From Candidatus Nomurabacteria bacterium RIFCSPLOWO2_01_FULL_41_18 (GTDB taxonomy: Bacteria > Patescibacteriota > Minisyncoccia > Phycocordibacterales > UBA9973): a stretch of 64,000 nt of DNA. Made by a program: the position numbers and the translations under genes. The stretch lies in NCBI GenBank assembly GCA_001785865.1, contig MFUZ01000006.1, forward strand, positions 111,307-175,306. Reading direction: 5' to 3'. This document shows positions 1 to 64,000 of this stretch, piece by piece. Under the pieces are notes generated by a model. The model saw only the letters and a program-made list of their open reading frames with translations. It did not search any database and had not been told where the DNA came from. How positions within the stretch are numbered: position 1 is the first letter of the stretch; every line of letters begins with the position of its first letter.

Positions 1-1731
1 AAGCTCAAGAATATCGTTCTGGAAGCCTGTATAGCCGTCCACATGGGTTGTCCAACTATCTGTGGTTGAATATTCTGCATCAGCTGGATTTGCTCCATTT
101 TGATTGAGCCAAGTACCGACTGCTTCAGCTATATAAGAAATTCCAGTAATAAGAGGATTTGAATTTACACCTCCTGATACGTTTGAAGGAACGCTTAGAT
201 CATTTTGCACTGCGTCTCCTTTTAGCATCAGGGTCCATCCAGAAAGAGGTTGCTGTTCATCATCTACTTTACACATTGTTACAGTTGAAGTTTGTGGTTC
301 CTCATTTTGAGGAGTTTCTTTTAGAACATTGAATCCGACGCAGTGATAAGTTTCTCCTTCGACAGTATCAATAAATTCCCAGTTGTCGTAATTCAATACG
401 TCACTGCCACAATAAAATTCTGCAGAGACATCTTGAGTTGTATTTTGTCCGGTAAATGGGATGTAATTATCGCTCGGTATCTCACGGAACCAAATTTTTT
501 CTCCGGCAGGAATTTCTTCAGTCTCACCAGAAGAAAAAGTCGTCCAGTCTCCGGAATCGGCATCAGAGTTGCCATCTCCAGGGTTACCTACTCCGTCCTC
601 TGACCATTGGAAATCCCATTCTACTAAATGACAAGTAGGATGAGCTGCAACATATCTATCTGCAGTATTTGATGTAACTTCTTGTAGCGTAGAGTCCCCT
701 GCTCCCCAATTTGGAAGATCTGTTTCGCTGTCGCAAACAATCTTTTTAGCTGAAATTGAGGATTTTTCTGGTCCAGGTTCATTATTACCATCGAACGTAT
801 TTGTCATGGTGCATTTCTTGACCGAACCTGGGGTGAGATCAATCCTATTACCACTATCAAAGTAAGAAAGACCCGAGATAGCCTCGCATTCCCACTCAGC
901 GTCGGCTGTATATCCCGCAGGGCCGCCAATTTCAGATAGAAGATATTTTCCTGCTTTTACGGTCTCCGTAAATCCTCCAGCTCCTTGGTAGACTATCGAA
1001 CTATCATTTTCATAGGTTGCCTTAAGTGTCCATTCGGTAGGATCTGCTTCACCTACCACTTCTTTAACTAAAGTTAGTGTTGCTGTGTCTCCTGTTGGTT
1101 CTGCATTTACTGTAATTTGCACGGTGTCTTGAGCACTGGTTGCTTCTTCGTCGTCAGTGACCACAAGTCCAAATACATAAACCCCTACCTCTAAGGAAGA
1201 TATGCCAGGGCTGGTTGTATTTGTCGGATCAATATTAGTAGGACCTGAAATAAAAGTCCAATTATAATTTGTTATGTAACCGTCTGAGTCGGTACTGCCT
1301 GATCCGACGAGAGTCGTGAAGTCAGTCGGAAGAGTTATTGTCTCATCATCACCAGCATCTGCCACTGGAGGGATATTTTCTTGAGTAATTCCTCCATCAC
1401 AATCTCCGTTTGCCCAGATTTCTTCATTTTCAGGAGTCCAGTTTCTTCCAGAAGAAGATTGTAAAACATTTTCATTATCAAGATAGTGAAATGGTGGAAT
1501 TATGTCATCTTCATGTTGTGCGCCATGACCATTTAAATCGCCAGTTGATGAGACATTTGGAGATATGCTTTCGTAACTCCCATTTCCTTTAGAGTGGCAA
1601 ATTTCTACACTAGTTTGAGCAGTTCCACCAAATGGATCATGATTTGCCAAAGCAACTGACGGACCGACTGTACTAAACAACATTGCAAATATCACAAGAC
1701 TTGAAGCGAACTTAGATAAAATATTTTTCAT
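1..1731 (-). CDS. Secreted protein with signal peptide and PKD-like repeat. Only the N-terminal 577 aa lie in the window; the ORF runs off the window start.
   Basis: Reverse-strand ATG at 1729-1731 gives MKNILSKFASSLVIFAMLFSTVGPSVALA..., a signal peptide. Read by eye, the frame is open to position 1. A segment 'ITNYNWTFISGPTNIDP...GVYVFGLVVTDDEEATSAQDTVQITV' is PKD-like. The ORF is absent from the track because it has no stop inside the window. Confidence 0.5.
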   Translation of the reverse strand, partial: MKNILSKFASSLVIFAMLFSTVGPSVALANHDPFGGTAQTSVEICHSKGNGSYESISPNVSSTGDLNGHGAQHEDDIIPPFHYLDNENVLQSSSGRNWTPENEEIWANGDCDGGITQENIPPVADAGDDETITLPTDFTTLVGSGSTDSDGYITNYNWTFISGPTNIDPTNTTSPGISSLEVGVYVFGLVVTDDEEATSAQDTVQITVNAEPTGDTATLTLVKEVVGEADPTEWTLKATYENDSSIVYQGAGGFTETVKAGKYLLSEIGGPAGYTADAEWECEAISGLSYFDSGNRIDLTPGSVKKCTMTNTFDGNNEPGPEKSSISAKKIVCDSETDLPNWGAGDSTLQEVTSNTADRYVAAHPTCHLVEWDFQWSEDGVGNPGDGNSDADSGDWTTFSSGETEEIPAGEKIWFREIPSDNYIPFTGQNTTQDVSAEFYCGSDVLNYDNWEFIDTVEGETYHCVGFNVLKETPQNEEPQTSTVTMCKVDDEQQPLSGWTLMLKGDAVQNDLSVPSNVSGGVNSNPLITGISYIAEAVGTWLNQNGANPADAEYSTTDSWTTHVDGYTGFQNDILEL

Positions 1732-2038
1732 AAAAATTATAATTTACTTCTTTTAATAATCAGATTGTTGACCTTTTTAGACTTTTAATGAAAACAAACT
1801 TTCAAAACTAATAATAAAATAACATACCTAAAGAATCAACACAAATTTACTTACGCAACCACCCTACCATAATACATAAAGAATGTCAATATGGTTGTGC
1901 ATAAAATGTGGATACAGAGTTTACGCAAAAAAAAGAAATTTCTGTATATATATGACGTAGTAAATTACGAATTATTACACGATGCAAAAATTTACAGTTC
2001 AGCCGGGTTGACCTTGGAAACAACAAAAAATCCGTCAT

Positions 2039-2067
2039 TTGCAATTTACTTTTTTTACCATTATAAT
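2039..2067 (+). promoter_or_regulatory. Candidate sigma70-type promoter for pilB: TTGCAA, 17-nt spacer, TATAAT.
   Basis: ttgcaa at 2039-2044 and tataat at 2062-2067 with a 17-nt spacer, about 60 nt upstream of the pilB ATG at 2129. Confidence 0.35.
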
Positions 2068-2128
2068 GTGAAATTACATTTAATAATTATTCAAAAATAT
2101 TTCTAGATAAAATAATTTTGCTTCGTAT

Positions 2129-3382
2129 ATGACAACAGCAGAAAAAAAATTAGATAAAGTCGAACAAGAACTTGCCCGTCCCGACATCTCGATCATCAAT
2201 CTTTTTGACCAGCTCATCGAAAAAGCTTACGAAGCGCGGGCATCCGATATCCACGTCGATCCCCTGGTAAATTCCGTACGCATCCGCTTTCGAATCGACG
2301 GCGTGCTCACCGAAGCATATTCATTTCCGAAATCTATAAACAATGAGATAATTTCCCGCGTTAAAATATTGTCCCGACTGCGCACCGACGAGCATCAGGC
2401 CACCCAAGACGGCAGATTCCGCTATATTCTTCCCGAGAACGAGAGGAATCAGAATGGAGAAAAAAATAAATTTATAGATTTTCGCGTATCGATCATGCCT
2501 ACCTACCACGGAGAAAATGCTGTGCTTCGCCTTTTGACGGACAAGAACGAGCAATCCTCTCTGGAAGATCTCGGTTTCAGTGAAATTGATAAGAAAAAAA
2601 TAGAGACGGCGATGAAAAAGACTAACGGCATGATCCTTTCGACTGGGCCGACTGGTAGCGGCAAGACCACTACCATGTACACTCTCATCAAGATGTTGAA
2701 ATCTCCGGAAGTTTCGATAATAACCATCGAGGACCCGATCGAATACGCCGTCGAAGACATAGAGCAGATACAGGTCAATGCCCGAGCCGGTCTTACCTTT
2801 GCAAACGGCCTCCGCTCCATTCTCCGCCAGGACCCGAATATCATCATGGTGGGCGAGATCCGTGATACCGAGACGGCGAGCATAGCCGTGAATACAGCGC
2901 TGACTGGACACCTCCTTCTCTCTACCTTGCATACAAACGATGCTGCGACTACCCTGCCTCGCCTTCTAGATATGGGCATCGAGGAATACCTCGTCGCTTC
3001 CACTGTCTCTCTCGCGATCGGACAGCGTCTGGTGAGAAAAATTTGCAGCCACTGCAAGGAAGAAGTGCAGATGACGCATGCGATGAAAGAAGCCCTCGCG
3101 CAGACTTCGTATACGGCGCTCCTCCTCAATGTCGACGTAGTCTACAAAGGAAAGGGCTGTGAAAAATGCAATAATAGTGGATATCGAGGGAGGATCTGTA
3201 TCAACGAAGTTCTAGTGGCGGACAATGAGATACGTGAAGCCATATTGCGCAGAGCTTCCGCCAATGAAATAAAGAAAATAGCCGTCAAAAACGGGATGAC
3301 TACGATGTTCGAAGATGGCTTTCAAAAAGTGAAGGACGGGTTCACAACTGTCGAAGAGGTATTAAGAGTTATTCATGAATAA
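2129..3382 (+). CDS. pilB: Type IV pilus assembly ATPase PilB/GspE family. Short form that lacks the N1 domain.
   Basis: Walker A motif GPTGSGKTTT. Asp/His boxes are present. A tetracysteine motif (CSHCK...CEKCNNSGYRGR) is typical of PilB/GspE rather than PilT. The N-terminus starts at the 'ASDIHV' N2 region. Confidence 0.85.
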   Translation: MTTAEKKLDKVEQELARPDISIINLFDQLIEKAYEARASDIHVDPLVNSVRIRFRIDGVLTEAYSFPKSINNEIISRVKILSRLRTDEHQATQDGRFRYILPENERNQNGEKNKFIDFRVSIMPTYHGENAVLRLLTDKNEQSSLEDLGFSEIDKKKIETAMKKTNGMILSTGPTGSGKTTTMYTLIKMLKSPEVSIITIEDPIEYAVEDIEQIQVNARAGLTFANGLRSILRQDPNIIMVGEIRDTETASIAVNTALTGHLLLSTLHTNDAATTLPRLLDMGIEEYLVASTVSLAIGQRLVRKICSHCKEEVQMTHAMKEALAQTSYTALLLNVDVVYKGKGCEKCNNSGYRGRICINEVLVADNEIREAILRRASANEIKKIAVKNGMTTMFEDGFQKVKDGFTTVEEVLRVIHE

Positions 3383-4907
3383 AAAAATGGCTACAAAAAC
3401 AACGACAATCAAAAAAACTAGAAAGATGTCGGATGTGACCATGCGTCCGCGGAAAAAGAAAACTCCGGAAGTTGCGGAAGTGGAAATAGTAGTAGAACAA
3501 GAAATCACCACCCCGGCTGCTGCCACTCCTCCTCCACAAGGAGGGGAAGAAAAATTGATAAAATTTGAAACCGAAGTTGTAAATCCGGAAACTCCATTAG
3601 AGCCGACGTTCATCAAAGGTGACGAACTGCCTCAAACGGGCCAAGTCGAAGAAATAAAGAAAGAAACAGCGCCAAGCAATAAATTTATAAATAATATCAA
3701 AAGCTTTTCATTTTCCATGCCTGCGCTTCCCTCAATGCCATCCTTTAAGGTCAAGAAATTTTTCACAAATAAAGAGGAGATAGAAAAAATTGCGCCAAAA
3801 GATACAAAAGCGAGACCGGGTAATAGTTTTTTTACTAGCTTAAAGAGCCTTAATTTCACGCGTCTGTCCATAAAGGATCAGACCTTTTTTGTCAAAAGGC
3901 TGTCTTTTCTCATCAAAGCCGGCATACCGATGGGAGAAAGTCTGGTCATGATCCGCACCCAGACCAAGAAACGGGGTTATGCTTCCATCCTTGACTCCGT
4001 AATCTCGAATGTGATGAACGGACAGAGACTCTCCTCGAGCCTCGCCCGTTTCAAGCACATCTTTGGGGATTTCACGATCAATATTATCGAGTTCGGAGAG
4101 GAGTCCGGCATACTTTCTCAAAATTTGGAGTACATAGCCGACGAATTAAAAAAAAGACAGGCTTTGCGCAAGAAAATAATTAGCGCATCTATATATCCGA
4201 TCATAGTCACGATCGCAACCATCGGCATTGTGATATTTCTAATGGTATTTCTTTTCCCGAAAATCATGCCGATATTTACGAGCCTCAAGTATGACCTTCC
4301 GCTCACTACCAGGATGGTCATAGCAATCAGTAATTTCTTCAGCCAATGGGGCCTTCTCACTTTCGGCATTCTTTTTATTCTTGGCGTAGCCTTCATCATC
4401 ACTCTCAAGAAAAGCCCGACTGTTCACTTCTATTTCGACAAGTTCCTTCTCAAATTGCCGGTAATCGGGAAGATCATACGAGACTATAATATGGCAAACT
4501 TCACCCGCACCATGGGCCTCCTGCTGCGAGGTGGCATCTCGATGAGTGAGGCCTTGCCTATCTCGGCGAAGACTACTCCGAATCTTGTCTATAAAAAAGA
4601 ATTTAAGGCACTCGGGGCTGTGGTCTCTCGTGGGGCGGTAATATCCACTCACTTGAACAAGAATCGCCATCTATTCCCTGACTTGGTCTCACAGATAGTT
4701 TCTGTCGGAGAACACAGCGGAAATTTGTCCAACTCCCTCATTTATCTTTCGGAAATGTATGAAGCAGAAATAGATGACTTCACAAAGAATTTATCCAGCA
4801 TGGTAGAGCCAGTCTTAATGATAATCATGGGTATCCTCGTGGGCTTTATAGCCATTTCCATCATCACGCCTATATACGGCATTACTCAGCACCTAAATGT
4901 AAAATAA
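3375..4907 (+). CDS. pilC: Type IV pilus inner-membrane platform protein PilC/GspF. It carries a Pro/Glu/Lys-rich N-terminal extension of about 150 aa.
   Basis: Two T2SSF-like repeats with TM segments follow a low-complexity N-terminus. There is an 8-nt overlap with pilB. Confidence 0.85.
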   Translation: MNKKMATKTTTIKKTRKMSDVTMRPRKKKTPEVAEVEIVVEQEITTPAAATPPPQGGEEKLIKFETEVVNPETPLEPTFIKGDELPQTGQVEEIKKETAPSNKFINNIKSFSFSMPALPSMPSFKVKKFFTNKEEIEKIAPKDTKARPGNSFFTSLKSLNFTRLSIKDQTFFVKRLSFLIKAGIPMGESLVMIRTQTKKRGYASILDSVISNVMNGQRLSSSLARFKHIFGDFTINIIEFGEESGILSQNLEYIADELKKRQALRKKIISASIYPIIVTIATIGIVIFLMVFLFPKIMPIFTSLKYDLPLTTRMVIAISNFFSQWGLLTFGILFILGVAFIITLKKSPTVHFYFDKFLLKLPVIGKIIRDYNMANFTRTMGLLLRGGISMSEALPISAKTTPNLVYKKEFKALGAVVSRGAVISTHLNKNRHLFPDLVSQIVSVGEHSGNLSNSLIYLSEMYEAEIDDFTKNLSSMVEPVLMIIMGILVGFIAISIITPIYGITQHLNVK

Positions 4908-4911
4908 TCAG

Positions 4912-5388
4912 ATGAGTAAACTATTTAAAACAAACCAAGGCATGACTCTCGTAGAAATAATGGTGGTGATCGGAGTGCTGATGATCATCCTCGCTTTTGG
5001 CATGACAGTAAATTTCAACTCATTCACTTCCAGTACTCTGCAGGCCGAGGAAGCGAAGATAGTCAGCGCCCTCGAACGAGCGCGCAGTCATGCGATGGCG
5101 AATATGTTTGAATCGGAATATGGAGTTTGTTATATTTCACCCAACTATGTTATTTTTCGTGAAAGCGAAGGAACTTGCAACAATTCTGAACCAACTAATG
5201 AGCTTATTCCTGCAAATACAAACTTGTCTACGTTATCAAATTTTTCTACAAACTTTGACGATTCCCACGCTATTATTTTCAATCAGCTCTCAGGTAATAG
5301 AAACACAGTAGATGATACAATTATTATTACTGACGGAATAAAGTCAGAGCCCATAGAAATAAACGATACAGGCAGAATCAATTGGTGA
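4912..5388 (+). CDS. Prepilin-type N-terminal cleavage/methylation domain protein (pseudopilin or minor pilin).
   Basis: N-terminal 'KTNQG/MTLVEIMVVIGVLMIIL' is a class III signal with Glu at +5. Confidence 0.6.
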   Translation: MSKLFKTNQGMTLVEIMVVIGVLMIILAFGMTVNFNSFTSSTLQAEEAKIVSALERARSHAMANMFESEYGVCYISPNYVIFRESEGTCNNSEPTNELIPANTNLSTLSNFSTNFDDSHAIIFNQLSGNRNTVDDTIIITDGIKSEPIEINDTGRINW

Positions 5389-5441
5389 AATTTTAATAAA
5401 TTTCACCCTGAGTTTATCGAAGGGTAATAAAAAATGAGGTT

Positions 5442-6953
5442 ATGAAAAATAAAATTAATTTTAAAAAAATGAAATCAAAAAGTGATAAAGGATTTGCGAC
5501 GATAGAGATCGTCATGGCTTTTGCGGTGCTCATTTTGTGTATCAGCGCAGTCGCTATGGTGACCTTCGGCAATCAGACACTTACGATAGATTCCGAGACC
5601 AACAATGAAGCGATTTCAAAAGCTCAAGCATTGATCGAGAAAGCAAGAGCGGATTCGAGAGAGGATTACGTTTCTGTAAATACTATTCCTTCAACTGTTG
5701 AGGATATTTATACAAAGTTTTTAGAAATAACAGATCTTACTCAATGTAATAAACAAGCTAAAAGCACAGTTTCCTGGACTACGGGATCAAGAAATCTTTC
5801 CACCACTCTCTCTACTTTTCTTAGCGACATTCCTGGAGCGCTAGCACTTGGTGGAGACTGTGATTCTGGTATTACTGCGGATTATGATAATCCTGGAGGT
5901 CTAGTAAGTGAATCTATCGGTGGACAAGGCGCTACAGCTTTGGATGCTGTAAATAACCGTCTATATGTGACTTCAAATAAATTTCCCCCCTCTCATAATA
6001 AAGATTTTTTTGTATATGATTTCAGTTTCAGTCCTCCATCGTCTAGCTCCCTTAGTTTAGTTGCTGAACTCGATTTAAATGAGGGCCTAAATGATGTAGA
6101 TGTGGCCGATAATTATGCGTATGTGGCAAGTGACTCACTTACTGGAGAATTACAGGTCATTGATCTTACTACAATGACTCAAATTCCTGGCGCAACCAGA
6201 CAATTACCAGAAACAAATACAGCTAAAGGAAGAAGAATATTTTTCTATGACAATAAAATCTATATAGGAACGGATTATCTATCATGTCCACCTCCATGTA
6301 CTCCGACACAAAACAGTGAATTTCACATTTATGATGTATCTACTCCAAGTGACCCGAATTGGGAAGGGAGTGTGAATATAAACCACAACGTAAATGATAT
6401 TTTTGTGTCAGGAGATTTTGCTTATCTAGCCACTTCTGATAATAATCACGAACTTATGGTTATAAATATTAATCCTTCTAGTCCTGATTATTTGGAACAT
6501 CCGGACGACACAGGTTTTGGTTATAATGCTTCGGGAAACAATGATGGTTCGAGCATTTATGCATTGGGGAATAAAATTTATCTTGGTAGAAAACAAAACA
6601 ATAATCCATCATCTGCTCATGATTTATTCGTGTTAAATAAGGACAGTGTTCAGGATGGGGCAAGCACGACTGACGGTCTCGTGATCTCTAGGGATCTAGG
6701 TATTTCGAATAACTCATTAGTTACTGGTATTGTTGTGCGAAGCAATTTGGCTTTTGTTGGTCTAGATAACCCAACTATCGGGGTTCTTGTTTTGAATATA
6801 AATACTTTACTGCCGTATTCTTCTTGTGCTGGATACAATTTCCCAGAGAATAGTACTGGGATAGATATGAGCGGAAATTTCATATTTACTTCAAACAGAT
6901 CAAATGATGAAATTCAAGTTATATACGATCAACCTTCAGCATGTACTCCATAA
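5442..6953 (+). CDS. Pilin-like protein: a prepilin N-terminus fused to a YVTN/LVIVD-type beta-propeller repeat domain. Putative pilus-associated adhesin.
   Basis: N-terminal 'KG/FATIEIVMAFAVLIL' with E+5. The C-terminal two-thirds contain about seven repeats of the form [N/D]xxY[VLI]xxxD...L.VI[DN] (NRLYVTSN, NYAYVASD..LQVIDL, DFAYLATSD..LMVININ, SNLAFVGLD..VLVLNIN, GNFIFTSN..IQVIY). Confidence 0.55.
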   Translation: MKNKINFKKMKSKSDKGFATIEIVMAFAVLILCISAVAMVTFGNQTLTIDSETNNEAISKAQALIEKARADSREDYVSVNTIPSTVEDIYTKFLEITDLTQCNKQAKSTVSWTTGSRNLSTTLSTFLSDIPGALALGGDCDSGITADYDNPGGLVSESIGGQGATALDAVNNRLYVTSNKFPPSHNKDFFVYDFSFSPPSSSSLSLVAELDLNEGLNDVDVADNYAYVASDSLTGELQVIDLTTMTQIPGATRQLPETNTAKGRRIFFYDNKIYIGTDYLSCPPPCTPTQNSEFHIYDVSTPSDPNWEGSVNINHNVNDIFVSGDFAYLATSDNNHELMVININPSSPDYLEHPDDTGFGYNASGNNDGSSIYALGNKIYLGRKQNNNPSSAHDLFVLNKDSVQDGASTTDGLVISRDLGISNNSLVTGIVVRSNLAFVGLDNPTIGVLVLNINTLLPYSSCAGYNFPENSTGIDMSGNFIFTSNRSNDEIQVIYDQPSACTP

Positions 6954-7276
6954 AAAACAACAAAAGTGGTTTCACACTCATTGAAGTCATTATCTACATC
7001 GCGCTTTTTTCGTTGCTTCTTGGCACTGCTTTTGTCGCAGCATATCAATTGATAGACGGTTCAGTAAGACTTGGCACAAAAAACACGATTCAGGATGAGG
7101 GTAATTTTATAATGCGCAAAATAAACTGGGCGCTTACGGGTGTTGATCCTTCCACTGTTCCAGTCATAAGCGGATCGGCATGTGAGGAAATTTTGACCAT
7201 ACAAAAAACTGAACCTTCTTATGATCCCACTATCATTAGGTTGAATGACGTAAGCGGTAAAAATACATTGAAATAG
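6941..7276 (+). CDS. Prepilin-type pseudopilin (GspJ/PilW-like), N-terminal part. A second-frame ORF at 7261-7431 appears to continue the protein, so a frameshift is possible.
   Basis: N-terminal 'KSG/FTLIEVIIYIALFSLLLG'. Downstream, a different frame encodes ...ENGGGYSPITTENISVTCLDFSPITGDPSGITATITINGKVFTTTKYIRK*, which ends in an ATGA overlap with the next gene. Confidence 0.5.
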   Translation: MYSIKNNKSGFTLIEVIIYIALFSLLLGTAFVAAYQLIDGSVRLGTKNTIQDEGNFIMRKINWALTGVDPSTVPVISGSACEEILTIQKTEPSYDPTIIRLNDVSGKNTLK

Positions 7277-7427
7277 AGGAAAATGGAGGCGGATATTCCC
7301 CTATTACCACAGAAAATATTTCTGTAACTTGCCTTGATTTTTCACCGATCACAGGAGACCCTTCAGGTATAACAGCTACTATCACCATAAATGGAAAAGT
7401 CTTTACCACCACTAAATATATCCGCAA

Positions 7428-7841
7428 ATGATCCAGCTACAACTTAAAAGCTACAACTTAAAAGCTCAAAAAGGATTCGTCGCTCTTCTTTCTGCCGTAA
7501 TTATTTCCGTAGTTTTGTTGCTAATTGCTACAAATTTGAGTTTGACCGGATTTTACGACCGCTCAAATATTTTGGATGGAGAGCTCAAGCAAGCAAGCTC
7601 TGGTTTTGCCGAAGCGTGTGTGGATACGGCCCTACTTCAGGTGGCAAGTAATTCTGGGATTACTAACGATTCTATAGATGTGGATGGTGTAAGTGGAAAT
7701 GATTGCACTTATTCTATTTCGGGAGGCGGGACCAACATCGAAGCTCAAGGTATTTATAATGGTAAATATTATACAAATCTTGAAGTTGACGTAAACTCCA
7801 CCACACTTGTGGTCAGTCGCTGGGAAGAAGTGCCCAATTAG
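7428..7841 (+). CDS. Pilin-like minor pilin candidate. Non-canonical: no Glu at +5.
   Basis: Leader MIQLQLKSYNLKAQKG/FVALLSAVIISVVLLLIA contains a hydrophobic N-terminal helix. Its position is inside the pilin gene array. Confidence 0.45.
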   Translation: MIQLQLKSYNLKAQKGFVALLSAVIISVVLLLIATNLSLTGFYDRSNILDGELKQASSGFAEACVDTALLQVASNSGITNDSIDVDGVSGNDCTYSISGGGTNIEAQGIYNGKYYTNLEVDVNSTTLVVSRWEEVPN

Positions 7842-7954
7842 GGTTTTATTTATGAACAAACTTTCCCTTTACAAATCAATGATTCTGTAGTAGATTATCA
7901 GATACATTATTAGCAATTATTATCAAGTCGAATTTAAGTAATTTTAATAAATAT

Positions 7955-8416
7955 ATGAATAAAATAAATAAAAAAGGAGGTTTTACATTGATAGAAATTT
8001 TGGTCGTTATAGCTATTATTGCTGTATTGGCGGCAATAGTGCTCGTTGCAATCAATCCTGCAAAAAGATTCCAAGATGCTCGTCAATCACAAAGACAAGC
8101 TAACGTTGAGTCCATCTTGAATGCACTTCAGCAAAGAATGGTTGATAATAAAGGGTTACTTACTGGTTGCCCTACAGTTCCTACAACAGCAACTAACATT
8201 GGTGATGCTGATTATGACCTCGCACCTTGCATAAGTGGATATCTTGCAATACTTCCAGTTGATCCAGAAGTTGGGACATGGACTGATGCAACGGACTATG
8301 ATACAGGATATACAATACAAAGTATTGGTACCACAGGACAAATAACAATTGATGCTCCTGCGGCACTTGCAGATGATACCCCATCCGCCGGTTACGCAAT
8401 TTCAGCCACTCGCTAA
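7955..8416 (+). CDS. Type IV pilin, likely the major pilin (PilA-like).
   Basis: KKGG/FTLIEILVVIAIIAVLAAIVLVAINP is a canonical prepilin leader with E+5 and a hydrophobic helix. Protein length is 153 aa. Confidence 0.7.
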   Translation: MNKINKKGGFTLIEILVVIAIIAVLAAIVLVAINPAKRFQDARQSQRQANVESILNALQQRMVDNKGLLTGCPTVPTTATNIGDADYDLAPCISGYLAILPVDPEVGTWTDATDYDTGYTIQSIGTTGQITIDAPAALADDTPSAGYAISATR

Positions 8417-8478
8417 ATAAATCCATCACCAGCTTTTAGGAAAAGTAGTGCTCGGATAAATTCTAATATTTAGTCACT

Positions 8479-8504
8479 AAAAAGTCCCCTAGGCGGGGGC
8501 TTTT
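8479..8504. terminator. Bidirectional rho-independent terminator between the convergent pilin and PBP genes.
   Basis: aaaaagtcccc-taggc-gggggctttt: a 10-bp stem (one G-U pair) flanked by an A-run and a T-run. Confidence 0.6.
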
Positions 8505-8582
8505 AGTTTGTCGTCCTATTTTTTTGAAATAACGTAATAGCCACGACCGTTGCCATAATGTTATTAGGAAAAAATAATATAG

Positions 8583-10316
8583 CTAGGCAGGGTCAAAATA
8601 CTCGGGAGTATTGACAGACATCCAGTCTAGAAGTTTGCGCATGACGGATGTGGCGTTTACGTTGTTTATGGCTGGGCCGGATTCCATAACGATTGTAAAG
8701 GCAAATTTAGGGTTTTCATATGGGAAGAAGCCGATAACCCAAGAATTGACCCTTTTTTTCGCGACTCCGATCTCGGCAGTACCGGTTTTCGCGACTACTT
8801 TTACATAAGGTACGTTCAAGGATACAGCGGTGCCGTATGTTACTGCTTGTCGCATGCCGTCATGCACGACGTCGTAATATTCTTTTTTTAAGTCTATGGT
8901 TTCAAATTTTTCTTCCATTTTTTTGTCTCCCATAATAAAATGTGGAGTGAGCATCTTGCCAAAGTTCGCGATCGCGGCGGTGGCGCGCACGGCTTCGAGC
9001 GGAGTGACTTGAAATCCGTACTGGCCGATCGAGGTATGGTAAGTGTTTCCGATGCGCCATGGATCGTCCCCGAAATTCTTTAGTTTCCATGCGGGGCTCG
9101 GGATTGTCCCCTTCACTTCTCCAGCGAGGTCGATGCCAGTTTTCTGATCAAAGCCGAAAAGTTTCGCATATTTTTCCAGGTTCAATATACCCAAGCCTTT
9201 TTGATCCTCGAATCCTCCGCCGATCTCATAAAAATATACGTCGGAAGAAACCGCGAGAGCCTCGGCCATATTTGTCCAGCCGTTTACTCTCCAGTCTTTA
9301 AAAACCGTTTTTTGGTCAGGGAAATAAGGATTTGGAATAGAGATGGATCCGGTCGACAAGATTTTCTTTGAAGGATCGATCACGTTTTCCGCCAAAGCTC
9401 CAAGAGAAAAGAAGGGCTTTATGATCGAACCCGGTGTGTAGAGCCCTGAAACAGTCCGGTTTAGGAAAAATTTTCTCTCATCATGGATGTATTCATTTAT
9501 TTGTTTGGTGTCTTTGCCGAGCGATAAAATTTCTGAATCGTATTCCGGAAAACTTGTCGAAGATATTATCTCTCCATTCTGGACATCCATGATGATTCCA
9601 GCTCCGCCTGTAAATCCGTTTGTTTCCGATAATTCTTGGATGGATGAAAACAATTTCGCTTGTATTCTGGAGTCCAGGCTAGTTACCAGATCGTCTCCCT
9701 CCTTTGGTGCATTCACGATATTGAATGAATGGATGGTTCCCTTTGCGTCGGTTTCTATCATTTTTGATCCGTTTTCTCCTTTTATTTTTTCATGATATTC
9801 TTTTTCCAAGCCATTGATGCCCTCAAATTCAGTTTTCCAATAATTTCCCTCCGCATCCTTCGCGGGATAGCTCACATAGCCTAATACATGTGAAAATCCA
9901 GGAGACAAATAGGTGCGGATATACGGCAGATCCTCTTTAGGGTCAGGACTAGCAAGTGAAATTTCTACCAGCGAATCCGTCTTCTGATTCCAGGCGAGCT
10001 CTTTCATGTTTCGGTCATAAATTATTCCTCTTTCCGTAAAGATGTTAATGCTTTTCAATGTATTTTCTTCGCTTCGCTCCCTATACATATCTCCGTTTTC
10101 GATCTGCAAATAGGAGAGGCGTATAAGAAATACTAAAGTAATTAAAAGAAAAGAAGCGCCAAGCAAATTAATGGTAATTCTTGGGATTGGCTGTTCTATC
10201 CTGCCTTCAAATTGTTGGCGGTCAAAATTTTGTAAGTTCTTGGAATCAAGGAAGATCTCATCCGGATCCACCAACGCATTTATATTTCTTTTTTTTCTAA
10301 ATTTACGGAAAAACAT
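8583..10316 (-). CDS. Penicillin-binding protein 2 / FtsI-type peptidoglycan D,D-transpeptidase.
   Basis: N-terminal TM, dimerisation domain, and the transpeptidase motifs SxxK (GSIIKPF) and KTG (AKTGTAE). Confidence 0.85.
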   Translation of the reverse strand: MFFRKFRKKRNINALVDPDEIFLDSKNLQNFDRQQFEGRIEQPIPRITINLLGASFLLITLVFLIRLSYLQIENGDMYRERSEENTLKSINIFTERGIIYDRNMKELAWNQKTDSLVEISLASPDPKEDLPYIRTYLSPGFSHVLGYVSYPAKDAEGNYWKTEFEGINGLEKEYHEKIKGENGSKMIETDAKGTIHSFNIVNAPKEGDDLVTSLDSRIQAKLFSSIQELSETNGFTGGAGIIMDVQNGEIISSTSFPEYDSEILSLGKDTKQINEYIHDERKFFLNRTVSGLYTPGSIIKPFFSLGALAENVIDPSKKILSTGSISIPNPYFPDQKTVFKDWRVNGWTNMAEALAVSSDVYFYEIGGGFEDQKGLGILNLEKYAKLFGFDQKTGIDLAGEVKGTIPSPAWKLKNFGDDPWRIGNTYHTSIGQYGFQVTPLEAVRATAAIANFGKMLTPHFIMGDKKMEEKFETIDLKKEYYDVVHDGMRQAVTYGTAVSLNVPYVKVVAKTGTAEIGVAKKRVNSWVIGFFPYENPKFAFTIVMESGPAINNVNATSVMRKLLDWMSVNTPEYFDPA

Positions 10317-10320
10317 TTTT

Positions 10321-10593
10321 TTATTTGTATCTTGAATGAAACCTCAATTTTTTTTTCAAGGTCTCTAGGAGTATGAAGCAAGTGAGCGCAATGCCAAAGC
10401 AAACATAGACCATATCAAACAAGGACGGGGAAGGCGTGGCGTAAAGAAAATCTGCGACTAGGAAAATGAATACTGCTTCCAGGAAAAAAGAAAAATACGC
10501 CATGCCGGCAAACGCTAAGATGACTGATACCCAAAATGGCATAAAAAGCATGGAAAGTAAAAGTATGACAGAGGCTAAAATTCTAAGTAACAT
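10321..10593 (-). CDS. Small hypothetical membrane protein (about 3 TM).
   Basis: Hydrophobic 90-aa ORF immediately upstream of, and co-oriented with, the PBP gene. Confidence 0.35.
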   Translation of the reverse strand: MLLRILASVILLLSMLFMPFWVSVILAFAGMAYFSFFLEAVFIFLVADFLYATPSPSLFDMVYVCFGIALTCFILLETLKKKLRFHSRYK

Positions 10594-10631
10594 ATCCTTA
10601 TATTACAGACTTTATATAAAAATAAATAGAA

Positions 10632-10660
10632 TTGACAGGAATTCATATCGGGTGTATAAT
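10632..10660 (+). promoter_or_regulatory. Near-perfect consensus sigma70 promoter (TTGACA, 17-nt spacer, TGnTATAAT) driving a small GC-rich transcript.
   Basis: ttgaca at 10632-10637, a 17-nt spacer, and tgtataat ending at 10660 (extended -10). Confidence 0.5.
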
Positions 10661-10743
10661 ATATGGGTAAGTGGTTCCTTGAAACTTTAGAGGGTGTTGC
10701 CATAACTTTTAGCGTATAAAAATATTTTTGTAAATTAAAAGTT

Positions 10744-10929
10744 ATGACAACCACTAGTAGGACGGTGACCTTCCCTTGTCCGTCGAGTGAGGGCAAGGAC
10801 GTCGTTGACCATGTTGTTAACGAGGATACAAAGATGCATACCTCAAGTATCATCTTCATCGGCGACGACCAGCTCAGGGTTATGGTAAGTGGGTTTGGGT
10901 ATGGTGTCGTTTTTTGGCATATTGGATGA
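10744..10929 (+). CDS. Hypothetical 61-aa ORF within the GC-rich transcript. It could instead be part of an ncRNA.
   Basis: Lies between the consensus promoter (10632-10660) and the terminator (10967-11000). GC content is clearly above the local background. Confidence 0.2.
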   Translation: MTTTSRTVTFPCPSSEGKDVVDHVVNEDTKMHTSSIIFIGDDQLRVMVSGFGYGVVFWHIG

Positions 10930-10966
10930 TGCCCTCGCATTAGTTGCGTGAATATCAACAAAAAAC

Positions 10967-11000
10967 ACTACCGCTTCCTCTGGGGCGGTAGTTTCATTTT
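10967..11000. terminator. Bidirectional rho-independent terminator. Ends purB on the minus strand (strong T-run) and the small plus-strand transcript.
   Basis: actaccgc...gcggtagt forms an 8-bp stem, followed on the plus strand by tttcatttt and on the minus strand by tgttttttgtt. Confidence 0.55.
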
Positions 11001-11004
11001 ATAT

Positions 11005-12384
11005 TTAAGAAAGTTTTGATGCCAACCCTATATAATTCTCTGGAGTAATTTTCAAGAGTTCTTTTTTTATCTTAGTATCGATTTCGAGAGAATTGATAAA
11101 CGTGTGGATGTCTAAGAGGGTGATTTCCTTGCCTCTAGTGAGCTCCTTTAATTTTTCATACGGCATAGTCACGCCCTCCCGGCGCAAAATAGTCTGGATG
11201 GCTTCGGTGATAATTTCCGGGTGACTTTTTAAATCCCTCAAGACTTTTTCTTTATTTACCGCTATTCTACCTAATTGATTATTTAAATATTTAAAGCCTA
11301 TCAGACTGTAGGAAAAAGCCGTGCCTATGTTTCTAAGGACTGTAGAGTCCGACAGATCTCTCTGTAGCCTGGAAATTGCGAGCTTTCTTCCTAAGAATTC
11401 GAATAAAACATTTGCGGTTCCTAGATTTCCTTCACTATTTTCCAAAAACCACGGATTTATTTTATGAGGCATGGTGGAGGATCCCACTTCCCCTTCTATT
11501 GGTCTTTGGCTAATCCAATTGTCGCTGATATAACGCCACAAATCCTGGTTGAAATTTATGATAATGGAATTTATACGTTTCATGATATCAAAAATTTCAA
11601 TATAGCTGTCGTGGGGTTCTATTTGAGTAGTATATAAATTTACTTCTAACGGAACTCCTCTAAATTTTCCAATTTTGGGAATTAATGAAGAGGAAAATTT
11701 TATCCAATCAATTTTAGGGTAAGCCACAGAGAGGGCGTTGTAATTTCCCGTAGCCCCATTCAATTTGGCCAATATCTTGTGATTTTTTAATTGGTTTGTT
11801 TGACGTTTTAATCTTTCTTCAAAAATTTTAAATTCCTTTCCAAAAGTAGTAGGCGATGCGGGTTGTCCATGAGTTCTGGCAAGCATTGCAATGTTTTTAT
11901 TATCTTTTGCCAGCTTGCCTATTTTTCTGACGATATCTTCCAAGGCAGGAAAATATACATGCTCCACACTTTCGCCGATCATCAAGGCATAAGCGATGTT
12001 GCCCGCATCTTCACTGGTCAGGCCGAAATGCACAAATTCGAGAACATCATTCAAGCTTGTTTTGCGAAGTTTTTCTTTAATAAAATATTCTATCGCCTTG
12101 AAATCATGATTCGTAGCTTTTATATTTTTATATCCCTTTGTTTCAATTTTATTTATTATACTTACATCATGACTTCCTAAATTGTACAAATTTCTAACAA
12201 TTTCTTTTTCTTTTTGAGAGAATTTTCTTAAATTTATGCCGCTTGTTTCGGATAACGCGATCAAATACTCACCTTCCACAATGATTTTATATTTCATGGA
12301 TGCGGCTTCACTGAAATAAGAAATCAAATCCTTCGTATATTTTTCGTAACGTCCGTCAATTGGCGAAATTGAATTTAGTGACAT
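11005..12384 (-). CDS. purB: Adenylosuccinate lyase.
   Basis: MSLNSISPIDGRYEKYT... with full-length fumarate-lyase family similarity; the signature was read by eye. Confidence 0.9.
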   Translation of the reverse strand: MSLNSISPIDGRYEKYTKDLISYFSEAASMKYKIIVEGEYLIALSETSGINLRKFSQKEKEIVRNLYNLGSHDVSIINKIETKGYKNIKATNHDFKAIEYFIKEKLRKTSLNDVLEFVHFGLTSEDAGNIAYALMIGESVEHVYFPALEDIVRKIGKLAKDNKNIAMLARTHGQPASPTTFGKEFKIFEERLKRQTNQLKNHKILAKLNGATGNYNALSVAYPKIDWIKFSSSLIPKIGKFRGVPLEVNLYTTQIEPHDSYIEIFDIMKRINSIIINFNQDLWRYISDNWISQRPIEGEVGSSTMPHKINPWFLENSEGNLGTANVLFEFLGRKLAISRLQRDLSDSTVLRNIGTAFSYSLIGFKYLNNQLGRIAVNKEKVLRDLKSHPEIITEAIQTILRREGVTMPYEKLKELTRGKEITLLDIHTFINSLEIDTKIKKELLKITPENYIGLASKLS

Positions 12385-12398
12385 AAAATTATTACTTT

Positions 12399-13637
12399 TT
12401 AATTACTAACTATTAATGGCCGTTTCCAGAAGTGTAATATGATAAAAGCTATAATAACAAATATCGTCATGGTTATCATAGCAATTTTATATGAAAATGG
12501 CTCGGTACCGAAGAACCATATTACTCCTCCCCAAGCGAGTGGTCCCAGAAAGGTAGAAAAACGTTCAGAAAGGGTATAAAAAGAAAAGCCATAGCCCATT
12601 TCTTCGCTCGAAAGCAAAGTGCTCAAATATGCGCGAGAAGTTGCCCACATGGAGCCTATTAGTACGCCCACCAGCACAGTTGTAATTATAAATACGGTAA
12701 AATTTGGAGCCAGGGCAACAGCGGGTAACGCAATGATCCACCCTACAAGAATTATTTTAAAGGTTTTTAGTACGCCTATCCTGTCGCCTATCCATCCAGC
12801 GACGATGCCACCCAAGGCCGACATGATCAGTATTGCCATCAAAAGTATTGATTTTGTTTTGTCAGGCACAGAAAACACTCGTTCCATATATATCGAATAA
12901 TTATTGCTTGCGGTGATCACAGCGTCACTCAGAAAGAAAAAGGCCAATAACATCGGTGTTGCTAATGATAATGTCATAAAAGTAAAAAATTTCTTTTTGA
13001 AAATTATTGTTTCACTTTTTAGAATTTGAAAGCTTACTCTTTTCTCTTTTGGTTTTGAGTCTTTATAAAAGATCATCATTGGTAGTGCCAAAACAAAGAA
13101 AATAATTACCGAGGGAATAAGCGGGGCAAGTCTCGAGTCTGAAAGTGGCAGAGTGATGAGTAGGCCTACCACTTGGCCAAGTGCGTTTGAAAATTGTCCG
13201 ATCCCGGAAGCTCGCGCCCTATGGCTGGTATCGGCAATTTCCTCCAGCATTGGATTGTAAAAAATAAAGGCCAGCTGATAAAAATATTGTCCTATTAAAA
13301 AGAGGATCGCAATAAGGAAAATATTAGGCTCACTAAACCCGGAAAATATCGCAGCCAGACCATAGCATACAAAAGTGCCAATCGTAGAAATATTCAAGAA
13401 AAATTTTCTTCCACCATGCTTGTCGGTGAATGCTGCCAACGAGGGAGCGCTAAAAAATAACATTACCGTGGCTATGGCAAAAATTGCGTTGTACCAAAAA
13501 TCAGAAAGTCCGCCATTTACTACGATCCATGTCGCAAAATAAAGGACGAAATTAATAAAAGCTATTGAATTCGCAAAATCATAGAGTGACCATAGGAAAA
13601 GTTTTTTCTTGTTCATGGTTCTATATACTATCACCAT
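12399..13637 (-). CDS. MFS-type transporter. An alternative start at 13616 (MNKKK) is possible.
   Basis: About 12 predicted TM helices and the typical MFS loop composition. Confidence 0.65.
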   Translation of the reverse strand: MVIVYRTMNKKKLFLWSLYDFANSIAFINFVLYFATWIVVNGGLSDFWYNAIFAIATVMLFFSAPSLAAFTDKHGGRKFFLNISTIGTFVCYGLAAIFSGFSEPNIFLIAILFLIGQYFYQLAFIFYNPMLEEIADTSHRARASGIGQFSNALGQVVGLLITLPLSDSRLAPLIPSVIIFFVLALPMMIFYKDSKPKEKRVSFQILKSETIIFKKKFFTFMTLSLATPMLLAFFFLSDAVITASNNYSIYMERVFSVPDKTKSILLMAILIMSALGGIVAGWIGDRIGVLKTFKIILVGWIIALPAVALAPNFTVFIITTVLVGVLIGSMWATSRAYLSTLLSSEEMGYGFSFYTLSERFSTFLGPLAWGGVIWFFGTEPFSYKIAMITMTIFVIIAFIILHFWKRPLIVSN

Positions 13638-13659
13638 GACCCTCGGTTTGTCGAATGGG

Positions 13660-14595
13660 TCATATCATATATTCCTTCAGATTACCTTCGATGCGTTTTC
13701 CAATGTCTCCGGTTTCCACTTTGAATGGAAGGCCGGTGATCTGCTCGTAGATCTGGATGTATCTTTCAGATAGTTCTTGCACCAAGTCCGCTGGAGCTGC
13801 CGGCAGGACTTCATCTTTATATGGATCGCAATTTTCCTTGAACCATAAACGCAAAAATTCTTTGTCAAAATTCTCAGGTTCTAATCCTTTTTTAATACGA
13901 TCTTCGTAAGTCTTCGCCTGCCAATATCGGCTTGAGTCCGGCGTGTGGATCTCGTCTACTAGCATCACTTCGCCGTCTGGCGTGAGGCCAAATTCGTATT
14001 TGGTGTCGACAAGGATGAGACCGTGCTTGAGGGCTATCTCCTGTCCACGTTTGAATAGTCGCAGAGAAATATCGGCGACCTTTTCCCAGAGATCCTTGGT
14101 CATATAGCCGTTGTAGATGATGTCCTTGCTCGAAAGCGGGCGGTCGTGGTCCTCGGACTTGGTCGTCGGAGTGAGGACTACTTGATCCAATTTTTGATTC
14201 TTGTGCATGCCATCCGGCAGGATGAAGTCTCCGAAGTTTCGCTCCCCTTTTTTATAAAGTGTCCAGAGGCTGGTGCCCGTGATTCCGGTAATATATCCTC
14301 GTACTACCATTTCGATAGGAATAACTTTGCATTTTTTGCCCACCACCACGTTCGGATCAGGAAAATCTATCACATGGTTCTGCACAATGTCTTTCGTGTG
14401 TTCAAACCAGAAACGGCTGACACCAGTCAATACTTGGCCTTTTGAAGGAATGAGCGCTAAGTTTCTGTCAAAAGCAGAATATCTGTCGGTGGAGATCAAG
14501 ATCACCTTATCATCCTGGCTGTATACATCCCTGACTTTACCGGTGTACTTTGCTCCTAAATTTTTAAAATCTGTTTTTTCTAAAATGTTGCTCAT
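13660..14595 (-). CDS. purC: Phosphoribosylaminoimidazole-succinocarboxamide synthase (SAICAR synthetase), long form.
   Basis: SAICAR synthetase motifs (…LISTDRYSAFD…, …GLILVDTKYEFG…). Confidence 0.9.
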   Translation of the reverse strand: MSNILEKTDFKNLGAKYTGKVRDVYSQDDKVILISTDRYSAFDRNLALIPSKGQVLTGVSRFWFEHTKDIVQNHVIDFPDPNVVVGKKCKVIPIEMVVRGYITGITGTSLWTLYKKGERNFGDFILPDGMHKNQKLDQVVLTPTTKSEDHDRPLSSKDIIYNGYMTKDLWEKVADISLRLFKRGQEIALKHGLILVDTKYEFGLTPDGEVMLVDEIHTPDSSRYWQAKTYEDRIKKGLEPENFDKEFLRLWFKENCDPYKDEVLPAAPADLVQELSERYIQIYEQITGLPFKVETGDIGKRIEGNLKEYMI

Positions 14596-14600
14596 GTTAT

Positions 14601-15758
14601 TTATTTATAAATAATTTTGTGACCTTTAGTTAATTTAGAAATTATTGAAACTTGGGGAGTGCTCTCTTTTGTAATCTTTCCTACAGCCTTTGCTTTAATT
14701 CCAAAATCCTTTCCTCTTTTAATGCAATAATCTACATCCTTCTCATCTATAATTAATAACATACCTTGTCCTCCATGCCAAATCTCATAAAATTCCTCGT
14801 CGGTAACTTTTCTCCATTCTGCGCACTGTCTCATGATCGTAGGTGGCTCCCATAAATCAAAAAGTTCCGCTGAGAGTTTTTGCGGGAAAAGAATATCTTT
14901 TGCCAGCTTTTCCTTAAAGGCTCCTCCGGAAAGATGGATGACCGAGTGAAGAACGATTTTCGGTTTAAAATCCTTATTGAACCAGCCATGAAGTGTATTT
15001 ACAAAATTATCATACAGGACAGAAGGAGTCGCTGCTTGCTTTATGGCTTTTTTGGCTTTAGGATTTTTCCACCATTCTTTTCCAAATTTTTCTTTTAGAG
15101 CCTTGCGTAGAGTGCTGATTCCATTGCAACGGAATCCATTTTCTTTCAGGGCAATGATCACCTGCCCAACCTTCAAACTTTGACTCGTTATCATTTTATC
15201 TTTATGATAAGCGCCGATCATTGTTCCTGACCAATTCAATTTAGTTTTGGAGTTAGCAATCTCTGAACCTATCGCATCTCCCATTTGGGCTGTTTCCCCC
15301 TTTAAGACAACAATTTTTGACTGTTTTGCAACGGTACCTAACCCCGAAATTGCGCTTTTGTATGCTTTGCTGACTGCATCACCCTCATTGCCTATTGAAG
15401 TAGTATCAAAAACATTAATAAATATTAGAGGAATACCGCCAAATCGGGTAATATCGCTTGCTGTCATCGCGATAATGTCGTAAGCGGCTAAATTATGGGT
15501 CTTAGCGGCGTCAATAATGATGCCCTTAGTTCCGATCCCATCTGTGGACGCTTCAATAAGAAAATTGTCAGGAAGATTTTTAAAAGTAAACGGACGAGGC
15601 CCGCGAAAATTTCCTCCTGAGAGGTCGTGGACCTCTACAAACGGAGAATTTTTATAGCTTGCCTTGCATACTGACCCGGCGAAACTACTAAATAAAGATT
15701 CTTCTTCTACGTCCACTCCATCTTTAGAGTAAATCTTTTTTTTGGTCGTTTCGCTCAT
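14601..15758 (-). CDS. purM: Phosphoribosylformylglycinamidine cyclo-ligase (AIR synthetase). Start is probably the MSETTKK Met at 15758, not the track's 15809.
   Basis: Motif 'YSKDGVDVEEE...STDGIGTKG' (DGxGTK) of the PurM family. The ATG at 15756-15758 abuts the purE stop codon. Confidence 0.85.
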   Translation of the reverse strand: MSETTKKKIYSKDGVDVEEESLFSSFAGSVCKASYKNSPFVEVHDLSGGNFRGPRPFTFKNLPDNFLIEASTDGIGTKGIIIDAAKTHNLAAYDIIAMTASDITRFGGIPLIFINVFDTTSIGNEGDAVSKAYKSAISGLGTVAKQSKIVVLKGETAQMGDAIGSEIANSKTKLNWSGTMIGAYHKDKMITSQSLKVGQVIIALKENGFRCNGISTLRKALKEKFGKEWWKNPKAKKAIKQAATPSVLYDNFVNTLHGWFNKDFKPKIVLHSVIHLSGGAFKEKLAKDILFPQKLSAELFDLWEPPTIMRQCAEWRKVTDEEFYEIWHGGQGMLLIIDEKDVDYCIKRGKDFGIKAKAVGKITKESTPQVSIISKLTKGHKIIYK

Positions 15759-15759
15759 T

Positions 15760-16281
15760 TTATTTTTCCTGCAGATATTTTTTGTAGCCGATCTTGGAGA
15801 GCTTTTCACCTTTTGTTCTGTTATCCTCTTCCAGTTTCTTCTTGTATTCGGTCAATTTTTTTTCTAAAACTTCGTCGCTCGTCGCTAGTATTTGGACTGC
15901 CAAAAGGCCGGCATTCTTGCCGGCATTGATACCGACGGTGGCCACAGGCACTCCGGGAGGCATCCCCGCCGTGGAAAGGAGCGAATCGAGACCGTCCAAG
16001 CTCTTTGCCTTGGTCGGCACGCCGATGACCGGTAAAGTTGTGAGAGATGCGGTGACTCCGGCCAAATGCGCCGCTCCGCCCGCACCGGCGATGATGACTT
16101 TGAGTCCTCTGTCTTTGGCGCTGGTCACATATTTGTGCACAATGTTCGGAGCGCGATGCGCGGAAGATACATTCATTTCATAATCCACTCCGAACTCTTC
16201 GAGAACTTTTGCGGCCTCGGCCATTATTTCGAGATCAGTATCCGAGCCCATGATTATGCCCACTTTGATGTTTTTGTTCAT
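15760..16281 (-). CDS. purE: N5-CAIR mutase / AIR carboxylase catalytic subunit.
   Basis: VGIIMGSDTD...SAHR...AGGAAHLAG are PurE signatures. Confidence 0.9.
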   Translation of the reverse strand: MNKNIKVGIIMGSDTDLEIMAEAAKVLEEFGVDYEMNVSSAHRAPNIVHKYVTSAKDRGLKVIIAGAGGAAHLAGVTASLTTLPVIGVPTKAKSLDGLDSLLSTAGMPPGVPVATVGINAGKNAGLLAVQILATSDEVLEKKLTEYKKKLEEDNRTKGEKLSKIGYKKYLQEK

Positions 16282-16328
16282 GGATTTATCTTATCATTTT
16301 TTTAAAATGAAACAAGTTTAAAAAAAAG

Positions 16329-16350
16329 AGACCAGCAGTTACGCTGGTCT
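16329..16350 (-). terminator. Rho-independent terminator on the minus strand, downstream of small ORF 16357-16521.
   Basis: agaccagc-agttac-gctggtct forms an 8-bp stem and is followed on the minus strand by a T8 run. Confidence 0.5.
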
Positions 16351-16356
16351 TGTTAA

Positions 16357-16521
16357 CTGAAAACGGATTATTGTGGTGGCGCTATTTGCCACTCACCTTC
16401 CCGCTGTTTGATCTTTTCAGCGAGTCCGGGTATTACAATACCCGGATAGAGGGGTTCCTCGGCCATTTTGAGCGGGCCTTGGTGTACAGGTTGTTTTGGT
16501 TTTTCGTCAGACGGTGCATTG
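16357..16521 (-). CDS. Hypothetical 54-aa protein (MADNAPSDEKPKQPVHQGPLKMAEEPLYPGIVIPGLAEKIKQREGEWQIAPPQ) in a GC-rich insert.
   Basis: ORF read manually. It is below the track's size cut-off and has its own terminator. Confidence 0.25.
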
Positions 16522-16684
16522 TCTGCCATAGGTTTTATTGGTTGTTGCGGTTGATGCTATGGCCCCTGTGTATTTAGTTAGAAGAACAGGAGTCTTATTA
16601 AAAATATCAAAATATTTTTGTATAGTCAAATTTTATAAAATAAAAAGCCGGCGCTGGTGGGCGCTGGCTTTCGCGATACGAAGA

Positions 16685-16924
16685 TCATGCGAGTATTTGC
16701 TCGCTTGCGTATTTCTCGTAAAGACGAGCGCCTGCTTCGTCCAGGCATTCTAGGATCGGCTGATCCAGTGCATCTACCAACCCCCACACTCCCTCTCCGA
16801 ACGGCTCGACTGGAAGGAGTTGTGCCTTCCAGGGACGTAGGTGGGTCTTGTCGAGCTCATCAAACATGTTGGAGAGCTGGGCTTGTAGCCTTTCATCGGT
16901 AAACGGATTACGTGTGCTTATCAT
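16685..16924 (-). CDS. Hypothetical 79-aa protein in a GC-rich insert, with its own downstream hairpin and T-run (about 16644-16672).
   Basis: ORF lies in a compositionally distinct GC-rich block between purE and guaA. An imperfect stem agccggcgc/gcgctggct is followed on the minus strand by a T-rich tract. Confidence 0.3.
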   Translation of the reverse strand: MISTRNPFTDERLQAQLSNMFDELDKTHLRPWKAQLLPVEPFGEGVWGLVDALDQPILECLDEAGARLYEKYASEQILA

Positions 16925-16977
16925 AATAATTTATTGCACAGTAACATTTTTTTACTTTTTAGTAAAGGTCAACGTTC

Positions 16978-18561
16978 CTATTCAAATTCCGTAGTTGCTG
17001 GAGGTTTTGGGGTCATATCAAAAAATACACGCACGATGTCTTTGTGTTTTGTGAGAGCGCTAGTGATTTCATTTATTATTTCTTCTGGAAAGTAATAGCT
17101 TTTGGCAGTCATGAAGTCTACCGTTTGTACAGCGCGCACAGCTAGAGAGTGGCCATAAACTCTTTCATCCCCTTTTACTCCCACGGAATTGATGCCGATA
17201 AGGGCGACTATGAGTTGAGAAATATCTTTTGTGATTTTGTGTTTCTTTAAAATATCAGAAACTGTTTTGTCCGCTTCTCGCACCAGCGTGATGTTTTCTT
17301 TTGATACTGGCGTGCCGACAATTCGCAAATATAATCCTGGGCCAGGAAAAGGATTGCGTTCGTATATCGCAGGCGGAAGCTTGAGCGTGCGTGCCAGCTC
17401 CCTCACTTCGTATTTGAATAAATTTCGGAAAGGATGAAGGTCTTCTACTTTCCATAAGAGCCCCACATTGTGATGTGTCTTGATCATAGCAGACTCCCCT
17501 ATTTTTCCACTTTCAATTATGTCGGTCGCGAGTGTGCCCTGCACGATAAACCCGGCATTATATTTTGCTATCTGTTCTTCAAAAATTTTCTTGTATACTT
17601 CCCGGAACCTTGCTCTCTTTTCTTCCCCATCGATGGTAGTACTGACATTTTTTATAAATTCATCACCGGCGTCTATGACTGTAAAATTCTTAAGTCCGTT
17701 TTTTCCGAGAGCGCTCCCGGTATTTGCTTTTAATTCTGAAAGTTCTCCTGCTCGGAGCCCCCCTGTGTCGATTGCGACGCATATGAGCCTGTCTTTGAGA
17801 ACTGGAGCGAGAATAGCAGCTAGGGTGGTGGAGTCTACTCCGCCGGAAACGCCTAGAATCACTTTTTGTTTAATCACCTCACCCTTTTTCCCTCTCCTGT
17901 CAGGAGAGGGTTTGGGAGAGGTTACAATATCCAAAACTTCTTTTTGAATTTCACGGATTAAGTCTTCCGGATTCCAGTCTTTTTTACAGCCGGAAATTTT
18001 TAAGAAATTCTGCAACATTTTTTTGCCTTCCTTGGTGTCAGCAACCTCGGGATGAAATTGAATACCGAGGACTCGATTTGTCTTGTCGCTCATCGCGGCT
18101 ATTCCTCCCGAGACGGCAATAGACCGGAATCCTTTTGGAAGCTTGGAAACTGTATCTCCGTGGCTTGCCCAGACTTCTGTTTTTTCTTTTACACCACTGA
18201 AAAGTGGGTGTGTTGTGTCTAATGTAACAACAGCTGGTCCATATTCGCGATGGTCATGAGGTCTCGCTACCTTGCCTCCTTGTTTGTGCGCGAGGAGCTG
18301 CATTCCGTAACAGACTCCCAGGATAAAATATTTTTTACCGGTAATGTCGAGAGATTTAGGAAGTTCCGGAGCTCCTTCATTGTGCACGCTCCAATTGCTA
18401 CCGGAGAGAATAACTGTTTTTGGATCATTTTCTTTGAGCCACTGGTCCACTTTTTTAGGAGGTAGTATCAGGCTTCTCACTCCGAGCTCGCGCAAACTCC
18501 TCCCGATGACTAGTGTGTACTGAGAGCCGTAATCCACGATAAGTATTTGTATGTCCTTCAT
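16978..18561 (-). CDS. guaA: GMP synthase (glutamine-hydrolysing). Start is probably MKDIQILIVDYGSQYT at 18561.
   Basis: GATase class I domain, ATP-PPase domain (SGGVDS) and a C-terminal dimerisation domain ending ...PPATTEFE. Confidence 0.9.
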   Translation of the reverse strand: MKDIQILIVDYGSQYTLVIGRSLRELGVRSLILPPKKVDQWLKENDPKTVILSGSNWSVHNEGAPELPKSLDITGKKYFILGVCYGMQLLAHKQGGKVARPHDHREYGPAVVTLDTTHPLFSGVKEKTEVWASHGDTVSKLPKGFRSIAVSGGIAAMSDKTNRVLGIQFHPEVADTKEGKKMLQNFLKISGCKKDWNPEDLIREIQKEVLDIVTSPKPSPDRRGKKGEVIKQKVILGVSGGVDSTTLAAILAPVLKDRLICVAIDTGGLRAGELSELKANTGSALGKNGLKNFTVIDAGDEFIKNVSTTIDGEEKRARFREVYKKIFEEQIAKYNAGFIVQGTLATDIIESGKIGESAMIKTHHNVGLLWKVEDLHPFRNLFKYEVRELARTLKLPPAIYERNPFPGPGLYLRIVGTPVSKENITLVREADKTVSDILKKHKITKDISQLIVALIGINSVGVKGDERVYGHSLAVRAVQTVDFMTAKSYYFPEEIINEITSALTKHKDIVRVFFDMTPKPPATTEFE

Positions 18562-18588
18562 AATATGTGTTAGTATACACGATATATT

Positions 18589-20100
18589 ATGCAAAAGACA
18601 AAGGTGAAAGCGCAAAGAAAAATAAGGGGCGAAGACAGGGAAAATTTTGAGGAAGGCCTTACCTATGATGATGTGCTCTTAGTTCCCCAATATTCAGAGG
18701 TTCTGCCTCGCGATGTTAATATCTCTTCTCACCTAACTAAAAAAATAAAGCTTAATGTGCCCATCATTTCGGCTGCTATGGATACTGTCACTGAGGCATC
18801 TATGGCCATAGCTATGGCGCAAGAAGGCGGGATAGGGATTATTCACAAGAATATGAGTATTGAAAAACAATCGGCTGAAATCCGTAAAGTAAAACGTTCA
18901 GAGAGCGGTATGATTCACGATCCGATAACTCTTACTGAAAAAGCTTTACTCAAAGAAGCTCTTGCCATTATGCAAGAAAATAAAATTGGTGGTATACCGA
19001 TAGTTGATAAAAACAAGAAACTTTTGGGAATTATTACCAATCGTGATTTACGATTTCAAAAAAATCTAGAACTTCCTGTTTCTGAAATAATGACTAAAGT
19101 AAATTTGATAACTGCCAGTATCGGCACAAATTTGGTTGAAGCCGAGAAAATACTTACAAAATATAAAGTTGAAAAATTACCGTTGGTGGACAAACAGAAC
19201 AAGCTGATCGGCCTCATCACCTACAAAGATATCATGAAAGTAAAGTCGCGTCCGAATTCCTGTCGAGATAGCCTTGGGCGTCTGCGAGTGGGAGCTGCGG
19301 TCGGAGTCGCTTCTGATACAATCGAGAAAGTCGGCATGCTCGCTCAAAACGGCGTCGATGCGGTAGTCATCGATACTGCCCACGGCCATTCGAAAGGAGT
19401 GATCGAAATGCTTAAAAAAATCAAAAAGGAATTTCCAAAACTTGAGGTTATTGTTGGCAATATCGCGACTCCCGAAGCAGCACGGGACCTCATCAAAGCT
19501 GGCGCTGATGCGATAAAAGTAGGTATCGGCCCAGGTTCTATCTGTACCACTCGTATAATCGCTGGAGTCGGTTTTCCTCAATTTTCTGCTGTCTACGAGG
19601 TCGCCCAGGGGATCAAAGGCTCCGGAGTGCCTATTATTGCCGATGGTGGTATCCGACACACTGGAGACATCCCAAAGGCTCTAGCGGCTGGTGCGAGCGC
19701 AATCATGGCAGGTTCTCTTTTTGCTGGAGTGGAAGAATCCCCTGGTGAGACAATAATTTTAGACGCTAGGAAATACAAGACATATCGTGGCATGGGTTCT
19801 ATCGAGGCCATGCAGCTCGGATCCAAGGACAGATATTTCCAGGATGCCGAAGACAATATCAAAAAGCTTGTGCCAGAAGGAATTGTCGGCCGGGTCTCTT
19901 TCAAGGGCGGGCTGTCGGAAGTGATCTATCAGCTGGTGGGAGGGCTGCGAGCCGGAATGGGATACTGCGGAGCAAAAGATATTGCGACTCTACAGAAAAA
20001 AGCAAAATTTGTTCGCATCACCCACTCTGGAATCGAGGAGAGCCATCCGCATGATGTGATAATTACAAAAGAAGCTCCAAACTATACCCTGGGAGAATAA
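18589..20100 (+). CDS. guaB: IMP dehydrogenase with tandem CBS domains.
   Basis: IMPDH catalytic loop ([11 protein letters not shown]) and a CBS pair. Confidence 0.9.
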
Positions 20101-20112
20101 GAGAGAATAGAT

Positions 20113-21498
20113 ATGGCAAAAAAAATTTCTAAAAGGAAAAAAGTTTACCCGCCGATGAGGCGGGGCTTTATTGATGTGGTAGTCGGCCTGCAATGGGGTG
20201 ATGAAGGAAAAGGTAAAAATATAGACGCACTTCTTTCTAGCGGAAACTATTCTGCTGTTGCACGCTTTCAAGGCGGAGCAAATGCCGGACATACTATAAA
20301 ATTTAATGGTAAAACTTTTATAGGGCACATCGTGCCTTCTGGATGCCTTCATAAAAATATAGAGCTAAACATTGGCAATGGTGTCGTAGTCGATGTCGTA
20401 TCTTTGATCAAAGAAATGCGGGAGCTCAAAGATTTGGGTTTTGATATTACAAAAAGACTTTACATTTCAAATAGAGCAAAGCTAGTATCCTATCTGCATC
20501 CATTCATAGATCAAGCTGATGAGTACATGAGAAATAAATCCAAAAATAAATCTATAAGTAAAATAGGCACCACTTCGAGGGGCATAGGGCCAGCTTATAG
20601 CGACATAAGAGCGCGCAGGGGGCTTCTCTTAGGCGATGTGTTGTTGCCAGATTTTAAAGAAAAAGAGAAATCCCTTTCAGAATTCCATATGAATATTTTA
20701 AATATGTATAAAGAAAAATATGGCTTTGAGATTCCTGAAGAAAAAATAAAAGAAGCCAAAGTAAAATGGCAGAGTGATCTTAAGGAAATCAAAAAACTCC
20801 AGATTTGCGACTTGTCATTTTTAATACAACAAAGATTGAAAGCTGGAAAGAATATTTTGGCTGAAGGCGCACAGGCTGCCATGCTGGATATTGATTTTGG
20901 AGATTATCCGAATGTGACGAGCAGTAATACCCTGCCCGCAAACCTCTGCCTAGGGCTTGGCGTGCCTCATACAGCTATTCGGGACGTGTATGGCGTGATC
21001 AAGGCTTATACTACAAAAGTAGGAGGCGGTAACTTTCCTTCTAGAATCCAAGACCCAGAATTAGAGAAACTTTTCCAGAGCGCAGGTCATGAGTTTGGAG
21101 CAACGACCGGCAGGCCCAGGATGTGCGGATGGCTGGATTTGTTTGCACTTCGTCATGCTATAGGTCTATCTGGCGTAAATAAGATTTTCATAAACAAAGC
21201 AGATATTTGTTTGAGTGATAAAGTAAAAGTAGTAATTGGATACAAAACACAAGAAAAAAATAGTAAGAAAGTTTTGAAAGAATTTCCACTTTATTTGAGT
21301 GAAATCGCAGATGTTGTTACAGAAGAAATATCAGGTTGGGGAAATAAAAATTTTGGAGTTAGTGAAAAGAAAAAAGTTTCCAAAGAACTCAAATCATATT
21401 TAAACTACATAACCAAAAAACTTTCCGACTTAAACGTAAAAATCATATCGGTCGGCACCGGTCCAGACCGTGATCACTTTTTTGAGTGGGAGAAATAG
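20113..21498 (+). CDS. purA: Adenylosuccinate synthetase.
   Basis: GLQWGDEGKGK P-loop and other PurA motifs. Confidence 0.9.
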   Translation: MAKKISKRKKVYPPMRRGFIDVVVGLQWGDEGKGKNIDALLSSGNYSAVARFQGGANAGHTIKFNGKTFIGHIVPSGCLHKNIELNIGNGVVVDVVSLIKEMRELKDLGFDITKRLYISNRAKLVSYLHPFIDQADEYMRNKSKNKSISKIGTTSRGIGPAYSDIRARRGLLLGDVLLPDFKEKEKSLSEFHMNILNMYKEKYGFEIPEEKIKEAKVKWQSDLKEIKKLQICDLSFLIQQRLKAGKNILAEGAQAAMLDIDFGDYPNVTSSNTLPANLCLGLGVPHTAIRDVYGVIKAYTTKVGGGNFPSRIQDPELEKLFQSAGHEFGATTGRPRMCGWLDLFALRHAIGLSGVNKIFINKADICLSDKVKVVIGYKTQEKNSKKVLKEFPLYLSEIADVVTEEISGWGNKNFGVSEKKKVSKELKSYLNYITKKLSDLNVKIISVGTGPDRDHFFEWEK

Positions 21499-21524
21499 GC
21501 TTATTTAACTCACGACGCACAACC

Positions 21525-21553
21525 TTTACAATGATAATACAATATGTTATAAT
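21525..21553 (+). promoter_or_regulatory. Candidate sigma70 promoter (TTTACA, 17-nt spacer, TATAAT) upstream of the TetR gene.
   Basis: tttaca at 21525-21530, a 17-nt spacer, and tataat at 21548-21553. Confidence 0.4.
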
Positions 21554-21625
21554 TTATGTGTGCTACAAAGATTTTGTAGATTGTCAACAAAATACACAGA
21601 ATATCAACAACGAAAGGGCAATACA

Positions 21626-22288
21626 GTGAAATCAATAAAAAAACAGCTGACTGGAAGAGAGGTGGTCTTGGGCGCGGCGCATGAACTAATCTTAAGAGAT
21701 GGACTCAAAAGTCTTGACATTAAGGAGTTAGCGGCTCGATCCAAAATGACACGAGCTAATATTTATCTGATCTTTGGATCAGAGCCAAGATCTGTTATTT
21801 ATGAATCCATTATTGGGGAATTTCTTCAGAGAGCGCAGAACTCAATAACTACTGCTCTCATAACAAGTCCGCCCAATTTTAACAATGTTGAAAAACTTGC
21901 TTCTATTCTTCGGGTCACTCTGCATTTTTTTCACGAGAACCCGCAGCCAGGAAAAGTGGTGCTTTTGTGGTTGGATATGAGCCACTCGGCCTATCGACCA
22001 ATCCGGCAGATTTTCAAACACATTGATCATGTCGTCGATCAAGCCATCAAGAAGGATGAAATTATCGTCGGTTTCTCCTCTGTTCAAATACGGCAAATTC
22101 TTTTCGCGGTTATGTATGGATTACTCCGTGCATTTTACCTTGAAGAAGAGCAGATAGGAGTAAGGATTAAAAAGGAGGTAATGCAGACATTTGTCCACCG
22201 AGGAGTACTGCAGGTTCTAAGCGGGTTGTGCTCAGCTCATACTCGTGCTCAGATCGACGAACAAATTAATGCGTTACCAGCATCGTAA
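21626..22288 (+). CDS. TetR/AcrR-family transcriptional regulator. A GTG start at 21626 is proposed because the track start at 21560 falls inside the promoter.
   Basis: N-terminal HTH 'VVLGAAHELILRDGLKSLDIKELAARSKMTRANIYLIFGS'. An AAAGGG RBS lies 8 nt upstream of the GTG. Confidence 0.65.
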   Translation: MKSIKKQLTGREVVLGAAHELILRDGLKSLDIKELAARSKMTRANIYLIFGSEPRSVIYESIIGEFLQRAQNSITTALITSPPNFNNVEKLASILRVTLHFFHENPQPGKVVLLWLDMSHSAYRPIRQIFKHIDHVVDQAIKKDEIIVGFSSVQIRQILFAVMYGLLRAFYLEEEQIGVRIKKEVMQTFVHRGVLQVLSGLCSAHTRAQIDEQINALPAS

Positions 22289-22621
22289 TAATAAAAACAA
22301 CATCACCAAAGTAATCGCGACTTCCTTAGAAATCGTCGCATCGGGGCTCGGGCACATCACCCGGGCCTTTTCATTTTATAAACTTACACCATGTTGATAA
22401 TTTCAGCATATGCATATATTACCAACAATTAATGGGTAAACTTGCATTATTTTACACCAGGAGCATAAATAATATGATATGAAAACCATAGAGATACCCA
22501 AATGGCAGATGGATGGGTTTCTGCGTTGGGTTCGATGGTGGGCGGCGAAACGGCGCACATCCCAAAAACGCTGTGTGCGTTTGCATCGTTGGTGATGCTC
22601 AAAGGCATCATGTTGGTCACG

Positions 22622-22650
22622 GAGTCGCTGAGGAATTAGCGACTCCCTTT
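22622..22650 (+). terminator. Rho-independent terminator on the plus strand.
   Basis: gagtcgct-gaggaatt-agcgactc forms a perfect 8-bp stem, followed by cctttttatttt. Confidence 0.5.
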
Positions 22651-23937
22651 TTATTTTAGTGCTGACTTTCCTATATCTTTTCTGTATTGCATTCCCTCAA
22701 AAGAAATTTTTTCAATAGCCTTGTAAGCTTTTTTGATAGCTTCTTTTAAAGTATTTCCAATAGCCGAAACTCCTAGCACTCGTCCTCCATTTGTGACAAA
22801 TTTATTATTTTCGATTTTTGTGCCGGCATGAAAAATGACTATGTCACCACCCCCTCCCCCCTCCTCAATGAGGATGGGGTTCCCCTTTTCATAATTTCCC
22901 GGGTATCCGCCAGAGACAAGCACTACGTTGCATGCAAAAATATCTTTCTTCCAAATTATATTTAAACTCGAAAGTTTACCATCAACACAAGCATCGATAA
23001 TATCAAGTAAATCTGAATTAAGGAGGCGCATATAAACTTCTGCCTCTGGATCTCCAAACCTAGCGTTGTATTCCAAAATTTTAGGTCCGTCTTTAGTTAA
23101 TATTAATCCTGGATATAAAATCCCTTCAAATGGTGTTCCATCGTCTGCCATTCCTTTCAAAGTCGGAGCGACAATTTCTTTCTCTATTCTATTCATCACC
23201 TCTTTATCTACAAATGGTAGTGGAGCTATAGTACCGATGCCTCCAGTATTAGGGCCTGTGTCCCCTTCACCTATCTTTTTATGGTCTTGCGAAGCTGGAA
23301 ACATTTTATAACTTTTACCATCTGAAAATGCATGGATAGAAATTTCAGGACCCGTCATAAATTCCTCTATAACTACTTCTTCACCTGAAGTGCCGAAAAT
23401 TTTCTTTACCATTATTTTTTCAAGTGCTTGAGTAGCTTCTTCTTTTGTTTGAGCGATAATTACGCCCTTCCCTAACGCCAATCCGCTTGCTTTGATGACT
23501 ATCGGCAAAGATTCCTTTTCTAAATATTTTTTTGCTTTTTCAAAATTAGTAAATATTTCAAATTTTGCGGTCGGCAGGTGGTGACGACGCATAAAATCTT
23601 TAGAAAATGCCTTTGACCATTCAAGTTGCGCTGCTCTCTTTGTCGGACCCCAAACTCGTAAACCTGCTTTTTTAAATTCATCCACCATGCCGAGCGCCAA
23701 AGGATCATCAGAAACTACAAGTGCAAGGTCTATTTTTTCTTTTTTAGTAAATTCCAAAAGTTTAGGAATGTCTGTCTCTTTTATATCCAAATTAGTTCCC
23801 AGCTGTGCCGTTCCAGCATTACCCCTCGCAAAAAATAATTCTCCAGCCCTCGGCGATTGAGCTATCTTCCACCCAATAGCATGTTCTCGTCCCCCTCCTG
23901 CCCCGATTATTAAAATTTTCAATTTTTCTTCAGACAT
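22651..23937 (-). CDS. purD: Phosphoribosylamine--glycine ligase.
   Basis: ATP-grasp GARS architecture (ILIIGAGGGREHAIGW...). Confidence 0.9.
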   Translation of the reverse strand: MSEEKLKILIIGAGGGREHAIGWKIAQSPRAGELFFARGNAGTAQLGTNLDIKETDIPKLLEFTKKEKIDLALVVSDDPLALGMVDEFKKAGLRVWGPTKRAAQLEWSKAFSKDFMRRHHLPTAKFEIFTNFEKAKKYLEKESLPIVIKASGLALGKGVIIAQTKEEATQALEKIMVKKIFGTSGEEVVIEEFMTGPEISIHAFSDGKSYKMFPASQDHKKIGEGDTGPNTGGIGTIAPLPFVDKEVMNRIEKEIVAPTLKGMADDGTPFEGILYPGLILTKDGPKILEYNARFGDPEAEVYMRLLNSDLLDIIDACVDGKLSSLNIIWKKDIFACNVVLVSGGYPGNYEKGNPILIEEGGGGGDIVIFHAGTKIENNKFVTNGGRVLGVSAIGNTLKEAIKKAYKAIEKISFEGMQYRKDIGKSALK

Positions 23938-24565
23938 TTTTAGTTAATTCCTTTAAAACATCGACATAAAGTTCATTTTCTTTTTTCTTTAATCTTGCAT
24001 ATAGAGATTCAACGTTGTCATTTTCTTCAATTTTCACAAAAGTTCTTCCTAAAACGGGCCCAAAATCAAAATTTAATGTTAGGAAATGAATACTCGAGCC
24101 GGCATAGCTCGCTTTTTCTTCCAGGAATTTTGCCACAGCTTTGGTGGTCAGCATCCCTTTGTTCCAGAGGGCTGATGTGCCGTCAGGATTCTCAACAGTT
24201 CCATTAATTGTATCTGGAATCAGTCCGGGGTGCAGATTTAAAATTTTATTTGGAAATGCTAGGATTACTTCATCTAAAATAATTTGTTTCCAACCAGCTA
24301 GGCAAATATAGTCGGTGTTTAGCGTTTGCAAAAGTGACAGTAAAGCTTCTTTTGTCGGGCATATTTCTACTTTCAAATTATGTTTTCTGGCACGCTCTAA
24401 ACCCAAGGCATCGTCTTTATCCGAAATGACTGCGCAAATTTCTGCGTTGATTTTTCTTTCCCGAATTACATCGATTATAGCTTGAAGGTTTGTGCCAGTA
24501 CCAGCATTTGAAATAAGGATCGCGACCTTAAGTTTATTCGTCTGGTTATTCTTTCGGAACATCAT
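23930..24565 (-). CDS. purN: Phosphoribosylglycinamide formyltransferase.
   Basis: KVAILISNAGTGTNLQAII plus the formyltransferase fold. Confidence 0.85.
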   Translation of the reverse strand: MMFRKNNQTNKLKVAILISNAGTGTNLQAIIDVIRERKINAEICAVISDKDDALGLERARKHNLKVEICPTKEALLSLLQTLNTDYICLAGWKQIILDEVILAFPNKILNLHPGLIPDTINGTVENPDGTSALWNKGMLTTKAVAKFLEEKASYAGSSIHFLTLNFDFGPVLGRTFVKIEENDNVESLYARLKKKENELYVDVLKELTKNV

Positions 24566-25952
24566 AATTTACTTCATTTTTGCGTTCTTTTAAATCAATA
24601 GGATAAATGCCAGTAAAACATGATGTGGATAGGTGCTCTTTCGGCAGTCCTATCGATTTGATCATTCCCTCCATAGAAAGATAGTGGAGTGACGTCGCCC
24701 CCATATATTCGCGGGTTTCTTCTATAGTTTTGCTAGCCGCTATCAGTTCTTCTTGTTTCGGAGTGTCCATGCCGTAAAAATCTGGGAAGCGCACCGGTGG
24801 AGAAGAAATAATAAGGTGCACTTCTTTTGCACCAGACTTGAAAAGGTTTTCGACTAACCTTCTGCATGTATTCCCCCTCACTATAGAGTCATCAATGACA
24901 GCTATTTTTTTTCCTTTTAGAACCGAAGGAAGGGCTATGAGCTTGAGCGCCACACTATGCCGGCGAGATTTTTGGTCGGGCTCGATGAAGGTCCTGTGGA
25001 CGTAGCGGTTTTTTACTAAACCCATCTCGATAGGAATTCCAGACGCTTGGCTGAATCCAAATGCGACAGGGAGCGCGGTGTCAGGCACGGGCACTATGAA
25101 ATCGACTTTTCCTTTAAATTCTTTAGCTAAAACTTTTCCGAAATTTTTCCTGACATCGTATATCAGTTTGCCATTCAGCACTGAATCCGGACGAGCAAAA
25201 TAAACGTATTCAAATATGTCGTAATTCGGGATCGATTTGGTGAGCTGGATGCTTTTCATTCCGTTATTGTTTACCACTATCATCTCCCCTGGTCTTATAT
25301 CTCTTTCAAATATGGCGCCGATTGTAGTGAGAGCGCATGACTCTGAAGCGATGACATAGGCATTGTCCAGCCTGCCCAAAGCAAGCGGGCGCATCCCGTA
25401 TGCGTCGCGCACGGCCACCAAATTGTCCTTATCCATCATCACCAGAGAAAATGCTCCAGTAATTAGAGGAAATATTTTTTCTACAGATTTTGGAAGTGAG
25501 TTGCCCTCTTTGATATATACATTGATCGCATCACTGATGAGTTCTGAATCGATGCGATTTTTACGTAAAGCTTTTTTTGAGGACAAAAATTCTTCGAGAG
25601 ATTTGACGCTTGGCAAATTTCCATTGTGAGCAAGGGTAAAAGTGATCTCTTTTTTTGTCATATTCAATACTGGCTGGGCGTGATCGAGAGCTTTGCCACC
25701 GGAAGTCGAATATCTGTTGTGTCCGATGCCGATATGTCCTTTTAGGTCCGATATATCCTTTTCTTTATAGACCTGAGCCACTAGTCCTGCGCCTTTGTGG
25801 CTAAAAAGTTTTTTGCCATCACTTGTAGTAATTCCAGAAGCTTCTTGTCCTCTGTGTTGTAGTGCAAATAAACTAAAAAAAGCCAATTTTGAAACTGGCA
25901 AATTTTTACCGTATATTCCTACGATTCCGCATTTTTCTCTAAGCTCACTCAT
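24546..25952 (-). CDS. purF: Amidophosphoribosyltransferase.
   Basis: N-terminal Cys after Met (MSELREKCGIVGIYG), followed by Ntn amidotransferase and PRTase domains. Confidence 0.9.
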   Translation of the reverse strand: MSELREKCGIVGIYGKNLPVSKLAFFSLFALQHRGQEASGITTSDGKKLFSHKGAGLVAQVYKEKDISDLKGHIGIGHNRYSTSGGKALDHAQPVLNMTKKEITFTLAHNGNLPSVKSLEEFLSSKKALRKNRIDSELISDAINVYIKEGNSLPKSVEKIFPLITGAFSLVMMDKDNLVAVRDAYGMRPLALGRLDNAYVIASESCALTTIGAIFERDIRPGEMIVVNNNGMKSIQLTKSIPNYDIFEYVYFARPDSVLNGKLIYDVRKNFGKVLAKEFKGKVDFIVPVPDTALPVAFGFSQASGIPIEMGLVKNRYVHRTFIEPDQKSRRHSVALKLIALPSVLKGKKIAVIDDSIVRGNTCRRLVENLFKSGAKEVHLIISSPPVRFPDFYGMDTPKQEELIAASKTIEETREYMGATSLHYLSMEGMIKSIGLPKEHLSTSCFTGIYPIDLKERKNEVNYDVPKE

Positions 25953-26785
25953 AATGTTTTTCCGCCCGAGGCGGATCCGCCTTTGGCGGAGAAATATTTA
26001 ACTGCGTTTTTAAAAATTTTTAAACCAGCTCCCTCTTTTGATATTTTTTTATTTTTTTGCCCGTCCCGTAGGAAACTTGTTTTCGTATGGGACCACATCG
26101 GACTCTGGTGTGAAAACATTGCTCGCTCAGGATGTGGCATCATTCCAAGAACTCTCCCATTATAAGCTAAAACCCCCGCAATGTCATGTTCTGAACCATT
26201 TGGATTGTATTCTAAATTTTGGAAATTACAAATTTCTCCTTTTGTATAACGAAGAGCTATTTCTACCTCGTCGGCTTTTACATATTTCCCCTCCCCATGA
26301 GCAATAGGAAGAGAAATCTTTTTTATTCCAGAAAGCCAAGGAGATCGCCCCACAATTTCCAAGTCCACCCATCTGTCTATATATTGCCCATTTTTGTTAT
26401 ACGTAAGTGCTCCGGGTAAGACTCCCAAATTGGTCATAATTTGGAATCCATTACAAATGCCTATAGCGAGGGTGTCGCGCGATAAAAATTCTGTGAGTTC
26501 TTTTGCTAAATGATTTTTGAATTTATTAGCATAAGCTTTTCCGCTTCCTGTATCATCGCCATAAGAAAATCCTCCCGGAAAAACTAGAATTTGGTAATCC
26601 AAAAGCATTTTTGGCTTAGCTATCAAGTCATTGATATGTACAATATCTGCAGACCCACCCACAGACTCAAAAGCGAATTTAGTTTCTTCTTCGCAGTTCA
26701 ACCCATATCCTGACATTATTATAATCCGAGGCTTTGTAGCCGAAGGTATTGAGCTATGTGAATGTATTGGCTTTTTGTTTTTCAT
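25949..26785 (-). CDS. purQ: Phosphoribosylformylglycinamidine synthase, glutaminase subunit (PurQ-like).
   Basis: Class I GATase with the Cys nucleophile (AIGICNGFQ) and HPE triad (MMPHPER). Confidence 0.8.
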   Translation of the reverse strand: MKNKKPIHSHSSIPSATKPRIIIMSGYGLNCEEETKFAFESVGGSADIVHINDLIAKPKMLLDYQILVFPGGFSYGDDTGSGKAYANKFKNHLAKELTEFLSRDTLAIGICNGFQIMTNLGVLPGALTYNKNGQYIDRWVDLEIVGRSPWLSGIKKISLPIAHGEGKYVKADEVEIALRYTKGEICNFQNLEYNPNGSEHDIAGVLAYNGRVLGMMPHPERAMFSHQSPMWSHTKTSFLRDGQKNKKISKEGAGLKIFKNAVKYFSAKGGSASGGKTL

Positions 26786-26828
26786 GATTTTTACTTATAT
26801 TTCTGCGATAGCGGAGTTATAAGTATTT

Positions 26829-28490
26829 CTAATACACTTCTTGCTGATAACATTTTTCACAATAAATTTGATAAATTTTTTGGTCTTCTGGTTTATATGA
26901 CGTTTGTATTTCTTTGTCACACTTAGCGCATTTTCCTTTCCAGAGGTTTCTAGGATTTCTTTTACTCATGCGCGATTCATGTCTGCAGTTAAAACACTCG
27001 GCTGGAAGTGCCAATTTATTTTTCTTATAAAAATTTACCTCTCTATTTATTAATTTAAAATTTTTCTCACAACTTTCACATGTCAGAACTTCTTTGATTA
27101 ATTTATCATTGTAATCTTTCGGATCTTTTGGTAAATCTTTATACTTAATAGTTCCCTGTCCTTTGGTAGCTGGTATGTCATCTTTCCATCTGAAACCTTG
27201 CGCGAGAGCTTCTTCTTTTGTGAGAGGCATGTATTCGTTGACTATTGCTTCATTGTAAGCAAAGGGACTCAGTTCTTTCGGAGGGAACAGTCCCCACTCT
27301 TTGTTCCTGACCATATGTTCAATTAATTTTTGTGTTAGTTTATTGTATTCTTCTTTAATGTACTGTTTATTAAATATACAATAAGCTTTCTTTCTAAGTC
27401 CGTAGCATCCAAATAAATTATTTGAACCATCACAATACTCTGAATAATAAATATCGTGGGAATCAACTATGTTTTGTGAACCAATCACTTTAGTGCCTTT
27501 ATCGATTGTTAAAGACTGGTAACTTTCTTCTAAGTCAGTTGTGAAAGATATGTCGTATGAATCTATGGCTTTTCTTAAAGTAAAACAAAATTTTGAATTT
27601 TCTCCGCTTTTAATATCAAATGAGTGATGTATGTTGTGGGCGTTATAAATATGATTTCCAGAAACATTGTTATTATGAGAGCCGAAAAAAGAGCGTTGAG
27701 GGATTGTTTTACGTAGTTTCTCTCTTTCTTTTAGAATAAAGTCTATGCTAGATTTTTCACTTAATGGGTATTTTAATAAAAACTGTTTGTATTCTTCTCT
27801 GGTAACCTGCTTATTAAAAATGTAATAAGATTTATTGACTTGGCCCACGCACCCAATGCAATTTAAACAATTTCTGCAATCAAAGAGTCCTATTGAGTCT
27901 ACACATGCTTCACTTTCTTGTGAATATAAAAGTTTACTAGACCCCAAACAGTCAATACATTCATAACAAGATTCGCATTTAAAGAGGTATAAGTTGTCTA
28001 GGCAATCTCTACAGTTCCAGATAATATGTCCATAATCACAATCTTCACTATCAACACACCCAAAAGCAAGGTAGCAATTTTTACTGCGAATAATTTGATT
28101 TGAGTATTCACTATTTTCATTCTGCATATTTCTGAGAGATATGTGGGGAATTGCATTTATTAATTTACTTATCTGGCTAAAAAAGGGCTTTTCCCAGTCA
28201 ATATCCATTCCGTATGACATTGGATCCCAATCATCACTCCACCATTCCGAAATGTCATACACAGGAAAAGGCGTATCAGTATCGTAGACTGAAATTATCA
28301 TTTTACCCGACATACTTGAAGGTCTTTTATATAGAGTTTTAAAATTTCTAAAAAGCGTACGCAACTGCTGTCTGCACTCTGGACACTTTTCTGGCGCTGG
28401 TACACCCATCTTTTCATAAAACCCAAAATCATCTGGCTCTATTATGAAATCTTTCTTACAGTTTTGACAATTTTTTGTTTCTTCTTGCAT
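26829..28490 (-). CDS. Cys-rich hypothetical protein (about 40 Cys in CxxC arrangements, with terminal zinc-ribbon pairs) inserted between purQ and purL.
   Basis: N-terminal CQNC...CPEC; a central cluster NCRDCLDNLYLFKCESCYECIDCLG...CRNCLNCIGCVG; C-terminal CESCEKN...CFNCRH and CAKCDKE...CEKCYQQ. Confidence 0.5.
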   Translation of the reverse strand: MQEETKNCQNCKKDFIIEPDDFGFYEKMGVPAPEKCPECRQQLRTLFRNFKTLYKRPSSMSGKMIISVYDTDTPFPVYDISEWWSDDWDPMSYGMDIDWEKPFFSQISKLINAIPHISLRNMQNENSEYSNQIIRSKNCYLAFGCVDSEDCDYGHIIWNCRDCLDNLYLFKCESCYECIDCLGSSKLLYSQESEACVDSIGLFDCRNCLNCIGCVGQVNKSYYIFNKQVTREEYKQFLLKYPLSEKSSIDFILKEREKLRKTIPQRSFFGSHNNNVSGNHIYNAHNIHHSFDIKSGENSKFCFTLRKAIDSYDISFTTDLEESYQSLTIDKGTKVIGSQNIVDSHDIYYSEYCDGSNNLFGCYGLRKKAYCIFNKQYIKEEYNKLTQKLIEHMVRNKEWGLFPPKELSPFAYNEAIVNEYMPLTKEEALAQGFRWKDDIPATKGQGTIKYKDLPKDPKDYNDKLIKEVLTCESCEKNFKLINREVNFYKKNKLALPAECFNCRHESRMSKRNPRNLWKGKCAKCDKEIQTSYKPEDQKIYQIYCEKCYQQEVY

Positions 28491-28536
28491 GTTTTTCTAT
28501 TTACCTATTCGTACGAATAAGACAATCAATATATTT

Positions 28537-31503
28537 TTACTTCATACTTTTTGAAAATTTATGATAAATTTCGTGCAATTTTTTGACGTTTGTATCAACT
28601 ACTTTTTTCTTGTCATCTATGATCACAATCTTTCCATTTCTTTCAACTTTTCCTATTTTAACACAAGTAATATTTTCCATTATTTTTTCAAACTGTTTTG
28701 TATTTTTCGTAGATACAGATACTAAAATTCTGCCCTGACTTTCGGAGAAAAGTTTAGCGTCTATAGATGTTGCATTTCCGGAAAGTTTGACAATATCTAC
28801 TTTGCATCCGACATTTCCTCCCACGCATGCTTTAGCAAGTGCAACCCCCAACCCTCCAGAAGTCACAGAAATAGAAGAAGCCACTAATTCTTTCTGAATT
28901 GCTTTTTCTAAGGCAAGATAAGTTTTAAGATTTTTTCCTAAATTAACTTTTGGCACAGTATTACCAATACTATTAGTTTTTTTTGCAATCATTTTGTAGT
29001 ATTCGCTTGCCCCGAGTTCATCGTTGGTTTCACCTAGTAAATAAATTGTGTCCCCTGCTTTTTTAAATTCAGGTGAAACAGCTTTGTATAAATCAGGCAT
29101 GACGCCAATTGCCGAAATAAGAAGCGTTGGAGGAATAGAAATAGCTACTGAATTGCCTTTTTCATCATAGCCTTTGAAGTCATTAAACATACTGTCTTTA
29201 CCTGATATAAATGGGGTACCGTAGCCTACTGCACCCGCATAGCAGGCCCTGATGGCTTCTACGAGTTGATACAGTCGTTTCGGGTCATTTGATGAGCACC
29301 AACAAGTATTGTCTAAAATAGCGAGGTGAGAAAGCGTTCCACCGGAAGCGACAATATTTCTAATTGCAGTGTCAAGCGCACAAAGTGCCATATGGTAACA
29401 ACTCAAGTCTCCATAGGAAGGATAAACTCCAGTCGACAAGATAACTCCCTTATTAGAATTCAAAACTGGACGAAAAATTTGAGTATCGGTATTTATTCTA
29501 CCAGAACCCGAGAGGGGTTTTAATACAGAAGACGCCTGAACTTCATGGTCATATTGTTCAGAGATAAAAGAAAATCCAGAAAGATTAATGTTATCTAATA
29601 AATTTTCTAAATCTTTTGTGCGAAATGTGCCTTTTGGTAATATAGGTTCAGGATATTTATTTTCTATTTTTTCTGTAGTTAGATTATGTTTCGGTAGCCC
29701 ATTATGTAGAAATTCCATATCTAAATCCACAATCTTTTTTCCTTGAAAGTTAACAATACATTTTCCGGAATTTGTGAATTCACCTATCACCGTGGCTTCA
29801 ACTCCCCGGGTTTCCATAAGCTTGTGAAATGTTTTCCATTTATTTTTCGGCACAGAGAGGGTCATTCTTTCTTGTGATTCAGAAATCCAAATTTCCCAAG
29901 GGCGCAAACCTGGATATTTTAACGGCACTTTTTCTAAAAATACTTTTAACCCACTAGATTCTTTTGCCATTTCTGCCACTGAGGAAGAAAGACCTCCTGC
30001 GCCATTGTCAGTAATACTGTTGTACAAATTCATATCACGCGCTTCTTTTATTATCGCATCGCTTAATTTTTTCTGAGTTATGGGGTCACCGATTTGTACT
30101 GCAGTAGCGGGAGAACTTGAGTTTAAAGAAACAGATGAAAAAGTTGCACCATGTATTCCATCTAGTCCTACTCTTCCTCCAGCCATGACAATATAGTCCC
30201 CCGCTTGTGCTCTTTTTTCATGTGAAAGTTTTTTATTCCCAAAAGAGGCGGGCAGGCTTCTAGGAATTAACCCGACAGTTCCAGCAAAAACTAATGGCTT
30301 ACCACGATACCGTTCATCAAATTTTATAAATCCTGAAAGAGTAGGAATTCCAGAGCAATTTCCTCCGACGTTTATGCCTTTTATAACCCCATCCATGATT
30401 CTTTTTGGAGAAAGCATTTTTTGTTTTTTTTCTTTGTCTCGAAATAGCGGTCTTTGATCTTCTGGATATCCAAAACAAAATCCATAAGTATTAGCCACAG
30501 GCTTAGCTCCCAGTCCAAAGCCAATAGCATCACGATTGACACCCACAATACCTGTAACAGCTCCGCCAAAGGGGTCTAATGCTGAAGGACTGTTGTGCGT
30601 TTCCACTTTGTGGGTTATCAAATAATCTTTATCAAAAATTATTCCTCCGGCATTGTCACTAAAAACAGAAACACAAAAATCATCCCCTTTTCTCTGTTTC
30701 TCTTTGCGTATTAAATTTGTTGCGCCTTTTATATAAGTTTTATACAGACCATCCTTGATCTCGTCTATTGGATTCGCAAAAATAGTATGTTTACAATGTT
30801 CAGACCATGTTTGAGCCAATGTTTCTAGCTCAATATCCGTCGGATTTCTTTTTAACTTCAAAAAATGTTCTTTGATAGCTTGCATTGAAGCCAAATCAAG
30901 CGCCAATGGACCTCTTCGCTTATTCTCTTTGCCATTTTCATCACGAATTCCTTCTTTACCTATTTTAATAAGTTCTTCATCTGAAACATTTAGGGAAATA
31001 TTAATAACAGTTTTTCTTTTTTCTAAAACAACTTTTGGAACTTTATTTGGTAAATTTATTTTTTGAGATTTAATTTCTACAATAGTAGCTTTTTCAATTA
31101 AAGGGTTGTGCATGGAAATTGCAGTTTCTTTTACTTCTTCGATTGTCCCGGATACAAGAAAAATCTTTGAAGTGTATACTTCAAAGTCAGAACTCTTTTT
31201 AAACTTCAACAGATCTTTGGCTATTTCTTTGACTGTGTGAGCCACATTGTCTGTAACTCCGGGTAAAAAGCTTATTTCGATCAAATAATTAAACTTCCCC
31301 CGAAAACCGTCTTCGGGGAATTTATTTATAGAGAAATTTTCCAGAATAGGATTTGTAAGCGCTTCAGTAAGAGTTTGAAGCTCTTTTTGAGATAATTTAG
31401 AGTCAATAAGATAGGAATTGACTTGCTTGCTTTCTTTTTTCGGCCCGCCTGCAACGCTATGCGTAGCATTGCGGGCAGGCATCACATATATCCGCGAAAT
31501 CAT
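28537..31503 (-). CDS. purL: Phosphoribosylformylglycinamidine synthase II (PurL) with an N-terminal PurS-like domain. Apparent PurS::PurL fusion.
   Basis: Two PurM-like repeats of PurL occupy the C-terminal about 750 aa. The N-terminal about 140 aa resemble PurS (…LIEISFLPGVTDNVAHTVKE…). Confidence 0.85.
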   Translation of the reverse strand: MISRIYVMPARNATHSVAGGPKKESKQVNSYLIDSKLSQKELQTLTEALTNPILENFSINKFPEDGFRGKFNYLIEISFLPGVTDNVAHTVKEIAKDLLKFKKSSDFEVYTSKIFLVSGTIEEVKETAISMHNPLIEKATIVEIKSQKINLPNKVPKVVLEKRKTVINISLNVSDEELIKIGKEGIRDENGKENKRRGPLALDLASMQAIKEHFLKLKRNPTDIELETLAQTWSEHCKHTIFANPIDEIKDGLYKTYIKGATNLIRKEKQRKGDDFCVSVFSDNAGGIIFDKDYLITHKVETHNSPSALDPFGGAVTGIVGVNRDAIGFGLGAKPVANTYGFCFGYPEDQRPLFRDKEKKQKMLSPKRIMDGVIKGINVGGNCSGIPTLSGFIKFDERYRGKPLVFAGTVGLIPRSLPASFGNKKLSHEKRAQAGDYIVMAGGRVGLDGIHGATFSSVSLNSSSPATAVQIGDPITQKKLSDAIIKEARDMNLYNSITDNGAGGLSSSVAEMAKESSGLKVFLEKVPLKYPGLRPWEIWISESQERMTLSVPKNKWKTFHKLMETRGVEATVIGEFTNSGKCIVNFQGKKIVDLDMEFLHNGLPKHNLTTEKIENKYPEPILPKGTFRTKDLENLLDNINLSGFSFISEQYDHEVQASSVLKPLSGSGRINTDTQIFRPVLNSNKGVILSTGVYPSYGDLSCYHMALCALDTAIRNIVASGGTLSHLAILDNTCWCSSNDPKRLYQLVEAIRACYAGAVGYGTPFISGKDSMFNDFKGYDEKGNSVAISIPPTLLISAIGVMPDLYKAVSPEFKKAGDTIYLLGETNDELGASEYYKMIAKKTNSIGNTVPKVNLGKNLKTYLALEKAIQKELVASSISVTSGGLGVALAKACVGGNVGCKVDIVKLSGNATSIDAKLFSESQGRILVSVSTKNTKQFEKIMENITCVKIGKVERNGKIVIIDDKKKVVDTNVKKLHEIYHKFSKSMK

Positions 31504-31512
31504 GCCTACATC

Positions 31513-32736
31513 TTATATTATTTTCATTTCTTTGCCAACTTCTTGCATTATTTTAAATGCTCGATCAATCTGTTCTTTTGTATGAGCAGCAGAAATTTGA
31601 AAACGCAACCTAGCTGTTCCTTCTGGTACGACTGGGAACCAAAGACCCACTACGAATAATCCTTTTTCTAAAAGTTTTTTGCTCATTTCTTGTGTTTTTG
31701 CAGCATCACCCAACATTACGGGTATAATCGGATGATCTCCTTCTAAAACATTAAAGCCTAATTTTTTCACTCCCGTTCTAAAGTATTCTGAATTCTCTTT
31801 TACTTTTGTCAGCAGTTCAGGTTTTTCTTTTAATAAATCAAGTGCTTTAATTGAGGTAATTACCACAGATGGAGGAACAGAATTTGAAAAAAGATAAGTT
31901 CGAGATTTTTGGCGAAGCAATTCTACAATTTCTTTTTTACCTGCAACATATCCGCCGACTGCTCCACCAAGCGCTTTACCGAAAGTTCCAGAAAGAATGT
32001 CAATCTTTCCGTGAAGGCCAAAGTGTTCCGGTGTGCCAGCTCCAGTTTTTCCTAGCACTCCCACAGCATGCGCATCGTCCACGAAGAGCAGTGTTTCGTA
32101 TTTTATTGAAAGCTCTAAAATTTTAGGCAATTGCGCCAGGTATCCCTCCATAGAAAAAACTCCGTCAGTGACAATTGTTTTAAAACGATAGCCCTTGCCT
32201 TTATCTTCTTCCAACATTTTTTCGAGTGTAGCAACATCTCCATGCGGATATATTCTTTTCACCACATTTTCTTTCTTGCAAAGCTTAAAAGCATCAATGA
32301 TACTAGCGTGATTTAGTTCATCGCTGTAAATTGCGTCTATATGCTCTGTGCTACCTAGTGCTTCATTCGCTATCGTCGCAAAAAATCCTAAGTTCGACAT
32401 AAAGTTTGTAGAGTACAGAATGACATCTTCGGTACTCAAGAATTCAGCCAACTTTTTCTCTAAAATTTTATGTATTGTTTCTGTACCTGAGATAAATCTT
32501 ACAGAAGAAAGCCCGAAGCCATGAGTGTCGATTGCTTCTCTGGCGGACTTCACTATTTCTGGATGGTTGGAAAGACCTAAATAGTTGTTGGATGCGAACA
32601 TCAGCACCTTTTTCCCGCCGATAGTTACTTCTGGTCCTTGTGCGCCTTCTAATTCTCTTTCAATCTTAAATTTTCCTGTTTTCTTGAGAGCATCCAGTTC
32701 ATTCTCTACATCTTGAATTAATTTTTTTGAGTACAT
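31513..32736 (-). CDS. kbl: 2-amino-3-ketobutyrate CoA ligase (glycine C-acetyltransferase), a class II PLP aminotransferase. BioF is the alternative assignment.
   Basis: AONS/KBL family length and motifs, with a PLP Lys region. The gene is adjacent to a Tdh-like Zn-ADH gene. Confidence 0.75.
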   Translation of the reverse strand: MYSKKLIQDVENELDALKKTGKFKIERELEGAQGPEVTIGGKKVLMFASNNYLGLSNHPEIVKSAREAIDTHGFGLSSVRFISGTETIHKILEKKLAEFLSTEDVILYSTNFMSNLGFFATIANEALGSTEHIDAIYSDELNHASIIDAFKLCKKENVVKRIYPHGDVATLEKMLEEDKGKGYRFKTIVTDGVFSMEGYLAQLPKILELSIKYETLLFVDDAHAVGVLGKTGAGTPEHFGLHGKIDILSGTFGKALGGAVGGYVAGKKEIVELLRQKSRTYLFSNSVPPSVVITSIKALDLLKEKPELLTKVKENSEYFRTGVKKLGFNVLEGDHPIIPVMLGDAAKTQEMSKKLLEKGLFVVGLWFPVVPEGTARLRFQISAAHTKEQIDRAFKIMQEVGKEMKII

Positions 32737-32744
32737 ATTTATAT

Positions 32745-33086
32745 TTATTTATTAGCAAGATCCATTCTAAATTCTTTACCATGATCTTTGAAACCAAGCT
32801 TGGAATACAATGCATGGACTTTTGGGCTCTCGTAACGACTAGTGCAAATTATTTTGTAGCAATTTAGATTTTTGGCTTTCTCGATCACTTCATTTACTAA
32901 TTTTGTACCTATGCCTTTGCTCCGATTTTCTTCGGATACAAAAACGTCTTCTAAAAACCCAAAAGGTGCTTTGTGTAAATCATTAAACATAATATAAAGA
33001 TAAGCTCGGCCCAAAATTTCGCCATCCACTTCCGCTGTGACTTTTATAGCATAACTTTTATTTTCTTTGCTTAATTTTATCTCCAT
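32745..33086 (-). CDS. GNAT-family N-acetyltransferase.
   Basis: Acetyl-CoA binding motif 'RSKGIGTKLV'. Confidence 0.7.
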   Translation of the reverse strand: MEIKLSKENKSYAIKVTAEVDGEILGRAYLYIMFNDLHKAPFGFLEDVFVSEENRSKGIGTKLVNEVIEKAKNLNCYKIICTSRYESPKVHALYSKLGFKDHGKEFRMDLANK

Positions 33087-33091
33087 ATGTT

Positions 33092-34306
33092 CTAACCATT
33101 GATTTTAAAAATAATTTTTGGATTTTGATCCATTGCTTTCTCAAAACTCTCTGGTGTGAAATCTTTAAAAGATAAAATTGTATCTTTTCCTTCTTTAAGG
33201 ACAACATTCCATATTGCGTCTTGAATACCATTACTTTTGTCGTTTAAAATTCTTTGAGCTATCTGCCACGTACGGAAAATTTCACGTCCAATGATGTTGT
33301 GAATAGTTAAACCTCGAATAATCACGCGAGAAAATTTCGGAATAGTCAGATCACCATCTTTAATGCCAAAAAATATTACATGTCCTCCCCTTCTAGTGCT
33401 ATCAATAGCATTATTTACAGAGGAAAAAGCTCCAGCCATCTCCATTGATACGTCCACGCCCTTACCATAGGTAAGTTTCATTATTTGCTCTACTACGACA
33501 GCATCAGCTTCCCAGGATTCTTTTTTATTTGTTTTTTTGATTAATATTGTTTCGTGGGCACCCAACTCTTTTGCCATTTTTAGATTTTCAGGAAGCACAT
33601 CCACTGCTATAATTTTTGCTGCTCCAAAATTCCGCGCCAGTAATATAGAAAATAATCCAATCGGTCCACAACCGAATATTGCGACCCGTTGCCCTCTGAA
33701 ATCCGTAACGGTCGTCGCATGAACTGCATTACCAAAAGGATCGTAAATAGCAGCAATTTCAGGACGAAGGCGTGTAGTATCTACTGCCCATAAATTTTTA
33801 GCAGGAACTTTCACATATTCAGCAAAAACTCCATCAATTGAAATACCAAGGATTGACTCGTTCAGACATACATGGCTTTCACCAATCCTGCATTGGTAAC
33901 AACTTCCACAAGTAACATGAGAATCTCCAGAAACAAGGTTGCCTACTTCTATTTTCGCTTTATTGTGTGGATCGGTATCGTAGTAAAGACTTTTTACCAT
34001 ACTTCCAGCTTCTACGATTTCTCCCACAAATTCATGTCCAGTAATCCTCATACTTTTCTTCTCTTTTTGGAGTGAACTGTGAATCAAGTCTTTAAAAGCA
34101 TTCCGATACCAGAGACCCCTGTCTGAACCGCATACACCCGCATAGAGTATTTTTAAAATTACACAAGTTGCATCGCTATGATATTTTTTTTCATCTAAAA
34201 CAGGCATTGGCACATCACGCATTACAAATCCGCGTTTTCCCTCCCATCCATCTTTTTTGATATCCAGTGTCAGAGCTTTAATTAGTTTTTTTTGTTCTTC
34301 TTTCAT
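33092..34306 (-). CDS. tdh: L-threonine 3-dehydrogenase-like zinc-dependent alcohol dehydrogenase.
   Basis: Zn-binding GHE and CGSD motifs plus a Rossmann fold (GCGPIG). The gene pairs with kbl. Confidence 0.75.
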   Translation of the reverse strand: MKEEQKKLIKALTLDIKKDGWEGKRGFVMRDVPMPVLDEKKYHSDATCVILKILYAGVCGSDRGLWYRNAFKDLIHSSLQKEKKSMRITGHEFVGEIVEAGSMVKSLYYDTDPHNKAKIEVGNLVSGDSHVTCGSCYQCRIGESHVCLNESILGISIDGVFAEYVKVPAKNLWAVDTTRLRPEIAAIYDPFGNAVHATTVTDFRGQRVAIFGCGPIGLFSILLARNFGAAKIIAVDVLPENLKMAKELGAHETILIKKTNKKESWEADAVVVEQIMKLTYGKGVDVSMEMAGAFSSVNNAIDSTRRGGHVIFFGIKDGDLTIPKFSRVIIRGLTIHNIIGREIFRTWQIAQRILNDKSNGIQDAIWNVVLKEGKDTILSFKDFTPESFEKAMDQNPKIIFKING

Positions 34307-34318
34307 ATATTTTATATC

Positions 34319-36172
34319 TTACTCCACGGTCACACTTTTTGCCAGATTGCGTGGTTTGTCGACATCGTTGCCCTTTTCTACTGCTATATAATATGCTAGA
34401 AGTTGCATTGGCACAAAAGCAAGAATTGGAGTCAACATCTCTAGAGTTTTAGGAATATAGATCACATCATCGGCGACATTTTTCAGTTCTTTGTTCCCTT
34501 CGGTGGTTAAGACGATGACTTTGCCTCCTCGCGCCTTTATCTCCTGTATATGAGATTTATTTTTCTCATACATGCTGTCGGTTGGCGCGATGACTAGCGA
34601 TGGAAAATCTTTGTCGATCAGCGAAATTGGTCCGTGCTTGAGCTCGGCCGCATTGCAGCCTTCGGCATGAATATACGAGCATTCTTTCAGCTTGAGTGCA
34701 CCCTCCATAGCGGCTCCGGCGTTATATTTACGCCCGAGAAAAAAGAAATTTTTATATTTTTTATATTTTTTTGCAAGTTTCTTGATCAAATTCGCATGTT
34801 TTAAAATACTCTCGACATATTCCGGGAGTTTTTGTATTTCCTTCAATATTTTTTGGCCGTCGGATTTAGATAAATCGCGCATACGACCCAGATAGATGGC
34901 AAGCATGACGAACAAGAGGGCTTGAGAAGTCGTGGCTTTGGTCGAGGCTACCGCTGTTTCCGGTCCGACATGATTGTAGATGCCCGCATCGACGACTCTC
35001 GCGATGCTCGAGCCGATCACGTTCACTATTCCTAGGGTAAGCAGTTTTTCTTCTTTCGCCTTCTTGATGGCGTTTAGAGTGTCAGCTGTCTCGCCGGATT
35101 GGGAAATGGCAATCAGTCCGGCATGCCTTCCATTGGCGACACTGCGATAAGTGAATTCCGAACCATACTCGACTTTTACTGGAATGCCCGCCAATTCTTC
35201 AAAAGCGTATTCGCCAATAAGCCCGCTAAAACGGGCAGTACCCATGCCTATGATCGTCAGGTGTTCAAGATTTTTAAATTCTTTGTTGAATTTTTCCACT
35301 CCGCCAAATTTTACGTTACCTTTGTCCATGACAATCCGGCCCCTCATAGTATTACGCAAAGATTCCGGCTGATCGAAAATTTCCTTTAACATAAAATGGG
35401 GAAACCCACCCTTTTCCAGTTCCTCAATTTTAGTTTTCAAGGTGTGGACATAAAGATTCTTTCTAACTTTATTTTTTATTGTCTTAAGGGAAAGTTTGCC
35501 ATCTTTGATTACCGCCATTTCTCCGTCTTCCAGGTAAACTACTTTTTTCGTATGTTCGACAATGGGCGTGGCGTCTGAAGCGATAAAAAATTCTCCGTTT
35601 CCGATGCCGATCACAGCCGGACTACCCACTTTGGCGACCACCATAGTCCCCGGCTCATCTTTCGATAGTACCAAGATCGCATAAGCTCCGGTCACCTCCG
35701 CTAGTGCGAGACGGACTGCTTCATCTATAGGTATCTGTCTTCCGGCGCTCCCATTTTTTTTGATATCCTCGATCAAATTCGCCAAGACCTCGGTATCTGT
35801 GTCGCTTTTGAATTTATATCCCTTGCCAATCAATACTTTTTTGATCGAAAGATAGTTCTCAATGATACCATTGTGGACTATGACTATATCTCCTCCGTTC
35901 GATAGATGCGGATGCGCATTCGCATCCGAAGGCACTCCATGAGTCGCCCAGCGAGTGTGAGCGATACCCACTCCGCCAGAGAGCTCATTGTGGCTCTTTG
36001 CAAATTTTGAAAGTTCCGCCACTCTCCCTTTCTTTTTGTAGACAGAAAAAGTCCCGCCTTCTAGGAGGGCGATCCCGGCCGAATCATAGCCGCGGTATTC
36101 TAGGCGTTCTAGTCCCTTGATCAGAACAGGCCAAGCCGTATTTTTTCCGATGTATCCGACAATGCCGCACAT
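34319..36172 (-). CDS. glmS: Glutamine--fructose-6-phosphate aminotransferase (isomerising).
   Basis: MCGIVGYIG N-terminus, two SIS domains and a C-terminal ...TVE. Confidence 0.9.
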   Translation of the reverse strand: MCGIVGYIGKNTAWPVLIKGLERLEYRGYDSAGIALLEGGTFSVYKKKGRVAELSKFAKSHNELSGGVGIAHTRWATHGVPSDANAHPHLSNGGDIVIVHNGIIENYLSIKKVLIGKGYKFKSDTDTEVLANLIEDIKKNGSAGRQIPIDEAVRLALAEVTGAYAILVLSKDEPGTMVVAKVGSPAVIGIGNGEFFIASDATPIVEHTKKVVYLEDGEMAVIKDGKLSLKTIKNKVRKNLYVHTLKTKIEELEKGGFPHFMLKEIFDQPESLRNTMRGRIVMDKGNVKFGGVEKFNKEFKNLEHLTIIGMGTARFSGLIGEYAFEELAGIPVKVEYGSEFTYRSVANGRHAGLIAISQSGETADTLNAIKKAKEEKLLTLGIVNVIGSSIARVVDAGIYNHVGPETAVASTKATTSQALLFVMLAIYLGRMRDLSKSDGQKILKEIQKLPEYVESILKHANLIKKLAKKYKKYKNFFFLGRKYNAGAAMEGALKLKECSYIHAEGCNAAELKHGPISLIDKDFPSLVIAPTDSMYEKNKSHIQEIKARGGKVIVLTTEGNKELKNVADDVIYIPKTLEMLTPILAFVPMQLLAYYIAVEKGNDVDKPRNLAKSVTVE

Positions 36173-36218
36173 AAGGAAAATGATAGCAAAAAATCAAAAT
36201 TTAGGCTATTATCATATA

Positions 36219-37196
36219 ATGAAAAAAATTGTTACAGTGGGTGGAGGTACTGGTAGCTATACTGTTTTGTCTGGACTCAAAGGAATTCCAGAAATTTCTC
36301 TCACAGCGCTAGTCACCATGGCAGATGATGGTGGTTCGACCGGAGTATTACGCGACGAACTTGGCGTTTTGCCTCCCGGTGATGTACGACAATGTCTGGT
36401 CGCTCTCTCGGAACATAGCGACATCGTTCGAAAATTGATGAGTTATAGATTCGAAAATGGAGGGCTCGCAGGCCACAATTTCGGGAATATCTTCCTTGCA
36501 GCTTTGGAAAAAGTTACTGGGAGCTTCGCGACAGGCGTCGAGATCGCTTCGGAAATACTTAAAGTGAGAGGAGACGTGATACCGGTCACCAAGGACATGG
36601 CTAAATTATCTATTATGCTTTCTGACGGAGAATTACTCGAAGGTGAAAATAATATCCAGAATGCTGATCTGAAGAAGAGGGGTGTAAAAAATATTTTTTA
36701 TAAGAATGAAGTGAATTTGAATGAAAATGCCAAGCGCGCCATTCTTTCGGCTGATTACATAATTCTCGGCCCGGGAAACTATTATTGTTCGGTAGTACCT
36801 AATCTTATTGTAAACGGTTTTAAGGACACTACAAATAAGAGCAAAGCAAAAATAATTTTTCCTGTAAACCTGACAAACAAGCTAGAACATACTTCCGGCT
36901 GGAAAGTCAGCGATTATGTAAAAGATATAGAAAAATACCTAGAAAAAAAAGTCGATTATATTCTTGTAAATGATGAAAAGCCGAGCACTGAACAGACAAA
37001 ATTATACGAATTGGAAGAAGGTAAAGGAGTACTGGTAGAAGACGATTTAACGGACGAGCGAGTAGTGCGAGGGAAGCTCCTATCAACTCTCATAGTAAAG
37101 CCAGAATATGATGAAAAAATGCAGGCCACCAGAGGTTTTATTCGCCATGATTCCAAAAAATTAGCCGAGTGCATTAAGAAAATTATAAGAACGTAA
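36219..37196 (+). CDS. YvcK/CofD-like (UPF0052) gluconeogenesis-factor family protein. The start is set at the internal MKKIVTV.
   Basis: Motif KIVTVGGGTGSYTVLSGLK. The track's upstream extension overlaps the glmS 5' end. Confidence 0.75.
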   Translation: MKKIVTVGGGTGSYTVLSGLKGIPEISLTALVTMADDGGSTGVLRDELGVLPPGDVRQCLVALSEHSDIVRKLMSYRFENGGLAGHNFGNIFLAALEKVTGSFATGVEIASEILKVRGDVIPVTKDMAKLSIMLSDGELLEGENNIQNADLKKRGVKNIFYKNEVNLNENAKRAILSADYIILGPGNYYCSVVPNLIVNGFKDTTNKSKAKIIFPVNLTNKLEHTSGWKVSDYVKDIEKYLEKKVDYILVNDEKPSTEQTKLYELEEGKGVLVEDDLTDERVVRGKLLSTLIVKPEYDEKMQATRGFIRHDSKKLAECIKKIIRT

Positions 37197-37214
37197 TGTA
37201 TTACGTAATATAAT

Positions 37215-37757
37215 ATGAAATTTATTTTTGATTTTGACGATGTGTTGTTCCATAACACAAAATTATTTAAAGAGCATATGTACACATCCTTGAAACAGGC
37301 TGGTATATCTCGCGTTGTTGCAGAGGAATATTATAAAACAGTACGAAAAAACCAATTTTGGTTAAAGGAACTGTTGACACACTTTTCTCTTAAGGAAAGC
37401 CTGTATGGAGAAATATTAAAAGAAAGTAAAAATTTTATAAATAAAGAGTTACTATCTGTATTAAAAGAATTAGGAAAAGAAAATTGTTATATAGTAACTC
37501 ATGGAAATAAAGAATTTCAAAATAACAAAATAAAAATATCAGGCATTACTCCCCTATTTTCTGAAATTATTGTGGTGCAAGTTAGCAAAAAAAAAGCAGT
37601 AGAAAAAATATGCGCTAAGCATAAAGACGAACAAGTGATATTTATTGATGACAAGGTAAAACATTTTGAGGATCTAGATTTTAAGAAATATCCAAACCTA
37701 AAAACAATTCTGTATGATGAGCAAGGGCTTGAGAAGCTAAAAACTATTTTACCATAG
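37215..37757 (+). CDS. HAD-superfamily hydrolase.
   Basis: The N-terminal FDFDDVL sequence is HAD motif I (DxD). Confidence 0.6.
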   Translation: MKFIFDFDDVLFHNTKLFKEHMYTSLKQAGISRVVAEEYYKTVRKNQFWLKELLTHFSLKESLYGEILKESKNFINKELLSVLKELGKENCYIVTHGNKEFQNNKIKISGITPLFSEIIVVQVSKKKAVEKICAKHKDEQVIFIDDKVKHFEDLDFKKYPNLKTILYDEQGLEKLKTILP

Positions 37758-38832
37758 TCGAAAGTACCGGCTCTGTGTCTACTTGTACGACATTAAACCT
37801 TAGTCGTCCGATGATTTTGCCTTCTTCTGTCTTGACGTTTACTCGCCACCTGCCGAATGCCACATTTGTGCGGACGGAATAAGTGCGAAAACCTCCATCA
37901 CGGCCTCCTACCACAGGCAGCCTGATTACACTTTCGGTGATCCATTTCTTCTGTGCTCGATCATAGTACTGCCACTCATGAAGAACGGAGATGTTTAGAT
38001 TTTCGGGAGAAAAGACGGCGCTATATGCGTAGACTCCTGCCCCGGCTTGTTTGCTAAAACTCGGATAGAAGCTGAAGTAGCCTGCGAGGCCATGATCCTC
38101 GTAGGTGACTTCGTAATTCCCTTTCGCATTTTTTTCTATGGAATGATAGATCCCTCCATCTTTAAGCGAGAGCGGAATAGGCGGAATAAGATTAGTAAAA
38201 TAGAGGAAATTTACCAAGAAAAATATGCTCGTGATCAAAGCCACCAGCAATTTCTTGCTTTTTACAAACTTATCCTTTATGAGATGGAATAAAAGGATGA
38301 TAAAAAGTACGATCGCAATCAAGGAGAGTACGCCCGACAGCAAAAACACTAAAGTGCCGATCTTGTGCAAAAGCACAGGCACGACAAAGATCGCAAAAGA
38401 ATAAATAGATAAAAAGAAGAGGCTGATCTGGAAACTTAAGCGGACGTAATGCTTCTTCAAAAACTCATTTGCAATAAAAGTCGCAGCGAGGAGCGCGACA
38501 AACGGCCAGGCCACGAATATGTCCGCGCTCCTAAAGTATAAGATCAGATATGCGGAAAAAATTCCTCCGAAAGCGAACTGCAGTATGTTGACATACCAGA
38601 AATGAGCCTTGCTCGGGTTTTCCTCGCCACCTACTTCATTTTCTTTTAGATGGATCAAGATGATAAAGACTCCGATCAGGATGAGGTATATTGAAATAAT
38701 GATATTCTCAAAAATGGTATCTACACGCTTTAATGTGAAGGCGTCAAAAATAAATCCAAAAAGAAGAAAAAAGGATGAAATTTTTCTCTCAAAACGAGCA
38801 TAAAAGTCCTTGACAGGTCCTATAAAGTGCAT
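37744..38832 (-). CDS. Polytopic membrane protein with a C-terminal extracytoplasmic beta-rich domain. Hypothetical.
   Basis: About 7 TM helices followed by a soluble domain of about 130 aa. Confidence 0.5.
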   Translation of the reverse strand: MHFIGPVKDFYARFERKISSFFLLFGFIFDAFTLKRVDTIFENIIISIYLILIGVFIILIHLKENEVGGEENPSKAHFWYVNILQFAFGGIFSAYLILYFRSADIFVAWPFVALLAATFIANEFLKKHYVRLSFQISLFFLSIYSFAIFVVPVLLHKIGTLVFLLSGVLSLIAIVLFIILLFHLIKDKFVKSKKLLVALITSIFFLVNFLYFTNLIPPIPLSLKDGGIYHSIEKNAKGNYEVTYEDHGLAGYFSFYPSFSKQAGAGVYAYSAVFSPENLNISVLHEWQYYDRAQKKWITESVIRLPVVGGRDGGFRTYSVRTNVAFGRWRVNVKTEEGKIIGRLRFNVVQVDTEPVLSTMVK

Positions 38833-38864
38833 AATTCATTATACCAGATTTTGATCTGCCAATA

Positions 38865-39146
38865 CTATTGCGGTTCGTTTTTTTCGTCTTTGCGGGCAAG
38901 GACTCGAGTGAGGTAAACGGAAAAAACCACAACAATTATACTGATCACGAGCGCATAGATAAATTTTGCCAAAACGCTGTCTCTGCCGAGAGGCAGAAGA
39001 TATTCAATGAGCGCTTTTACCGCGTCATTCCAGGCCAGGCCAGCCACAAGACCGAGCCCGCCCACTACGAAGCTCATAGTACGCTCGCGAAATTCGCGGT
39101 TCAAGTTCTTTGTTTCTTCTTTTATGCGATCTAAAGTTGGAGTCAT
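38865..39146 (-). CDS. Small hypothetical membrane protein.
   Basis: Two TM helices, co-oriented with its neighbours. It is preferred over the overlapping plus-strand ORF 38868-39134. Confidence 0.4.
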   Translation of the reverse strand: MTPTLDRIKEETKNLNREFRERTMSFVVGGLGLVAGLAWNDAVKALIEYLLPLGRDSVLAKFIYALVISIIVVVFSVYLTRVLARKDEKNEPQ

Positions 39147-39149
39147 AAA

Positions 39150-42100
39150 TTATTTAGAAAAATATGCAAACGCCGCTAAAATGGAAGCAATCGAACCGAT
39201 ACCGAATTCGCTCTGCTCAACAATTGCGCTCAAGTCAAAATATCTTCTCAGGATGGGATACGCATCCTGCTCGATGGACGGATAAACATTATTATTGTTT
39301 TGTATAGTGGCAGCATAATCATTACCATTTGAAGCATGATAGCTAGGGCCAAAGACTGGAATACCCGGAACCGGTAAGGTGGCTCCACTGTTCTGTCTGA
39401 GCCAAATAGAAGTAAGATGAAGAGGATTCTTTGGAGGCATGGATCCGATGCCGGTAATATAGCTCTGATTTTGCGGATTTGCTCCGAGCTCGACATCAAA
39501 ATTTATTTTCGCCGCTTCAAGATATTTCTCATCACCAAGAATTATATTTGCAAGGATAAGATGAAAAGACCGAGAAGCGCTGTGAGCAAATTGGCCCCAG
39601 CTGATATACGAAGGCACATCCAGACGATATCCGACACGGTAAGGGTTGCTATATGTCCAATTATATTCTTCATCAGCTAGGCTTCTGTATTCGCTCTTAA
39701 TATTTGTCACTATGGCAGGATCAGTCGGATATTTTGTCGTCAGATAAGCAAACGAAGCCTGGGAATTGTGATATACGAAATTATTATAAATATTGTAAAA
39801 CGGGGAAGTTTGCTGCCAATATGTCTTGAATGCCTGTGCGTACTCAACGTTTCCTGTTGCTTTATACAGTTCAGCCGCCGCCCAAGCCCGATTATCAACA
39901 TCAGAATATGGGCAGGTAGAGCCGGGCACTTGATTATCGGAGCAATTAGAAAGAGCCTTGTCTTGATAATCTCCGCCACCAATCCCTAATTTTCTGACAT
40001 CAATTCCGTTTGCCGGCAGTGGCGTCGGGTGCTTATTGAGAAAATCCCAAGCCTTGACTGCTTTCACTAAAAGATTGTCTGCATATCCGGGATACTTCGT
40101 CTCGAAGGTGGCATTTTTTTTAAAGACTTGGGAAGCCTGCGCTAGAACCGCCGCATAGACTGCCGTGGTGTGAGTGGACACTGGCGCGAGATACCTAGTT
40201 TGGATATCGTAAGGGCTCTTTTCCCACTGCTGTGAGGTAAGTCGATCGAATACTCCGCCATCTTTGGTCTGCATTTTTTGAAACCAGTCGATTTCATATT
40301 TGATTTCATCAAGAATATCGGGAATACCATTATTTTTTTCAGGAATATCCGCTTGATTGTCACTGAATTTCTGTGGATACAGCTCATATGCGAGCAGTAA
40401 TTCATTTACCGGCGCCGAAGCTGGTAAGATATATTTTCCATAGTCACCGGCATCGTACCATCCGCCAGTCATATCAAACTTCGTCCCGAGTGGATAATCT
40501 ATTTTCGATACCGGAAGCGGATTATCGGTGCTCAATACATAGACGCTCGGATGGAGAACTGCCGCTCGGTCGCTCGAGAGAGTCCCTGCCGGACGCGACC
40601 ACTCTCCATAATTAATCGGAACATCCGCGCGTGCGGCATAGTAGAAATTCATAAGTTTTTTGGTCACGTCCTTAAATATGTCTGAACCGATTTTGAACGA
40701 ATATGATCGTCCGAAGCCTGGAACAGATACATAGTAAGATCCGGCCGATGTTATAGTCGAAAAATCACAGTTATAAATAATGTTTCCACTGCGCGAAATA
40801 TCGTTCGCTCTAAATAGCGCTGGAAATTCTGCAACAAGGGTATTCGAGGCGGCATTCATTACCTTACATTTTGCTGGCACACCAGTAAGTGAACCCGCAT
40901 CTCCGATGTAATTCCCGATGTATGCGAATTTTGGCGATGCTGGCAGATAGCCGACTTGATTTACCTGAACCGAACCTGTGATGACAGCATCGGAGTAAGT
41001 GAATGGTAGTATTTTAGGGGTAGAAAAATTATTACCGAAAAGATCGGGAATATTTTTGACTGTCAGCGTATAATTGCGCCCCTCTACCAGCGGGGTATCG
41101 AAGACCAGGTACAGATTTGATTCGAAAGTGGGAGCCTTGGCTAAACCATACGATCCTCCAGTCGAAGCCTCGAAGCCATTCACATGGAATTCTCGGCCTA
41201 TTTGCACTGGTGATCGGCCTGAAGAAAAATTTGAGTCCCCGCTTCCCGTCAAAACATAGTTGGAAGCATTCACTACTCCATTTATATCATAGCGATCCTT
41301 GGTGGTAAGTTTTATAACTTTATTTGAAATCGGTTGGAGATTTAATACAGTGTTAGGACTTGTTTTTATAGCATATATATCATCAATTTGAAATGAATAT
41401 GTGGGTGTAACTCCTGAGGCGGAGCTAAACCATAAATTCTCCATACTCGAAAGATCAAAACCGCCTGAGACTTTTAGCGCACTTACAGGAATGCGAAGCA
41501 TGCGATAAGAAGCTCCTAGTGTGCCACCGCCTGTAATATAGTCTTCCATTTTGACTGAAGCACTGGTGTTGGGCCATCCATATATAAGAAAACGGCCAGT
41601 GGGAATTGCCGGTAGTGTCGTTCCGGGATTTGGAACAACTTTTACCATCATTTGGATAAAATCATACTGTGCTAAACTTTTTCTGTACGCTGTCGGAAGA
41701 TTTGCTAAACTCAAATTACCTGCATTGTATTGACTAGGTGTTGCTTTCAATGAATACGTGCCAGAACTTGCTCCTTCTGAAACAACAGTTCCATATGTAA
41801 TTCCTGTCGAACGTTCAATAGCAGATTCTCCAGTCCAAATTTTTAATTGTTTTTCTAAATCAATTCTAATGGGATCAGGCGGTATTGGAGGAGTTATTAT
41901 AATTGAAGGAGGAACTATTACAACAGGAGGCACAACGACCACAGGAGGAGTAACGACTACAGGTGGTGTAATGACGACAGGAGGCGGAGGAGGGACAGTC
42001 GCTCCTGTAGGATGAAAAACAATATCATCTACATAATAGACTGAATTTGACTTACTTAATGAAAATCGCATACCATCAACTTTTGACAAATTCCAAGATG

Positions 42101-43139
42101 TAGTTTTTAAAGCGCTTACTGGAATCGTAACTTGTTTCCAATTTGTATTTAGAGTGCCACCTTGGATATAAGAATTTAAATTTACAGTGGAACTTTCTGC
42201 ATAGCCACTATTCCCTGCCCATGTCCAAAATGTGACCGTAACAGGATCTGTATTTGCTGTCGCACTTCGAATCATAAATGTTAGAGTCTCATAAAGTCCG
42301 AGATCTGTACGCTGACGATTGCCACAGTAAATTTTTAGCGAAGGAGTATGCCAAGGATCTGGTGTGAGTTTGAGTGAGGGTGAATCATTTATGCCTTGAT
42401 TACTAACTTGGGCTAAATATTCAGAACAGGATGATGAAAGAGGAGAAGAACTGCCATTAAAAATAGTCAATGTGGACGTGGGGGTAGTAGGTACTACGAC
42501 AGGAGGAGTAACGGCTTGTTCAATTTTGGGTTGGAAAATAATGTTGTCTATATAATAAATAGAATTGGAGGCACTTACAGAAAAACTGACAGCATCGGCA
42601 TTGGAAAGATCCCAAGAAGATATTTTTAAAGCGGATATTGGTATGGTTACTTGCTTCCAATCAGTACCAATTGAACCACCTTGAATATATTCATTGATGG
42701 AGACAGTTTTGCTATTTGCGTAACCATTTGGTCCAGCAAATGTCCAGAACGAGACATTTAGAGGGTCTGTGGTTGCCGTGGCACTTCGTATCATAAAAGT
42801 AAAATTCTCATATGCACCGAGATCTTTTCGTGGATTGTTCATACAATAAACTTTGAGCACTGGGGCATGCCACTTGTCTGGAATCAATTTAAGGCTGGTG
42901 GAGCCATTTACACCAGTTCCCTGTTCTTGTGTTGCATATTCGTAACACGAAGGACTTGGTGCAGGATTTGCATCTCCATCAAATAAAGTAAATGGAATCT
43001 GTGCAACCGAGGCTGTATAAGGAGAGCCATCTTTGAACCCTATATTATTCATTAATTTTGTATTAGTTATAACAACAAGAAAAATGAGAATAATAATTAT
43101 TATTCCGAAAGCAATATAGTATCGTAAATTTTTTTTCAT
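39150..43139 (-). CDS. Large secreted multi-domain glycoside hydrolase, GH9-like. Architecture is a signal anchor, then two tandem modules of about 170 aa, a Pro/Val-rich linker, a third module, an Ig-like domain, and a C-terminal (alpha/alpha)6 catalytic domain.
   Basis: N-terminal MKKNLRYYIAFGIIIIILIFLVV. Two roughly 50% identical repeats (…LKLIPDKWHAPVLKVYC… and …LKLTPDPWHTPSLKIYC…). A PPVV linker. A GH9 hallmark 'FDMTGGWYDAGDYGKY' and C-terminal acidic catalytic motifs. Confidence 0.8.
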   Translation of the reverse strand: MKKNLRYYIAFGIIIIILIFLVVITNTKLMNNIGFKDGSPYTASVAQIPFTLFDGDANPAPSPSCYEYATQEQGTGVNGSTSLKLIPDKWHAPVLKVYCMNNPRKDLGAYENFTFMIRSATATTDPLNVSFWTFAGPNGYANSKTVSINEYIQGGSIGTDWKQVTIPISALKISSWDLSNADAVSFSVSASNSIYYIDNIIFQPKIEQAVTPPVVVPTTPTSTLTIFNGSSSPLSSSCSEYLAQVSNQGINDSPSLKLTPDPWHTPSLKIYCGNRQRTDLGLYETLTFMIRSATANTDPVTVTFWTWAGNSGYAESSTVNLNSYIQGGTLNTNWKQVTIPVSALKTTSWNLSKVDGMRFSLSKSNSVYYVDDIVFHPTGATVPPPPPVVITPPVVVTPPVVVVPPVVIVPPSIIITPPIPPDPIRIDLEKQLKIWTGESAIERSTGITYGTVVSEGASSGTYSLKATPSQYNAGNLSLANLPTAYRKSLAQYDFIQMMVKVVPNPGTTLPAIPTGRFLIYGWPNTSASVKMEDYITGGGTLGASYRMLRIPVSALKVSGGFDLSSMENLWFSSASGVTPTYSFQIDDIYAIKTSPNTVLNLQPISNKVIKLTTKDRYDINGVVNASNYVLTGSGDSNFSSGRSPVQIGREFHVNGFEASTGGSYGLAKAPTFESNLYLVFDTPLVEGRNYTLTVKNIPDLFGNNFSTPKILPFTYSDAVITGSVQVNQVGYLPASPKFAYIGNYIGDAGSLTGVPAKCKVMNAASNTLVAEFPALFRANDISRSGNIIYNCDFSTITSAGSYYVSVPGFGRSYSFKIGSDIFKDVTKKLMNFYYAARADVPINYGEWSRPAGTLSSDRAAVLHPSVYVLSTDNPLPVSKIDYPLGTKFDMTGGWYDAGDYGKYILPASAPVNELLLAYELYPQKFSDNQADIPEKNNGIPDILDEIKYEIDWFQKMQTKDGGVFDRLTSQQWEKSPYDIQTRYLAPVSTHTTAVYAAVLAQASQVFKKNATFETKYPGYADNLLVKAVKAWDFLNKHPTPLPANGIDVRKLGIGGGDYQDKALSNCSDNQVPGSTCPYSDVDNRAWAAAELYKATGNVEYAQAFKTYWQQTSPFYNIYNNFVYHNSQASFAYLTTKYPTDPAIVTNIKSEYRSLADEEYNWTYSNPYRVGYRLDVPSYISWGQFAHSASRSFHLILANIILGDEKYLEAAKINFDVELGANPQNQSYITGIGSMPPKNPLHLTSIWLRQNSGATLPVPGIPVFGPSYHASNGNDYAATIQNNNNVYPSIEQDAYPILRRYFDLSAIVEQSEFGIGSIASILAAFAYFSK
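41880..41995. repeat. In-frame tandem DNA repeats encoding the (T/V)PPVV linker of the GH9-like protein.
   Basis: Repeated ggaggNacNacNacagg units were seen directly in the sequence. Confidence 0.5.
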
Positions 43140-43221
43140 GTAGTTTTATAAAACAGTCCTGTCTCTTATTGTAGCACATCCCAAGTCTTTTAGTTGCAAG
43201 AGGTACTTTATAGGCCTATCT

Positions 43222-43255
43222 ATCCCATCAAAATCAGCTCGATTCTGGTGGGATT
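43222..43255 (+). repeat. 34-nt direct repeat, copy 1 (atcccatcaaaatcagctcgattctgGtGggatt).
   Basis: 32/34 identical to copy 2 at 45625-45658, in the same orientation. Confidence 0.7.
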
Positions 43256-43427
43256 CATTGTTTAAGGAAGCTAGAAAATTAAACTTAAATGAACCTTATC
43301 TCAAAGGTTTTTTAGAGTATACGTTTAATTTACTGTGGGAAGATCTTGAAATTGAATTACAAAAAAGATTTGAATTTAAAATTGAAGATGAAAATGTTAT
43401 TTTCACTAAAGTTAAAGAACAATAATT

Positions 43428-43862
43428 TTACATCTCCACTATCACCGTCACTGTGATGATGCCGATTATTGGGTATCTCTGCCAAAAATCAGAACTTAAC
43501 TTCTCTACAGCTGTGAAGCGTCCTTCAATGCGAACATCTTGATCCATGGGTGTGGTAGAAATCTGGTCAGGCATGTCGCCTCCATCGAGTGCATAATAAA
43601 CTCCGTCATTTGTTCTAAAACCGAATGCACATTCTAATGTCTGTGGACCGTCTGGGTTTGTGTGTGGCAAGCATACGATTCTACCCTCTTTGGTTATAGC
43701 TGGAGATCCATCATCAATAATCATTTCAAAAGTACCTCCTTGCTCATCATTACTTTCCACTAAGTCATCTGGTTTTGGACTTTCTGCTGTTTTAGAAGCA
43801 TAGACACTTATCCCTATAACAATTAATATACCAACTAAAGCTAATATGTATTGTTTTTTCAT
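43428..43862 (-). CDS. Hypothetical secreted or membrane-anchored protein.
   Basis: N-terminal signal/TM MKKQYILALVGILIVIGISVYA. Confidence 0.4.
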   Translation of the reverse strand: MKKQYILALVGILIVIGISVYASKTAESPKPDDLVESNDEQGGTFEMIIDDGSPAITKEGRIVCLPHTNPDGPQTLECAFGFRTNDGVYYALDGGDMPDQISTTPMDQDVRIEGRFTAVEKLSSDFWQRYPIIGIITVTVIVEM

Positions 43863-43874
43863 AAATTTATTATA

Positions 43875-44624
43875 TCAGATTTTAATTCCATAAAACTTAA
43901 GTGCCTCTTCTATGGTTTGGGGAAAGCTTTTCTTTAGTTTTTCTGGAATTTGACCATCTCTTTCACTTCTTTCCACAGCCTCTTTTATTAAATCCCAAGT
44001 AAATTCAGATCTTTGTTTATCTGGATCAGAAGCCAATTTCCTTAAAAATATATCTCTGTATTTTTTTACTGCATTACCTATACTTAATGTGAAATATGAA
44101 TTCAGACGAACATCAGCACTAACACTTGCCCCTTTATCTTCCCAAGTATGAGACATCATTCTGTAATTAACAGCATCTTGAATTGAATCACTATCTATAG
44201 GGCCTACAAAAACGTGCTCTGTGAGTGTTTCTTTTAGGTTTAATTTATCTTTAACTTTATTCAATTTTTCTATAAAAATTTCCTTCAGTAATTTTTCAAA
44301 AAGATAGACATTTAAATCCTCAATTCCAAATTTCTTACCAAGTTTCAATATCGTTTCTTCTGGAAGAGCTCGGAATTCTTCTATATCAAATCTTAATTTG
44401 CAATCAATGTCAGTTTCCAAAGCAGTCTCGTGAGTCAATTCTTTTCCTTTCACTAATGAACCAAAAACGGAAATTGAAATAGGTAAAGGGAGTTGAGCTT
44501 GTAATTCATGACAAATATCTCTTAGAGCCTCAATACGCCTTCTCGAAAATTCATCTTTTGATATTTCGTAACGTTTATTGTGCGATGCAACATATGGAAT
44601 TTTGTTCGTGATTCTTTCTGTCAT
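43875..44624 (-). CDS. Pol-beta-superfamily nucleotidyltransferase-like protein (ANT/KNTase-like pattern).
   Basis: 'SVFGSLVKGKELTHETALETDIDCKL' matches the hG[GS]...[DE]h[DE]h NTase signature. Compare GVYGSLGRQTDGPYSDIEMMCV in ANT(4'). Confidence 0.4.
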   Translation of the reverse strand: MTERITNKIPYVASHNKRYEISKDEFSRRRIEALRDICHELQAQLPLPISISVFGSLVKGKELTHETALETDIDCKLRFDIEEFRALPEETILKLGKKFGIEDLNVYLFEKLLKEIFIEKLNKVKDKLNLKETLTEHVFVGPIDSDSIQDAVNYRMMSHTWEDKGASVSADVRLNSYFTLSIGNAVKKYRDIFLRKLASDPDKQRSEFTWDLIKEAVERSERDGQIPEKLKKSFPQTIEEALKFYGIKI

Positions 44625-44643
44625 GTTTCTAATTATAACAAAT

Positions 44644-44805
44644 TTAAGAATCTTTTCTCTTCCTGAATATACCTATAATACCGACGATGAACAAGAATAG
44701 TCCTAGCAACTGTCCACCAGGGCTATCATCAATTTCACCATATACAAACAAAAACCCGCCGAACAATATAGTAAGTACAAAGCATATTAGTTTAATTTTA
44801 TTCAT
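44644..44805 (-). CDS. 53-aa small 2-TM membrane protein. Not in the supplied track.
   Basis: MNKIKLICFVLTILFGGFLFVYGEIDDSPGGQLLGLFLFIVGIIGIFRKRKDS. Its stop lies 20 nt upstream of the NTase-like gene start. Confidence 0.3.
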   Translation of the reverse strand: MNKIKLICFVLTILFGGFLFVYGEIDDSPGGQLLGLFLFIVGIIGIFRKRKDS

Positions 44806-44920
44806 ATTCTAATATTATCATGTAAGCCCACCTGAATGAAATTCATTTCGGGCAGGTAATCTATTACGTAAACGAATACGTATTTCTATTTCCATGCAAT
44901 TTTAAAATGTGTTAAAATAA

Positions 44921-45409
44921 TTGCATATGAAATTAACACCAAAAAATACAATTTGCCTCTGGTTTGATAAGGATGCAGAAAGCGCAGCGAAATTTTATGC
45001 TGTTACTTTTCCCGATAGCAAAGTAGGTGCCGTTTTTCATGCACCCACTGATTTTCCTGGTGGCAAGGAAGGCGATGTGCTGACGGTGGAGTTTACAGTC
45101 TGTGGGATTCCCTGTGTCGGTTTGAATGGTGGCCCAGCGTTTAAGCAAAGTGAGGCATTTTCCTTTCAGATCAGAACGGAGGATCAGGAAGAAACCGATC
45201 GTTATTGGAACGCAATCGTAAGAAATGGCGGCAAAGAAAGTGAGTGTGGTTGGTGTAAAGACCGCTGGGGTTTATCTTGGCAGATCACACCACGCACCTT
45301 GATAGAAGCTCTTGCAGCTGGTGGCGCCGAAGCAAAACGCGCTTTCGAAGCGATGATGACCATGGGAAAAATTGACGTCGCTGCTATTGAAGCAGCGAGG
45401 CGAGGGTGA
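44921..45409 (+). CDS. VOC (glyoxalase/bleomycin-resistance fold) family protein, PhnB-like.
   Basis: '...ICLWFDKDAESAAKFYAVTFPDS...' resembles the PhnB/3-demethylubiquinone-9 methyltransferase-like domain. The region is clearly more GC-rich than its flanks. Confidence 0.55.
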   Translation: MHMKLTPKNTICLWFDKDAESAAKFYAVTFPDSKVGAVFHAPTDFPGGKEGDVLTVEFTVCGIPCVGLNGGPAFKQSEAFSFQIRTEDQEETDRYWNAIVRNGGKESECGWCKDRWGLSWQITPRTLIEALAAGGAEAKRAFEAMMTMGKIDVAAIEAARRG

Positions 45410-45477
45410 GAGGCACAAGATATAGTGAAGAGTTCCCGTTGTACCGGTTGTACTCGATTTTATTTTTTGGCTGGGGG

Positions 45478-45551
45478 ACTTGGAATCGAACCAAAATTAA
45501 TGGCTTCAAAGGCCACTGTCCTACCGTTAGACGATCCCCCAATATCTATAA
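45478..45551 (-). tRNA. tRNA-Gln (anticodon UUG).
   Basis: Manually folded: acceptor TGGGGGA/TCCCCCA (a U1-A72 pair as in tRNA-Gln), D-stem GTCT/GGAC, anticodon stem GTGGC/GCCAT with loop CTTTGAA, T-arm TTTGG-TTCGATT-CCAAG, discriminator G, and an encoded CCA. Confidence 0.8.
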
Positions 45552-45624
45552 AAACATTTAATTTATAACACAAATTTGCCCCAAAAACCACCTTTTGAAG
45601 TCAAAAAGACTCGAATCCCATCAA

Positions 45625-45658
45625 AATCAGCTCGATTCTGCTAGGATTGGGGTATTTG
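45625..45658 (+). repeat. 34-nt direct repeat, copy 2 (atcccatcaaaatcagctcgattctgCtAggatt).
   Basis: Matches copy 1 at 43222-43255. It lies between the dnaX stop and the 5' end of tRNA-Gln. Confidence 0.7.
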
Positions 45659-45675
45659 GAGATTATGAACCAGTC

Positions 45676-46749
45676 CTATTCTTTATTTAAAATCTTCACG
45701 AGTGCGAGTTCTAGTGGCAACTCTGCAATAAAAGCGTTATCTATATTCTGATAAGCTTCGAGCAAAATTGCGAGTGCCGGAGAACGAATCATGCCCGATT
45801 TATCTTTGGAGACTAATTCTTGCAAGAACTCCAAATCAGCTTCGGATAAATCCCCTACCACACTTTCTTTTAATTTTGGGGCATAACGCAGAATTATAGC
45901 CATTCGAAACTTTTGAATTATAAGTTTAAAATATAATTTGATATCTAAATTTGATTCCGATGCAGTTTGGATGGCTTTTATTCCCTTGGATATATCATTG
46001 GAAGCAATCGCAGAAATAAAATCATTTACAAGAGTTGTTTTTGGTGCGCCAGTTATCTTTTCTACATCTTCTCGAGATACTTGCCCCGTCCCGAGCTTGC
46101 TCTGGTGCGGGGTTTTCTTACCATTTCCAATAAAATTTAAAACTTTCTGCAACTCCCCTAACCCATCCCGGAAAGACCCATCCGCTAAAATAGCCAAAAG
46201 TTCTGCGGACCCGCCGTCCAATTCGAAACCTTCTTTCTTTGCCACATCGATAAGCATTTTCTTGCACGCAGTATCAGATGCTTTTTTGAAAGTAAAAACC
46301 TGACAGCGAGAAATAATAGTTTCGGGAACTTTGTGAAGCTCGGTAGTAGCTAAAATAAAAATGACGTGCTTTGGGGGCTCTTCCAGAGTTTTGAGGAGTG
46401 CTCCCCACGCGTCTTTGGAAAGCATATGCACTTCGTCTATTATGTAAACTTTATATTTTGAATCGAAAGGCAAAACTCGCGCGCCATCACGCAAAAGTTT
46501 TATGTCCTCGATGCCTCTGTTTGAGGCAGCGTCTATTTCATATAAATCATTGGGAGATACTCCAATACTTGTGGCAAAAATCCTAGCCACAGAAGTCTTG
46601 CCTGTGCCTCGTGTCCCCACGAAAAGGTACGCGTGAGAGACCTTGTTCGTCTCTACAGAGCTCTCCAAGACCTTTACGATATGATCCTGCCCCAAGACCT
46701 CCTTGAAGCTTTTAGGTCTGTATTTGCGATAAAGTGCCAAGTCATGCAT
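45676..46749 (-). CDS. dnaX: DNA polymerase III subunit gamma/tau, short form. Start at MHDLALYRKYRP.
   Basis: YRPKSFKEVLGQDHIV...HAYLFVGTRGTGKTS clamp-loader AAA+ motifs. Confidence 0.85.
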   Translation of the reverse strand: MHDLALYRKYRPKSFKEVLGQDHIVKVLESSVETNKVSHAYLFVGTRGTGKTSVARIFATSIGVSPNDLYEIDAASNRGIEDIKLLRDGARVLPFDSKYKVYIIDEVHMLSKDAWGALLKTLEEPPKHVIFILATTELHKVPETIISRCQVFTFKKASDTACKKMLIDVAKKEGFELDGGSAELLAILADGSFRDGLGELQKVLNFIGNGKKTPHQSKLGTGQVSREDVEKITGAPKTTLVNDFISAIASNDISKGIKAIQTASESNLDIKLYFKLIIQKFRMAIILRYAPKLKESVVGDLSEADLEFLQELVSKDKSGMIRSPALAILLEAYQNIDNAFIAELPLELALVKILNKE

Positions 46750-46888
46750 GTTTTTGATTATACTCTGTAAGTAATAAAAATACAAAAATTTTTATACAAA
46801 AAAAGGAAAAGGAAAGAGCCACTTTCGTGGCTCGATTTGATTTCGATTCGAAATTTTTTTGAACAGGGTTTCGTTCTGTGTTGCTGGG

Positions 46889-47317
46889 TCAACGAAAAGA
46901 CCAGTCGGAATCTCTGAGGTCTTCGTAATCTACGCTTGACCAAAGAGGTTTGCCAGCTTCTTCAGTCCATTTGTGTAAATAACTGATGATAATCCCCAGA
47001 AATTCCAAAAAGGAAAATGAAAGAAATATCAATAAAATCATCCACAAACCTAATTTGGGATTAAGAATGTAGGCAATCCATATTCCAGCCAATACAAAAT
47101 GATATGGAAGAATCCAATTGTGTGTGCCAATTTTGAGACATTCTGGCCACTTTGAAGATTTTCCTCCAAACTTGTTTTCCCACCGGCTTAGCCTAAAAAG
47201 GCTATCTACTATCGCATACATACACACCAACACATACGACAGGATGTTGAATAGGAACCACAGCACAGAGCCTGCAACTGTGCGGATTGCAAAGAACAGA
47301 TTGTTCATAGTTTTCAT
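46889..47317 (-). CDS. Hypothetical membrane protein. The start is set at the internal MKTMNN.
   Basis: Four hydrophobic helices. Confidence 0.35.
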   Translation of the reverse strand: MKTMNNLFFAIRTVAGSVLWFLFNILSYVLVCMYAIVDSLFRLSRWENKFGGKSSKWPECLKIGTHNWILPYHFVLAGIWIAYILNPKLGLWMILLIFLSFSFLEFLGIIISYLHKWTEEAGKPLWSSVDYEDLRDSDWSFR

Positions 47318-47433
47318 AGATTTTTCAGAGTGTTTCGTTTTCCTGTTGTAAAAGAACGAGCTCCGCCAAGAGCTCGGATTATCCCTTACTCCAGGTTTGT
47401 TTACATAAACACTAGAAAAAAAGTGCTCAAAAG

Positions 47434-48435
47434 TCAATCTTGCTTTAGAAAATCGTTTATTACATTTTCCACCTGTTTTGAATTCTCAGTTTCCATCAAT
47501 TTTACCCTCAATTCTTTAGCTCCATCAAAACCGTTTACATATGCTTTAAAATGTTTTTTCATTGTCGCAAAATTCTTATGTTTAGGTTTCAAAAGTTCTT
47601 TTTCAAAAATCTGTACATGTTCCAGGAGAACTTGCAGTTTATCTTCTAAAGTTATTGGAGAATCAAAATAAGTAGGGTTGAAAACCCAAGGATTGCCAAA
47701 CATTGCTCTACCTAGCATTACTCCATCACAACCATATTCTTTATATTTCCTCCTAGCGTCGTCAATATCTGCGACATCACCATTTCCAATAAGTAAAACA
47801 TTTTTTCCACTTTTTTGAATAAGTTTTTTTATTTTTTCAATATGTTCCCAATGAGCTCCCACAAGTGACAACTCTTTAGAAGTCCGTAGATGAATAGTCA
47901 GAGCAGAAATGTCTTCTTTCAGAAGTTCTGGAATCCATGAGTCGATTTCTTCTTTATTAAAACCCACTCTCGTTTTGACTGATACAGGGATGTTTACTCC
48001 AGCGGATTTTATCCCAGCATGAACTGCTTGAATGATCTCTCTCGCACGCGCCGGATTTTTTATATGTCCCGCTCCGGCACCCTGACTCACTACTGATTTG
48101 TCTGGACAACCCATATTTATATCTATTCCATCAAAACCCAAGCTGGCGACATACTGGCAAGCCTTCTTCATCTTTTCTGGATTAGCACCGAAAATTTGAG
48201 CCACAATCGGCCGTTCACCCTCACTGAATTCAAGCATATGTGATAATTTTTTTCTACCGAGAGGATCAGCTAAACCATCCGCTGATACGAATTCAGTCCA
48301 AAAAACAATTTTGTTTCTATTTTCTCTATTTTTGCTGTATTTGGCTATGATGCGACGAAAAGCGATGTCAGTAACATCTGACATTGGTGCAAGGCAGAAA
48401 AAAGGTTTATCTAATTTTTCCCAAAAGTTCTGCAT
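47434..48435 (-). CDS. tRNA-dihydrouridine synthase.
   Basis: FCLAPMSDVTDIAFRRI... TIM-barrel Dus family with a catalytic Cys region (MGCPDKSV). Confidence 0.85.
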   Translation of the reverse strand: MQNFWEKLDKPFFCLAPMSDVTDIAFRRIIAKYSKNRENRNKIVFWTEFVSADGLADPLGRKKLSHMLEFSEGERPIVAQIFGANPEKMKKACQYVASLGFDGIDINMGCPDKSVVSQGAGAGHIKNPARAREIIQAVHAGIKSAGVNIPVSVKTRVGFNKEEIDSWIPELLKEDISALTIHLRTSKELSLVGAHWEHIEKIKKLIQKSGKNVLLIGNGDVADIDDARRKYKEYGCDGVMLGRAMFGNPWVFNPTYFDSPITLEDKLQVLLEHVQIFEKELLKPKHKNFATMKKHFKAYVNGFDGAKELRVKLMETENSKQVENVINDFLKQD

Positions 48436-48438
48436 ATT

Positions 48439-49308
48439 TTAGCGGAACTTGTAATATACCTTATTGCCTATCCTTAAATCAATGTAAAGGAGCGATGAAT
48501 ATTTGTTCTTGAGATTTGATTTGAGCGGTTCGGTATTGAGCGCGGTCTCCAAATTCTCAGCAATTTTTTGAAAATCGGCATCAGATTTGAAAATTATTTC
48601 TGGCTCGGTCGGCTGGGTCCGACCCGAAAGGAATACCTTAGCATCTCCGGAATCTTCTTTATATAACGCGACTGGCTTCAGCCCCAGATTCTCCAGAGTT
48701 TGCTTCAAGAGAATAAATTTCCTAAAATTATCCTTTAAAAAATACGAGCCAAGCGGATTGTCTGTGTTCGAATCGGTAGAACCGTAGAATTTGAAATATA
48801 CCTCTCCGGAGAAATATGGAGCTTTGTTAAAAATAAAGCCAGTATCATCTAAAAAATAACATGGGAGTTTCTCGTTATCCATGCGAAGCGCCGAAGGCAT
48901 TTTGCCGCACCAGGTATACGAGGCTACTCGTTCAGCTAAAGAAATTTTCAAGGTTCGCTTTCCGTCGATCGAGATATGCGCCTCCTTGATGCTCTTAAAT
49001 TCATTCATTAAAGCGTTTTTAATAGAATTTTTTGGGTAAAAAAATACATTAGATTTTGGAAAAAACCACACATAGTTGTCCGCAATTTCTTTTTCCACAA
49101 TAGATCGCATTATGGCGACATCAGCCTGCTTGCTGTCATCCACTTCAATTTCCTTGATATTGAGCACTGGCAGACGCGAGATATAGGCGAAGATGGCAAA
49201 CACTGAACAAAATACCACGAGACAAAGAAATATCTTGCTTGCAAAAATCTTGCGTCGCTGCTTTTTTAATTCAACAAGTTTCGGAGAATTTAAATTATGT
49301 CGCTTCAT
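48439..49308 (-). CDS. FtsQ/DivIB-like cell-division protein (TM plus POTRA).
   Basis: An N-terminal basic region, a single TM helix, and a POTRA-like sequence 'LNIKEIEVDD...'. Confidence 0.4.
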   Translation of the reverse strand: MKRHNLNSPKLVELKKQRRKIFASKIFLCLVVFCSVFAIFAYISRLPVLNIKEIEVDDSKQADVAIMRSIVEKEIADNYVWFFPKSNVFFYPKNSIKNALMNEFKSIKEAHISIDGKRTLKISLAERVASYTWCGKMPSALRMDNEKLPCYFLDDTGFIFNKAPYFSGEVYFKFYGSTDSNTDNPLGSYFLKDNFRKFILLKQTLENLGLKPVALYKEDSGDAKVFLSGRTQPTEPEIIFKSDADFQKIAENLETALNTEPLKSNLKNKYSSLLYIDLRIGNKVYYKFR

Positions 49309-50615
49309 TTAATGAATTCTTTTCCTCCCATATATTTTCGTAAAACCTCTGGGATTTTTACAGAACCGTCCGCCTGCTGATAGTTTTCTATGATAGCAAT
49401 CAGCGTTCGGCCCATAGCACAAGCGGTGGCGTCATTCATATGAACGAGTTCTATTTTCCCATCTGTACGCTTTACTCTAGTATTCAATCTGCGGGATTGA
49501 AAACTGGTCATCAGGTCTGACGTATGCGTTTCTCTGAAAGTATCTTGCCCCGGCATCCACGTATTTATATCTATCTGCCTATAATCAGGCTTGCCCATGT
49601 CTCCAGTGCAGATTGCCATAACTTCGTAAGGAAGATTCAACGCTTGCAAGAAATATTCTTGAATAGCAACAAAAAAATCTTGTTCTTGGATAGAAGTCTC
49701 GGGTAAACAAAAACTTTCCATTTCGAGTTTTTCAAACTGGTGAACTCGTAATATTCCTTTCACATCTTTGCCGTGGCTACCCGCTTCCCGTCTAAATGCA
49801 GGAGAATATCCTACATAGCGCACAGGCATTTGTTTTTCATTTAAAATTTGATTCATATGCATGGGTCCCAGCGTGTGCTCGGCACTGCCTATCAAATACA
49901 TATCATCGACTTGCATGTGATACTTATCTTCTTTGGGGTCAAGTCTCCCCATTTTCAAATATGTATTCGGTTTGATCATAAATGGAGGAATGACGGGGGT
50001 AAATGGTTTGGTGCTTACATTGATATTTTTTTCTTTTGAGATTCTTTCCAAAATTTTTTCATTCGTAAGTATCTCAAATAGAAAATTAATCAAAGCAAAT
50101 TGCAACAAAACCATATCGCCTTTTATGTATGTAAATCTTGTTCCTGAAACTTCCGCCGCAGTTTCATTGTCTAAAACATCTAGATTTTTTCCAATCTCAT
50201 AATGCTCTTTCGGAGTAAAATCAAATTTTGTTTTTTCGCCCCAACTTCGTATAACTTTGTTACCAGACTCATCTGACCCTTCTGGTGTGTCCGGAGAAGG
50301 CACATTCGGTATTTGAAGCATTATTTTCTGCCATTCTTCCACTGTTTTCTTTAATTTTTCTTCTCTTGTCTTTATATCTTCTTTTACTGTCCGCATTTCT
50401 TCTATGAGCTGGATTTTGAGCGCTGAATCTTGATTACGAGATATGTCATTGGAAACTTTGTTGACTTCTGCTCGTAAGTTTTCTATTTCTTTAAGTTGTT
50501 CTAGCCGTTCGTCGTCAATGACAATAAGCGCGTCAATATCCACCTCCACGCGCTTTTTTTTCGCGCCTTCCTGTACTACCTCTTTATTTTCACGAATGAA
50601 TTTTATGTCTAACAT
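49305..50615 (-). CDS. serS: Seryl-tRNA synthetase.
   Basis: N-terminal coiled coil (MLDIKFIREN...) and class II aaRS motifs. Confidence 0.9.
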   Translation of the reverse strand: MLDIKFIRENKEVVQEGAKKKRVEVDIDALIVIDDERLEQLKEIENLRAEVNKVSNDISRNQDSALKIQLIEEMRTVKEDIKTREEKLKKTVEEWQKIMLQIPNVPSPDTPEGSDESGNKVIRSWGEKTKFDFTPKEHYEIGKNLDVLDNETAAEVSGTRFTYIKGDMVLLQFALINFLFEILTNEKILERISKEKNINVSTKPFTPVIPPFMIKPNTYLKMGRLDPKEDKYHMQVDDMYLIGSAEHTLGPMHMNQILNEKQMPVRYVGYSPAFRREAGSHGKDVKGILRVHQFEKLEMESFCLPETSIQEQDFFVAIQEYFLQALNLPYEVMAICTGDMGKPDYRQIDINTWMPGQDTFRETHTSDLMTSFQSRRLNTRVKRTDGKIELVHMNDATACAMGRTLIAIIENYQQADGSVKIPEVLRKYMGGKEFIK

Positions 50616-50778
50616 AATTTATAGTATATAATAAAATTGATATAATTCAAATGAAAGAGGTTGTGTGTAATATTTCGAATGCGGAAGCCTGCCCGACTGT
50701 ATCATTCATTCAGGCGGGGTTCCAACCGAAGGTTGGAGGAAAGCATAAAAATGCCATATTAATTTTCTTAAATTTTTT

Positions 50779-51648
50779 ATGAAATATAATTTAAAAATCC
50801 TAGAAAAAAAAGAAATACCCGAGGATTTGCGTGAGATTCCTCAACCGCCTAAAAAACTTTATCTCTGGGGAAAGTTGCCGAAGGAGGGCACAATCTGTTT
50901 GGCTGTGGTAGGTTCGAGGAAGGCCACCACATACGGCAAGGACGCGGTGCGCAAATTGATTTCAGGACTAAAGGGATATCCTATCGCCATAGTTTCCGGC
51001 CTTGCTGTCGGCATAGATGCATTGTCCCATGAAGCTGCATTAGATGCCGGACTTGGTACGGTGGCATTCCCTGGTTCAGGAATTTCCGACGCAGCACTAT
51101 CTTATAATCCGAATATTAGATTGATCAAACGGATAATTGATTCCGGGGGATGCTTAATTTCAGAATTTGAACCGGAAACCAAGGCGGCTTACTATACTTT
51201 TCCAATGAGGAATCGATTAGTCGCTGGACTTTCTAAAGCTTCGCTCATAATAGAAGCCCAGGAAAAGTCCGGCACCCTGATCACTGCTCGGATGACGCTA
51301 GATTACAATCGCGAGGTGCTAGCTGTGCCAGGCCCAATAAATTCTGATTATTCCAAAGGTACAAACAGATTGATCAGGCAAGGAGCTACACCGATAACTT
51401 GCAGTGATGATATTTTAGAAGCGCTTGGATTTAAAATAGACCAGGAAAGCAAACAAAAAAGCCTTTTTGAAGATGCCCTGCCAGAGGAAAAAAAAATACT
51501 AAAAATACTTACCGAGCCACTACCTCGTGATGAATTGATCCGTATGATGAAGATGCCCACAGGCGCCGCAAATGCGACACTTTCCGTCATGGAAATAAAG
51601 GGGTTGATAAAAGAAGAGCTCGGAGAAATTCGCGCTAGTTTTTTGTAA
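50779..51648 (+). CDS. dprA: DNA-processing protein DprA (Smf).
   Basis: Rossmann-like DprA core VGSRKATTYG...IVSGLAVGIDALSHEAAL. Confidence 0.85.
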   Translation: MKYNLKILEKKEIPEDLREIPQPPKKLYLWGKLPKEGTICLAVVGSRKATTYGKDAVRKLISGLKGYPIAIVSGLAVGIDALSHEAALDAGLGTVAFPGSGISDAALSYNPNIRLIKRIIDSGGCLISEFEPETKAAYYTFPMRNRLVAGLSKASLIIEAQEKSGTLITARMTLDYNREVLAVPGPINSDYSKGTNRLIRQGATPITCSDDILEALGFKIDQESKQKSLFEDALPEEKKILKILTEPLPRDELIRMMKMPTGAANATLSVMEIKGLIKEELGEIRASFL

Positions 51649-51700
51649 TAAAAATTTTTTGTATTTGCATTAAAAAACTATTTCGTGTAATACTGAGTAA

Positions 51701-53917
51701 ATGAAATTGTTGATTGTCGAGTCGCCTTCGAAAGCAAAGACTATCGAAAAATATTTGGACGGCGCTTTTACTGTGCGCGCGTCGGTGGGGCATATTCGCG
51801 ATCTACCGAAGTCAAATAAAAAAGCAATAGACATAGAAGGCGGATTTATCCCACATTACGAAATTTCTAAGGGTAAAGAAAAAGTTGTATCTGATCTACG
51901 AAATTTGGCTTCAAAAGCGACTGAAATAATACTAGCGACAGATCCTGACCGTGAAGGAGAAGCTATAGCTTGGCACATAGAGACGCTTTTAAATGAAGAT
52001 AGAAAGATAGAAGCCCCGATAGAACGGGTGGCTTTTTATGAAATTACCAAAGATGCAGTAACTGAAGCATTAAAAAGTCCGCGTAAAATTGACACAAATT
52101 TACGTAAAGCTCAAGAGGCGCGTAGAGTGCTGGACAGACTTGTGGGCTATGATCTTTCTGGACTCATTTGGAAAAAAGTTCGTTATGGACTTTCGGCCGG
52201 ACGGGTTCAATCTCCTGCGCTTCGTATAATAATGGAGCGTGAGCGTGAAATTCGCGCTTTCGTTCCGGAGAAATTTTGGAGAATTTTGGGACTTTTTGAA
52301 ACAAAAAGGAGTGAAAAACTAACTCTAGAATGCAGTGAGGAGCCTCGTGATGAAAAATTAGTAGAGAAAATACTAGAAATTGGAAAATCAGGAGACTGGA
52401 TTGTGAAAGATATAAAAGAATCTGAACAAAAACGTTCTTCGCGCGCGCCTTTTACCACTTCTACATTGCAACAAACTGCTAGCTCACGTTTGGGGTATTC
52501 CCCTTCACGCACCATGCAAATAGCTCAAAAGCTTTACGAAGCTGGACACATCACATATATGCGCACAGATAGCACAAATCTTTCTGCAGTCGCTCAAGGG
52601 CAAATAGTTTCTTTTATTCAAAAGAAATACGGTAATGAATATGCAGAAGCTAAAATTTATAAAGCAAAATCAAAAAATGCTCAAGAAGCTCACGAAGCAA
52701 TACGTCCTACACACATAGAAAACATGATTGTGGGTACTGATGAACAAGATAAGCTGTATAGATTGATCTGGGAACGTGTAGTATCTTCTCAAATGACTGA
52801 TGCAAAACTATTGAAAACAAAAATTACAGCAATAATTAATGATCATGAAGATTTGCCAGCTTTTTATGCAAATGGTTCAAGATTACTTTTCCCTGGATGG
52901 CTCAAAGTAGATAGCGATGCTCGAGGTGATGATGTGGAACTGCCTATTTGTAAAATGGGTGAAGAATTAAAATTACTAGATTTGAAAAGTGAAGAAAAGT
53001 TTACCGAACCACCAGGTAGATATAGTGAAGCAGGTTTAGTTAAAGAACTTGAGGCTAGAGGAATAGGCCGACCTTCCACTTATGCATCTATCATGAAAAC
53101 CATTGAGGAAAGAGGTTATGTAAATAAAGAGGGCAAAACTTTATTCCCGACGGATGTAGGTGAAGTCGTGTCGGACTTTTTGGAGAAACATTTTATGAAT
53201 TATATTTCTGATAGTTTTACCGCAGAAATGGAAGACGAATTGGATGAAATTTCTCGAGGCGAGCGTGAGTATGAAAAAACCTTGAAAGATTTTTATGGGC
53301 CATTTTTGAAAGACGTAAAATCGAAAGAAAAACTAGAAAAAGCTACAAACTTGGGTGATGCGCCGGAGGGTATCAAATGCCCGAAGTGCGGAAGTTCAAT
53401 GATTGTAAAACTTTCCCGAGGGGGTAAATTTTATTCTTGTTCAAAATATCCAGATTGCGATGGAGCTTTGATGCTAGACGGTACAGAATTAAAAGGCCCA
53501 AAAGAAACTGGAGAAATGTGTCCAGAGTGTGGAGAAAAGAAGGGCAAATCCGGAGGCGGTAAGCTTGTAGTACGAGAAAGGCGTGATGGTACTGGTACTT
53601 TTATTTCTTGTTCACGATATCCAAAATGCAAATTCATAAAGAGTGACGAAGCTGATGCAGCTAAAAAGAGGACGGGTGTAATGTGCCCTATTTGTAAAAC
53701 CGGAGACATCAGCGAAAGACGTGGTAGATTTGGCATCTTCTATTCCTGTTCAAATTATCCAAAATGTAAGTTTGCTATAAAGGCCAAGCCTACGGGCGCA
53801 ATATGTAAAGAATGCGGAAGTTTGATGATGGAAGGTACGAAAACTATTCCCGAACGCTGTTCAAACAAGGCATGTGTTATGCACAATCCTCATAAGATAA
53901 AGAAAATAGAGGATTAA
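51701..53917 (+). CDS. topA: DNA topoisomerase I with a C-terminal array of zinc ribbons.
   Basis: TOPRIM domain (MKLLIVESPSKAKTI), a catalytic Tyr region, and C-terminal C4 zinc ribbons (at least three: CPKCGS...CSKYPDC, CPECG...CSRYPKC, CPICK...CSNYPKC). Confidence 0.9.
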   Translation: MKLLIVESPSKAKTIEKYLDGAFTVRASVGHIRDLPKSNKKAIDIEGGFIPHYEISKGKEKVVSDLRNLASKATEIILATDPDREGEAIAWHIETLLNEDRKIEAPIERVAFYEITKDAVTEALKSPRKIDTNLRKAQEARRVLDRLVGYDLSGLIWKKVRYGLSAGRVQSPALRIIMEREREIRAFVPEKFWRILGLFETKRSEKLTLECSEEPRDEKLVEKILEIGKSGDWIVKDIKESEQKRSSRAPFTTSTLQQTASSRLGYSPSRTMQIAQKLYEAGHITYMRTDSTNLSAVAQGQIVSFIQKKYGNEYAEAKIYKAKSKNAQEAHEAIRPTHIENMIVGTDEQDKLYRLIWERVVSSQMTDAKLLKTKITAIINDHEDLPAFYANGSRLLFPGWLKVDSDARGDDVELPICKMGEELKLLDLKSEEKFTEPPGRYSEAGLVKELEARGIGRPSTYASIMKTIEERGYVNKEGKTLFPTDVGEVVSDFLEKHFMNYISDSFTAEMEDELDEISRGEREYEKTLKDFYGPFLKDVKSKEKLEKATNLGDAPEGIKCPKCGSSMIVKLSRGGKFYSCSKYPDCDGALMLDGTELKGPKETGEMCPECGEKKGKSGGGKLVVRERRDGTGTFISCSRYPKCKFIKSDEADAAKKRTGVMCPICKTGDISERRGRFGIFYSCSNYPKCKFAIKAKPTGAICKECGSLMMEGTKTIPERCSNKACVMHNPHKIKKIED

Positions 53918-53973
53918 AAAGAGAAAAGACCGGTGGAAGCCTCACCAGCTTCTCTCCGGTCCTTCGATAGACC

Positions 53974-54411
53974 TTATTGTTGAGGCAAAAACATTACCAA
54001 TGCTTCGCCTTTGACCACTGTCTTTCCTTCCGCGGAGGATGTGCAACTGAGCTTGACGAAACTCCTTCGTGTGTCAATACTTTTAATTTCGACTCGCGTG
54101 ACCACTTGTGTTCCGATAATTACCGCCCCTCGAAACTTTAAGCAGAGCGAAACTAAAACGGTTCCGAGACCCGGCAGTTCTGTGCCGATTAGTGCCGACA
54201 TGTAAGAGCCCAGAAGAGCTCCATGAACGATGCACTTTTTGAACGGCGTTTTCTCCGCATAAGACTGGTCAAGATGTATCAGATTATGATCGCCTGAAGC
54301 ATCAGCGAAGGCCCAGACAGCATTATCCGTCGGGGTTCTTGTTGAAGAAGCCGACATGCCAACAGACAGCTGACTCAACTTCCAACCTGTTTTTTCCATA
54401 ATTGTTATCAT
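53974..54411 (-). CDS. MaoC-like hotdog-fold dehydratase.
   Basis: 'DHNLIHLD...IVHG' MaoC motif. The region is GC-rich relative to its flanks. Confidence 0.6.
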   Translation of the reverse strand: MITIMEKTGWKLSQLSVGMSASSTRTPTDNAVWAFADASGDHNLIHLDQSYAEKTPFKKCIVHGALLGSYMSALIGTELPGLGTVLVSLCLKFRGAVIIGTQVVTRVEIKSIDTRRSFVKLSCTSSAEGKTVVKGEALVMFLPQQ

Positions 54412-54529
54412 TTGCTAGGGCTCCTTTCAAGCCCTAAAGAGCATTTTTTATTGTTTCCAACGTTTAAAATAGTTTACAATTTTAAAGTAATTTGTCAACT
54501 AATAAATGAAGTGATACAATCAAACTGTC

Positions 54530-55996
54530 ATGCCAGAGGTAAAAGAAATTTTAGACCTCATGGAGGTCAAAAATAAGAAGGATGAGGAGCTCATCACAAA
54601 AGCATATGAGTTTGCAAAAAGAGCGCATGAAGACCAAAAGAGAATGAGTGGGGATCCCTATTTTATCCATCCGGTAGAAACTGCAAAAATTCTGGCTTCC
54701 CTCGGAGTAGATGCGCAAACCATTGCGAGCGGGCTCCTACATGATGTTCTTGAAGACACCAAAACAACGGAAGAGGGACTAGAGAAAGAATTTGGCTCTG
54801 AAATACTTTTCCTGGTAAATGGCGTGACCAAGCTCGGAACCTTGAAATACAGGGGGCACCAAAGGCATGTGGAAAGCTTGCGGAAATTTTTTGTTGCAAT
54901 ATCTAGCGACCTTCGAGTAGTCATGATCAAATTCTCCGATCGACTGCACAATTTGAGAACATTACAGTTCTTAAACGAAGACAAGAGAAAAAGGATAGCT
55001 ATCGAATCGATCGAAGTGTATGCTCCGCTCGCAAACCGCCTCGGTATGTGGAAATTGAAAGGAGAAATGGAGGATGCGGCGTTTCCTTACGCATATCCGA
55101 AGGAATACGCCCAGATTGAAGAAATAATAAAGGACCACAAGGCATTGTACGATAAAAATCTTTCGGAAGTAAGAAGGGAGCTCGAAAAAGAATTTGTAAA
55201 GAACAAGATTAATATTGTAAAGATGAGCTACCGGATGAAGCACAAATATAGCTTGTGGAAAAAGCTCGTCAAGCGAGAGATGGATATAGAAAAAATAAAT
55301 GACATCGTCGCCCTGCGTGTGATCGTGGAAACTGTGGAAGAATGCTACCGGGTCTTGGGATTGATCCATTCGATTTGGAAGCCGCTTCCGGGCAGGATCA
55401 AAGACTTTATTGCCACCCCAAAGCCAAACGGATATCGTTCTATCCACACCACCGTCTTTACTGGCTCGGGCGGTATCGCAGAAATCCAGATCCGGACACG
55501 AGAAATGCACAAAGAAGCCGTCTATGGAGTAGCGGCCTACTTCGCTTACAAGGAACAGAACGGAGGTAAAAATTTGAACGAAAAGCTTAAATTAAAATGG
55601 CTTGAGGAGTTGAATGCCCTAAATTATCCCCCCGATGATCCGAATACGTTTACCGAAAAACTAAAAATGGATTTCTTTAATGATCGTATTTTTATTTTTA
55701 CTCCAGAGGGAGACGTGGTAGATCTGCCGGAAGGCTCGACTCCGATAGATTTCGCTTATTCCATTCACTCAGACATCGGAGACCACATTTCTGGTGCCAC
55801 TATTAATGGAAAAATGTCCCAAATATTTTCAAAATTAAAAAATAGAGATATCGTAAAAATTATTACAAAAAAAGACGCTCAACCCTCGAGCAAGTGGCTA
55901 AAATATGCCAAAACTACTCTCGCTCAAAAGCACATCAGGTCATATCTCGAAAAGAACAGCTTGCTTAAAAGACTCAGATCTTTTGGAAAAAAATAG
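54530..55996 (+). CDS. rel: Bifunctional (p)ppGpp synthetase/hydrolase of the Rel/SpoT family, short form (HD, synthetase and TGS domains, no ACT).
   Basis: HD motif (HPVETAKILASLGVD...LHDVLEDT), synthetase motif (RSIHTTV...), and a TGS domain. Confidence 0.85.
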   Translation: MPEVKEILDLMEVKNKKDEELITKAYEFAKRAHEDQKRMSGDPYFIHPVETAKILASLGVDAQTIASGLLHDVLEDTKTTEEGLEKEFGSEILFLVNGVTKLGTLKYRGHQRHVESLRKFFVAISSDLRVVMIKFSDRLHNLRTLQFLNEDKRKRIAIESIEVYAPLANRLGMWKLKGEMEDAAFPYAYPKEYAQIEEIIKDHKALYDKNLSEVRRELEKEFVKNKINIVKMSYRMKHKYSLWKKLVKREMDIEKINDIVALRVIVETVEECYRVLGLIHSIWKPLPGRIKDFIATPKPNGYRSIHTTVFTGSGGIAEIQIRTREMHKEAVYGVAAYFAYKEQNGGKNLNEKLKLKWLEELNALNYPPDDPNTFTEKLKMDFFNDRIFIFTPEGDVVDLPEGSTPIDFAYSIHSDIGDHISGATINGKMSQIFSKLKNRDIVKIITKKDAQPSSKWLKYAKTTLAQKHIRSYLEKNSLLKRLRSFGKK

Positions 55997-56004
55997 AAGA
56001 GAAT

Positions 56005-57015
56005 TTATAGACTGAAATTAGTGATGTTGTAGAGATCAGCATCATCCTCTTTCTTTTCATCCTTACTCCGATCATCGAGAGGAGCCTCGTTGGATGCAAG
56101 TCCGTTTGCGACTGGTTCGGGCACTGACTTAGAAATATAATTTTCTAGCATTTCAGCCTGCGGAGGTATATTTTCAGTTCTGTCTTGCGTGTTGGATTTG
56201 TTGATCAAGTCGAGGATCTGCCGCAAGTCTTCGGTAGAAAAATAATCAATCTTGATCTGTCCACCGAGTTCTTTTTTTTCGATATGGACACGAGTACCCA
56301 ATTTTTCTTGGAATTCTTCTTCCAGCTCGGTTATCTCCGGATCGGGCATAAATTCTTTTTTTCGTACTCGATCGTAGGCTATCTTTCTCGCCAATCTTTC
56401 CGCTTCTCGTACAGTGATCTTTTTGTAGACAATTTCCTTAAACAGCACCAGTTGCTCTTCGGGGTGATCAGCTAGCATTAGGATCGGGCGGGTGTGTCCT
56501 TCAGTGATTTTGCCTTCGGATAAAGCATTCAGCATCTCTTCCGGCAAAGAAAGGATACGGAGTGTATTTGAAACATATTCCCTGCTTCTCCCCATTTTTT
56601 TTGCTATCTCGTTGTGAGTAAATTTGAATTCACTCGCCAAGCGCAAAAAAGCGCGAGCACGGTCTACCACATTCAGGTCTTCGCGTTGTAAATTCTCAAT
56701 TATTGCAAGTTCGAGTTTCATTATGTCTGTATCTCCGGTACGGATGATGACTGGTACCTGAGATACATTGGCCAAAATAGCCGCCCGAAGCCTACGTTCG
56801 CCCGCAATGAGTTCATATTCAGTGACTATTCCACCCCCTTCTTTTTCAACTTCAACTCTAGAGACAGTGAGCGGTTGAAGAACTCCGTATTGTTTTATAG
56901 AGTCGGAAAGATCCTGCAAGCGCACAGCATCAAAATCTCGTCTGGGTTGATACGGGTTCGGTTTTATCTTGTCGGTATCGATCCAGAAAATTGAATTAGA
57001 ATATATGTTGGACAT
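56005..57015 (-). CDS. parB: ParB/Spo0J-family protein with an acidic low-complexity C-terminal tail. No parA is adjacent.
   Basis: ParB box 'LIAGERRLRAAILA' and an HTH. Confidence 0.7.
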   Translation of the reverse strand: MSNIYSNSIFWIDTDKIKPNPYQPRRDFDAVRLQDLSDSIKQYGVLQPLTVSRVEVEKEGGGIVTEYELIAGERRLRAAILANVSQVPVIIRTGDTDIMKLELAIIENLQREDLNVVDRARAFLRLASEFKFTHNEIAKKMGRSREYVSNTLRILSLPEEMLNALSEGKITEGHTRPILMLADHPEEQLVLFKEIVYKKITVREAERLARKIAYDRVRKKEFMPDPEITELEEEFQEKLGTRVHIEKKELGGQIKIDYFSTEDLRQILDLINKSNTQDRTENIPPQAEMLENYISKSVPEPVANGLASNEAPLDDRSKDEKKEDDADLYNITNFSL

Positions 57016-57089
57016 GAATTGATTTTAGCATAAAAATTTTATTTGCAACAATTGATTAAAATTTTATTTTTTAGTAGAGTATATTTACT

Positions 57090-57173
57090 GCCGGGGTGGC
57101 GAAATTGGTAACCGCAATTGACTCAAAATCAATCGGGGGCAACCCCTTGGGAGTTCGAGTCTCCCCCCCGGCA
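57090..57173 (+). tRNA. tRNA-Leu (anticodon CAA), type II with a long variable arm. CCA is not encoded.
   Basis: Acceptor GCCGGGG/CCCCGGC, D-stem GCG/CGC, anticodon stem ATTGA/TCAAT with loop CTCAAAA, variable arm CGGGGGCAACCCC, T-arm GGGAG-TTCGAGT-CTCCC. Confidence 0.8.
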
Positions 57174-57248
57174 CAAAAGCCTGCCCCGTACTGAGCTCTG
57201 CTCTAGTACGGGGTTATCCACATCCGCCAAAGGCGGACAAGCTTGCAT

Positions 57249-57266
57249 TATCTCATATATGAGATA
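57249..57266. promoter_or_regulatory. Perfect 18-bp palindrome (TATCTCATATATGAGATA). Candidate operator for the downstream HTH-MurA protein.
   Basis: Seen directly in the sequence. It ends 13 nt upstream of the proposed ATG at 57279 and overlaps a TATAT -10-like element. Confidence 0.4.
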
Positions 57267-57278
57267 TACTATGGAAAT

Positions 57279-58814
57279 ATGAAAAAAACGTCAACAAAGG
57301 AAACAGAGACCGAGCAGGAAAAGATCGGCTTTTTTATAAAAGAGCTTCGTGAACATCGTGGGATGACGCAGGAACAGTTTGCTAAAGCACTCAATACTTC
57401 TCAAAGCTCAATCCCCCGTATGGAAAAGGGTGAGCAAAATTTTACTACGGAATTACTTCTTAAAATAAGTAACGTTCTAGACCACAAAATAGTTTCTTTA
57501 AATGATTCAATTGATTTTGAAGTCACTGGAGGAAAAAAATTAAGCGGAACCATAAAAACCAATTTTTCAAAAAACGGCTCAGTTGGACTTTTGTGCGCTT
57601 CGCTTGTAAATAGCGGAGTGACAACATTGCACGGCATTGCTCGCATTGAAGAAGTGTATAGAGTAATTGAAATTCTGGAAAGTATCGGAGTCGTTGTTAA
57701 ATGGCTTAACCAAAACACTCTCACAATTACTCCTCCTAAAAAATTTAGTTTGGACAATGTAAATACAGAATCTGCGATTAAAACTCGCTCAGTTATTATG
57801 CTTGTCGGACCTCTTATTCACAAATTGTCAGCTTTCATCATTCCTCACCCCCACGGATGCAACCTTGGTAAACGCACTATTGCAGCACATATTTTTGCAT
57901 TAGAAAAACTCGGGGTAAAAATAAAAACCACAGCAAAAAATTACGATGTTTCTGCAAGAAAACTCAAACCGGGATACATAGTAATGTATGAATCCGGAGA
58001 TACTGCTTGCGAAAATGTTTTAATGGCTTCTGCCCTGATTCATGGCGTGACAAGAATAAGTTTTGCTAGTGCAAATTATATGGTGCAAGAAGTTTGTTTT
58101 TTCCTTGAGGCTTTGGGTGTGAAAATAGAAGGAATCGGCACTTGCAACCTCACTGTTCATGGAGTAAAAGAAATAAACAAAGACATAGAATATTGGAACA
58201 GCGAAGACCCGATAGAATCCATGATGTTTATTTCTGCGGGAATTATTACTGACTCAAAACTCACCATAACTAGAGCTCCTATAGATTTCTTGGCTCTGGA
58301 ATTGGAAAAACTAAAGAGAATGAATTTAAAATATAAAATTTCAAAAGTTTATAATTCATTCAACGGCCGAACTAGACTCACTGATATAGAAATTTTCCCA
58401 AGCAAACTGAAAGCGTTAAAAGACAAACTTCATTCAAATCCTTATCCGGGAATAAATATAGACAATTTGCCATTTTTTGTACCGATTGCCATCCGGGCCA
58501 AAGGACAAACGATGGTTCATGATTGGGTATATGAAAACCGAGCCATATATTTGACCGAATTAAATCGCCTAGGAGCGGACATAACCCTCGCAGACCCTCA
58601 TCGTCTCTATATTACAGGCGGTACTCCCCTAAAAGGAGCCCAAATCGTCTGCCCTCCTGCGTTGCGACCATCTATGGTTATTCTTATTTCAATGCTTGGT
58701 GCTAGTGGCACATCAATACTCCGAAATGTCTATATGATAAATCGAGGCTATGAAGAAATTGTAGAAAGATTAAATTCCATCGGCGCGGATATTAAAATAA
58801 TAAAGGGGAATTAA
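57279..58814 (+). CDS. murA: XRE-family HTH domain fused to UDP-N-acetylglucosamine 1-carboxyvinyltransferase (MurA). The start is set at MKKTSTKE.
   Basis: The N-terminal about 70 aa, 'IGFFIKELREHRGMTQEQFAKALNTSQSSIPRMEKGEQNFTTELLLKISNVL', form a Cro/C1-type HTH. The rest aligns end-to-end with MurA (…FEVTGGKKLSGTIK…, active-site Cys in PHPHGCNLGKR, …RGYEEIVERLNSIGADIKI…). Confidence 0.7.
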   Translation: MKKTSTKETETEQEKIGFFIKELREHRGMTQEQFAKALNTSQSSIPRMEKGEQNFTTELLLKISNVLDHKIVSLNDSIDFEVTGGKKLSGTIKTNFSKNGSVGLLCASLVNSGVTTLHGIARIEEVYRVIEILESIGVVVKWLNQNTLTITPPKKFSLDNVNTESAIKTRSVIMLVGPLIHKLSAFIIPHPHGCNLGKRTIAAHIFALEKLGVKIKTTAKNYDVSARKLKPGYIVMYESGDTACENVLMASALIHGVTRISFASANYMVQEVCFFLEALGVKIEGIGTCNLTVHGVKEINKDIEYWNSEDPIESMMFISAGIITDSKLTITRAPIDFLALELEKLKRMNLKYKISKVYNSFNGRTRLTDIEIFPSKLKALKDKLHSNPYPGINIDNLPFFVPIAIRAKGQTMVHDWVYENRAIYLTELNRLGADITLADPHRLYITGGTPLKGAQIVCPPALRPSMVILISMLGASGTSILRNVYMINRGYEEIVERLNSIGADIKIIKGN

Positions 58815-59806
58815 TGCGCAAATTGAAAAATAACTTTTTGCGGGGTTTCGAGGCTGACGAGCCGAGAACTTCAGGATTTTTTAAGCTTAAAAAAATCCGT
58901 ACCAAAAAAAAGTTCATTTTTCAATCTGCGCCCACAATCATTGTTATCTTAGGTCAAACTGCTACAGGTAAAAGCAATTTGGCAGTAAAAATTGCCCTTC
59001 GGCTACGCTCTGGACCTTCGGCCCGAAAATATGGTGGTGAAATTATTTCTGCCGATTCAAGGCAAGTTTATAAAGGGCTTGATATAGGCACGGGTAAAAT
59101 TACTAAAAGAGAAATGAAGGGTGTTCCACATCATTTACTTGATGTAGTAAACCCAAAATACAAATTTACTGTTGCAGAATATAAGGAATTAGCTGAAGAA
59201 AAAATAAAAGAAATAATTGCTCGTGGTAAGACTCCAATAATCTGCGGAGGTACAGGATTTTATATTGATGCCGTCACCAAGGGCATAATTTTCCCCGAAG
59301 TGCCGCCAAACGTAAAACTTCGCAAACAACTTACTTCAAAATCTGCTATCGCATTATTTAAAGTATTAAAAAAGTTAGATTCAGAAAGATCCAAGACCAT
59401 AGACTCTAGAAATAAAGTCAGATTGATCCGAGCGATAGAAATAGCGAAAGCTCTAGGCAAAGTCCCAGAAATTACTGAGGTCTTGCCTCAATATAAATTT
59501 ATAAAAATTGGGTTATATCTCCCACCGGATAAATTAAAAAAGAAAGTAGAGAAAAGAGTCAAAAAAATGTTTGACAATGGCTTGTTGAAAGAAATTAAAA
59601 AAATAAAAAAGAGTGGAATGTCAAACAAAAGACTTCAAGAACTGGGTTTTGAATATTTTAATCCTACTTACGAAAAAGTTGTGAAAGGCACTTTACAATA
59701 TGCCAAACGCCAAATGACATGGTTTAAGCGTGATAAAGAAATAAAATGGTTTGATGCGTCAAAAGGACACACATTGACTATTTTAGGGAAAAGTATAAGA
59801 ATATAG
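58814..59806 (+). CDS. miaA: tRNA dimethylallyltransferase.
   Basis: P-loop 'IIVILGQTATGKSNLAVKIA' and a DSRQVYKGLDIGT motif. TAATG overlap with the upstream gene. Confidence 0.85.
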   Translation: MRKLKNNFLRGFEADEPRTSGFFKLKKIRTKKKFIFQSAPTIIVILGQTATGKSNLAVKIALRLRSGPSARKYGGEIISADSRQVYKGLDIGTGKITKREMKGVPHHLLDVVNPKYKFTVAEYKELAEEKIKEIIARGKTPIICGGTGFYIDAVTKGIIFPEVPPNVKLRKQLTSKSAIALFKVLKKLDSERSKTIDSRNKVRLIRAIEIAKALGKVPEITEVLPQYKFIKIGLYLPPDKLKKKVEKRVKKMFDNGLLKEIKKIKKSGMSNKRLQELGFEYFNPTYEKVVKGTLQYAKRQMTWFKRDKEIKWFDASKGHTLTILGKSIRI

Positions 59807-60134
59807 AAAAAGAAGGCACACAACGTGCTTTCGAAATTAAAAACCTTATGAATGCATGTTCTTCCCTTGCGGAGTCGCTTACCGATCGGCTCAAAAACAC
59901 CACCGAACAAAAACCCTTACACTGGTCAGTATTTATGAAAGATTTTGTGGAAAACGGGCAAAACTCCGAGGCTGAATTGGTGGAAGCCATGAACTCCTTG
60001 CTGTTGCCTCATGGTACTGTGGCGGGCAGAAACCACAGATTTTGGGTTACCTTATCACAAGCATGACAAATCACAGCATACAAAAATCAACCGCTCGTTC
60101 ATGGACTCCGCTCCATCCGAGCGGTTTACCATTT

Positions 60135-61517
60135 CTACCCAAACCAGACATTTTTTATATTTACAAATTCTTTGATGCCATAAGTGCCGAGTTCTCTGCC
60201 ATATCCAGACTTTTTTACTCCTCCAAACGGCGCTCTTGGGTCAGACTTGACCATATCATTCACACACACATTTCCTGCTTCAATTTGCGGGATAATTCTT
60301 TTTGCTTTTTCCATATCCGTTGTAAAAATAGACGCGCCGAGACCGTATCTGGTGTCGTTTGCTATTTGAATAGCTTCCGCTTCCGTTTTAAAAGAAATAA
60401 CTGGCAAAACTGGCCCGAAAACTTCTTCATCATACACTGGCATGCCCCTTTTTACATCTGTCATAACTGTTGGCATATAAAAATATCCTGCCTGTGCAGG
60501 CAGGTCCTTTCCCTTTGGGCGAGTTCCCCCAAAGACAATTTTTGCTCCAAGTGATACCGATTTTTGAACCTGTTTTTCTACTTCTAACAAAATTTGCTCC
60601 GTTGCAAGCGGTCCGATATCTATTTCTTTATCACTAGGGTCACCCACTGTTAATTTAGAAAATTCTTCTATCACAGCTTTTGTAAATTTTTCTTTTATAC
60701 TTTCCTCCACAATAAATCTTTTTGCAGAAATACAGCTCTGTCCGACATTACCTTGTAGTCTTGCTAAAACGGCAACTTTGGCAGCTTCAGCGATATCTGC
60801 ATCAGCAAATACGATAAACGGATCACTTCCACCGAGCTCAAGCACTACTTTTTTTATTTCTTCTCCGGCCGTACGAGCGACTTCACTACCAGCTTTTTCG
60901 CTACCAGTCAGAGTAACAGCAGATATTCTGGGGTCACGAATCAGGCTTTCAACACGAGTTGAAGGCAAAAACAAATTTTGAAATACACCCTCTGGAAATC
61001 CCGAAGCGCGAAAAGATTCTTCTATAGCCTCCGCACACTGTGGCACATTTGAGGCATGCTTTAAAAGCCCTACGTTCCCTGCCATGAGCGCAGGCACTGC
61101 AAAGCGATAAACCTGCCAAAACGGGAAATTCCATGGCATTACAGCAAGAACTATGCCAAAAGGGTCAAATTCTACATATTGTTCTTTATGGTCGGTATTT
61201 AACACTTCATGAGCTAAAATATCCTCTGCATTGTCTGCATAATAATCACAAAGAAGTGCGCATTTTTTAATACCTACAGGACCGGATTTCATAGTTTTAC
61301 CCATTTCAAGCATTTGTAATTTTGAAAATTCTTCTGCATGACTGCGCAAATAATCCCCCAATTTGAGCATCAAGTCGGCACGTTCTTTGAATGAAGTTTT
61401 TTTCCAAGATTCAAAAGCTTTTGAAGCAAGCGAAATTTTCTTTTCAAGATCTTTATCTGAAATTTCATCAAACGTCTTTAAAATTTCTTCTGTTACTGGG
61501 TTTTTTGATTGAATCAT
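60135..61517 (-). CDS. NAD(P)-dependent aldehyde dehydrogenase (succinate-semialdehyde dehydrogenase-like).
   Basis: ALDH Glu motif (ELGGSDP) and a catalytic Cys (GQSCISAKR). Confidence 0.8.
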   Translation of the reverse strand: MIQSKNPVTEEILKTFDEISDKDLEKKISLASKAFESWKKTSFKERADLMLKLGDYLRSHAEEFSKLQMLEMGKTMKSGPVGIKKCALLCDYYADNAEDILAHEVLNTDHKEQYVEFDPFGIVLAVMPWNFPFWQVYRFAVPALMAGNVGLLKHASNVPQCAEAIEESFRASGFPEGVFQNLFLPSTRVESLIRDPRISAVTLTGSEKAGSEVARTAGEEIKKVVLELGGSDPFIVFADADIAEAAKVAVLARLQGNVGQSCISAKRFIVEESIKEKFTKAVIEEFSKLTVGDPSDKEIDIGPLATEQILLEVEKQVQKSVSLGAKIVFGGTRPKGKDLPAQAGYFYMPTVMTDVKRGMPVYDEEVFGPVLPVISFKTEAEAIQIANDTRYGLGASIFTTDMEKAKRIIPQIEAGNVCVNDMVKSDPRAPFGGVKKSGYGRELGTYGIKEFVNIKNVWFG

Positions 61518-63226
61518 TTTATTTTTCCCAAAGTTTTATTTGCTTCTTCATAATTTATCGGACAAGCCACAATATGTACTCCTTTAGAGTTTAAAGCTTT
61601 TTCCAGAGTTGGCAAGAGATCTTTTGCTTTCTCTATTTTATGTCCAACTGCGCCGAAACTTTCTGCCATCATCACAAAATCCGGATTTTTGAAATCAAGC
61701 CCAAATGGAGACAAATTCATATCTTTTTGCTTGGAGCGGATCATTCCAAAACCAGAGTCATCTAATATGAGCACTACCAAATTTATCTTTAGACGAACAG
61801 CTGTCTCCAATTCCCCAATACTCATCATTATACCCCCATCACCAGAGACAACTATAACTTTTTTGTCTTTATCAGGATAAAGAATTTTTAGAGCAATACC
61901 CGAAGGCAACCCTGCACCCATGGTCGCCAGTGTATTATCCAGAAGAATACCGTTTCGTTCTTTGGTGATAAAATTTTGGGCAAAATAGAGCTTATACATG
62001 CCGTTGTCTAAAGCCAGCAGGCCGTCACTTGGTAATATTTTTTGTATGTCCGAAATAATTCTCTCTGGTCTAAGGGGGAAGTCCAGTGATTCTGTAAATT
62101 TGGCTGTATTTTTTTTATAAGTATCTCGTGCTTTAAGAAAATAACTAAAATCCCAATCAGGGTTTCCGCCCGAGGCGGATCTGCCTTTAGCGGAAATTTT
62201 TCTTGTGAACTCTGAAAGTGTATGCGCAACATCCCCCACTACTTCATGAGTTGGCATATAAATATCTGAAAAAGTAGAAGAGAAGAAATTAATATGAATA
62301 ATTTTTATATTTTTTGAATTCTCTTTATTAAAAATAATAGGTGGTTTTTCGATCACATCATGCCCGATAATGATAACGACATCTGCCATATGTAATGCTT
62401 GATGCACATAATCACCTTCAGAAAGAGCTGTAGTGCCGATATAAAGTTTAGAACTTTCATCCTCCACTCCTTTACCCATTTGAGTTGAAACAAAGGGTAT
62501 GCCCGTTTTTTTTATAAACACTTCCAGTTCTTTTTGTACAGGATGTCTGTTTAATCCGCCACCTAAAATGATTATTGGATGTTTTGCTTTTTCTATTTCA
62601 TTAATTGCAAGAGTTATGGCTTTTTCGTCTGCATTAGGATAAACAATTTTTTTAGAAATAATTGGAACTGCATCACACATTTCTTCAGCAATATCTTCTG
62701 GTAACTCTAAATGCACTGCGCCAGGACGTTCAGTCTCAGCGAGACTTATAGCCTTCGAGATTATATCTGGCACTTGTTTCCCTTTTGTAATAGTCGCAGA
62801 AAATTTAGTTATTGGTCTCATCACAGCCACAATATTAACAATTTGGAATTCTCCCTGCTCATTCTTTTTTATCGGTTTCTGTCCCGTAATGACCAAAAGA
62901 GGAAAACCGCCCAACTCCGCATAAGCCACTCCTGTAAGCAAATTTGTGGCCCCAGGGCCAAGTGTAGAGAGCGCAACCCCCACTTTGCCTGTAATCCTGC
63001 CAAAGGTAGCTGCCATAAAAGCTGCCGCCTGCTCGTGACGAGTGGTGATGAAAGTGATTTTGGATTTCCTCACTGCATCCAAAAAAGTCAAATTCTCCTC
63101 TCCTGGTACGCCAAAAATATACTCCACGCCATGGGCTTCCAAACATTCCACAAGTACTTCTGCTGTGTTTTTAGTTTTCTTTTGCACAATTTTTAATCTA
63201 CTTTTTAGGGAATTCTCCTTCGACAA
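61514..63226 (-). CDS. Thiamine diphosphate-dependent enzyme, acetolactate-synthase large-subunit-like.
   Basis: Three-domain ThDP architecture with a GDG(G) ThDP-binding motif (…VVSGDGGIMMSIGELETA…). Confidence 0.75.
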   Translation of the reverse strand: MSKENSLKSRLKIVQKKTKNTAEVLVECLEAHGVEYIFGVPGEENLTFLDAVRKSKITFITTRHEQAAAFMAATFGRITGKVGVALSTLGPGATNLLTGVAYAELGGFPLLVITGQKPIKKNEQGEFQIVNIVAVMRPITKFSATITKGKQVPDIISKAISLAETERPGAVHLELPEDIAEEMCDAVPIISKKIVYPNADEKAITLAINEIEKAKHPIIILGGGLNRHPVQKELEVFIKKTGIPFVSTQMGKGVEDESSKLYIGTTALSEGDYVHQALHMADVVIIIGHDVIEKPPIIFNKENSKNIKIIHINFFSSTFSDIYMPTHEVVGDVAHTLSEFTRKISAKGRSASGGNPDWDFSYFLKARDTYKKNTAKFTESLDFPLRPERIISDIQKILPSDGLLALDNGMYKLYFAQNFITKERNGILLDNTLATMGAGLPSGIALKILYPDKDKKVIVVSGDGGIMMSIGELETAVRLKINLVVLILDDSGFGMIRSKQKDMNLSPFGLDFKNPDFVMMAESFGAVGHKIEKAKDLLPTLEKALNSKGVHIVACPINYEEANKTLGKIK

Positions 63227-63437
63227 AATATATTAAATTATCTTCACTTTCATTTTTACTTATTTCGAAAACACTTGTAGATATTATTTTTCCAGCCGCT
63301 ATCACTTGGCTTTTATAAGCTTTTCCGTCTTTGAGCATTCTTGCAATTTCGGATTCTCGAATAAGAATATCACCTGCAAGCCTGTCTGGAACTTTTCTTA
63401 CTGGACTTATTTTTCCCATTTCTCTTTCAGGATTCAT
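63198..63437 (-). CDS. Hypothetical 79-aa protein. Its 3' end overlaps the ThDP enzyme's start.
   Basis: ORF from the track. No recognisable motif. Confidence 0.2.
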   Translation of the reverse strand: MNPEREMGKISPVRKVPDRLAGDILIRESEIARMLKDGKAYKSQVIAAGKIISTSVFEISKNESEDNLIYFVEGEFPKK

Positions 63438-63460
63438 AGTTTTATGTTAATATAATTATT

Positions 63461-63796
63461 TTAAGCAATTGATAAAAGTATAACTGCTATCACAGCCGTG
63501 ATTACCCCAATAACCCCTACTGCACTAAGTTTTTCTCTAAAAATTAAAATCCCTATGAGTACAGTCGTGACCAGAGTCATTACGGACCACATCGTACCCA
63601 CTATGGTTAGAGAATTTTTCTGCAAAATAGCAGGCAGCCACGCCAATGTTCCTAAACAATAAGCACCTAGAATCAGTAATACATATATGACCTTTGGCCC
63701 AAGAGCGAATTTCTTAGACAAAAATTCACCCACAGCAAAAAATATAGCAGACACTACCAACCAAACAATATAATTTATAGACAATAAAAATTTCAT
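63461..63796 (-). CDS. Small 4-TM EamA/SMR-like membrane protein (ArnE/ArnF-like).
   Basis: 111 aa with four hydrophobic helices. ATGA overlap with the upstream membrane-protein gene. Confidence 0.55.
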   Translation of the reverse strand: MKFLLSINYIVWLVVSAIFFAVGEFLSKKFALGPKVIYVLLILGAYCLGTLAWLPAILQKNSLTIVGTMWSVMTLVTTVLIGILIFREKLSAVGVIGVITAVIAVILLSIA

Positions 63797-64000
63797 AAGT
63801 TATGATTTTTAATCCACCAATTTTTTATAAAAGGCAAAGATTGCACAGATAGAAGATAACCTACTGCCGGAACAAAAGCTTTCAGCCATGGAAAAGTGTC
63901 GTGAATAAGGACCAACCAGACGCCTGCTATCAAATAAGTGCTGATGGAAATAAATAGTCTTCTGCTCCAACTAACTTCCCAACCTTTTTCAGCTTCAACT
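63793..64000 (-). CDS. C-terminal end of a polytopic membrane protein, possibly a GT-C/ArnT-like glycosyltransferase. Its 5' part lies beyond the window.
   Basis: Open frame …VEAEKGWEVSWSRRLFISISTYLIAGVWLVLIHDTFPWLKAFVPAVGYLLSVQSLPFIKNWWIKNHNL*, with a TGA overlapping the next ATG. Confidence 0.35.
   Translation of the reverse strand, partial: VEAEKGWEVSWSRRLFISISTYLIAGVWLVLIHDTFPWLKAFVPAVGYLLSVQSLPFIKNWWIKNHNL

What the first reader, a model, noticed from the sequence alone, without database searches (positions are those of the whole stretch)
43222..45658. 34-nt direct repeats bracket a 2.4-kb segment containing tRNA-Gln, a GC-rich VOC gene and a nucleotidyltransferase operon
atcccatcaaaatcagctcgattctg(G/C)t(G/A)ggatt occurs at 43222-43255 and 45625-45658 in the same orientation (32/34 identity) and nowhere else in the window. 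Copy 1 lies in the upstream region of the GH9 gene, inside a start-less ORF fragment (…IPSKSARFWWDSLFKEARKL…EQ*). Copy 2 lies between dnaX and the 5' end of tRNA-Gln. The bracketed DNA mixes compositions: the VOC gene on the opposite strand is GC-rich. This is consistent with a small integrated or recombined cassette next to a tRNA, or with a duplicated regulatory element or gene fragment.
Basis: seen in the sequence. Interest (0 to 1): 0.5.

Follow-up and report, generated by a model that had tools for sequence, protein, structure and literature searches.

The report
Dispersed palindromic hairpin repeat, not cassette
The two 34-base repeats are copies of a small hairpin-forming repeat that occurs at least three times in the spaces between genes of this groundwater Nomurabacteria genome, so they are not the ends of an inserted gene cassette.

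Summary
The repeat is real: 32/34 identical, direct orientation, none expected by chance. The second copy is at 45615-45648, not 45625-45658. It is an imperfect palindrome that folds into a 7+7 bp hairpin with a 5-nt loop.

A third copy, 34/34 identical to copy 2 when one flanking base is included, lies on another contig of the same genome bin (same locus-tag prefix A2738_). It sits in the 46-nt spacer between convergent genes (rpmB and a 128-aa gene).

The cassette reading fails:
- A relative has dnaX followed directly by tRNA-Gln with the same promoter block and no 34-mer.
- There is no integrase or transposase within 10 kb.
- No repeat is derived from the tRNA.
- Six assemblies show the same arrangement.

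Copy 1 abuts the truncated 5' edge of a gene remnant (the C-terminal half of a 93-95 aa family), so it marks a rearrangement junction.

In another groundwater bacterium, a Y1/RAYT-like transposase gene is flanked by direct copies of a palindrome with the same end motif. No such gene lies in the ~82 kb I could read.

Best reading: a low-copy, lineage-specific REP-like element. Total copy number, the enzyme that moves it and any RNA-level role remain untested.

The parts
43222..43255 (-). Copy 1 of the 34-nt imperfect palindrome. Read on the minus strand: AATCCCAC-CAGAATC-GAGCT-GATTTTG-ATGGGAT. It lies 172 nt downstream of the 144-aa gene, just upstream of the GH9 gene's promoter region, and abuts the truncated edge of the 94-aa-family remnant.
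45615..45648 (-). Copy 2 of the palindrome (35 nt if base 45614 is included). It lies 27 nt downstream of the dnaX stop and 73 nt upstream of the 5' end of tRNA-Gln. Together with about 50 nt of flanking spacer, it is extra sequence relative to relative L057.
45468..45541 (-). tRNA-Gln(UUG). It is the ancestral neighbour of dnaX, not cargo.
45542..45578 (-). Upstream (promoter) block of tRNA-Gln, conserved with relative L057. The 34-mer lies outside it.
   Evidence: alignment A1
45676..46749 (-). dnaX (DNA polymerase III gamma/tau subunit). This is the last gene of the block that stays syntenic in relatives.
43258..43425 (+). 5'-truncated remnant of a 93-95 aa protein family (C-terminal ~52 residues only). 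Homology starts at the edge of copy 1.
39150..43139 (-). 1329-aa secreted protein with CelD_N and GH9 domains. It is absent near dnaX in relatives.
43428..44805 (-). Three lineage-specific genes of 144 aa, 249 aa and 53 aa, none with a family assignment. The 249-aa family is rare (14 hits).
44927..45409 (+). GC-rich VOC/PhnB-like gene (PF06983). Other Paceibacterota carry a version at least 90% identical in protein, in a different gene context.

Best explanation
The 34-mer is a short, dispersed, extragenic imperfect palindrome (REP-like hairpin element) of the genome of Candidatus Nomurabacteria bacterium RIFCSPHIGHO2_01_FULL_42_15. It is not the boundary of a cassette.

Shown:
- At least three near-identical copies (32-34/34) sit in unlinked intergenic spacers of the same genome bin.
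- Each copy lies downstream of a gene and in the same orientation relative to that gene.
- In that orientation all three fold into the same hairpin: 7 bp, a 1x1 mismatch, 7 bp, and loop GAGCU.
- The orthologous dnaX/tRNA-Gln spacer of a relative lacks the element. Its 18-nt core did not extend into the element in any species-representative genome scanned.
- One copy lies exactly at the break point of a truncated gene.

Inferred:
- The copies arose recently by copying of the small unit itself, not of the 2.4 kb between them.
- The most likely agent is a Y1 (HUH) transposase of the IS200/RAYT type, supplied in trans and acting on the single-stranded DNA hairpin. A related groundwater bacterium has such a gene flanked by direct copies of a palindrome with the same terminal motif.
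- Once inserted, the hairpin is transcribed at the 3' end of the upstream gene. There it could act as a 3'-end stabiliser or a weak insulator in front of the next promoter.
- Copies can serve as break or recombination points, as the junction at copy 1 suggests.

My confidence in the core claim (dispersed palindromic repeat, not attachment sites) is about 0.8. For Y1-transposase mobilisation it is about 0.3, and for a role at the RNA level about 0.3.
For: Palindrome and hairpin:
- The hairpin is stable: -15.7 and -14.5 kcal/mol, z-scores -4.4 and -2.8.
- Both differences between the copies are neutral for the minus-strand hairpin. One changes C-G to U-G; the other falls in the unpaired position.
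- The copy-2 variant does not fold on the opposite strand in the L013 context: -18.6 against -6.1 kcal/mol.

Third copy in the same genome:
- It is 34/34 identical to 45614-45647 and was found in three metagenomes. It fills the 46-nt spacer between convergent genes, 5 nt and 7 nt from the two stop codons.
- It belongs to the same genome bin. Locus tags are A2738_00430/00435 against A2738_01410-01420, and a second bin carries accessions OGI92905/6 against OGI93051-54.
- Tetranucleotide correlation with the window is 0.95, equal to that between chunks of the window.

Absence elsewhere:
- All 37 genome-contig hits to the 18-nt core are chance matches that do not extend.
- L057 has dnaX directly followed by the conserved tRNA-Gln promoter block and tRNA-Gln, without the element.

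No cassette hallmarks.

Copy 1 lies at the truncation point of the 94-aa-family remnant.

Analogue in L060:
- A 225-aa Y1_Tnp protein scores 36 bits against Pfam PF01797, above the cut-off of 23. Its best NCBIfam model is REP_Tyr_transpos (E=1.5e-10).
- The gene is flanked by direct copies of AAYCCAGCAAGG-ACTCC-CCTTGCTGGRATT.
- That shares AATCC(N)AGCA...TGG(G)ATT with the 34-mer.

The known REP description fits in size, palindromic form and position downstream of ORFs, between unidirectional or convergent genes (PMC3733652, PMC2817692).
Against: - Only three copies are known, in about 82 kb of readable sequence. Classical REPs number more than 100 per genome (PMC2817692). The total here is unknown because the rest of the genome could not be scanned.
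- There is no GTAG or CGTC tag next to the palindrome.
- No Y1 transposase lies in the window or in L013/L059.
- The link to the L060 palindrome rests on a terminal motif of about 9 nt, and the L060 organism is only loosely related (249-aa homologue at 61% identity).
- The L060 unit (~765 bp) could be a plain IS200-like insertion sequence rather than a RAYT with dispersed REPs.
- The assignment to one genome rests on binning plus sequence composition, not on one contiguous sequence.
- Three copies sharing one orientation is weak evidence on its own (1 in 4 by chance).
Confidence: 0.6

Rival explanations
1. Functional cis element rather than a selfish repeat. The hairpin is selected as a 3'-end RNA structure (terminator, transcript stabiliser or processing site) or as an operator. 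It insulates the downstream promoters (tRNA-Gln, GH9) from read-through, and it terminates the convergent genes at the rpmB locus.
For: - All copies lie between the end of one gene and the next promoter, or between convergent genes.
- All have the same orientation relative to the upstream gene.
- The substitutions preserve the hairpin on that transcript only.
- In L013 it is the only structure in a 46-nt convergent spacer.
Against: - No U-tract follows the stem, and the terminator scan finds nothing at either copy.
- Relatives use canonical terminators with a GC-rich stem and a U-tract (L055 and L057 sequences).
- Near-perfect identity of loop, mismatch and stem at three unlinked loci points to recent copying rather than convergent selection. 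So does the element's absence from the orthologous spacer in L057 and from every species-representative genome scanned.
- A 34-bp operator conserved at 94-100% would be unusual.
Confidence: 0.18
2. The two copies are attachment or recombination sites (attL/attR, or a target duplication) of a 2.4-kb integrated or recombined cassette. They could excise the segment by site-specific or homologous recombination.
For: - Direct orientation and 94% identity.
- The bracketed DNA is lineage-specific: no homologues near dnaX in three relatives.
- Composition is mixed, with a GC-rich VOC gene probably acquired separately.
- The region downstream of dnaX differs from one relative to the next.
- Copy 1 is a true rearrangement junction.
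- From general knowledge, 34 bp is about the minimum length for RecA-dependent recombination.
Against: - The bracket contains tRNA-Gln with its conserved promoter block in the ancestral position next to dnaX.
- No integrase or recombinase lies inside the segment or within 10 kb.
- The repeat lies upstream of the tRNA's 5' end and is not derived from the tRNA.
- A third, solitary copy exists elsewhere in the genome.
- All six assemblies that span the region have the same arrangement.
Confidence: 0.08
3. The two hairpins are the left and right subterminal palindromes of a non-autonomous IS200/IS605-type ('peel-and-paste') transposon that lost its tnpA gene and carries cargo genes.
For: - From general knowledge of IS608, elements of the IS200/IS605 family carry similar imperfect hairpins in direct orientation at both ends and make no target duplication.
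- In L060 a Y1 transposase gene is bracketed in exactly this way by a related palindrome, forming a unit of ~765 bp.
Against: - The same synteny argument applies: tRNA-Gln inside the bracket is orthologous to the copy next to dnaX in L057.
- The third copy has no partner within 3.8 kb on one side or 13.9 kb on the other.
- No Y1 gene is present in the sequence I could read.
Confidence: 0.07

Closest known systems
REP (repetitive extragenic palindromic) elements and their RAYT transposases (Proteobacteria; PMC2817692, PMC3116915, PMC3733652)
   Same: - A 20-40 nt imperfect palindrome.
- Extragenic, downstream of ORFs, between unidirectional or convergent genes.
- Near-identical copies at unlinked loci, specific to one lineage.
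- A RAYT-like Y1 gene flanked by a similar palindrome exists in a related groundwater bacterium.
   Different: - Only 3 copies are known, against tens to hundreds.
- No GTAG or CGTC tag.
- Copies are singletons rather than inverted pairs (REPINs or BIMEs).
- No cognate RAYT has been shown in this genome.
- The host is a reduced-genome Patescibacteria lineage. My two literature searches found no report of REPs there.
IS200/IS605-family insertion sequences and their miniature derivatives (PATEs)
   Same: - Subterminal imperfect hairpins in direct orientation.
- A Y1 HUH transposase acting on single-stranded DNA.
- The L060 unit (hairpin, Y1 gene, hairpin; ~765 bp) has the IS200 layout.
   Different: - The window's bracket has no transposase and contains an ancestral tRNA gene.
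- The repeated unit is the 34-nt hairpin alone, with no shared flanking sequence.
tRNA-targeted genomic islands with attL/attR direct repeats
   Same: Direct repeats near a tRNA gene bracket lineage-specific DNA of mixed composition.
   Different: - The repeat is not the 3' end of the tRNA.
- It lies upstream of the tRNA's 5' end.
- There is no integrase.
- A third copy lies elsewhere in the genome.
Rho-independent terminators
   Same: A hairpin a few nucleotides after stop codons, including a position between convergent genes.
   Different: - The stem is AU-rich with an internal mismatch.
- No U-tract follows it.
- The sequence, not just the shape, is conserved between loci.

Membership tests
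REP elements | Short (20-40 nt) imperfect palindrome able to form a stem-loop | tested here: met
   34-35 nt; 7 bp, a 1x1 mismatch, 7 bp, and a 5-nt loop. Energies are -14.5 to -15.7 kcal/mol, z-scores -2.8 to -4.4.
REP elements | Extragenic location, mostly downstream of ORFs, between unidirectional or convergent genes | tested here: met
   Copy 2 lies 27 nt after the dnaX stop. The L013 copy lies 5 and 7 nt from two convergent stop codons. Copy 1 lies in the spacer between the 144-aa gene and GH9, next to a pseudogene remnant.
REP elements | Many dispersed copies per genome (typically tens to more than 100) | tested here: inconclusive
   3 copies in about 82 kb of readable sequence from this genome. 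The metagenome collection is incomplete, since its scan missed the window's own two copies. No hit in the species-representative collection came from this genome.
REP elements | Conserved unpaired GTAG or CGTC tag at one end | tested here: not met
   The flanks of the three copies share nothing, and none shows GTAG or CGTC next to the stem.
REP elements | Cognate RAYT (Y1 transposase) gene in the same genome, flanked by the REPs | not testable with these tools
   No Y1 homologue lies in the window, L013 or L059, and the remainder of the genome could not be read. A RAYT-like gene flanked by a palindrome with the same end motif exists in L060, from another organism.
Integrase-mediated island (attL/attR) | Integrase or recombinase gene within or next to the bracketed DNA | tested here: not met
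   Precomputed Pfam annotation of all genes within 10 kb on either side shows none. The segment proteins have no such hits.
Integrase-mediated island (attL/attR) | The repeat reproduces part of the target, usually the 3' end of the tRNA | tested here: not met
   Outside the tRNA gene itself, the window holds only two chance 11-nt matches to tRNA-Gln and none of 12 nt or longer. The 34-mer lies upstream of the tRNA's 5' end.
Integrase-mediated island (attL/attR) | The whole bracketed unit is absent from relatives, which keep a single att copy at the empty site | tested here: not met
   In L057, tRNA-Gln (inside the bracket) directly follows dnaX (outside it), and no 34-mer is present. Relatives are about 13% divergent in dnaX protein, so closer empty sites were not available.
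IS200/IS605-type transposon | Y1 transposase gene between the hairpin ends, or the same unit repeated elsewhere | tested here: not met
   No Y1 gene lies in the segment. The third hairpin is solitary.
Intrinsic terminator | GC-rich stem followed immediately by a U-tract | tested here: not met
   None of the 5 terminator-like sites overlaps a copy. The tails are CGAGUCUUUUUG (copy 2), AGAUAGG (copy 1) and GGGGGGGUUAAAUGAG (L013 copy).

The most novel reading that the evidence does not exclude
Patescibacteria (CPR) genomes host a previously undescribed REP/RAYT-like system. Short AATCC...GGATT hairpins would be copied by a divergent Y1 transposase into spacers just after stop codons. There they act as 3'-end RNA structures and as break points that drive the gene-order turnover seen downstream of dnaX.
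Probability: 0.25. Interest if true: 0.5.

Novelty: new member of a known kind. Interest (0 to 1): 0.3.

Why it matters
As found, it matters little. It corrects a false lead (no mobile cassette) and shows that even a very small, streamlined CPR genome carries young palindromic repeats. If the link to a Y1/RAYT-type transposase holds, hairpin-mobilising single-strand transposition would extend to Patescibacteria. It would also offer a concrete mechanism for local rearrangements, since copy 1 sits on a gene truncation in a region where gene order differs between relatives.

Tried and rejected
- Rfam scan of 42500-46500 at E<=1: only tRNA-Gln and one chance miRNA hit. The hairpin belongs to no known RNA family.
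- Viral contigs: no match to the 18-nt core. I found no sign of a phage att site or protospacer.
- Genome-contig scan of the 18-nt core: 37 hits, all chance, with 19-26 of 35 positions identical.
- CRISPR repeat idea: rejected. Every hit is a single copy, never an array, and the two copies in the window are 2.4 kb apart.
- tRNA-like minihelix or tRNA 3' fragment idea: rejected. There is no tRNA signal in Rfam and no shared k-mers with tRNA-Gln. The T-loop-like reading needs a non-canonical C54.
- parS, DNA-uptake sequence and integron attC: rejected from recalled knowledge of their consensus sequences and copy numbers; I ran no test.
- Matches of the region encoded by copy 1 to repeats in two large proteins (P0289, P0294): judged to be chance similarity to an 'SAKEWA' repeat motif.
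- Exact-protein look-ups with the TTG-extended starts of dnaX and VOC failed; the ATG starts worked.
- Strain variants gave no empty site. L010, L058 and L059 are 99.9% or more identical to the window or to L013 and carry the copies unchanged.
- Homologues of the segment's proteins near dnaX in three relatives: none found.
Full report
**Observation**

The sequence ATCCCATCAAAATCAGCTCGATTCTG(G/C)T(G/A)GGATT occurs twice in the window, at 43222-43255 and at 45615-45648. The copies are in the same orientation, 32/34 identical and 2393 nt apart. None of 100 dinucleotide-preserving shuffles gave two matches. No further copy exists in the window even at 12 mismatches. Homology does not extend into the flanks, apart from one extra A on the left of copy 2.

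**Anatomy**

Read on the minus strand it is AATCCYA-S-CAGAATC-GAGCT-GATTTTG-A-TGGGATT. That is a 7-bp stem, a 1x1 mismatch, a second 7-bp stem containing one G-U pair, and a 5-nt loop.

Folding energies are -15.7 and -14.5 kcal/mol, with z-scores of -4.4 and -2.8. The two differences between the copies do not disturb this minus-strand hairpin. One changes C-G to U-G, and the other falls in the mismatch. On the plus strand, copy 2 loses two pairs.

**Context in the window**

| Feature | Position (strand) | Evidence |
|---|---|---|
| dnaX | 45676-46749 (-) | |
| Copy 2 | 27 nt after the dnaX stop | |
| tRNA-Gln promoter block and tRNA-Gln(UUG) | tRNA at 45468-45541 (-) | |
| VOC/PhnB-like gene, GC 47.8% against 39.8% for the window | 44927-45409 (+) | |
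| Genes of 53, 249 and 144 aa, no family assignment | 43428-44805 (-) | |
| 55-aa ORF | 43258-43425 (+) | |
| Copy 1 | 43222-43255 | |
| 1329-aa CelD_N + GH9 gene | 39150-43139 (-) | |

The 'nucleotidyltransferase' label for the 249-aa protein could not be confirmed with Pfam or NCBIfam.

**Source genome**

Exact-protein look-ups place the window on a 313-kb ENA contig and on several JGI and ENA contigs from aquifer metagenomes. The proteins carry GenBank names of Candidatus Nomurabacteria bacterium RIFCSPHIGHO2_01_FULL_42_15, with locus-tag prefix A2738_.

**A third copy**

A scan of JGI metagenome contigs with the 20-nt core found one further locus, recovered from three samples (L013-L015). 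There a 34-nt stretch is 100% identical to window 45614-45647. It fills most of the 46-nt spacer between the convergent genes rpmB and a 128-aa gene, 5 and 7 nt from the two stop codons.

This contig belongs to the same genome bin as the window:
- Its L28 and M50-protease genes are A2738_00430 and A2738_00435. The window's VOC, 249-aa and 144-aa genes are A2738_01410 to A2738_01420.
- A second, independent bin also holds both sets: OGI92905/6 against OGI93051-54.
- Tetranucleotide correlation with the window is 0.95, the same as between chunks of the window.

The 34-mer is therefore a dispersed repeat with at least three copies.

In the L013 context the hairpin forms only on the transcript of the 128-aa gene (-18.6 kcal/mol). 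It does not form on the rpmB transcript (-6.1 kcal/mol). All three copies thus have the same orientation relative to an upstream gene (dnaX, the 128-aa gene, the 144-aa gene).

**Distribution**

The 18-nt core gave 37 hits in the species-representative genome collection. All are chance matches that do not extend, with 19-26 of 35 positions identical. It gave no hits in viral contigs.

The metagenome collection missed the window's own contigs, so the total copy number cannot be read from it. None of the hits in the species-representative collection came from this genome.

**Synteny test**

Three relatives with 86-87% dnaX protein identity keep the upstream gene order (ParB, RelA, TopA, DprA, SerS, a 279-292 aa gene with no confident Pfam domain, Dus, dnaX). 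Each diverges immediately downstream of dnaX. None has homologues of the segment's proteins or of GH9 nearby.

In L057, dnaX is followed after 47 nt by tRNA-Gln. The block upstream of the tRNA is almost identical to the window's, and no 34-mer is present. So tRNA-Gln, which lies inside the bracket, is the ancestral neighbour of dnaX, which lies outside it. Copy 2, with about 50 nt of surrounding spacer, is a local addition.

Further evidence against a cassette:
- No integrase or transposase lies within 10 kb on either side.
- Nothing in the window is derived from tRNA-Gln.
- Six independent assemblies span both copies with identical spacing.

**Copy 1 marks a junction**

The start-less ORF is real coding debris. 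Its last ~52 residues align with the C-terminal half of a 93-95 aa protein family at 42-54% identity. The N-terminal ~40 residues are missing from the window. Homology starts at about 43258-43267, at the edge of copy 1. Whatever removed the 5' half of that gene, and joined it to the region upstream of GH9, ended at the palindrome.

**A lead on mechanism**

The 249-aa protein belongs to a rare family with 14 hits. In L060 its 61%-identical homologue is followed by a 225-aa Y1 (HUH) transposase:
- It scores 36 bits against Pfam Y1_Tnp, above the cut-off.
- Its best NCBIfam model is REP_Tyr_transpos (E=1.5e-10), though the score is below that model's cut-off.

That gene is bracketed by direct copies of a 29-33 nt palindrome, AAYCCAGCAAGG-ACTCC-CCTTGCTGGRATT. 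Its ends (AATCC-AGCA...TGG(G)ATT) match those of the 34-mer (AATCCTAGCA...TGGGATT).

This is the arrangement known for RAYT/REP and IS200 elements (PMC2817692, PMC3733652). It suggests, but does not show, that the 34-mer is moved by such an enzyme. No Y1 gene lies in the 82 kb of this genome that I could read.

**Comparison with known kinds**

The element meets the REP criteria of size, palindromic form and position. It fails the GTAG/CGTC tag criterion. Its copy number (3 known) is far below classical REPs.

It is not a canonical terminator:
- No U-tract follows the stem, and the terminator scan finds nothing at either copy.
- Relatives do use canonical terminators.

I therefore describe it as REP-like and do not file it as a strict member of the family. 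Two literature searches found no report of REP/RAYT systems in Patescibacteria.

**Verdict**

The repeat is real, but the cassette interpretation is wrong. The two copies are independent members of a small, young family of palindromic repeats. One of them coincides with a rearrangement break point.

Interest is modest. It would rise if a genome-wide scan showed many copies and a cognate Y1 transposase.

Noticed in passing
window 17869-17916; L013 1666-1709: A second palindromic element (core CCCTCTCCTGTCAGGAGAGGG flanked by CACCTCACCC) sits in frame inside the GMP synthase-like ORF (16978-18615, minus strand), where it encodes ...TSPKPSPDRRGKKGEV.... A related copy is intergenic, upstream of rpsL in L013. 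This recalls the in-frame palindromic elements of Rickettsia.
   Followed up: partly
window 25959-25990 and 62163-62194: A 32-nt GC-rich double-hairpin repeat (TTTCCGCCCGAGGCGGATCYGCCTTTRGCGGA), 94% identical between its two copies, lies inside two minus-strand ORFs. A similar motif occurs next to the 128-aa gene in L013.
   Followed up: partly
window 44927-45409; L063-L066: The GC-rich VOC/PhnB-like gene is at least 90% identical in protein, and 80% in DNA, to a gene of higher-GC Paceibacterota (45-48% GC), where it sits in a different context (PGA_cap, VOC, 166-aa gene, Peptidase_S51). The DNA similarity stops at the ends of the coding sequence. This suggests transfer of a single gene within the class.
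   Followed up: partly
L060 8757-9521: A ~765-bp unit made of a 225-aa Y1/RAYT-like transposase gene flanked by direct copies of a 29-33 nt perfect palindrome, immediately after the stop of the 249-aa family homologue.
   Followed up: partly
window 46889-47437: The 182-aa membrane-protein-like ORF between Dus and dnaX is absent from all three relatives, where Dus directly abuts dnaX. Both sides of dnaX therefore carry lineage-specific additions.
   Followed up: no
window 45489-45523 (inside tRNA-Gln): In one assembly (ERZ28563803, ANAN16-1) two scaffolds end inside tRNA-Gln and overlap by 35 nt. The break is in the tRNA gene, not at the 34-mer.
   Followed up: no
window 42010-42872 and L005/L009 beyond window 42617: The GH9 protein has an internal duplicated module of ~344 nt (67% identical) and proline/threonine/valine-rich linkers. 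One assembly (ERZ27254754) diverges from the window inside this repeat. That is either a misassembly or a strain variant.
   Followed up: no

What the first reader, a model, noticed from the sequence alone, without database searches (positions are those of the whole stretch)
57249..58814. XRE-type HTH DNA-binding domain fused in-frame to full-length MurA, with a perfect 18-bp palindrome immediately upstream
MurA catalyses the first committed step of peptidoglycan synthesis and is normally a stand-alone enzyme. Here a Cro/C1-type HTH of about 70 aa precedes a complete MurA (active-site Cys retained). TATCTCATATATGAGATA sits 13 nt before the start, as expected for a dimeric HTH operator. This suggests direct autoregulation of cell-wall precursor synthesis by the enzyme itself. 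The gene is translationally coupled to miaA.
Basis: partly seen in the sequence, partly recalled or inferred. Interest (0 to 1): 0.65.

Follow-up and report, generated by a model that had tools for sequence, protein, structure and literature searches.

The report
DNA-binding MurA with conserved own operator
The first enzyme of bacterial cell-wall synthesis (MurA) is here fused to a DNA-binding domain, and an 18-bp palindrome inside its own promoter is conserved with that domain across more than 80 species, so the enzyme most likely switches off its own gene; I found no paper describing this.

Summary
One ORF (57279-58814, 511 aa) encodes an XRE/Cro-C1 HTH (Pfam E 3e-14) joined in frame to a full-length MurA. 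The main catalytic residues are kept, including Cys194 (E. coli Cys115). The exact protein occurs on 12 independent contigs, and 358 species-level genomes encode relatives.

The palindrome alone is not beyond chance: the window has three perfect 18-mers. Comparison makes it significant. TATmTCATATATGAkATA lies once upstream of the fusion gene in essentially every relative with enough upstream sequence, and fusions only 32-52% identical keep near-identical variants, one in a 70% GC Nonomuraea genome. It fills the spacer between a -35-like and a -10-like hexamer. It occurs nowhere else in 542 kb of flanks and is absent from four HTH-less orthologues.

Best reading: a "trigger enzyme" that represses its own, probably leaderless, promoter.

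Unexpected extension: distant members keep the HTH and operator but have lost catalytic residues, and several sit in mur gene clusters beside a canonical murA. These look like MurA-derived sensor regulators.

Not shown: DNA binding, the ligand, enzyme activity, and whether this genome has a second murA. Five literature searches found no description. This is a new variant of the BirA/NadR/PutA type of enzyme-repressor.

The parts
57090..57174 (+). tRNA-Leu(CAA), immediately upstream. It is part of the conserved synteny parB<- / tRNA-Leu-> / HTH-murA->.
   Evidence: ARAGORN; Rfam tRNA 58.4 bits; same synteny in relatives.
57183..57237 (+). Two stable hairpins (57183-57214 and 57223-57237) between the tRNA and the promoter. 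They probably end the tRNA transcript. They are not conserved in relatives.
   Evidence: RNA fold -34.3 kcal/mol, z -6.2; flanks differ among loci.
57214..57222 (+). DnaA-box consensus TTATCCACA, just upstream of the -35. It is a conserved accessory element of this promoter region.
   Evidence: Only exact copy in the window. Exact in 18/75 relatives and within 1 mismatch in 49/75, in the 90 nt upstream of the operator, against a background of 0.002 / 0.02.
57243..57248 (+). -35-like hexamer TTGCAT (TTGCAA or TTGACA in relatives).
   Evidence: Read from the sequence. TTG is conserved at a fixed distance from the palindrome in 76 loci. L085 has TTGACA. The consensus scanner did not call it.
57249..57266 (.). 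18-bp perfect palindrome TATCTCATATATGAGATA, the proposed operator of the fused HTH. It fills the 16-bp promoter spacer and overlaps the first 2 nt of the -10.
   Evidence: about 2 bits per position against about 0 in the flanks. One copy per locus, always upstream of the fusion gene. Kept in distant fusions. Absent from HTH-less orthologues.
57265..57270 (+). -10-like hexamer TATACT (TATAAT or TAAAAT in relatives), 8 nt before the ATG.
   Evidence: The start codon lies 9-13 nt after the operator end in 52/76 loci, which implies a leaderless or near-leaderless mRNA (inference).
57279..58814 (+). HTH-MurA fusion gene, 511 aa.
57336..57482 (+). XRE/Cro-C1-type HTH domain (aa 20-68; recognition helix TSQSSIPRMEKGEQN).
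   Evidence: Pfam HTH_3 E 3.3e-14. AF2 helices 12-26, 31-37, 44-49, 57-66 with block pLDDT 72-89. T40-S43 and R47-N54 are invariant in 33 sequences.
57516..58802 (+). MurA (UDP-GlcNAc enolpyruvyl transferase) domain, aa 80-508. Catalytic Cys194 codon is at 57858-57860.
   Evidence: NF006873 310.6 bits. PDB MurA hits down to E 5e-53. Foldseek TM 0.83-0.90 on the target. K22, N23, R91, C115, R120, D305, R331, R371 and R397 equivalents are kept; D369 is Pro.
58814..59806 (+). miaA (tRNA isopentenyltransferase). Its start overlaps the fusion gene's stop (TAATG), so it is probably co-transcribed.
   Evidence: miaA follows directly in 35 of 78 relatives.

Best explanation
The gene encodes a bifunctional "trigger enzyme": an active MurA whose N-terminal XRE-type HTH binds, most likely as a dimer, the 18-bp palindrome that occupies the spacer of its own promoter. 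When bound it blocks RNA polymerase. This negatively autoregulates murA, and here also the co-transcribed miaA.

The transcript is probably leaderless, because the ATG lies 8 nt after the -10.

The MurA body probably also acts as the sensor. Its ligand state (UDP-GlcNAc, PEP, or the known tight-binding feedback ligand UDP-MurNAc) would change oligomerisation or HTH geometry, and so change repression. That would tie transcription of the first committed peptidoglycan step to precursor levels.

In other lineages the same HTH-operator pair persists on a catalytically dead MurA paralogue placed next to a canonical murA. That paralogue would be the pure-regulator end-state of the same design.

Shown here: the fusion, the domain identities, retention of catalytic residues, and co-conservation and co-loss of HTH and operator. 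Inferred: DNA binding, repression, leaderless start, ligand control.
For: 1. Fusion and domains.

2. Operator conservation: among 78 species-level loci (73-89% protein identity), the palindrome TATmTCATATATGAkATA with at most 1 mismatch is present once upstream of the gene wherever enough upstream DNA exists. L024 and L080 are cut by contig ends. It carries about 2 bits per position while the flanks carry about 0. No second good copy exists in 542 kb of flanking DNA or in the 64-kb window.

3. Deep conservation: fusions at 52%, 39%, 36% and 32% identity keep the site. These are L084 (ATCTCATATGTGAGAT, in a 70% GC Nonomuraea genome), L085, L089 and L090, plus L211-L213.

4. Co-loss: HTH-less orthologues L055 and L061 (same synteny, 87% identical MurA) and L214 and L215 lack the site. 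P0125 has a degenerate HTH and no site.

5. Independent association: in a metagenome-wide scan for the exact motif, 20 of 80 loci have an HTH-MurA gene next to it. About 10 more have small XRE proteins with a similar recognition helix downstream of it.

6. Position: the site sits between the -35-like and -10-like hexamers with a 16-bp spacer, a typical repressor location.

7. Enzyme side: K98, N99, R170, C194, R199, D395, R421, R463 and R489 are invariant in 33 family members.

8. Sensor idea: catalytically degenerate members keep the HTH better than the MurA body (44-57% against 29-41% identity). Several of them lie in mur clusters. Three sit at divergent promoters shared with a canonical murA (with murB or a Mur ligase) and are followed by ddl and/or Mur ligase genes; a fourth lies downstream of murB and a relA/spoT-type gene.

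9. UDP-MurNAc-bound MurA structures exist in the PDB (one search list).
Against: - No experiment: binding of this HTH to this DNA is inferred from co-occurrence only.
- MurA enzymes are, to my knowledge, usually monomeric, and nothing here shows dimerisation. The model is a monomer.
- The E. coli D369 equivalent is Pro in the whole subfamily, and the protein scores below the TIGR01072 equivalog cutoff (298 against 392.7 bits). Full MurA activity is therefore plausible but unproven.
- A second murA elsewhere in this genome could not be excluded; only the 64-kb window was searched.
- About 50 of the 80 metagenomic motif hits have no related HTH nearby. These may be chance matches of an AT-rich 18-mer, or sites used by something else.
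- The ligand and the direction of its effect are speculation.
Confidence: 0.72

Rival explanations
1. In this lineage the protein is mainly a transcription factor. Its MurA-like body is only a ligand sensor, and the real MurA activity comes from another gene elsewhere in the genome.
For: Distant family members are clearly of this type: their catalytic residues are lost and a canonical murA lies next door. In the window protein the D369 equivalent is Pro and the TIGR01072 equivalog cutoff is not reached. The rest of the genome could not be searched.
Against: Nine catalytic or substrate-binding residues, including Cys115, Lys22, Arg120, Asp305 and Arg397, are invariant across 33 members of this clade. 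In the proven two-copy lineages the same residues decay. HTH-less orthologues with 87% identical MurA sit at the same locus, as expected for the housekeeping enzyme. No second MurA-like ORF is in the window. The canonical type found beside dead fusions showed only Microgenomates, WWE3 and Collierbacteria names among its top 120 hits.
Confidence: 0.13
2. The conserved palindrome is bound by a different protein (another XRE or antitoxin-like regulator, or DnaA-associated machinery). The fused HTH would then serve protein-protein contacts, as the XRE-type HTH of RodZ does with MreB.
For: The same palindrome occurs in front of small stand-alone XRE genes in metagenomes, so other proteins with this specificity exist. 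A DnaA box is conserved next to the site. RodZ shows that an XRE HTH can be a protein-binding module in cell-wall biology (my knowledge; RodZ is discussed in PMC9804626, listed, which I did not read).
Against: The site and the fused HTH co-occur in about 74 of 74 informative loci and in distant fusions. They are lost together in 4 HTH-less orthologues and in 1 orthologue with a degenerate HTH. The recognition helix is invariant. No stand-alone XRE gene is consistently linked to these loci. The small XRE proteins found next to the motif share the same recognition-helix pattern, which argues that this helix type reads this site.
Confidence: 0.08
3. The conserved sequence is only a promoter, with an unusually constrained spacer or discriminator for the local RNA polymerase. 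It has no dedicated regulator, and its dyad symmetry is incidental.
For: It overlaps the -35/-10 region. It is AT-rich like promoters. 18-bp palindromes occur by chance in this window.
Against: To my knowledge, spacer sequence is not normally conserved between species. The motif occurs at no other gene in 542 kb of flanks or in the 64-kb window, so it is not the general promoter form. It survives in a 70% GC actinomycete genome. It disappears exactly where the HTH is absent, although those genes still need a promoter.
Confidence: 0.05

Closest known systems
BirA (biotin protein ligase / bio operon repressor)
   Same: An enzyme with an N-terminal HTH in one polypeptide. It binds a palindromic operator in the promoter of its own pathway's genes, and its DNA binding is controlled by the enzyme's ligand through dimerisation (my knowledge). 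This is the mechanism proposed here.
   Different: BirA has a winged HTH, not an XRE type, and a different enzyme fold and pathway. For HTH-MurA, ligand control and dimerisation are only hypotheses.
NadR (HTH + NMN adenylyltransferase + ribosylnicotinamide kinase)
   Same: To my knowledge NadR is a metabolic enzyme with an N-terminal DNA-binding HTH that represses genes of the same pathway. Some orthologues lack the HTH, as with the HTH-less MurA orthologues here.
   Different: Unrelated enzyme domains and pathway (NAD). No sequence relationship was tested here beyond the general HTH profile.
PutA (proline dehydrogenase with RHH DNA-binding domain) and other 'trigger enzymes' as defined by Commichau and Stuelke
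   Same: The concept is the same: an active enzyme that doubles as the transcriptional regulator of its own gene.
   Different: PutA uses a ribbon-helix-helix domain and redox- and membrane-dependent switching. No cell-wall enzyme is in that class, to my knowledge or in the five literature searches made here.
Canonical stand-alone MurA (E. coli/E. cloacae MurA; MurAA/MurAB of Firmicutes)
   Same: Same fold (TM 0.83-0.90) and the same catalytic Cys/Lys/Arg/Asp set.
   Different: About 26-29% identity to E. coli MurA, depending on the alignment method. A 79-aa N-terminal HTH extension. Pro at the D369 position. Known MurA control is post-translational (UDP-MurNAc feedback; ClpCP/ReoM proteolysis in Firmicutes; my knowledge), not DNA binding by the enzyme.
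XRE-family type II antitoxins (HigA / Y4mF-HipB-like)
   Same: These are the closest profile hits for the HTH (TIGR03070 E 1.8e-10). Small XRE proteins of this kind are found behind the same palindrome in metagenomes. They autoregulate through promoter palindromes.
   Different: The score is below the family cutoff (40.6 against 71.65 bits). No toxin partner is present, and the HTH is covalently joined to an enzyme.
RodZ
   Same: An XRE-type HTH attached to a cell-wall-synthesis protein.
   Different: The RodZ HTH binds MreB, not DNA, and is followed by a transmembrane segment (my knowledge). Here the HTH runs straight into MurA and comes with a conserved palindrome.

Membership tests
MurA (UDP-N-acetylglucosamine 1-carboxyvinyltransferase, EPT fold) | Full-length match to the EPSP_synthase/MurA profiles above the curated cutoff | tested here: met
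   PF00275 141.9 bits (cutoff 22.8), profile positions 1-417 of 417. NF006873 310.6 bits (cutoff 297).
MurA (UDP-N-acetylglucosamine 1-carboxyvinyltransferase, EPT fold) | Equivalog-level score (TIGR01072 / NF009470) | tested here: not met
   TIGR01072 298.1 bits against cutoff 392.7; NF009470 205.9 against 552. This is a divergent subfamily.
MurA (UDP-N-acetylglucosamine 1-carboxyvinyltransferase, EPT fold) | Catalytic and substrate-binding residues (E. coli K22, N23, R91, C115, R120, D305, R331, R371, R397; also D369) | tested here: met
   All are kept and invariant in 33 family members, except D369, which is Pro. The E. coli numbering comes from a sequence I recalled from memory; its length and the residue types at the named positions match expectation, but it was not checked against a database.
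MurA (UDP-N-acetylglucosamine 1-carboxyvinyltransferase, EPT fold) | Two-domain inside-out alpha/beta barrel fold | tested here: met
   AF2 pLDDT 83.8. Foldseek against PDB MurA chains gives target TM 0.83-0.90, E down to 5e-39.
MurA (UDP-N-acetylglucosamine 1-carboxyvinyltransferase, EPT fold) | Enolpyruvyl transfer from PEP to UDP-GlcNAc | not testable with these tools
   Needs an enzyme assay or complementation.
XRE / Cro-C1 HTH DNA-binding domain | Profile match above the gathering cutoff | tested here: met
   HTH_3 53.1 bits (cutoff 23); HTH_31 37.1 (cutoff 27); HTH_19 31.8 (cutoff 30.2).
XRE / Cro-C1 HTH DNA-binding domain | Compact helical bundle with an HTH | tested here: met
   AF2 predicts four helices, at 12-26, 31-37, 44-49 and 57-66, with block pLDDT 72-89.
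XRE / Cro-C1 HTH DNA-binding domain | Sequence-specific binding to a dyad-symmetric operator | not testable with these tools
   Supported indirectly by co-conservation and co-loss of HTH and palindrome. Needs EMSA or footprinting.
Trigger enzyme (enzyme that is also the transcriptional regulator of its own pathway) | Catalytic domain and DNA-binding domain in one polypeptide | tested here: met
Trigger enzyme (enzyme that is also the transcriptional regulator of its own pathway) | Cognate operator at the promoter of its own or its pathway's genes | tested here: met
   The palindrome lies in its own promoter spacer in the roughly 74 species loci with enough upstream sequence. In distant members it lies at divergent murA/murB or mur-ligase promoters.
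Trigger enzyme (enzyme that is also the transcriptional regulator of its own pathway) | DNA binding modulated by substrate or product | not testable with these tools
   Hypothesis only.
Type II antitoxin of the HigA / Y4mF (HipB-like) kind | Family score cutoff and an adjacent toxin gene | tested here: not met
   TIGR03070 40.6 against 71.65 bits; HigA 23.5 against 47.7. The neighbours are tRNA-Leu, parB and miaA.
RodZ-like HTH (protein-interaction module) | HTH followed by a transmembrane segment and a periplasmic domain | tested here: not met
   The MurA profile begins at aa 80, directly after the HTH, and covers the rest of the protein. No transmembrane prediction was run.

The most novel reading that the evidence does not exclude
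HTH-MurA defines an undescribed family of MurA-derived transcription factors that spans Patescibacteria and a cultivated actinomycete genus (Nonomuraea). In one branch the first committed peptidoglycan enzyme itself reads precursor levels and represses its own promoter. In another branch a catalytically dead copy has become a dedicated UDP-sugar-sensing repressor of murA, murB, ddl and mur-ligase operons. This would be a traceable enzyme-to-sensor transition, and one of the first defined regulator-operator pairs in the Candidate Phyla Radiation.
Probability: 0.5. Interest if true: 0.8.

Novelty: new variant of a known kind. Interest (0 to 1): 0.7.

Why it matters
MurA is the fosfomycin target and the entry point of peptidoglycan synthesis. 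To my knowledge its known control is post-translational. A MurA that binds its own promoter would add a direct transcriptional feedback loop to cell-wall precursor supply.

It would also add a cell-wall enzyme to the small class of enzyme-repressors (BirA, NadR, PutA).

The catalytically dead relatives beside canonical murA genes suggest a general regulator of mur operons in Patescibacteria. To my knowledge almost no transcription factor-operator pairs are defined in that group.

The same fusion and operator occur in cultivable Nonomuraea species, and the operator is a simple 18-mer. The hypothesis can therefore be tested directly with EMSA, reporter assays and genetics.

Tried and rejected
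- **Palindrome significance from the window alone:** rejected. There are three perfect 18-mers in 64 kb, and 31% of simulations have at least one.
- **Consensus promoter scanner:** it did not call the proposed promoter, because TTGCAT matches TTGACA at only 3 of 6 positions. The promoter assignment rests on conserved hexamer positions in relatives.
- **Extra operator copies (a regulon):** none in the window or in 542 kb of relatives' flanks. Whole genomes could not be scanned.
- **Second murA:** none in the window.
- **Operator position 4/15 symmetry:** the symmetric C..G and A..T forms are common (16 loci each), but the mixed A..G form is the most frequent (30 loci). I make no covariation claim.
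- **Known RNA element in the leader:** Rfam finds only the tRNA.
- **miaA as a functional partner:** the linkage holds in only 35 of 78 loci, so it is lineage synteny rather than a family feature.
- **Toxin-antitoxin reading of the HTH:** rejected. The scores are below cutoff and there is no toxin.
- **Literature:** five full-text searches found no description of an HTH-MurA fusion. This does not prove that none exists.
- **Oligomer or DNA complex:** only a monomer model was possible.
Full report
**1. The observation**

The + strand carries one uninterrupted ORF from ATG 57279 to TAA 58812-58814, 511 aa.

- Pfam finds an XRE/Cro-C1 HTH (HTH_3, aa 20-68, E 3.3e-14) followed by a full-length EPSP_synthase-fold domain (aa 82-498).
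- NCBIfam places that domain in the MurA subfamily NF006873 (310.6 bits, cutoff 297). It stays below the strict MurA equivalog TIGR01072 (298 against 392.7 bits).
- The identical protein is encoded on 12 independently assembled contigs from several samples. It is deposited for Candidatus Nomurabacteria. The fusion is therefore not an assembly or frameshift artefact.
- The palindrome TATCTCATATATGAGATA is at 57249-57266. It is the only match in the window at up to 3 mismatches.
- The miaA start overlaps the fusion gene's stop (TAATG).
- A perfect 18-bp palindrome is not remarkable here by itself. The window holds three, and 31% of first-order Markov simulations give at least one.

**2. Both halves look functional**

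- Aligned with E. coli MurA, the window protein keeps K22, N23, R91, C115 (= Cys194), R120, D305, R331, R371 and R397. The D369 position is Pro. The E. coli sequence was recalled from memory; its length and the residue types at the named positions match expectation.
- All of the kept residues are invariant in a 33-sequence family alignment.
- PDB sequence hits are all MurA and all begin at query residue 79 or later. No solved structure contains the HTH extension.
- An AlphaFold2 model (mean pLDDT 83.8) shows four N-terminal helices (12-26, 31-37, 44-49, 57-66) and then a MurA body. The body superposes on solved MurA structures with target TM-scores of 0.83-0.90.
- The recognition-helix region T40-S43 and R47-N54 is invariant in the family.

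**3. The fusion is widespread**

- The best 120 database hits (79-100% identity) all carry both Pfam domains.
- A scan of one genome per species found 358 relatives. The 80 best (73-89% identity) were fetched with flanks.
- A sensitive search of 50%-identity representatives shows fusions down to 32% identity (P0121, P0125, P0128, P0129, P0138, P0142, P0149, P0188, P0225). HTH-less proteins of the same MurA subfamily are interleaved with them (P0122-P0124, P0130, P0136).
- P0121 represents a cluster of 246 sequences; all named members among the 40 read are from the cultivated actinomycete genus Nonomuraea.

**4. The palindrome is a conserved, gene-specific element of the promoter**

- In the species-level loci the intergenic DNA is otherwise unalignable. 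Even so, TTGCAwT-TATmTCATATATGAkATA-TAmwT recurs upstream of the fusion gene.
- With at most one mismatch it is present once per locus in every locus with enough upstream sequence. Three loci have it about 590 nt upstream because a gene is inserted. Two loci are cut by contig ends.
- Information content is about 2 bits per position across the 18-mer and near zero in the flanks, apart from the TTG of a -35-like hexamer and a -10-like TAnAAT.
- In the window the hexamers are TTGCAT (57243-57248) and TATACT (57265-57270). The palindrome therefore fills the 16-bp spacer and the first two bases of the -10.
- No other good copy exists in 542 kb of relatives' flanks.
- The start codon lies 9-13 nt after the palindrome in 52 of 76 loci, which is about 7 nt after the -10. 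This predicts a leaderless mRNA; that is an inference.

**5. The HTH and the palindrome travel together**

- Distant fusions keep the site:
  - L084 (Nonomuraea, 70% GC) has ATCTCATATGTGAGAT 20 nt before the ATG.
  - L085 has TTGACA-at-ATATCATATATGATAT.
  - L090 has ATATCAGATATGATAT followed by aatac and the ATG.
  - L089 has the site at the head of a NUDIX - nucleotidyltransferase - HTH-murA operon.
  - L211-L213 have variants with 0-2 mismatches.
- Four HTH-less orthologues lack the site. L055 and L061 have the same parB/tRNA-Leu synteny and an 87% identical MurA. L214 and L215 have no match within 3 mismatches in about 3 kb on each side (2.1-4.3 kb).
- P0125 has a degenerate HTH and no site.
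  - Twenty have an HTH-MurA gene in the right orientation, 19 of them within 180 nt of the site.
  - About ten have small (85-129 aa) XRE proteins with a similar recognition helix (T[ST]QSN[IV]ARIE.G.QN). Five of these lie behind a first small gene, as in toxin-antitoxin operons.
  - The remaining roughly 50 have nothing obvious nearby and may be chance matches of an AT-rich 18-mer.

Together this is strong comparative evidence that this type of HTH reads this palindrome.

**6. An unexpected second class**

- In P0128, P0129, P0138, P0142, P0149, P0188 and P0225 the HTH is intact, but the catalytic residues have decayed. C115 becomes I, K, P, G or N. R120 becomes N, T, P, I or Q, or is gapped, and is retained only in P0142. 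R91 is lost in all seven, while R371 and R397 are each lost in four or five of them.
- Their HTH is 44-57% identical to the window's, while the MurA body is only 29-41% identical.
- Where context is available they sit in peptidoglycan-precursor clusters:
  - canonical murA-murB divergent, and ddl plus a Mur ligase downstream (L085);
  - canonical murA, a Mur ligase and a 164-aa gene of unknown function divergent, and a Mur ligase downstream (L211);
  - canonical murA-murB divergent, and a Mur ligase downstream (L212);
  - murB and a relA/spoT-type gene upstream (L213).
- The operator lies in the shared divergent intergenic region.
- The neighbouring canonical MurA keeps Cys and Arg. The named relatives among its top 120 hits include Collierbacteria, WWE3 and generic 'Patescibacteria group bacterium' (one is labelled Chloroflexi).
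- These proteins look like dedicated repressors whose sensor domain derives from MurA.
- By contrast, the window's clade keeps every catalytic residue, and its HTH-less orthologues sit at the same locus. This favours a bifunctional enzyme-repressor there.

**7. Mechanism proposed**

Shown: the fusion, the domain identities, retention of catalytic residues, the promoter-embedded palindrome, and its co-conservation and co-loss with the HTH.

Inferred:
- The HTH binds the palindrome as a dimer and occludes the promoter, giving negative autoregulation of murA and the co-transcribed miaA.
- The mRNA is leaderless.
- The MurA body's ligand state tunes repression. Candidates are UDP-GlcNAc/PEP closure, or the tightly bound feedback ligand UDP-MurNAc. 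Structures of MurA with UDP-MurNAc appear in the hit list.

A MerR-like activating mode is unlikely, because the spacer is 16 bp rather than overlong.

**8. Rivals**

- A sensor-only protein with a second murA elsewhere. The rest of the genome could not be searched, so this cannot be excluded, but the invariant catalytic residues argue against it.
- A site bound by another factor, with the HTH serving as a RodZ-like protein-binding module. The co-occurrence pattern argues against this.
- A mere promoter sequence. This is contradicted by gene specificity, by survival in a 70% GC genome, and by loss together with the HTH.

**9. Comparison and novelty**

- The design matches the enzyme-repressor or "trigger enzyme" class (BirA, NadR, PutA; my knowledge).
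- It is not a member of those families. The HTH is XRE-type and the enzyme is MurA.
- It fails the score cutoffs for antitoxin families and lacks RodZ architecture.
- Five full-text searches returned no description of an HTH-MurA fusion.
- Public annotations call it either MurA or "helix-turn-helix domain-containing protein".
- I rate it a new variant of a known kind, with interest 0.7. It would surprise cell-wall specialists, it gives a concrete regulator-operator pair in the Candidate Phyla Radiation, and it can be tested in cultivable Nonomuraea.

**10. Limits**

- There is no binding, activity or oligomer data.
- E. coli residue numbering rests on a recalled sequence that was only checked for internal consistency.
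- The regulon and the question of a second murA need whole genomes.

Noticed in passing
window 57214-57222 (+); the same position in L004-L083: A perfect DnaA-box consensus TTATCCACA lies just upstream of the -35 and is the only exact copy in the 64-kb window. In the 90 nt before the operator, an exact box is present in 18/75 relatives and a box within 1 mismatch in 49/75. Background is 0.002 / 0.02 per 90 nt, and 18 of the 24 exact boxes in 542 kb lie at this spot. This suggests DnaA, or another factor, also acts on the murA promoter and may link cell-wall synthesis to replication.
   Followed up: partly
L084 2473-2490 (Nonomuraea sp. NEAU-A123, JAHFZZ010000002.1); L165: The fusion, with intact catalytic residues and an AT-rich operator (ATCTCATATGTGAGAT), occurs in the cultivated actinomycete genus Nonomuraea. 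The genome is 70% GC, the protein cluster has 246 sequences, and a phage-type integrase gene lies next to it. This suggests horizontal transfer between Patescibacteria-like lineages and Actinomycetota, and it offers an experimental system.
   Followed up: partly
L085 1124-4003; L211 95-5003; L212 1504-5530; L213 1388-5467: Catalytically degenerate HTH-MurA paralogues sit in mur clusters. Three (L085, L211, L212) share a divergent promoter with a canonical murA accompanied by murB or a Mur ligase, and are followed by ddl and/or Mur ligase genes; the fourth (L213) lies downstream of murB and a relA/spoT-type gene with no canonical murA in the locus. They are likely MurA-derived sensor repressors of peptidoglycan-precursor operons.
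   Followed up: partly
metagenome loci L092, L104, L105, L111, L119, L120, L121, L136, L149, L151, L164: The same 18-bp palindrome precedes small (85-129 aa) XRE proteins with a similar recognition helix. In five of them a gap of about 365 nt, enough for a first small gene, separates site and gene, as in toxin-antitoxin operons. The HTH of the fusion may have been recruited from such an antitoxin-like regulator together with its operator.
   Followed up: partly
window 57265-57281 and the equivalent positions in 52/76 loci: The start codon lies about 7 nt after the -10-like hexamer, with no room for a Shine-Dalgarno sequence. This predicts leaderless translation of this gene in Paceibacteria-type genomes.
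   Followed up: partly
L061 2890-2980; L055 1-75: In two species the HTH, promoter and operator are all missing, and murA starts 8-10 nt after tRNA-Leu. murA there may be transcribed with the tRNA.
   Followed up: no
L048 about 2290-2865; L059 about 705-1285; L053 about 2420-2980: In three species a gene is inserted between the operator and HTH-murA. In L048 and L059 it is an AAA_33 P-loop kinase with a sub-threshold Zeta_toxin match (E 0.0035). In L053 it is a histidine phosphatase. Zeta toxins phosphorylate UDP-GlcNAc to a MurA inhibitor (my knowledge), so the kinase may be functionally linked. This was not tested.
   Followed up: partly
L043, L044, L046, L067, L074: 120-147 nt between the operator and the start codon: Long terminal inverted repeats are inserted into the leader, for example GGGCTCATATATTAAAATTTTAC ... 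GTAAAATTTCAATATATGAGCCC in L046. They look like miniature inverted-repeat elements or structured leaders.
   Followed up: no
window protein residue 460 (nt 58656-58658): The position equivalent to E. coli MurA Asp369 is Pro (motif CPPALRPS) in the whole fusion-type subfamily, including HTH-less members. Most canonical MurAs in the alignment have Asp. The effect on catalysis or fosfomycin binding is unknown.
   Followed up: no
window 43088-43105 and 58877-58894: Two other perfect 18-bp palindromes are present: GAATAATAATTATTATTC, and TTTTTTAAGCTTAAAAAA, which lies inside the 5' part of miaA. Neither was examined further.
   Followed up: no
window 54530-55996 (+); L213 2562-3983: A RelA/SpoT-family gene (HD_4 + RelA_SpoT + TGS) lies two genes upstream of HTH-murA in the window and directly upstream of a degenerate HTH-MurA in L213. 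The recurrence may be coincidence.
   Followed up: no
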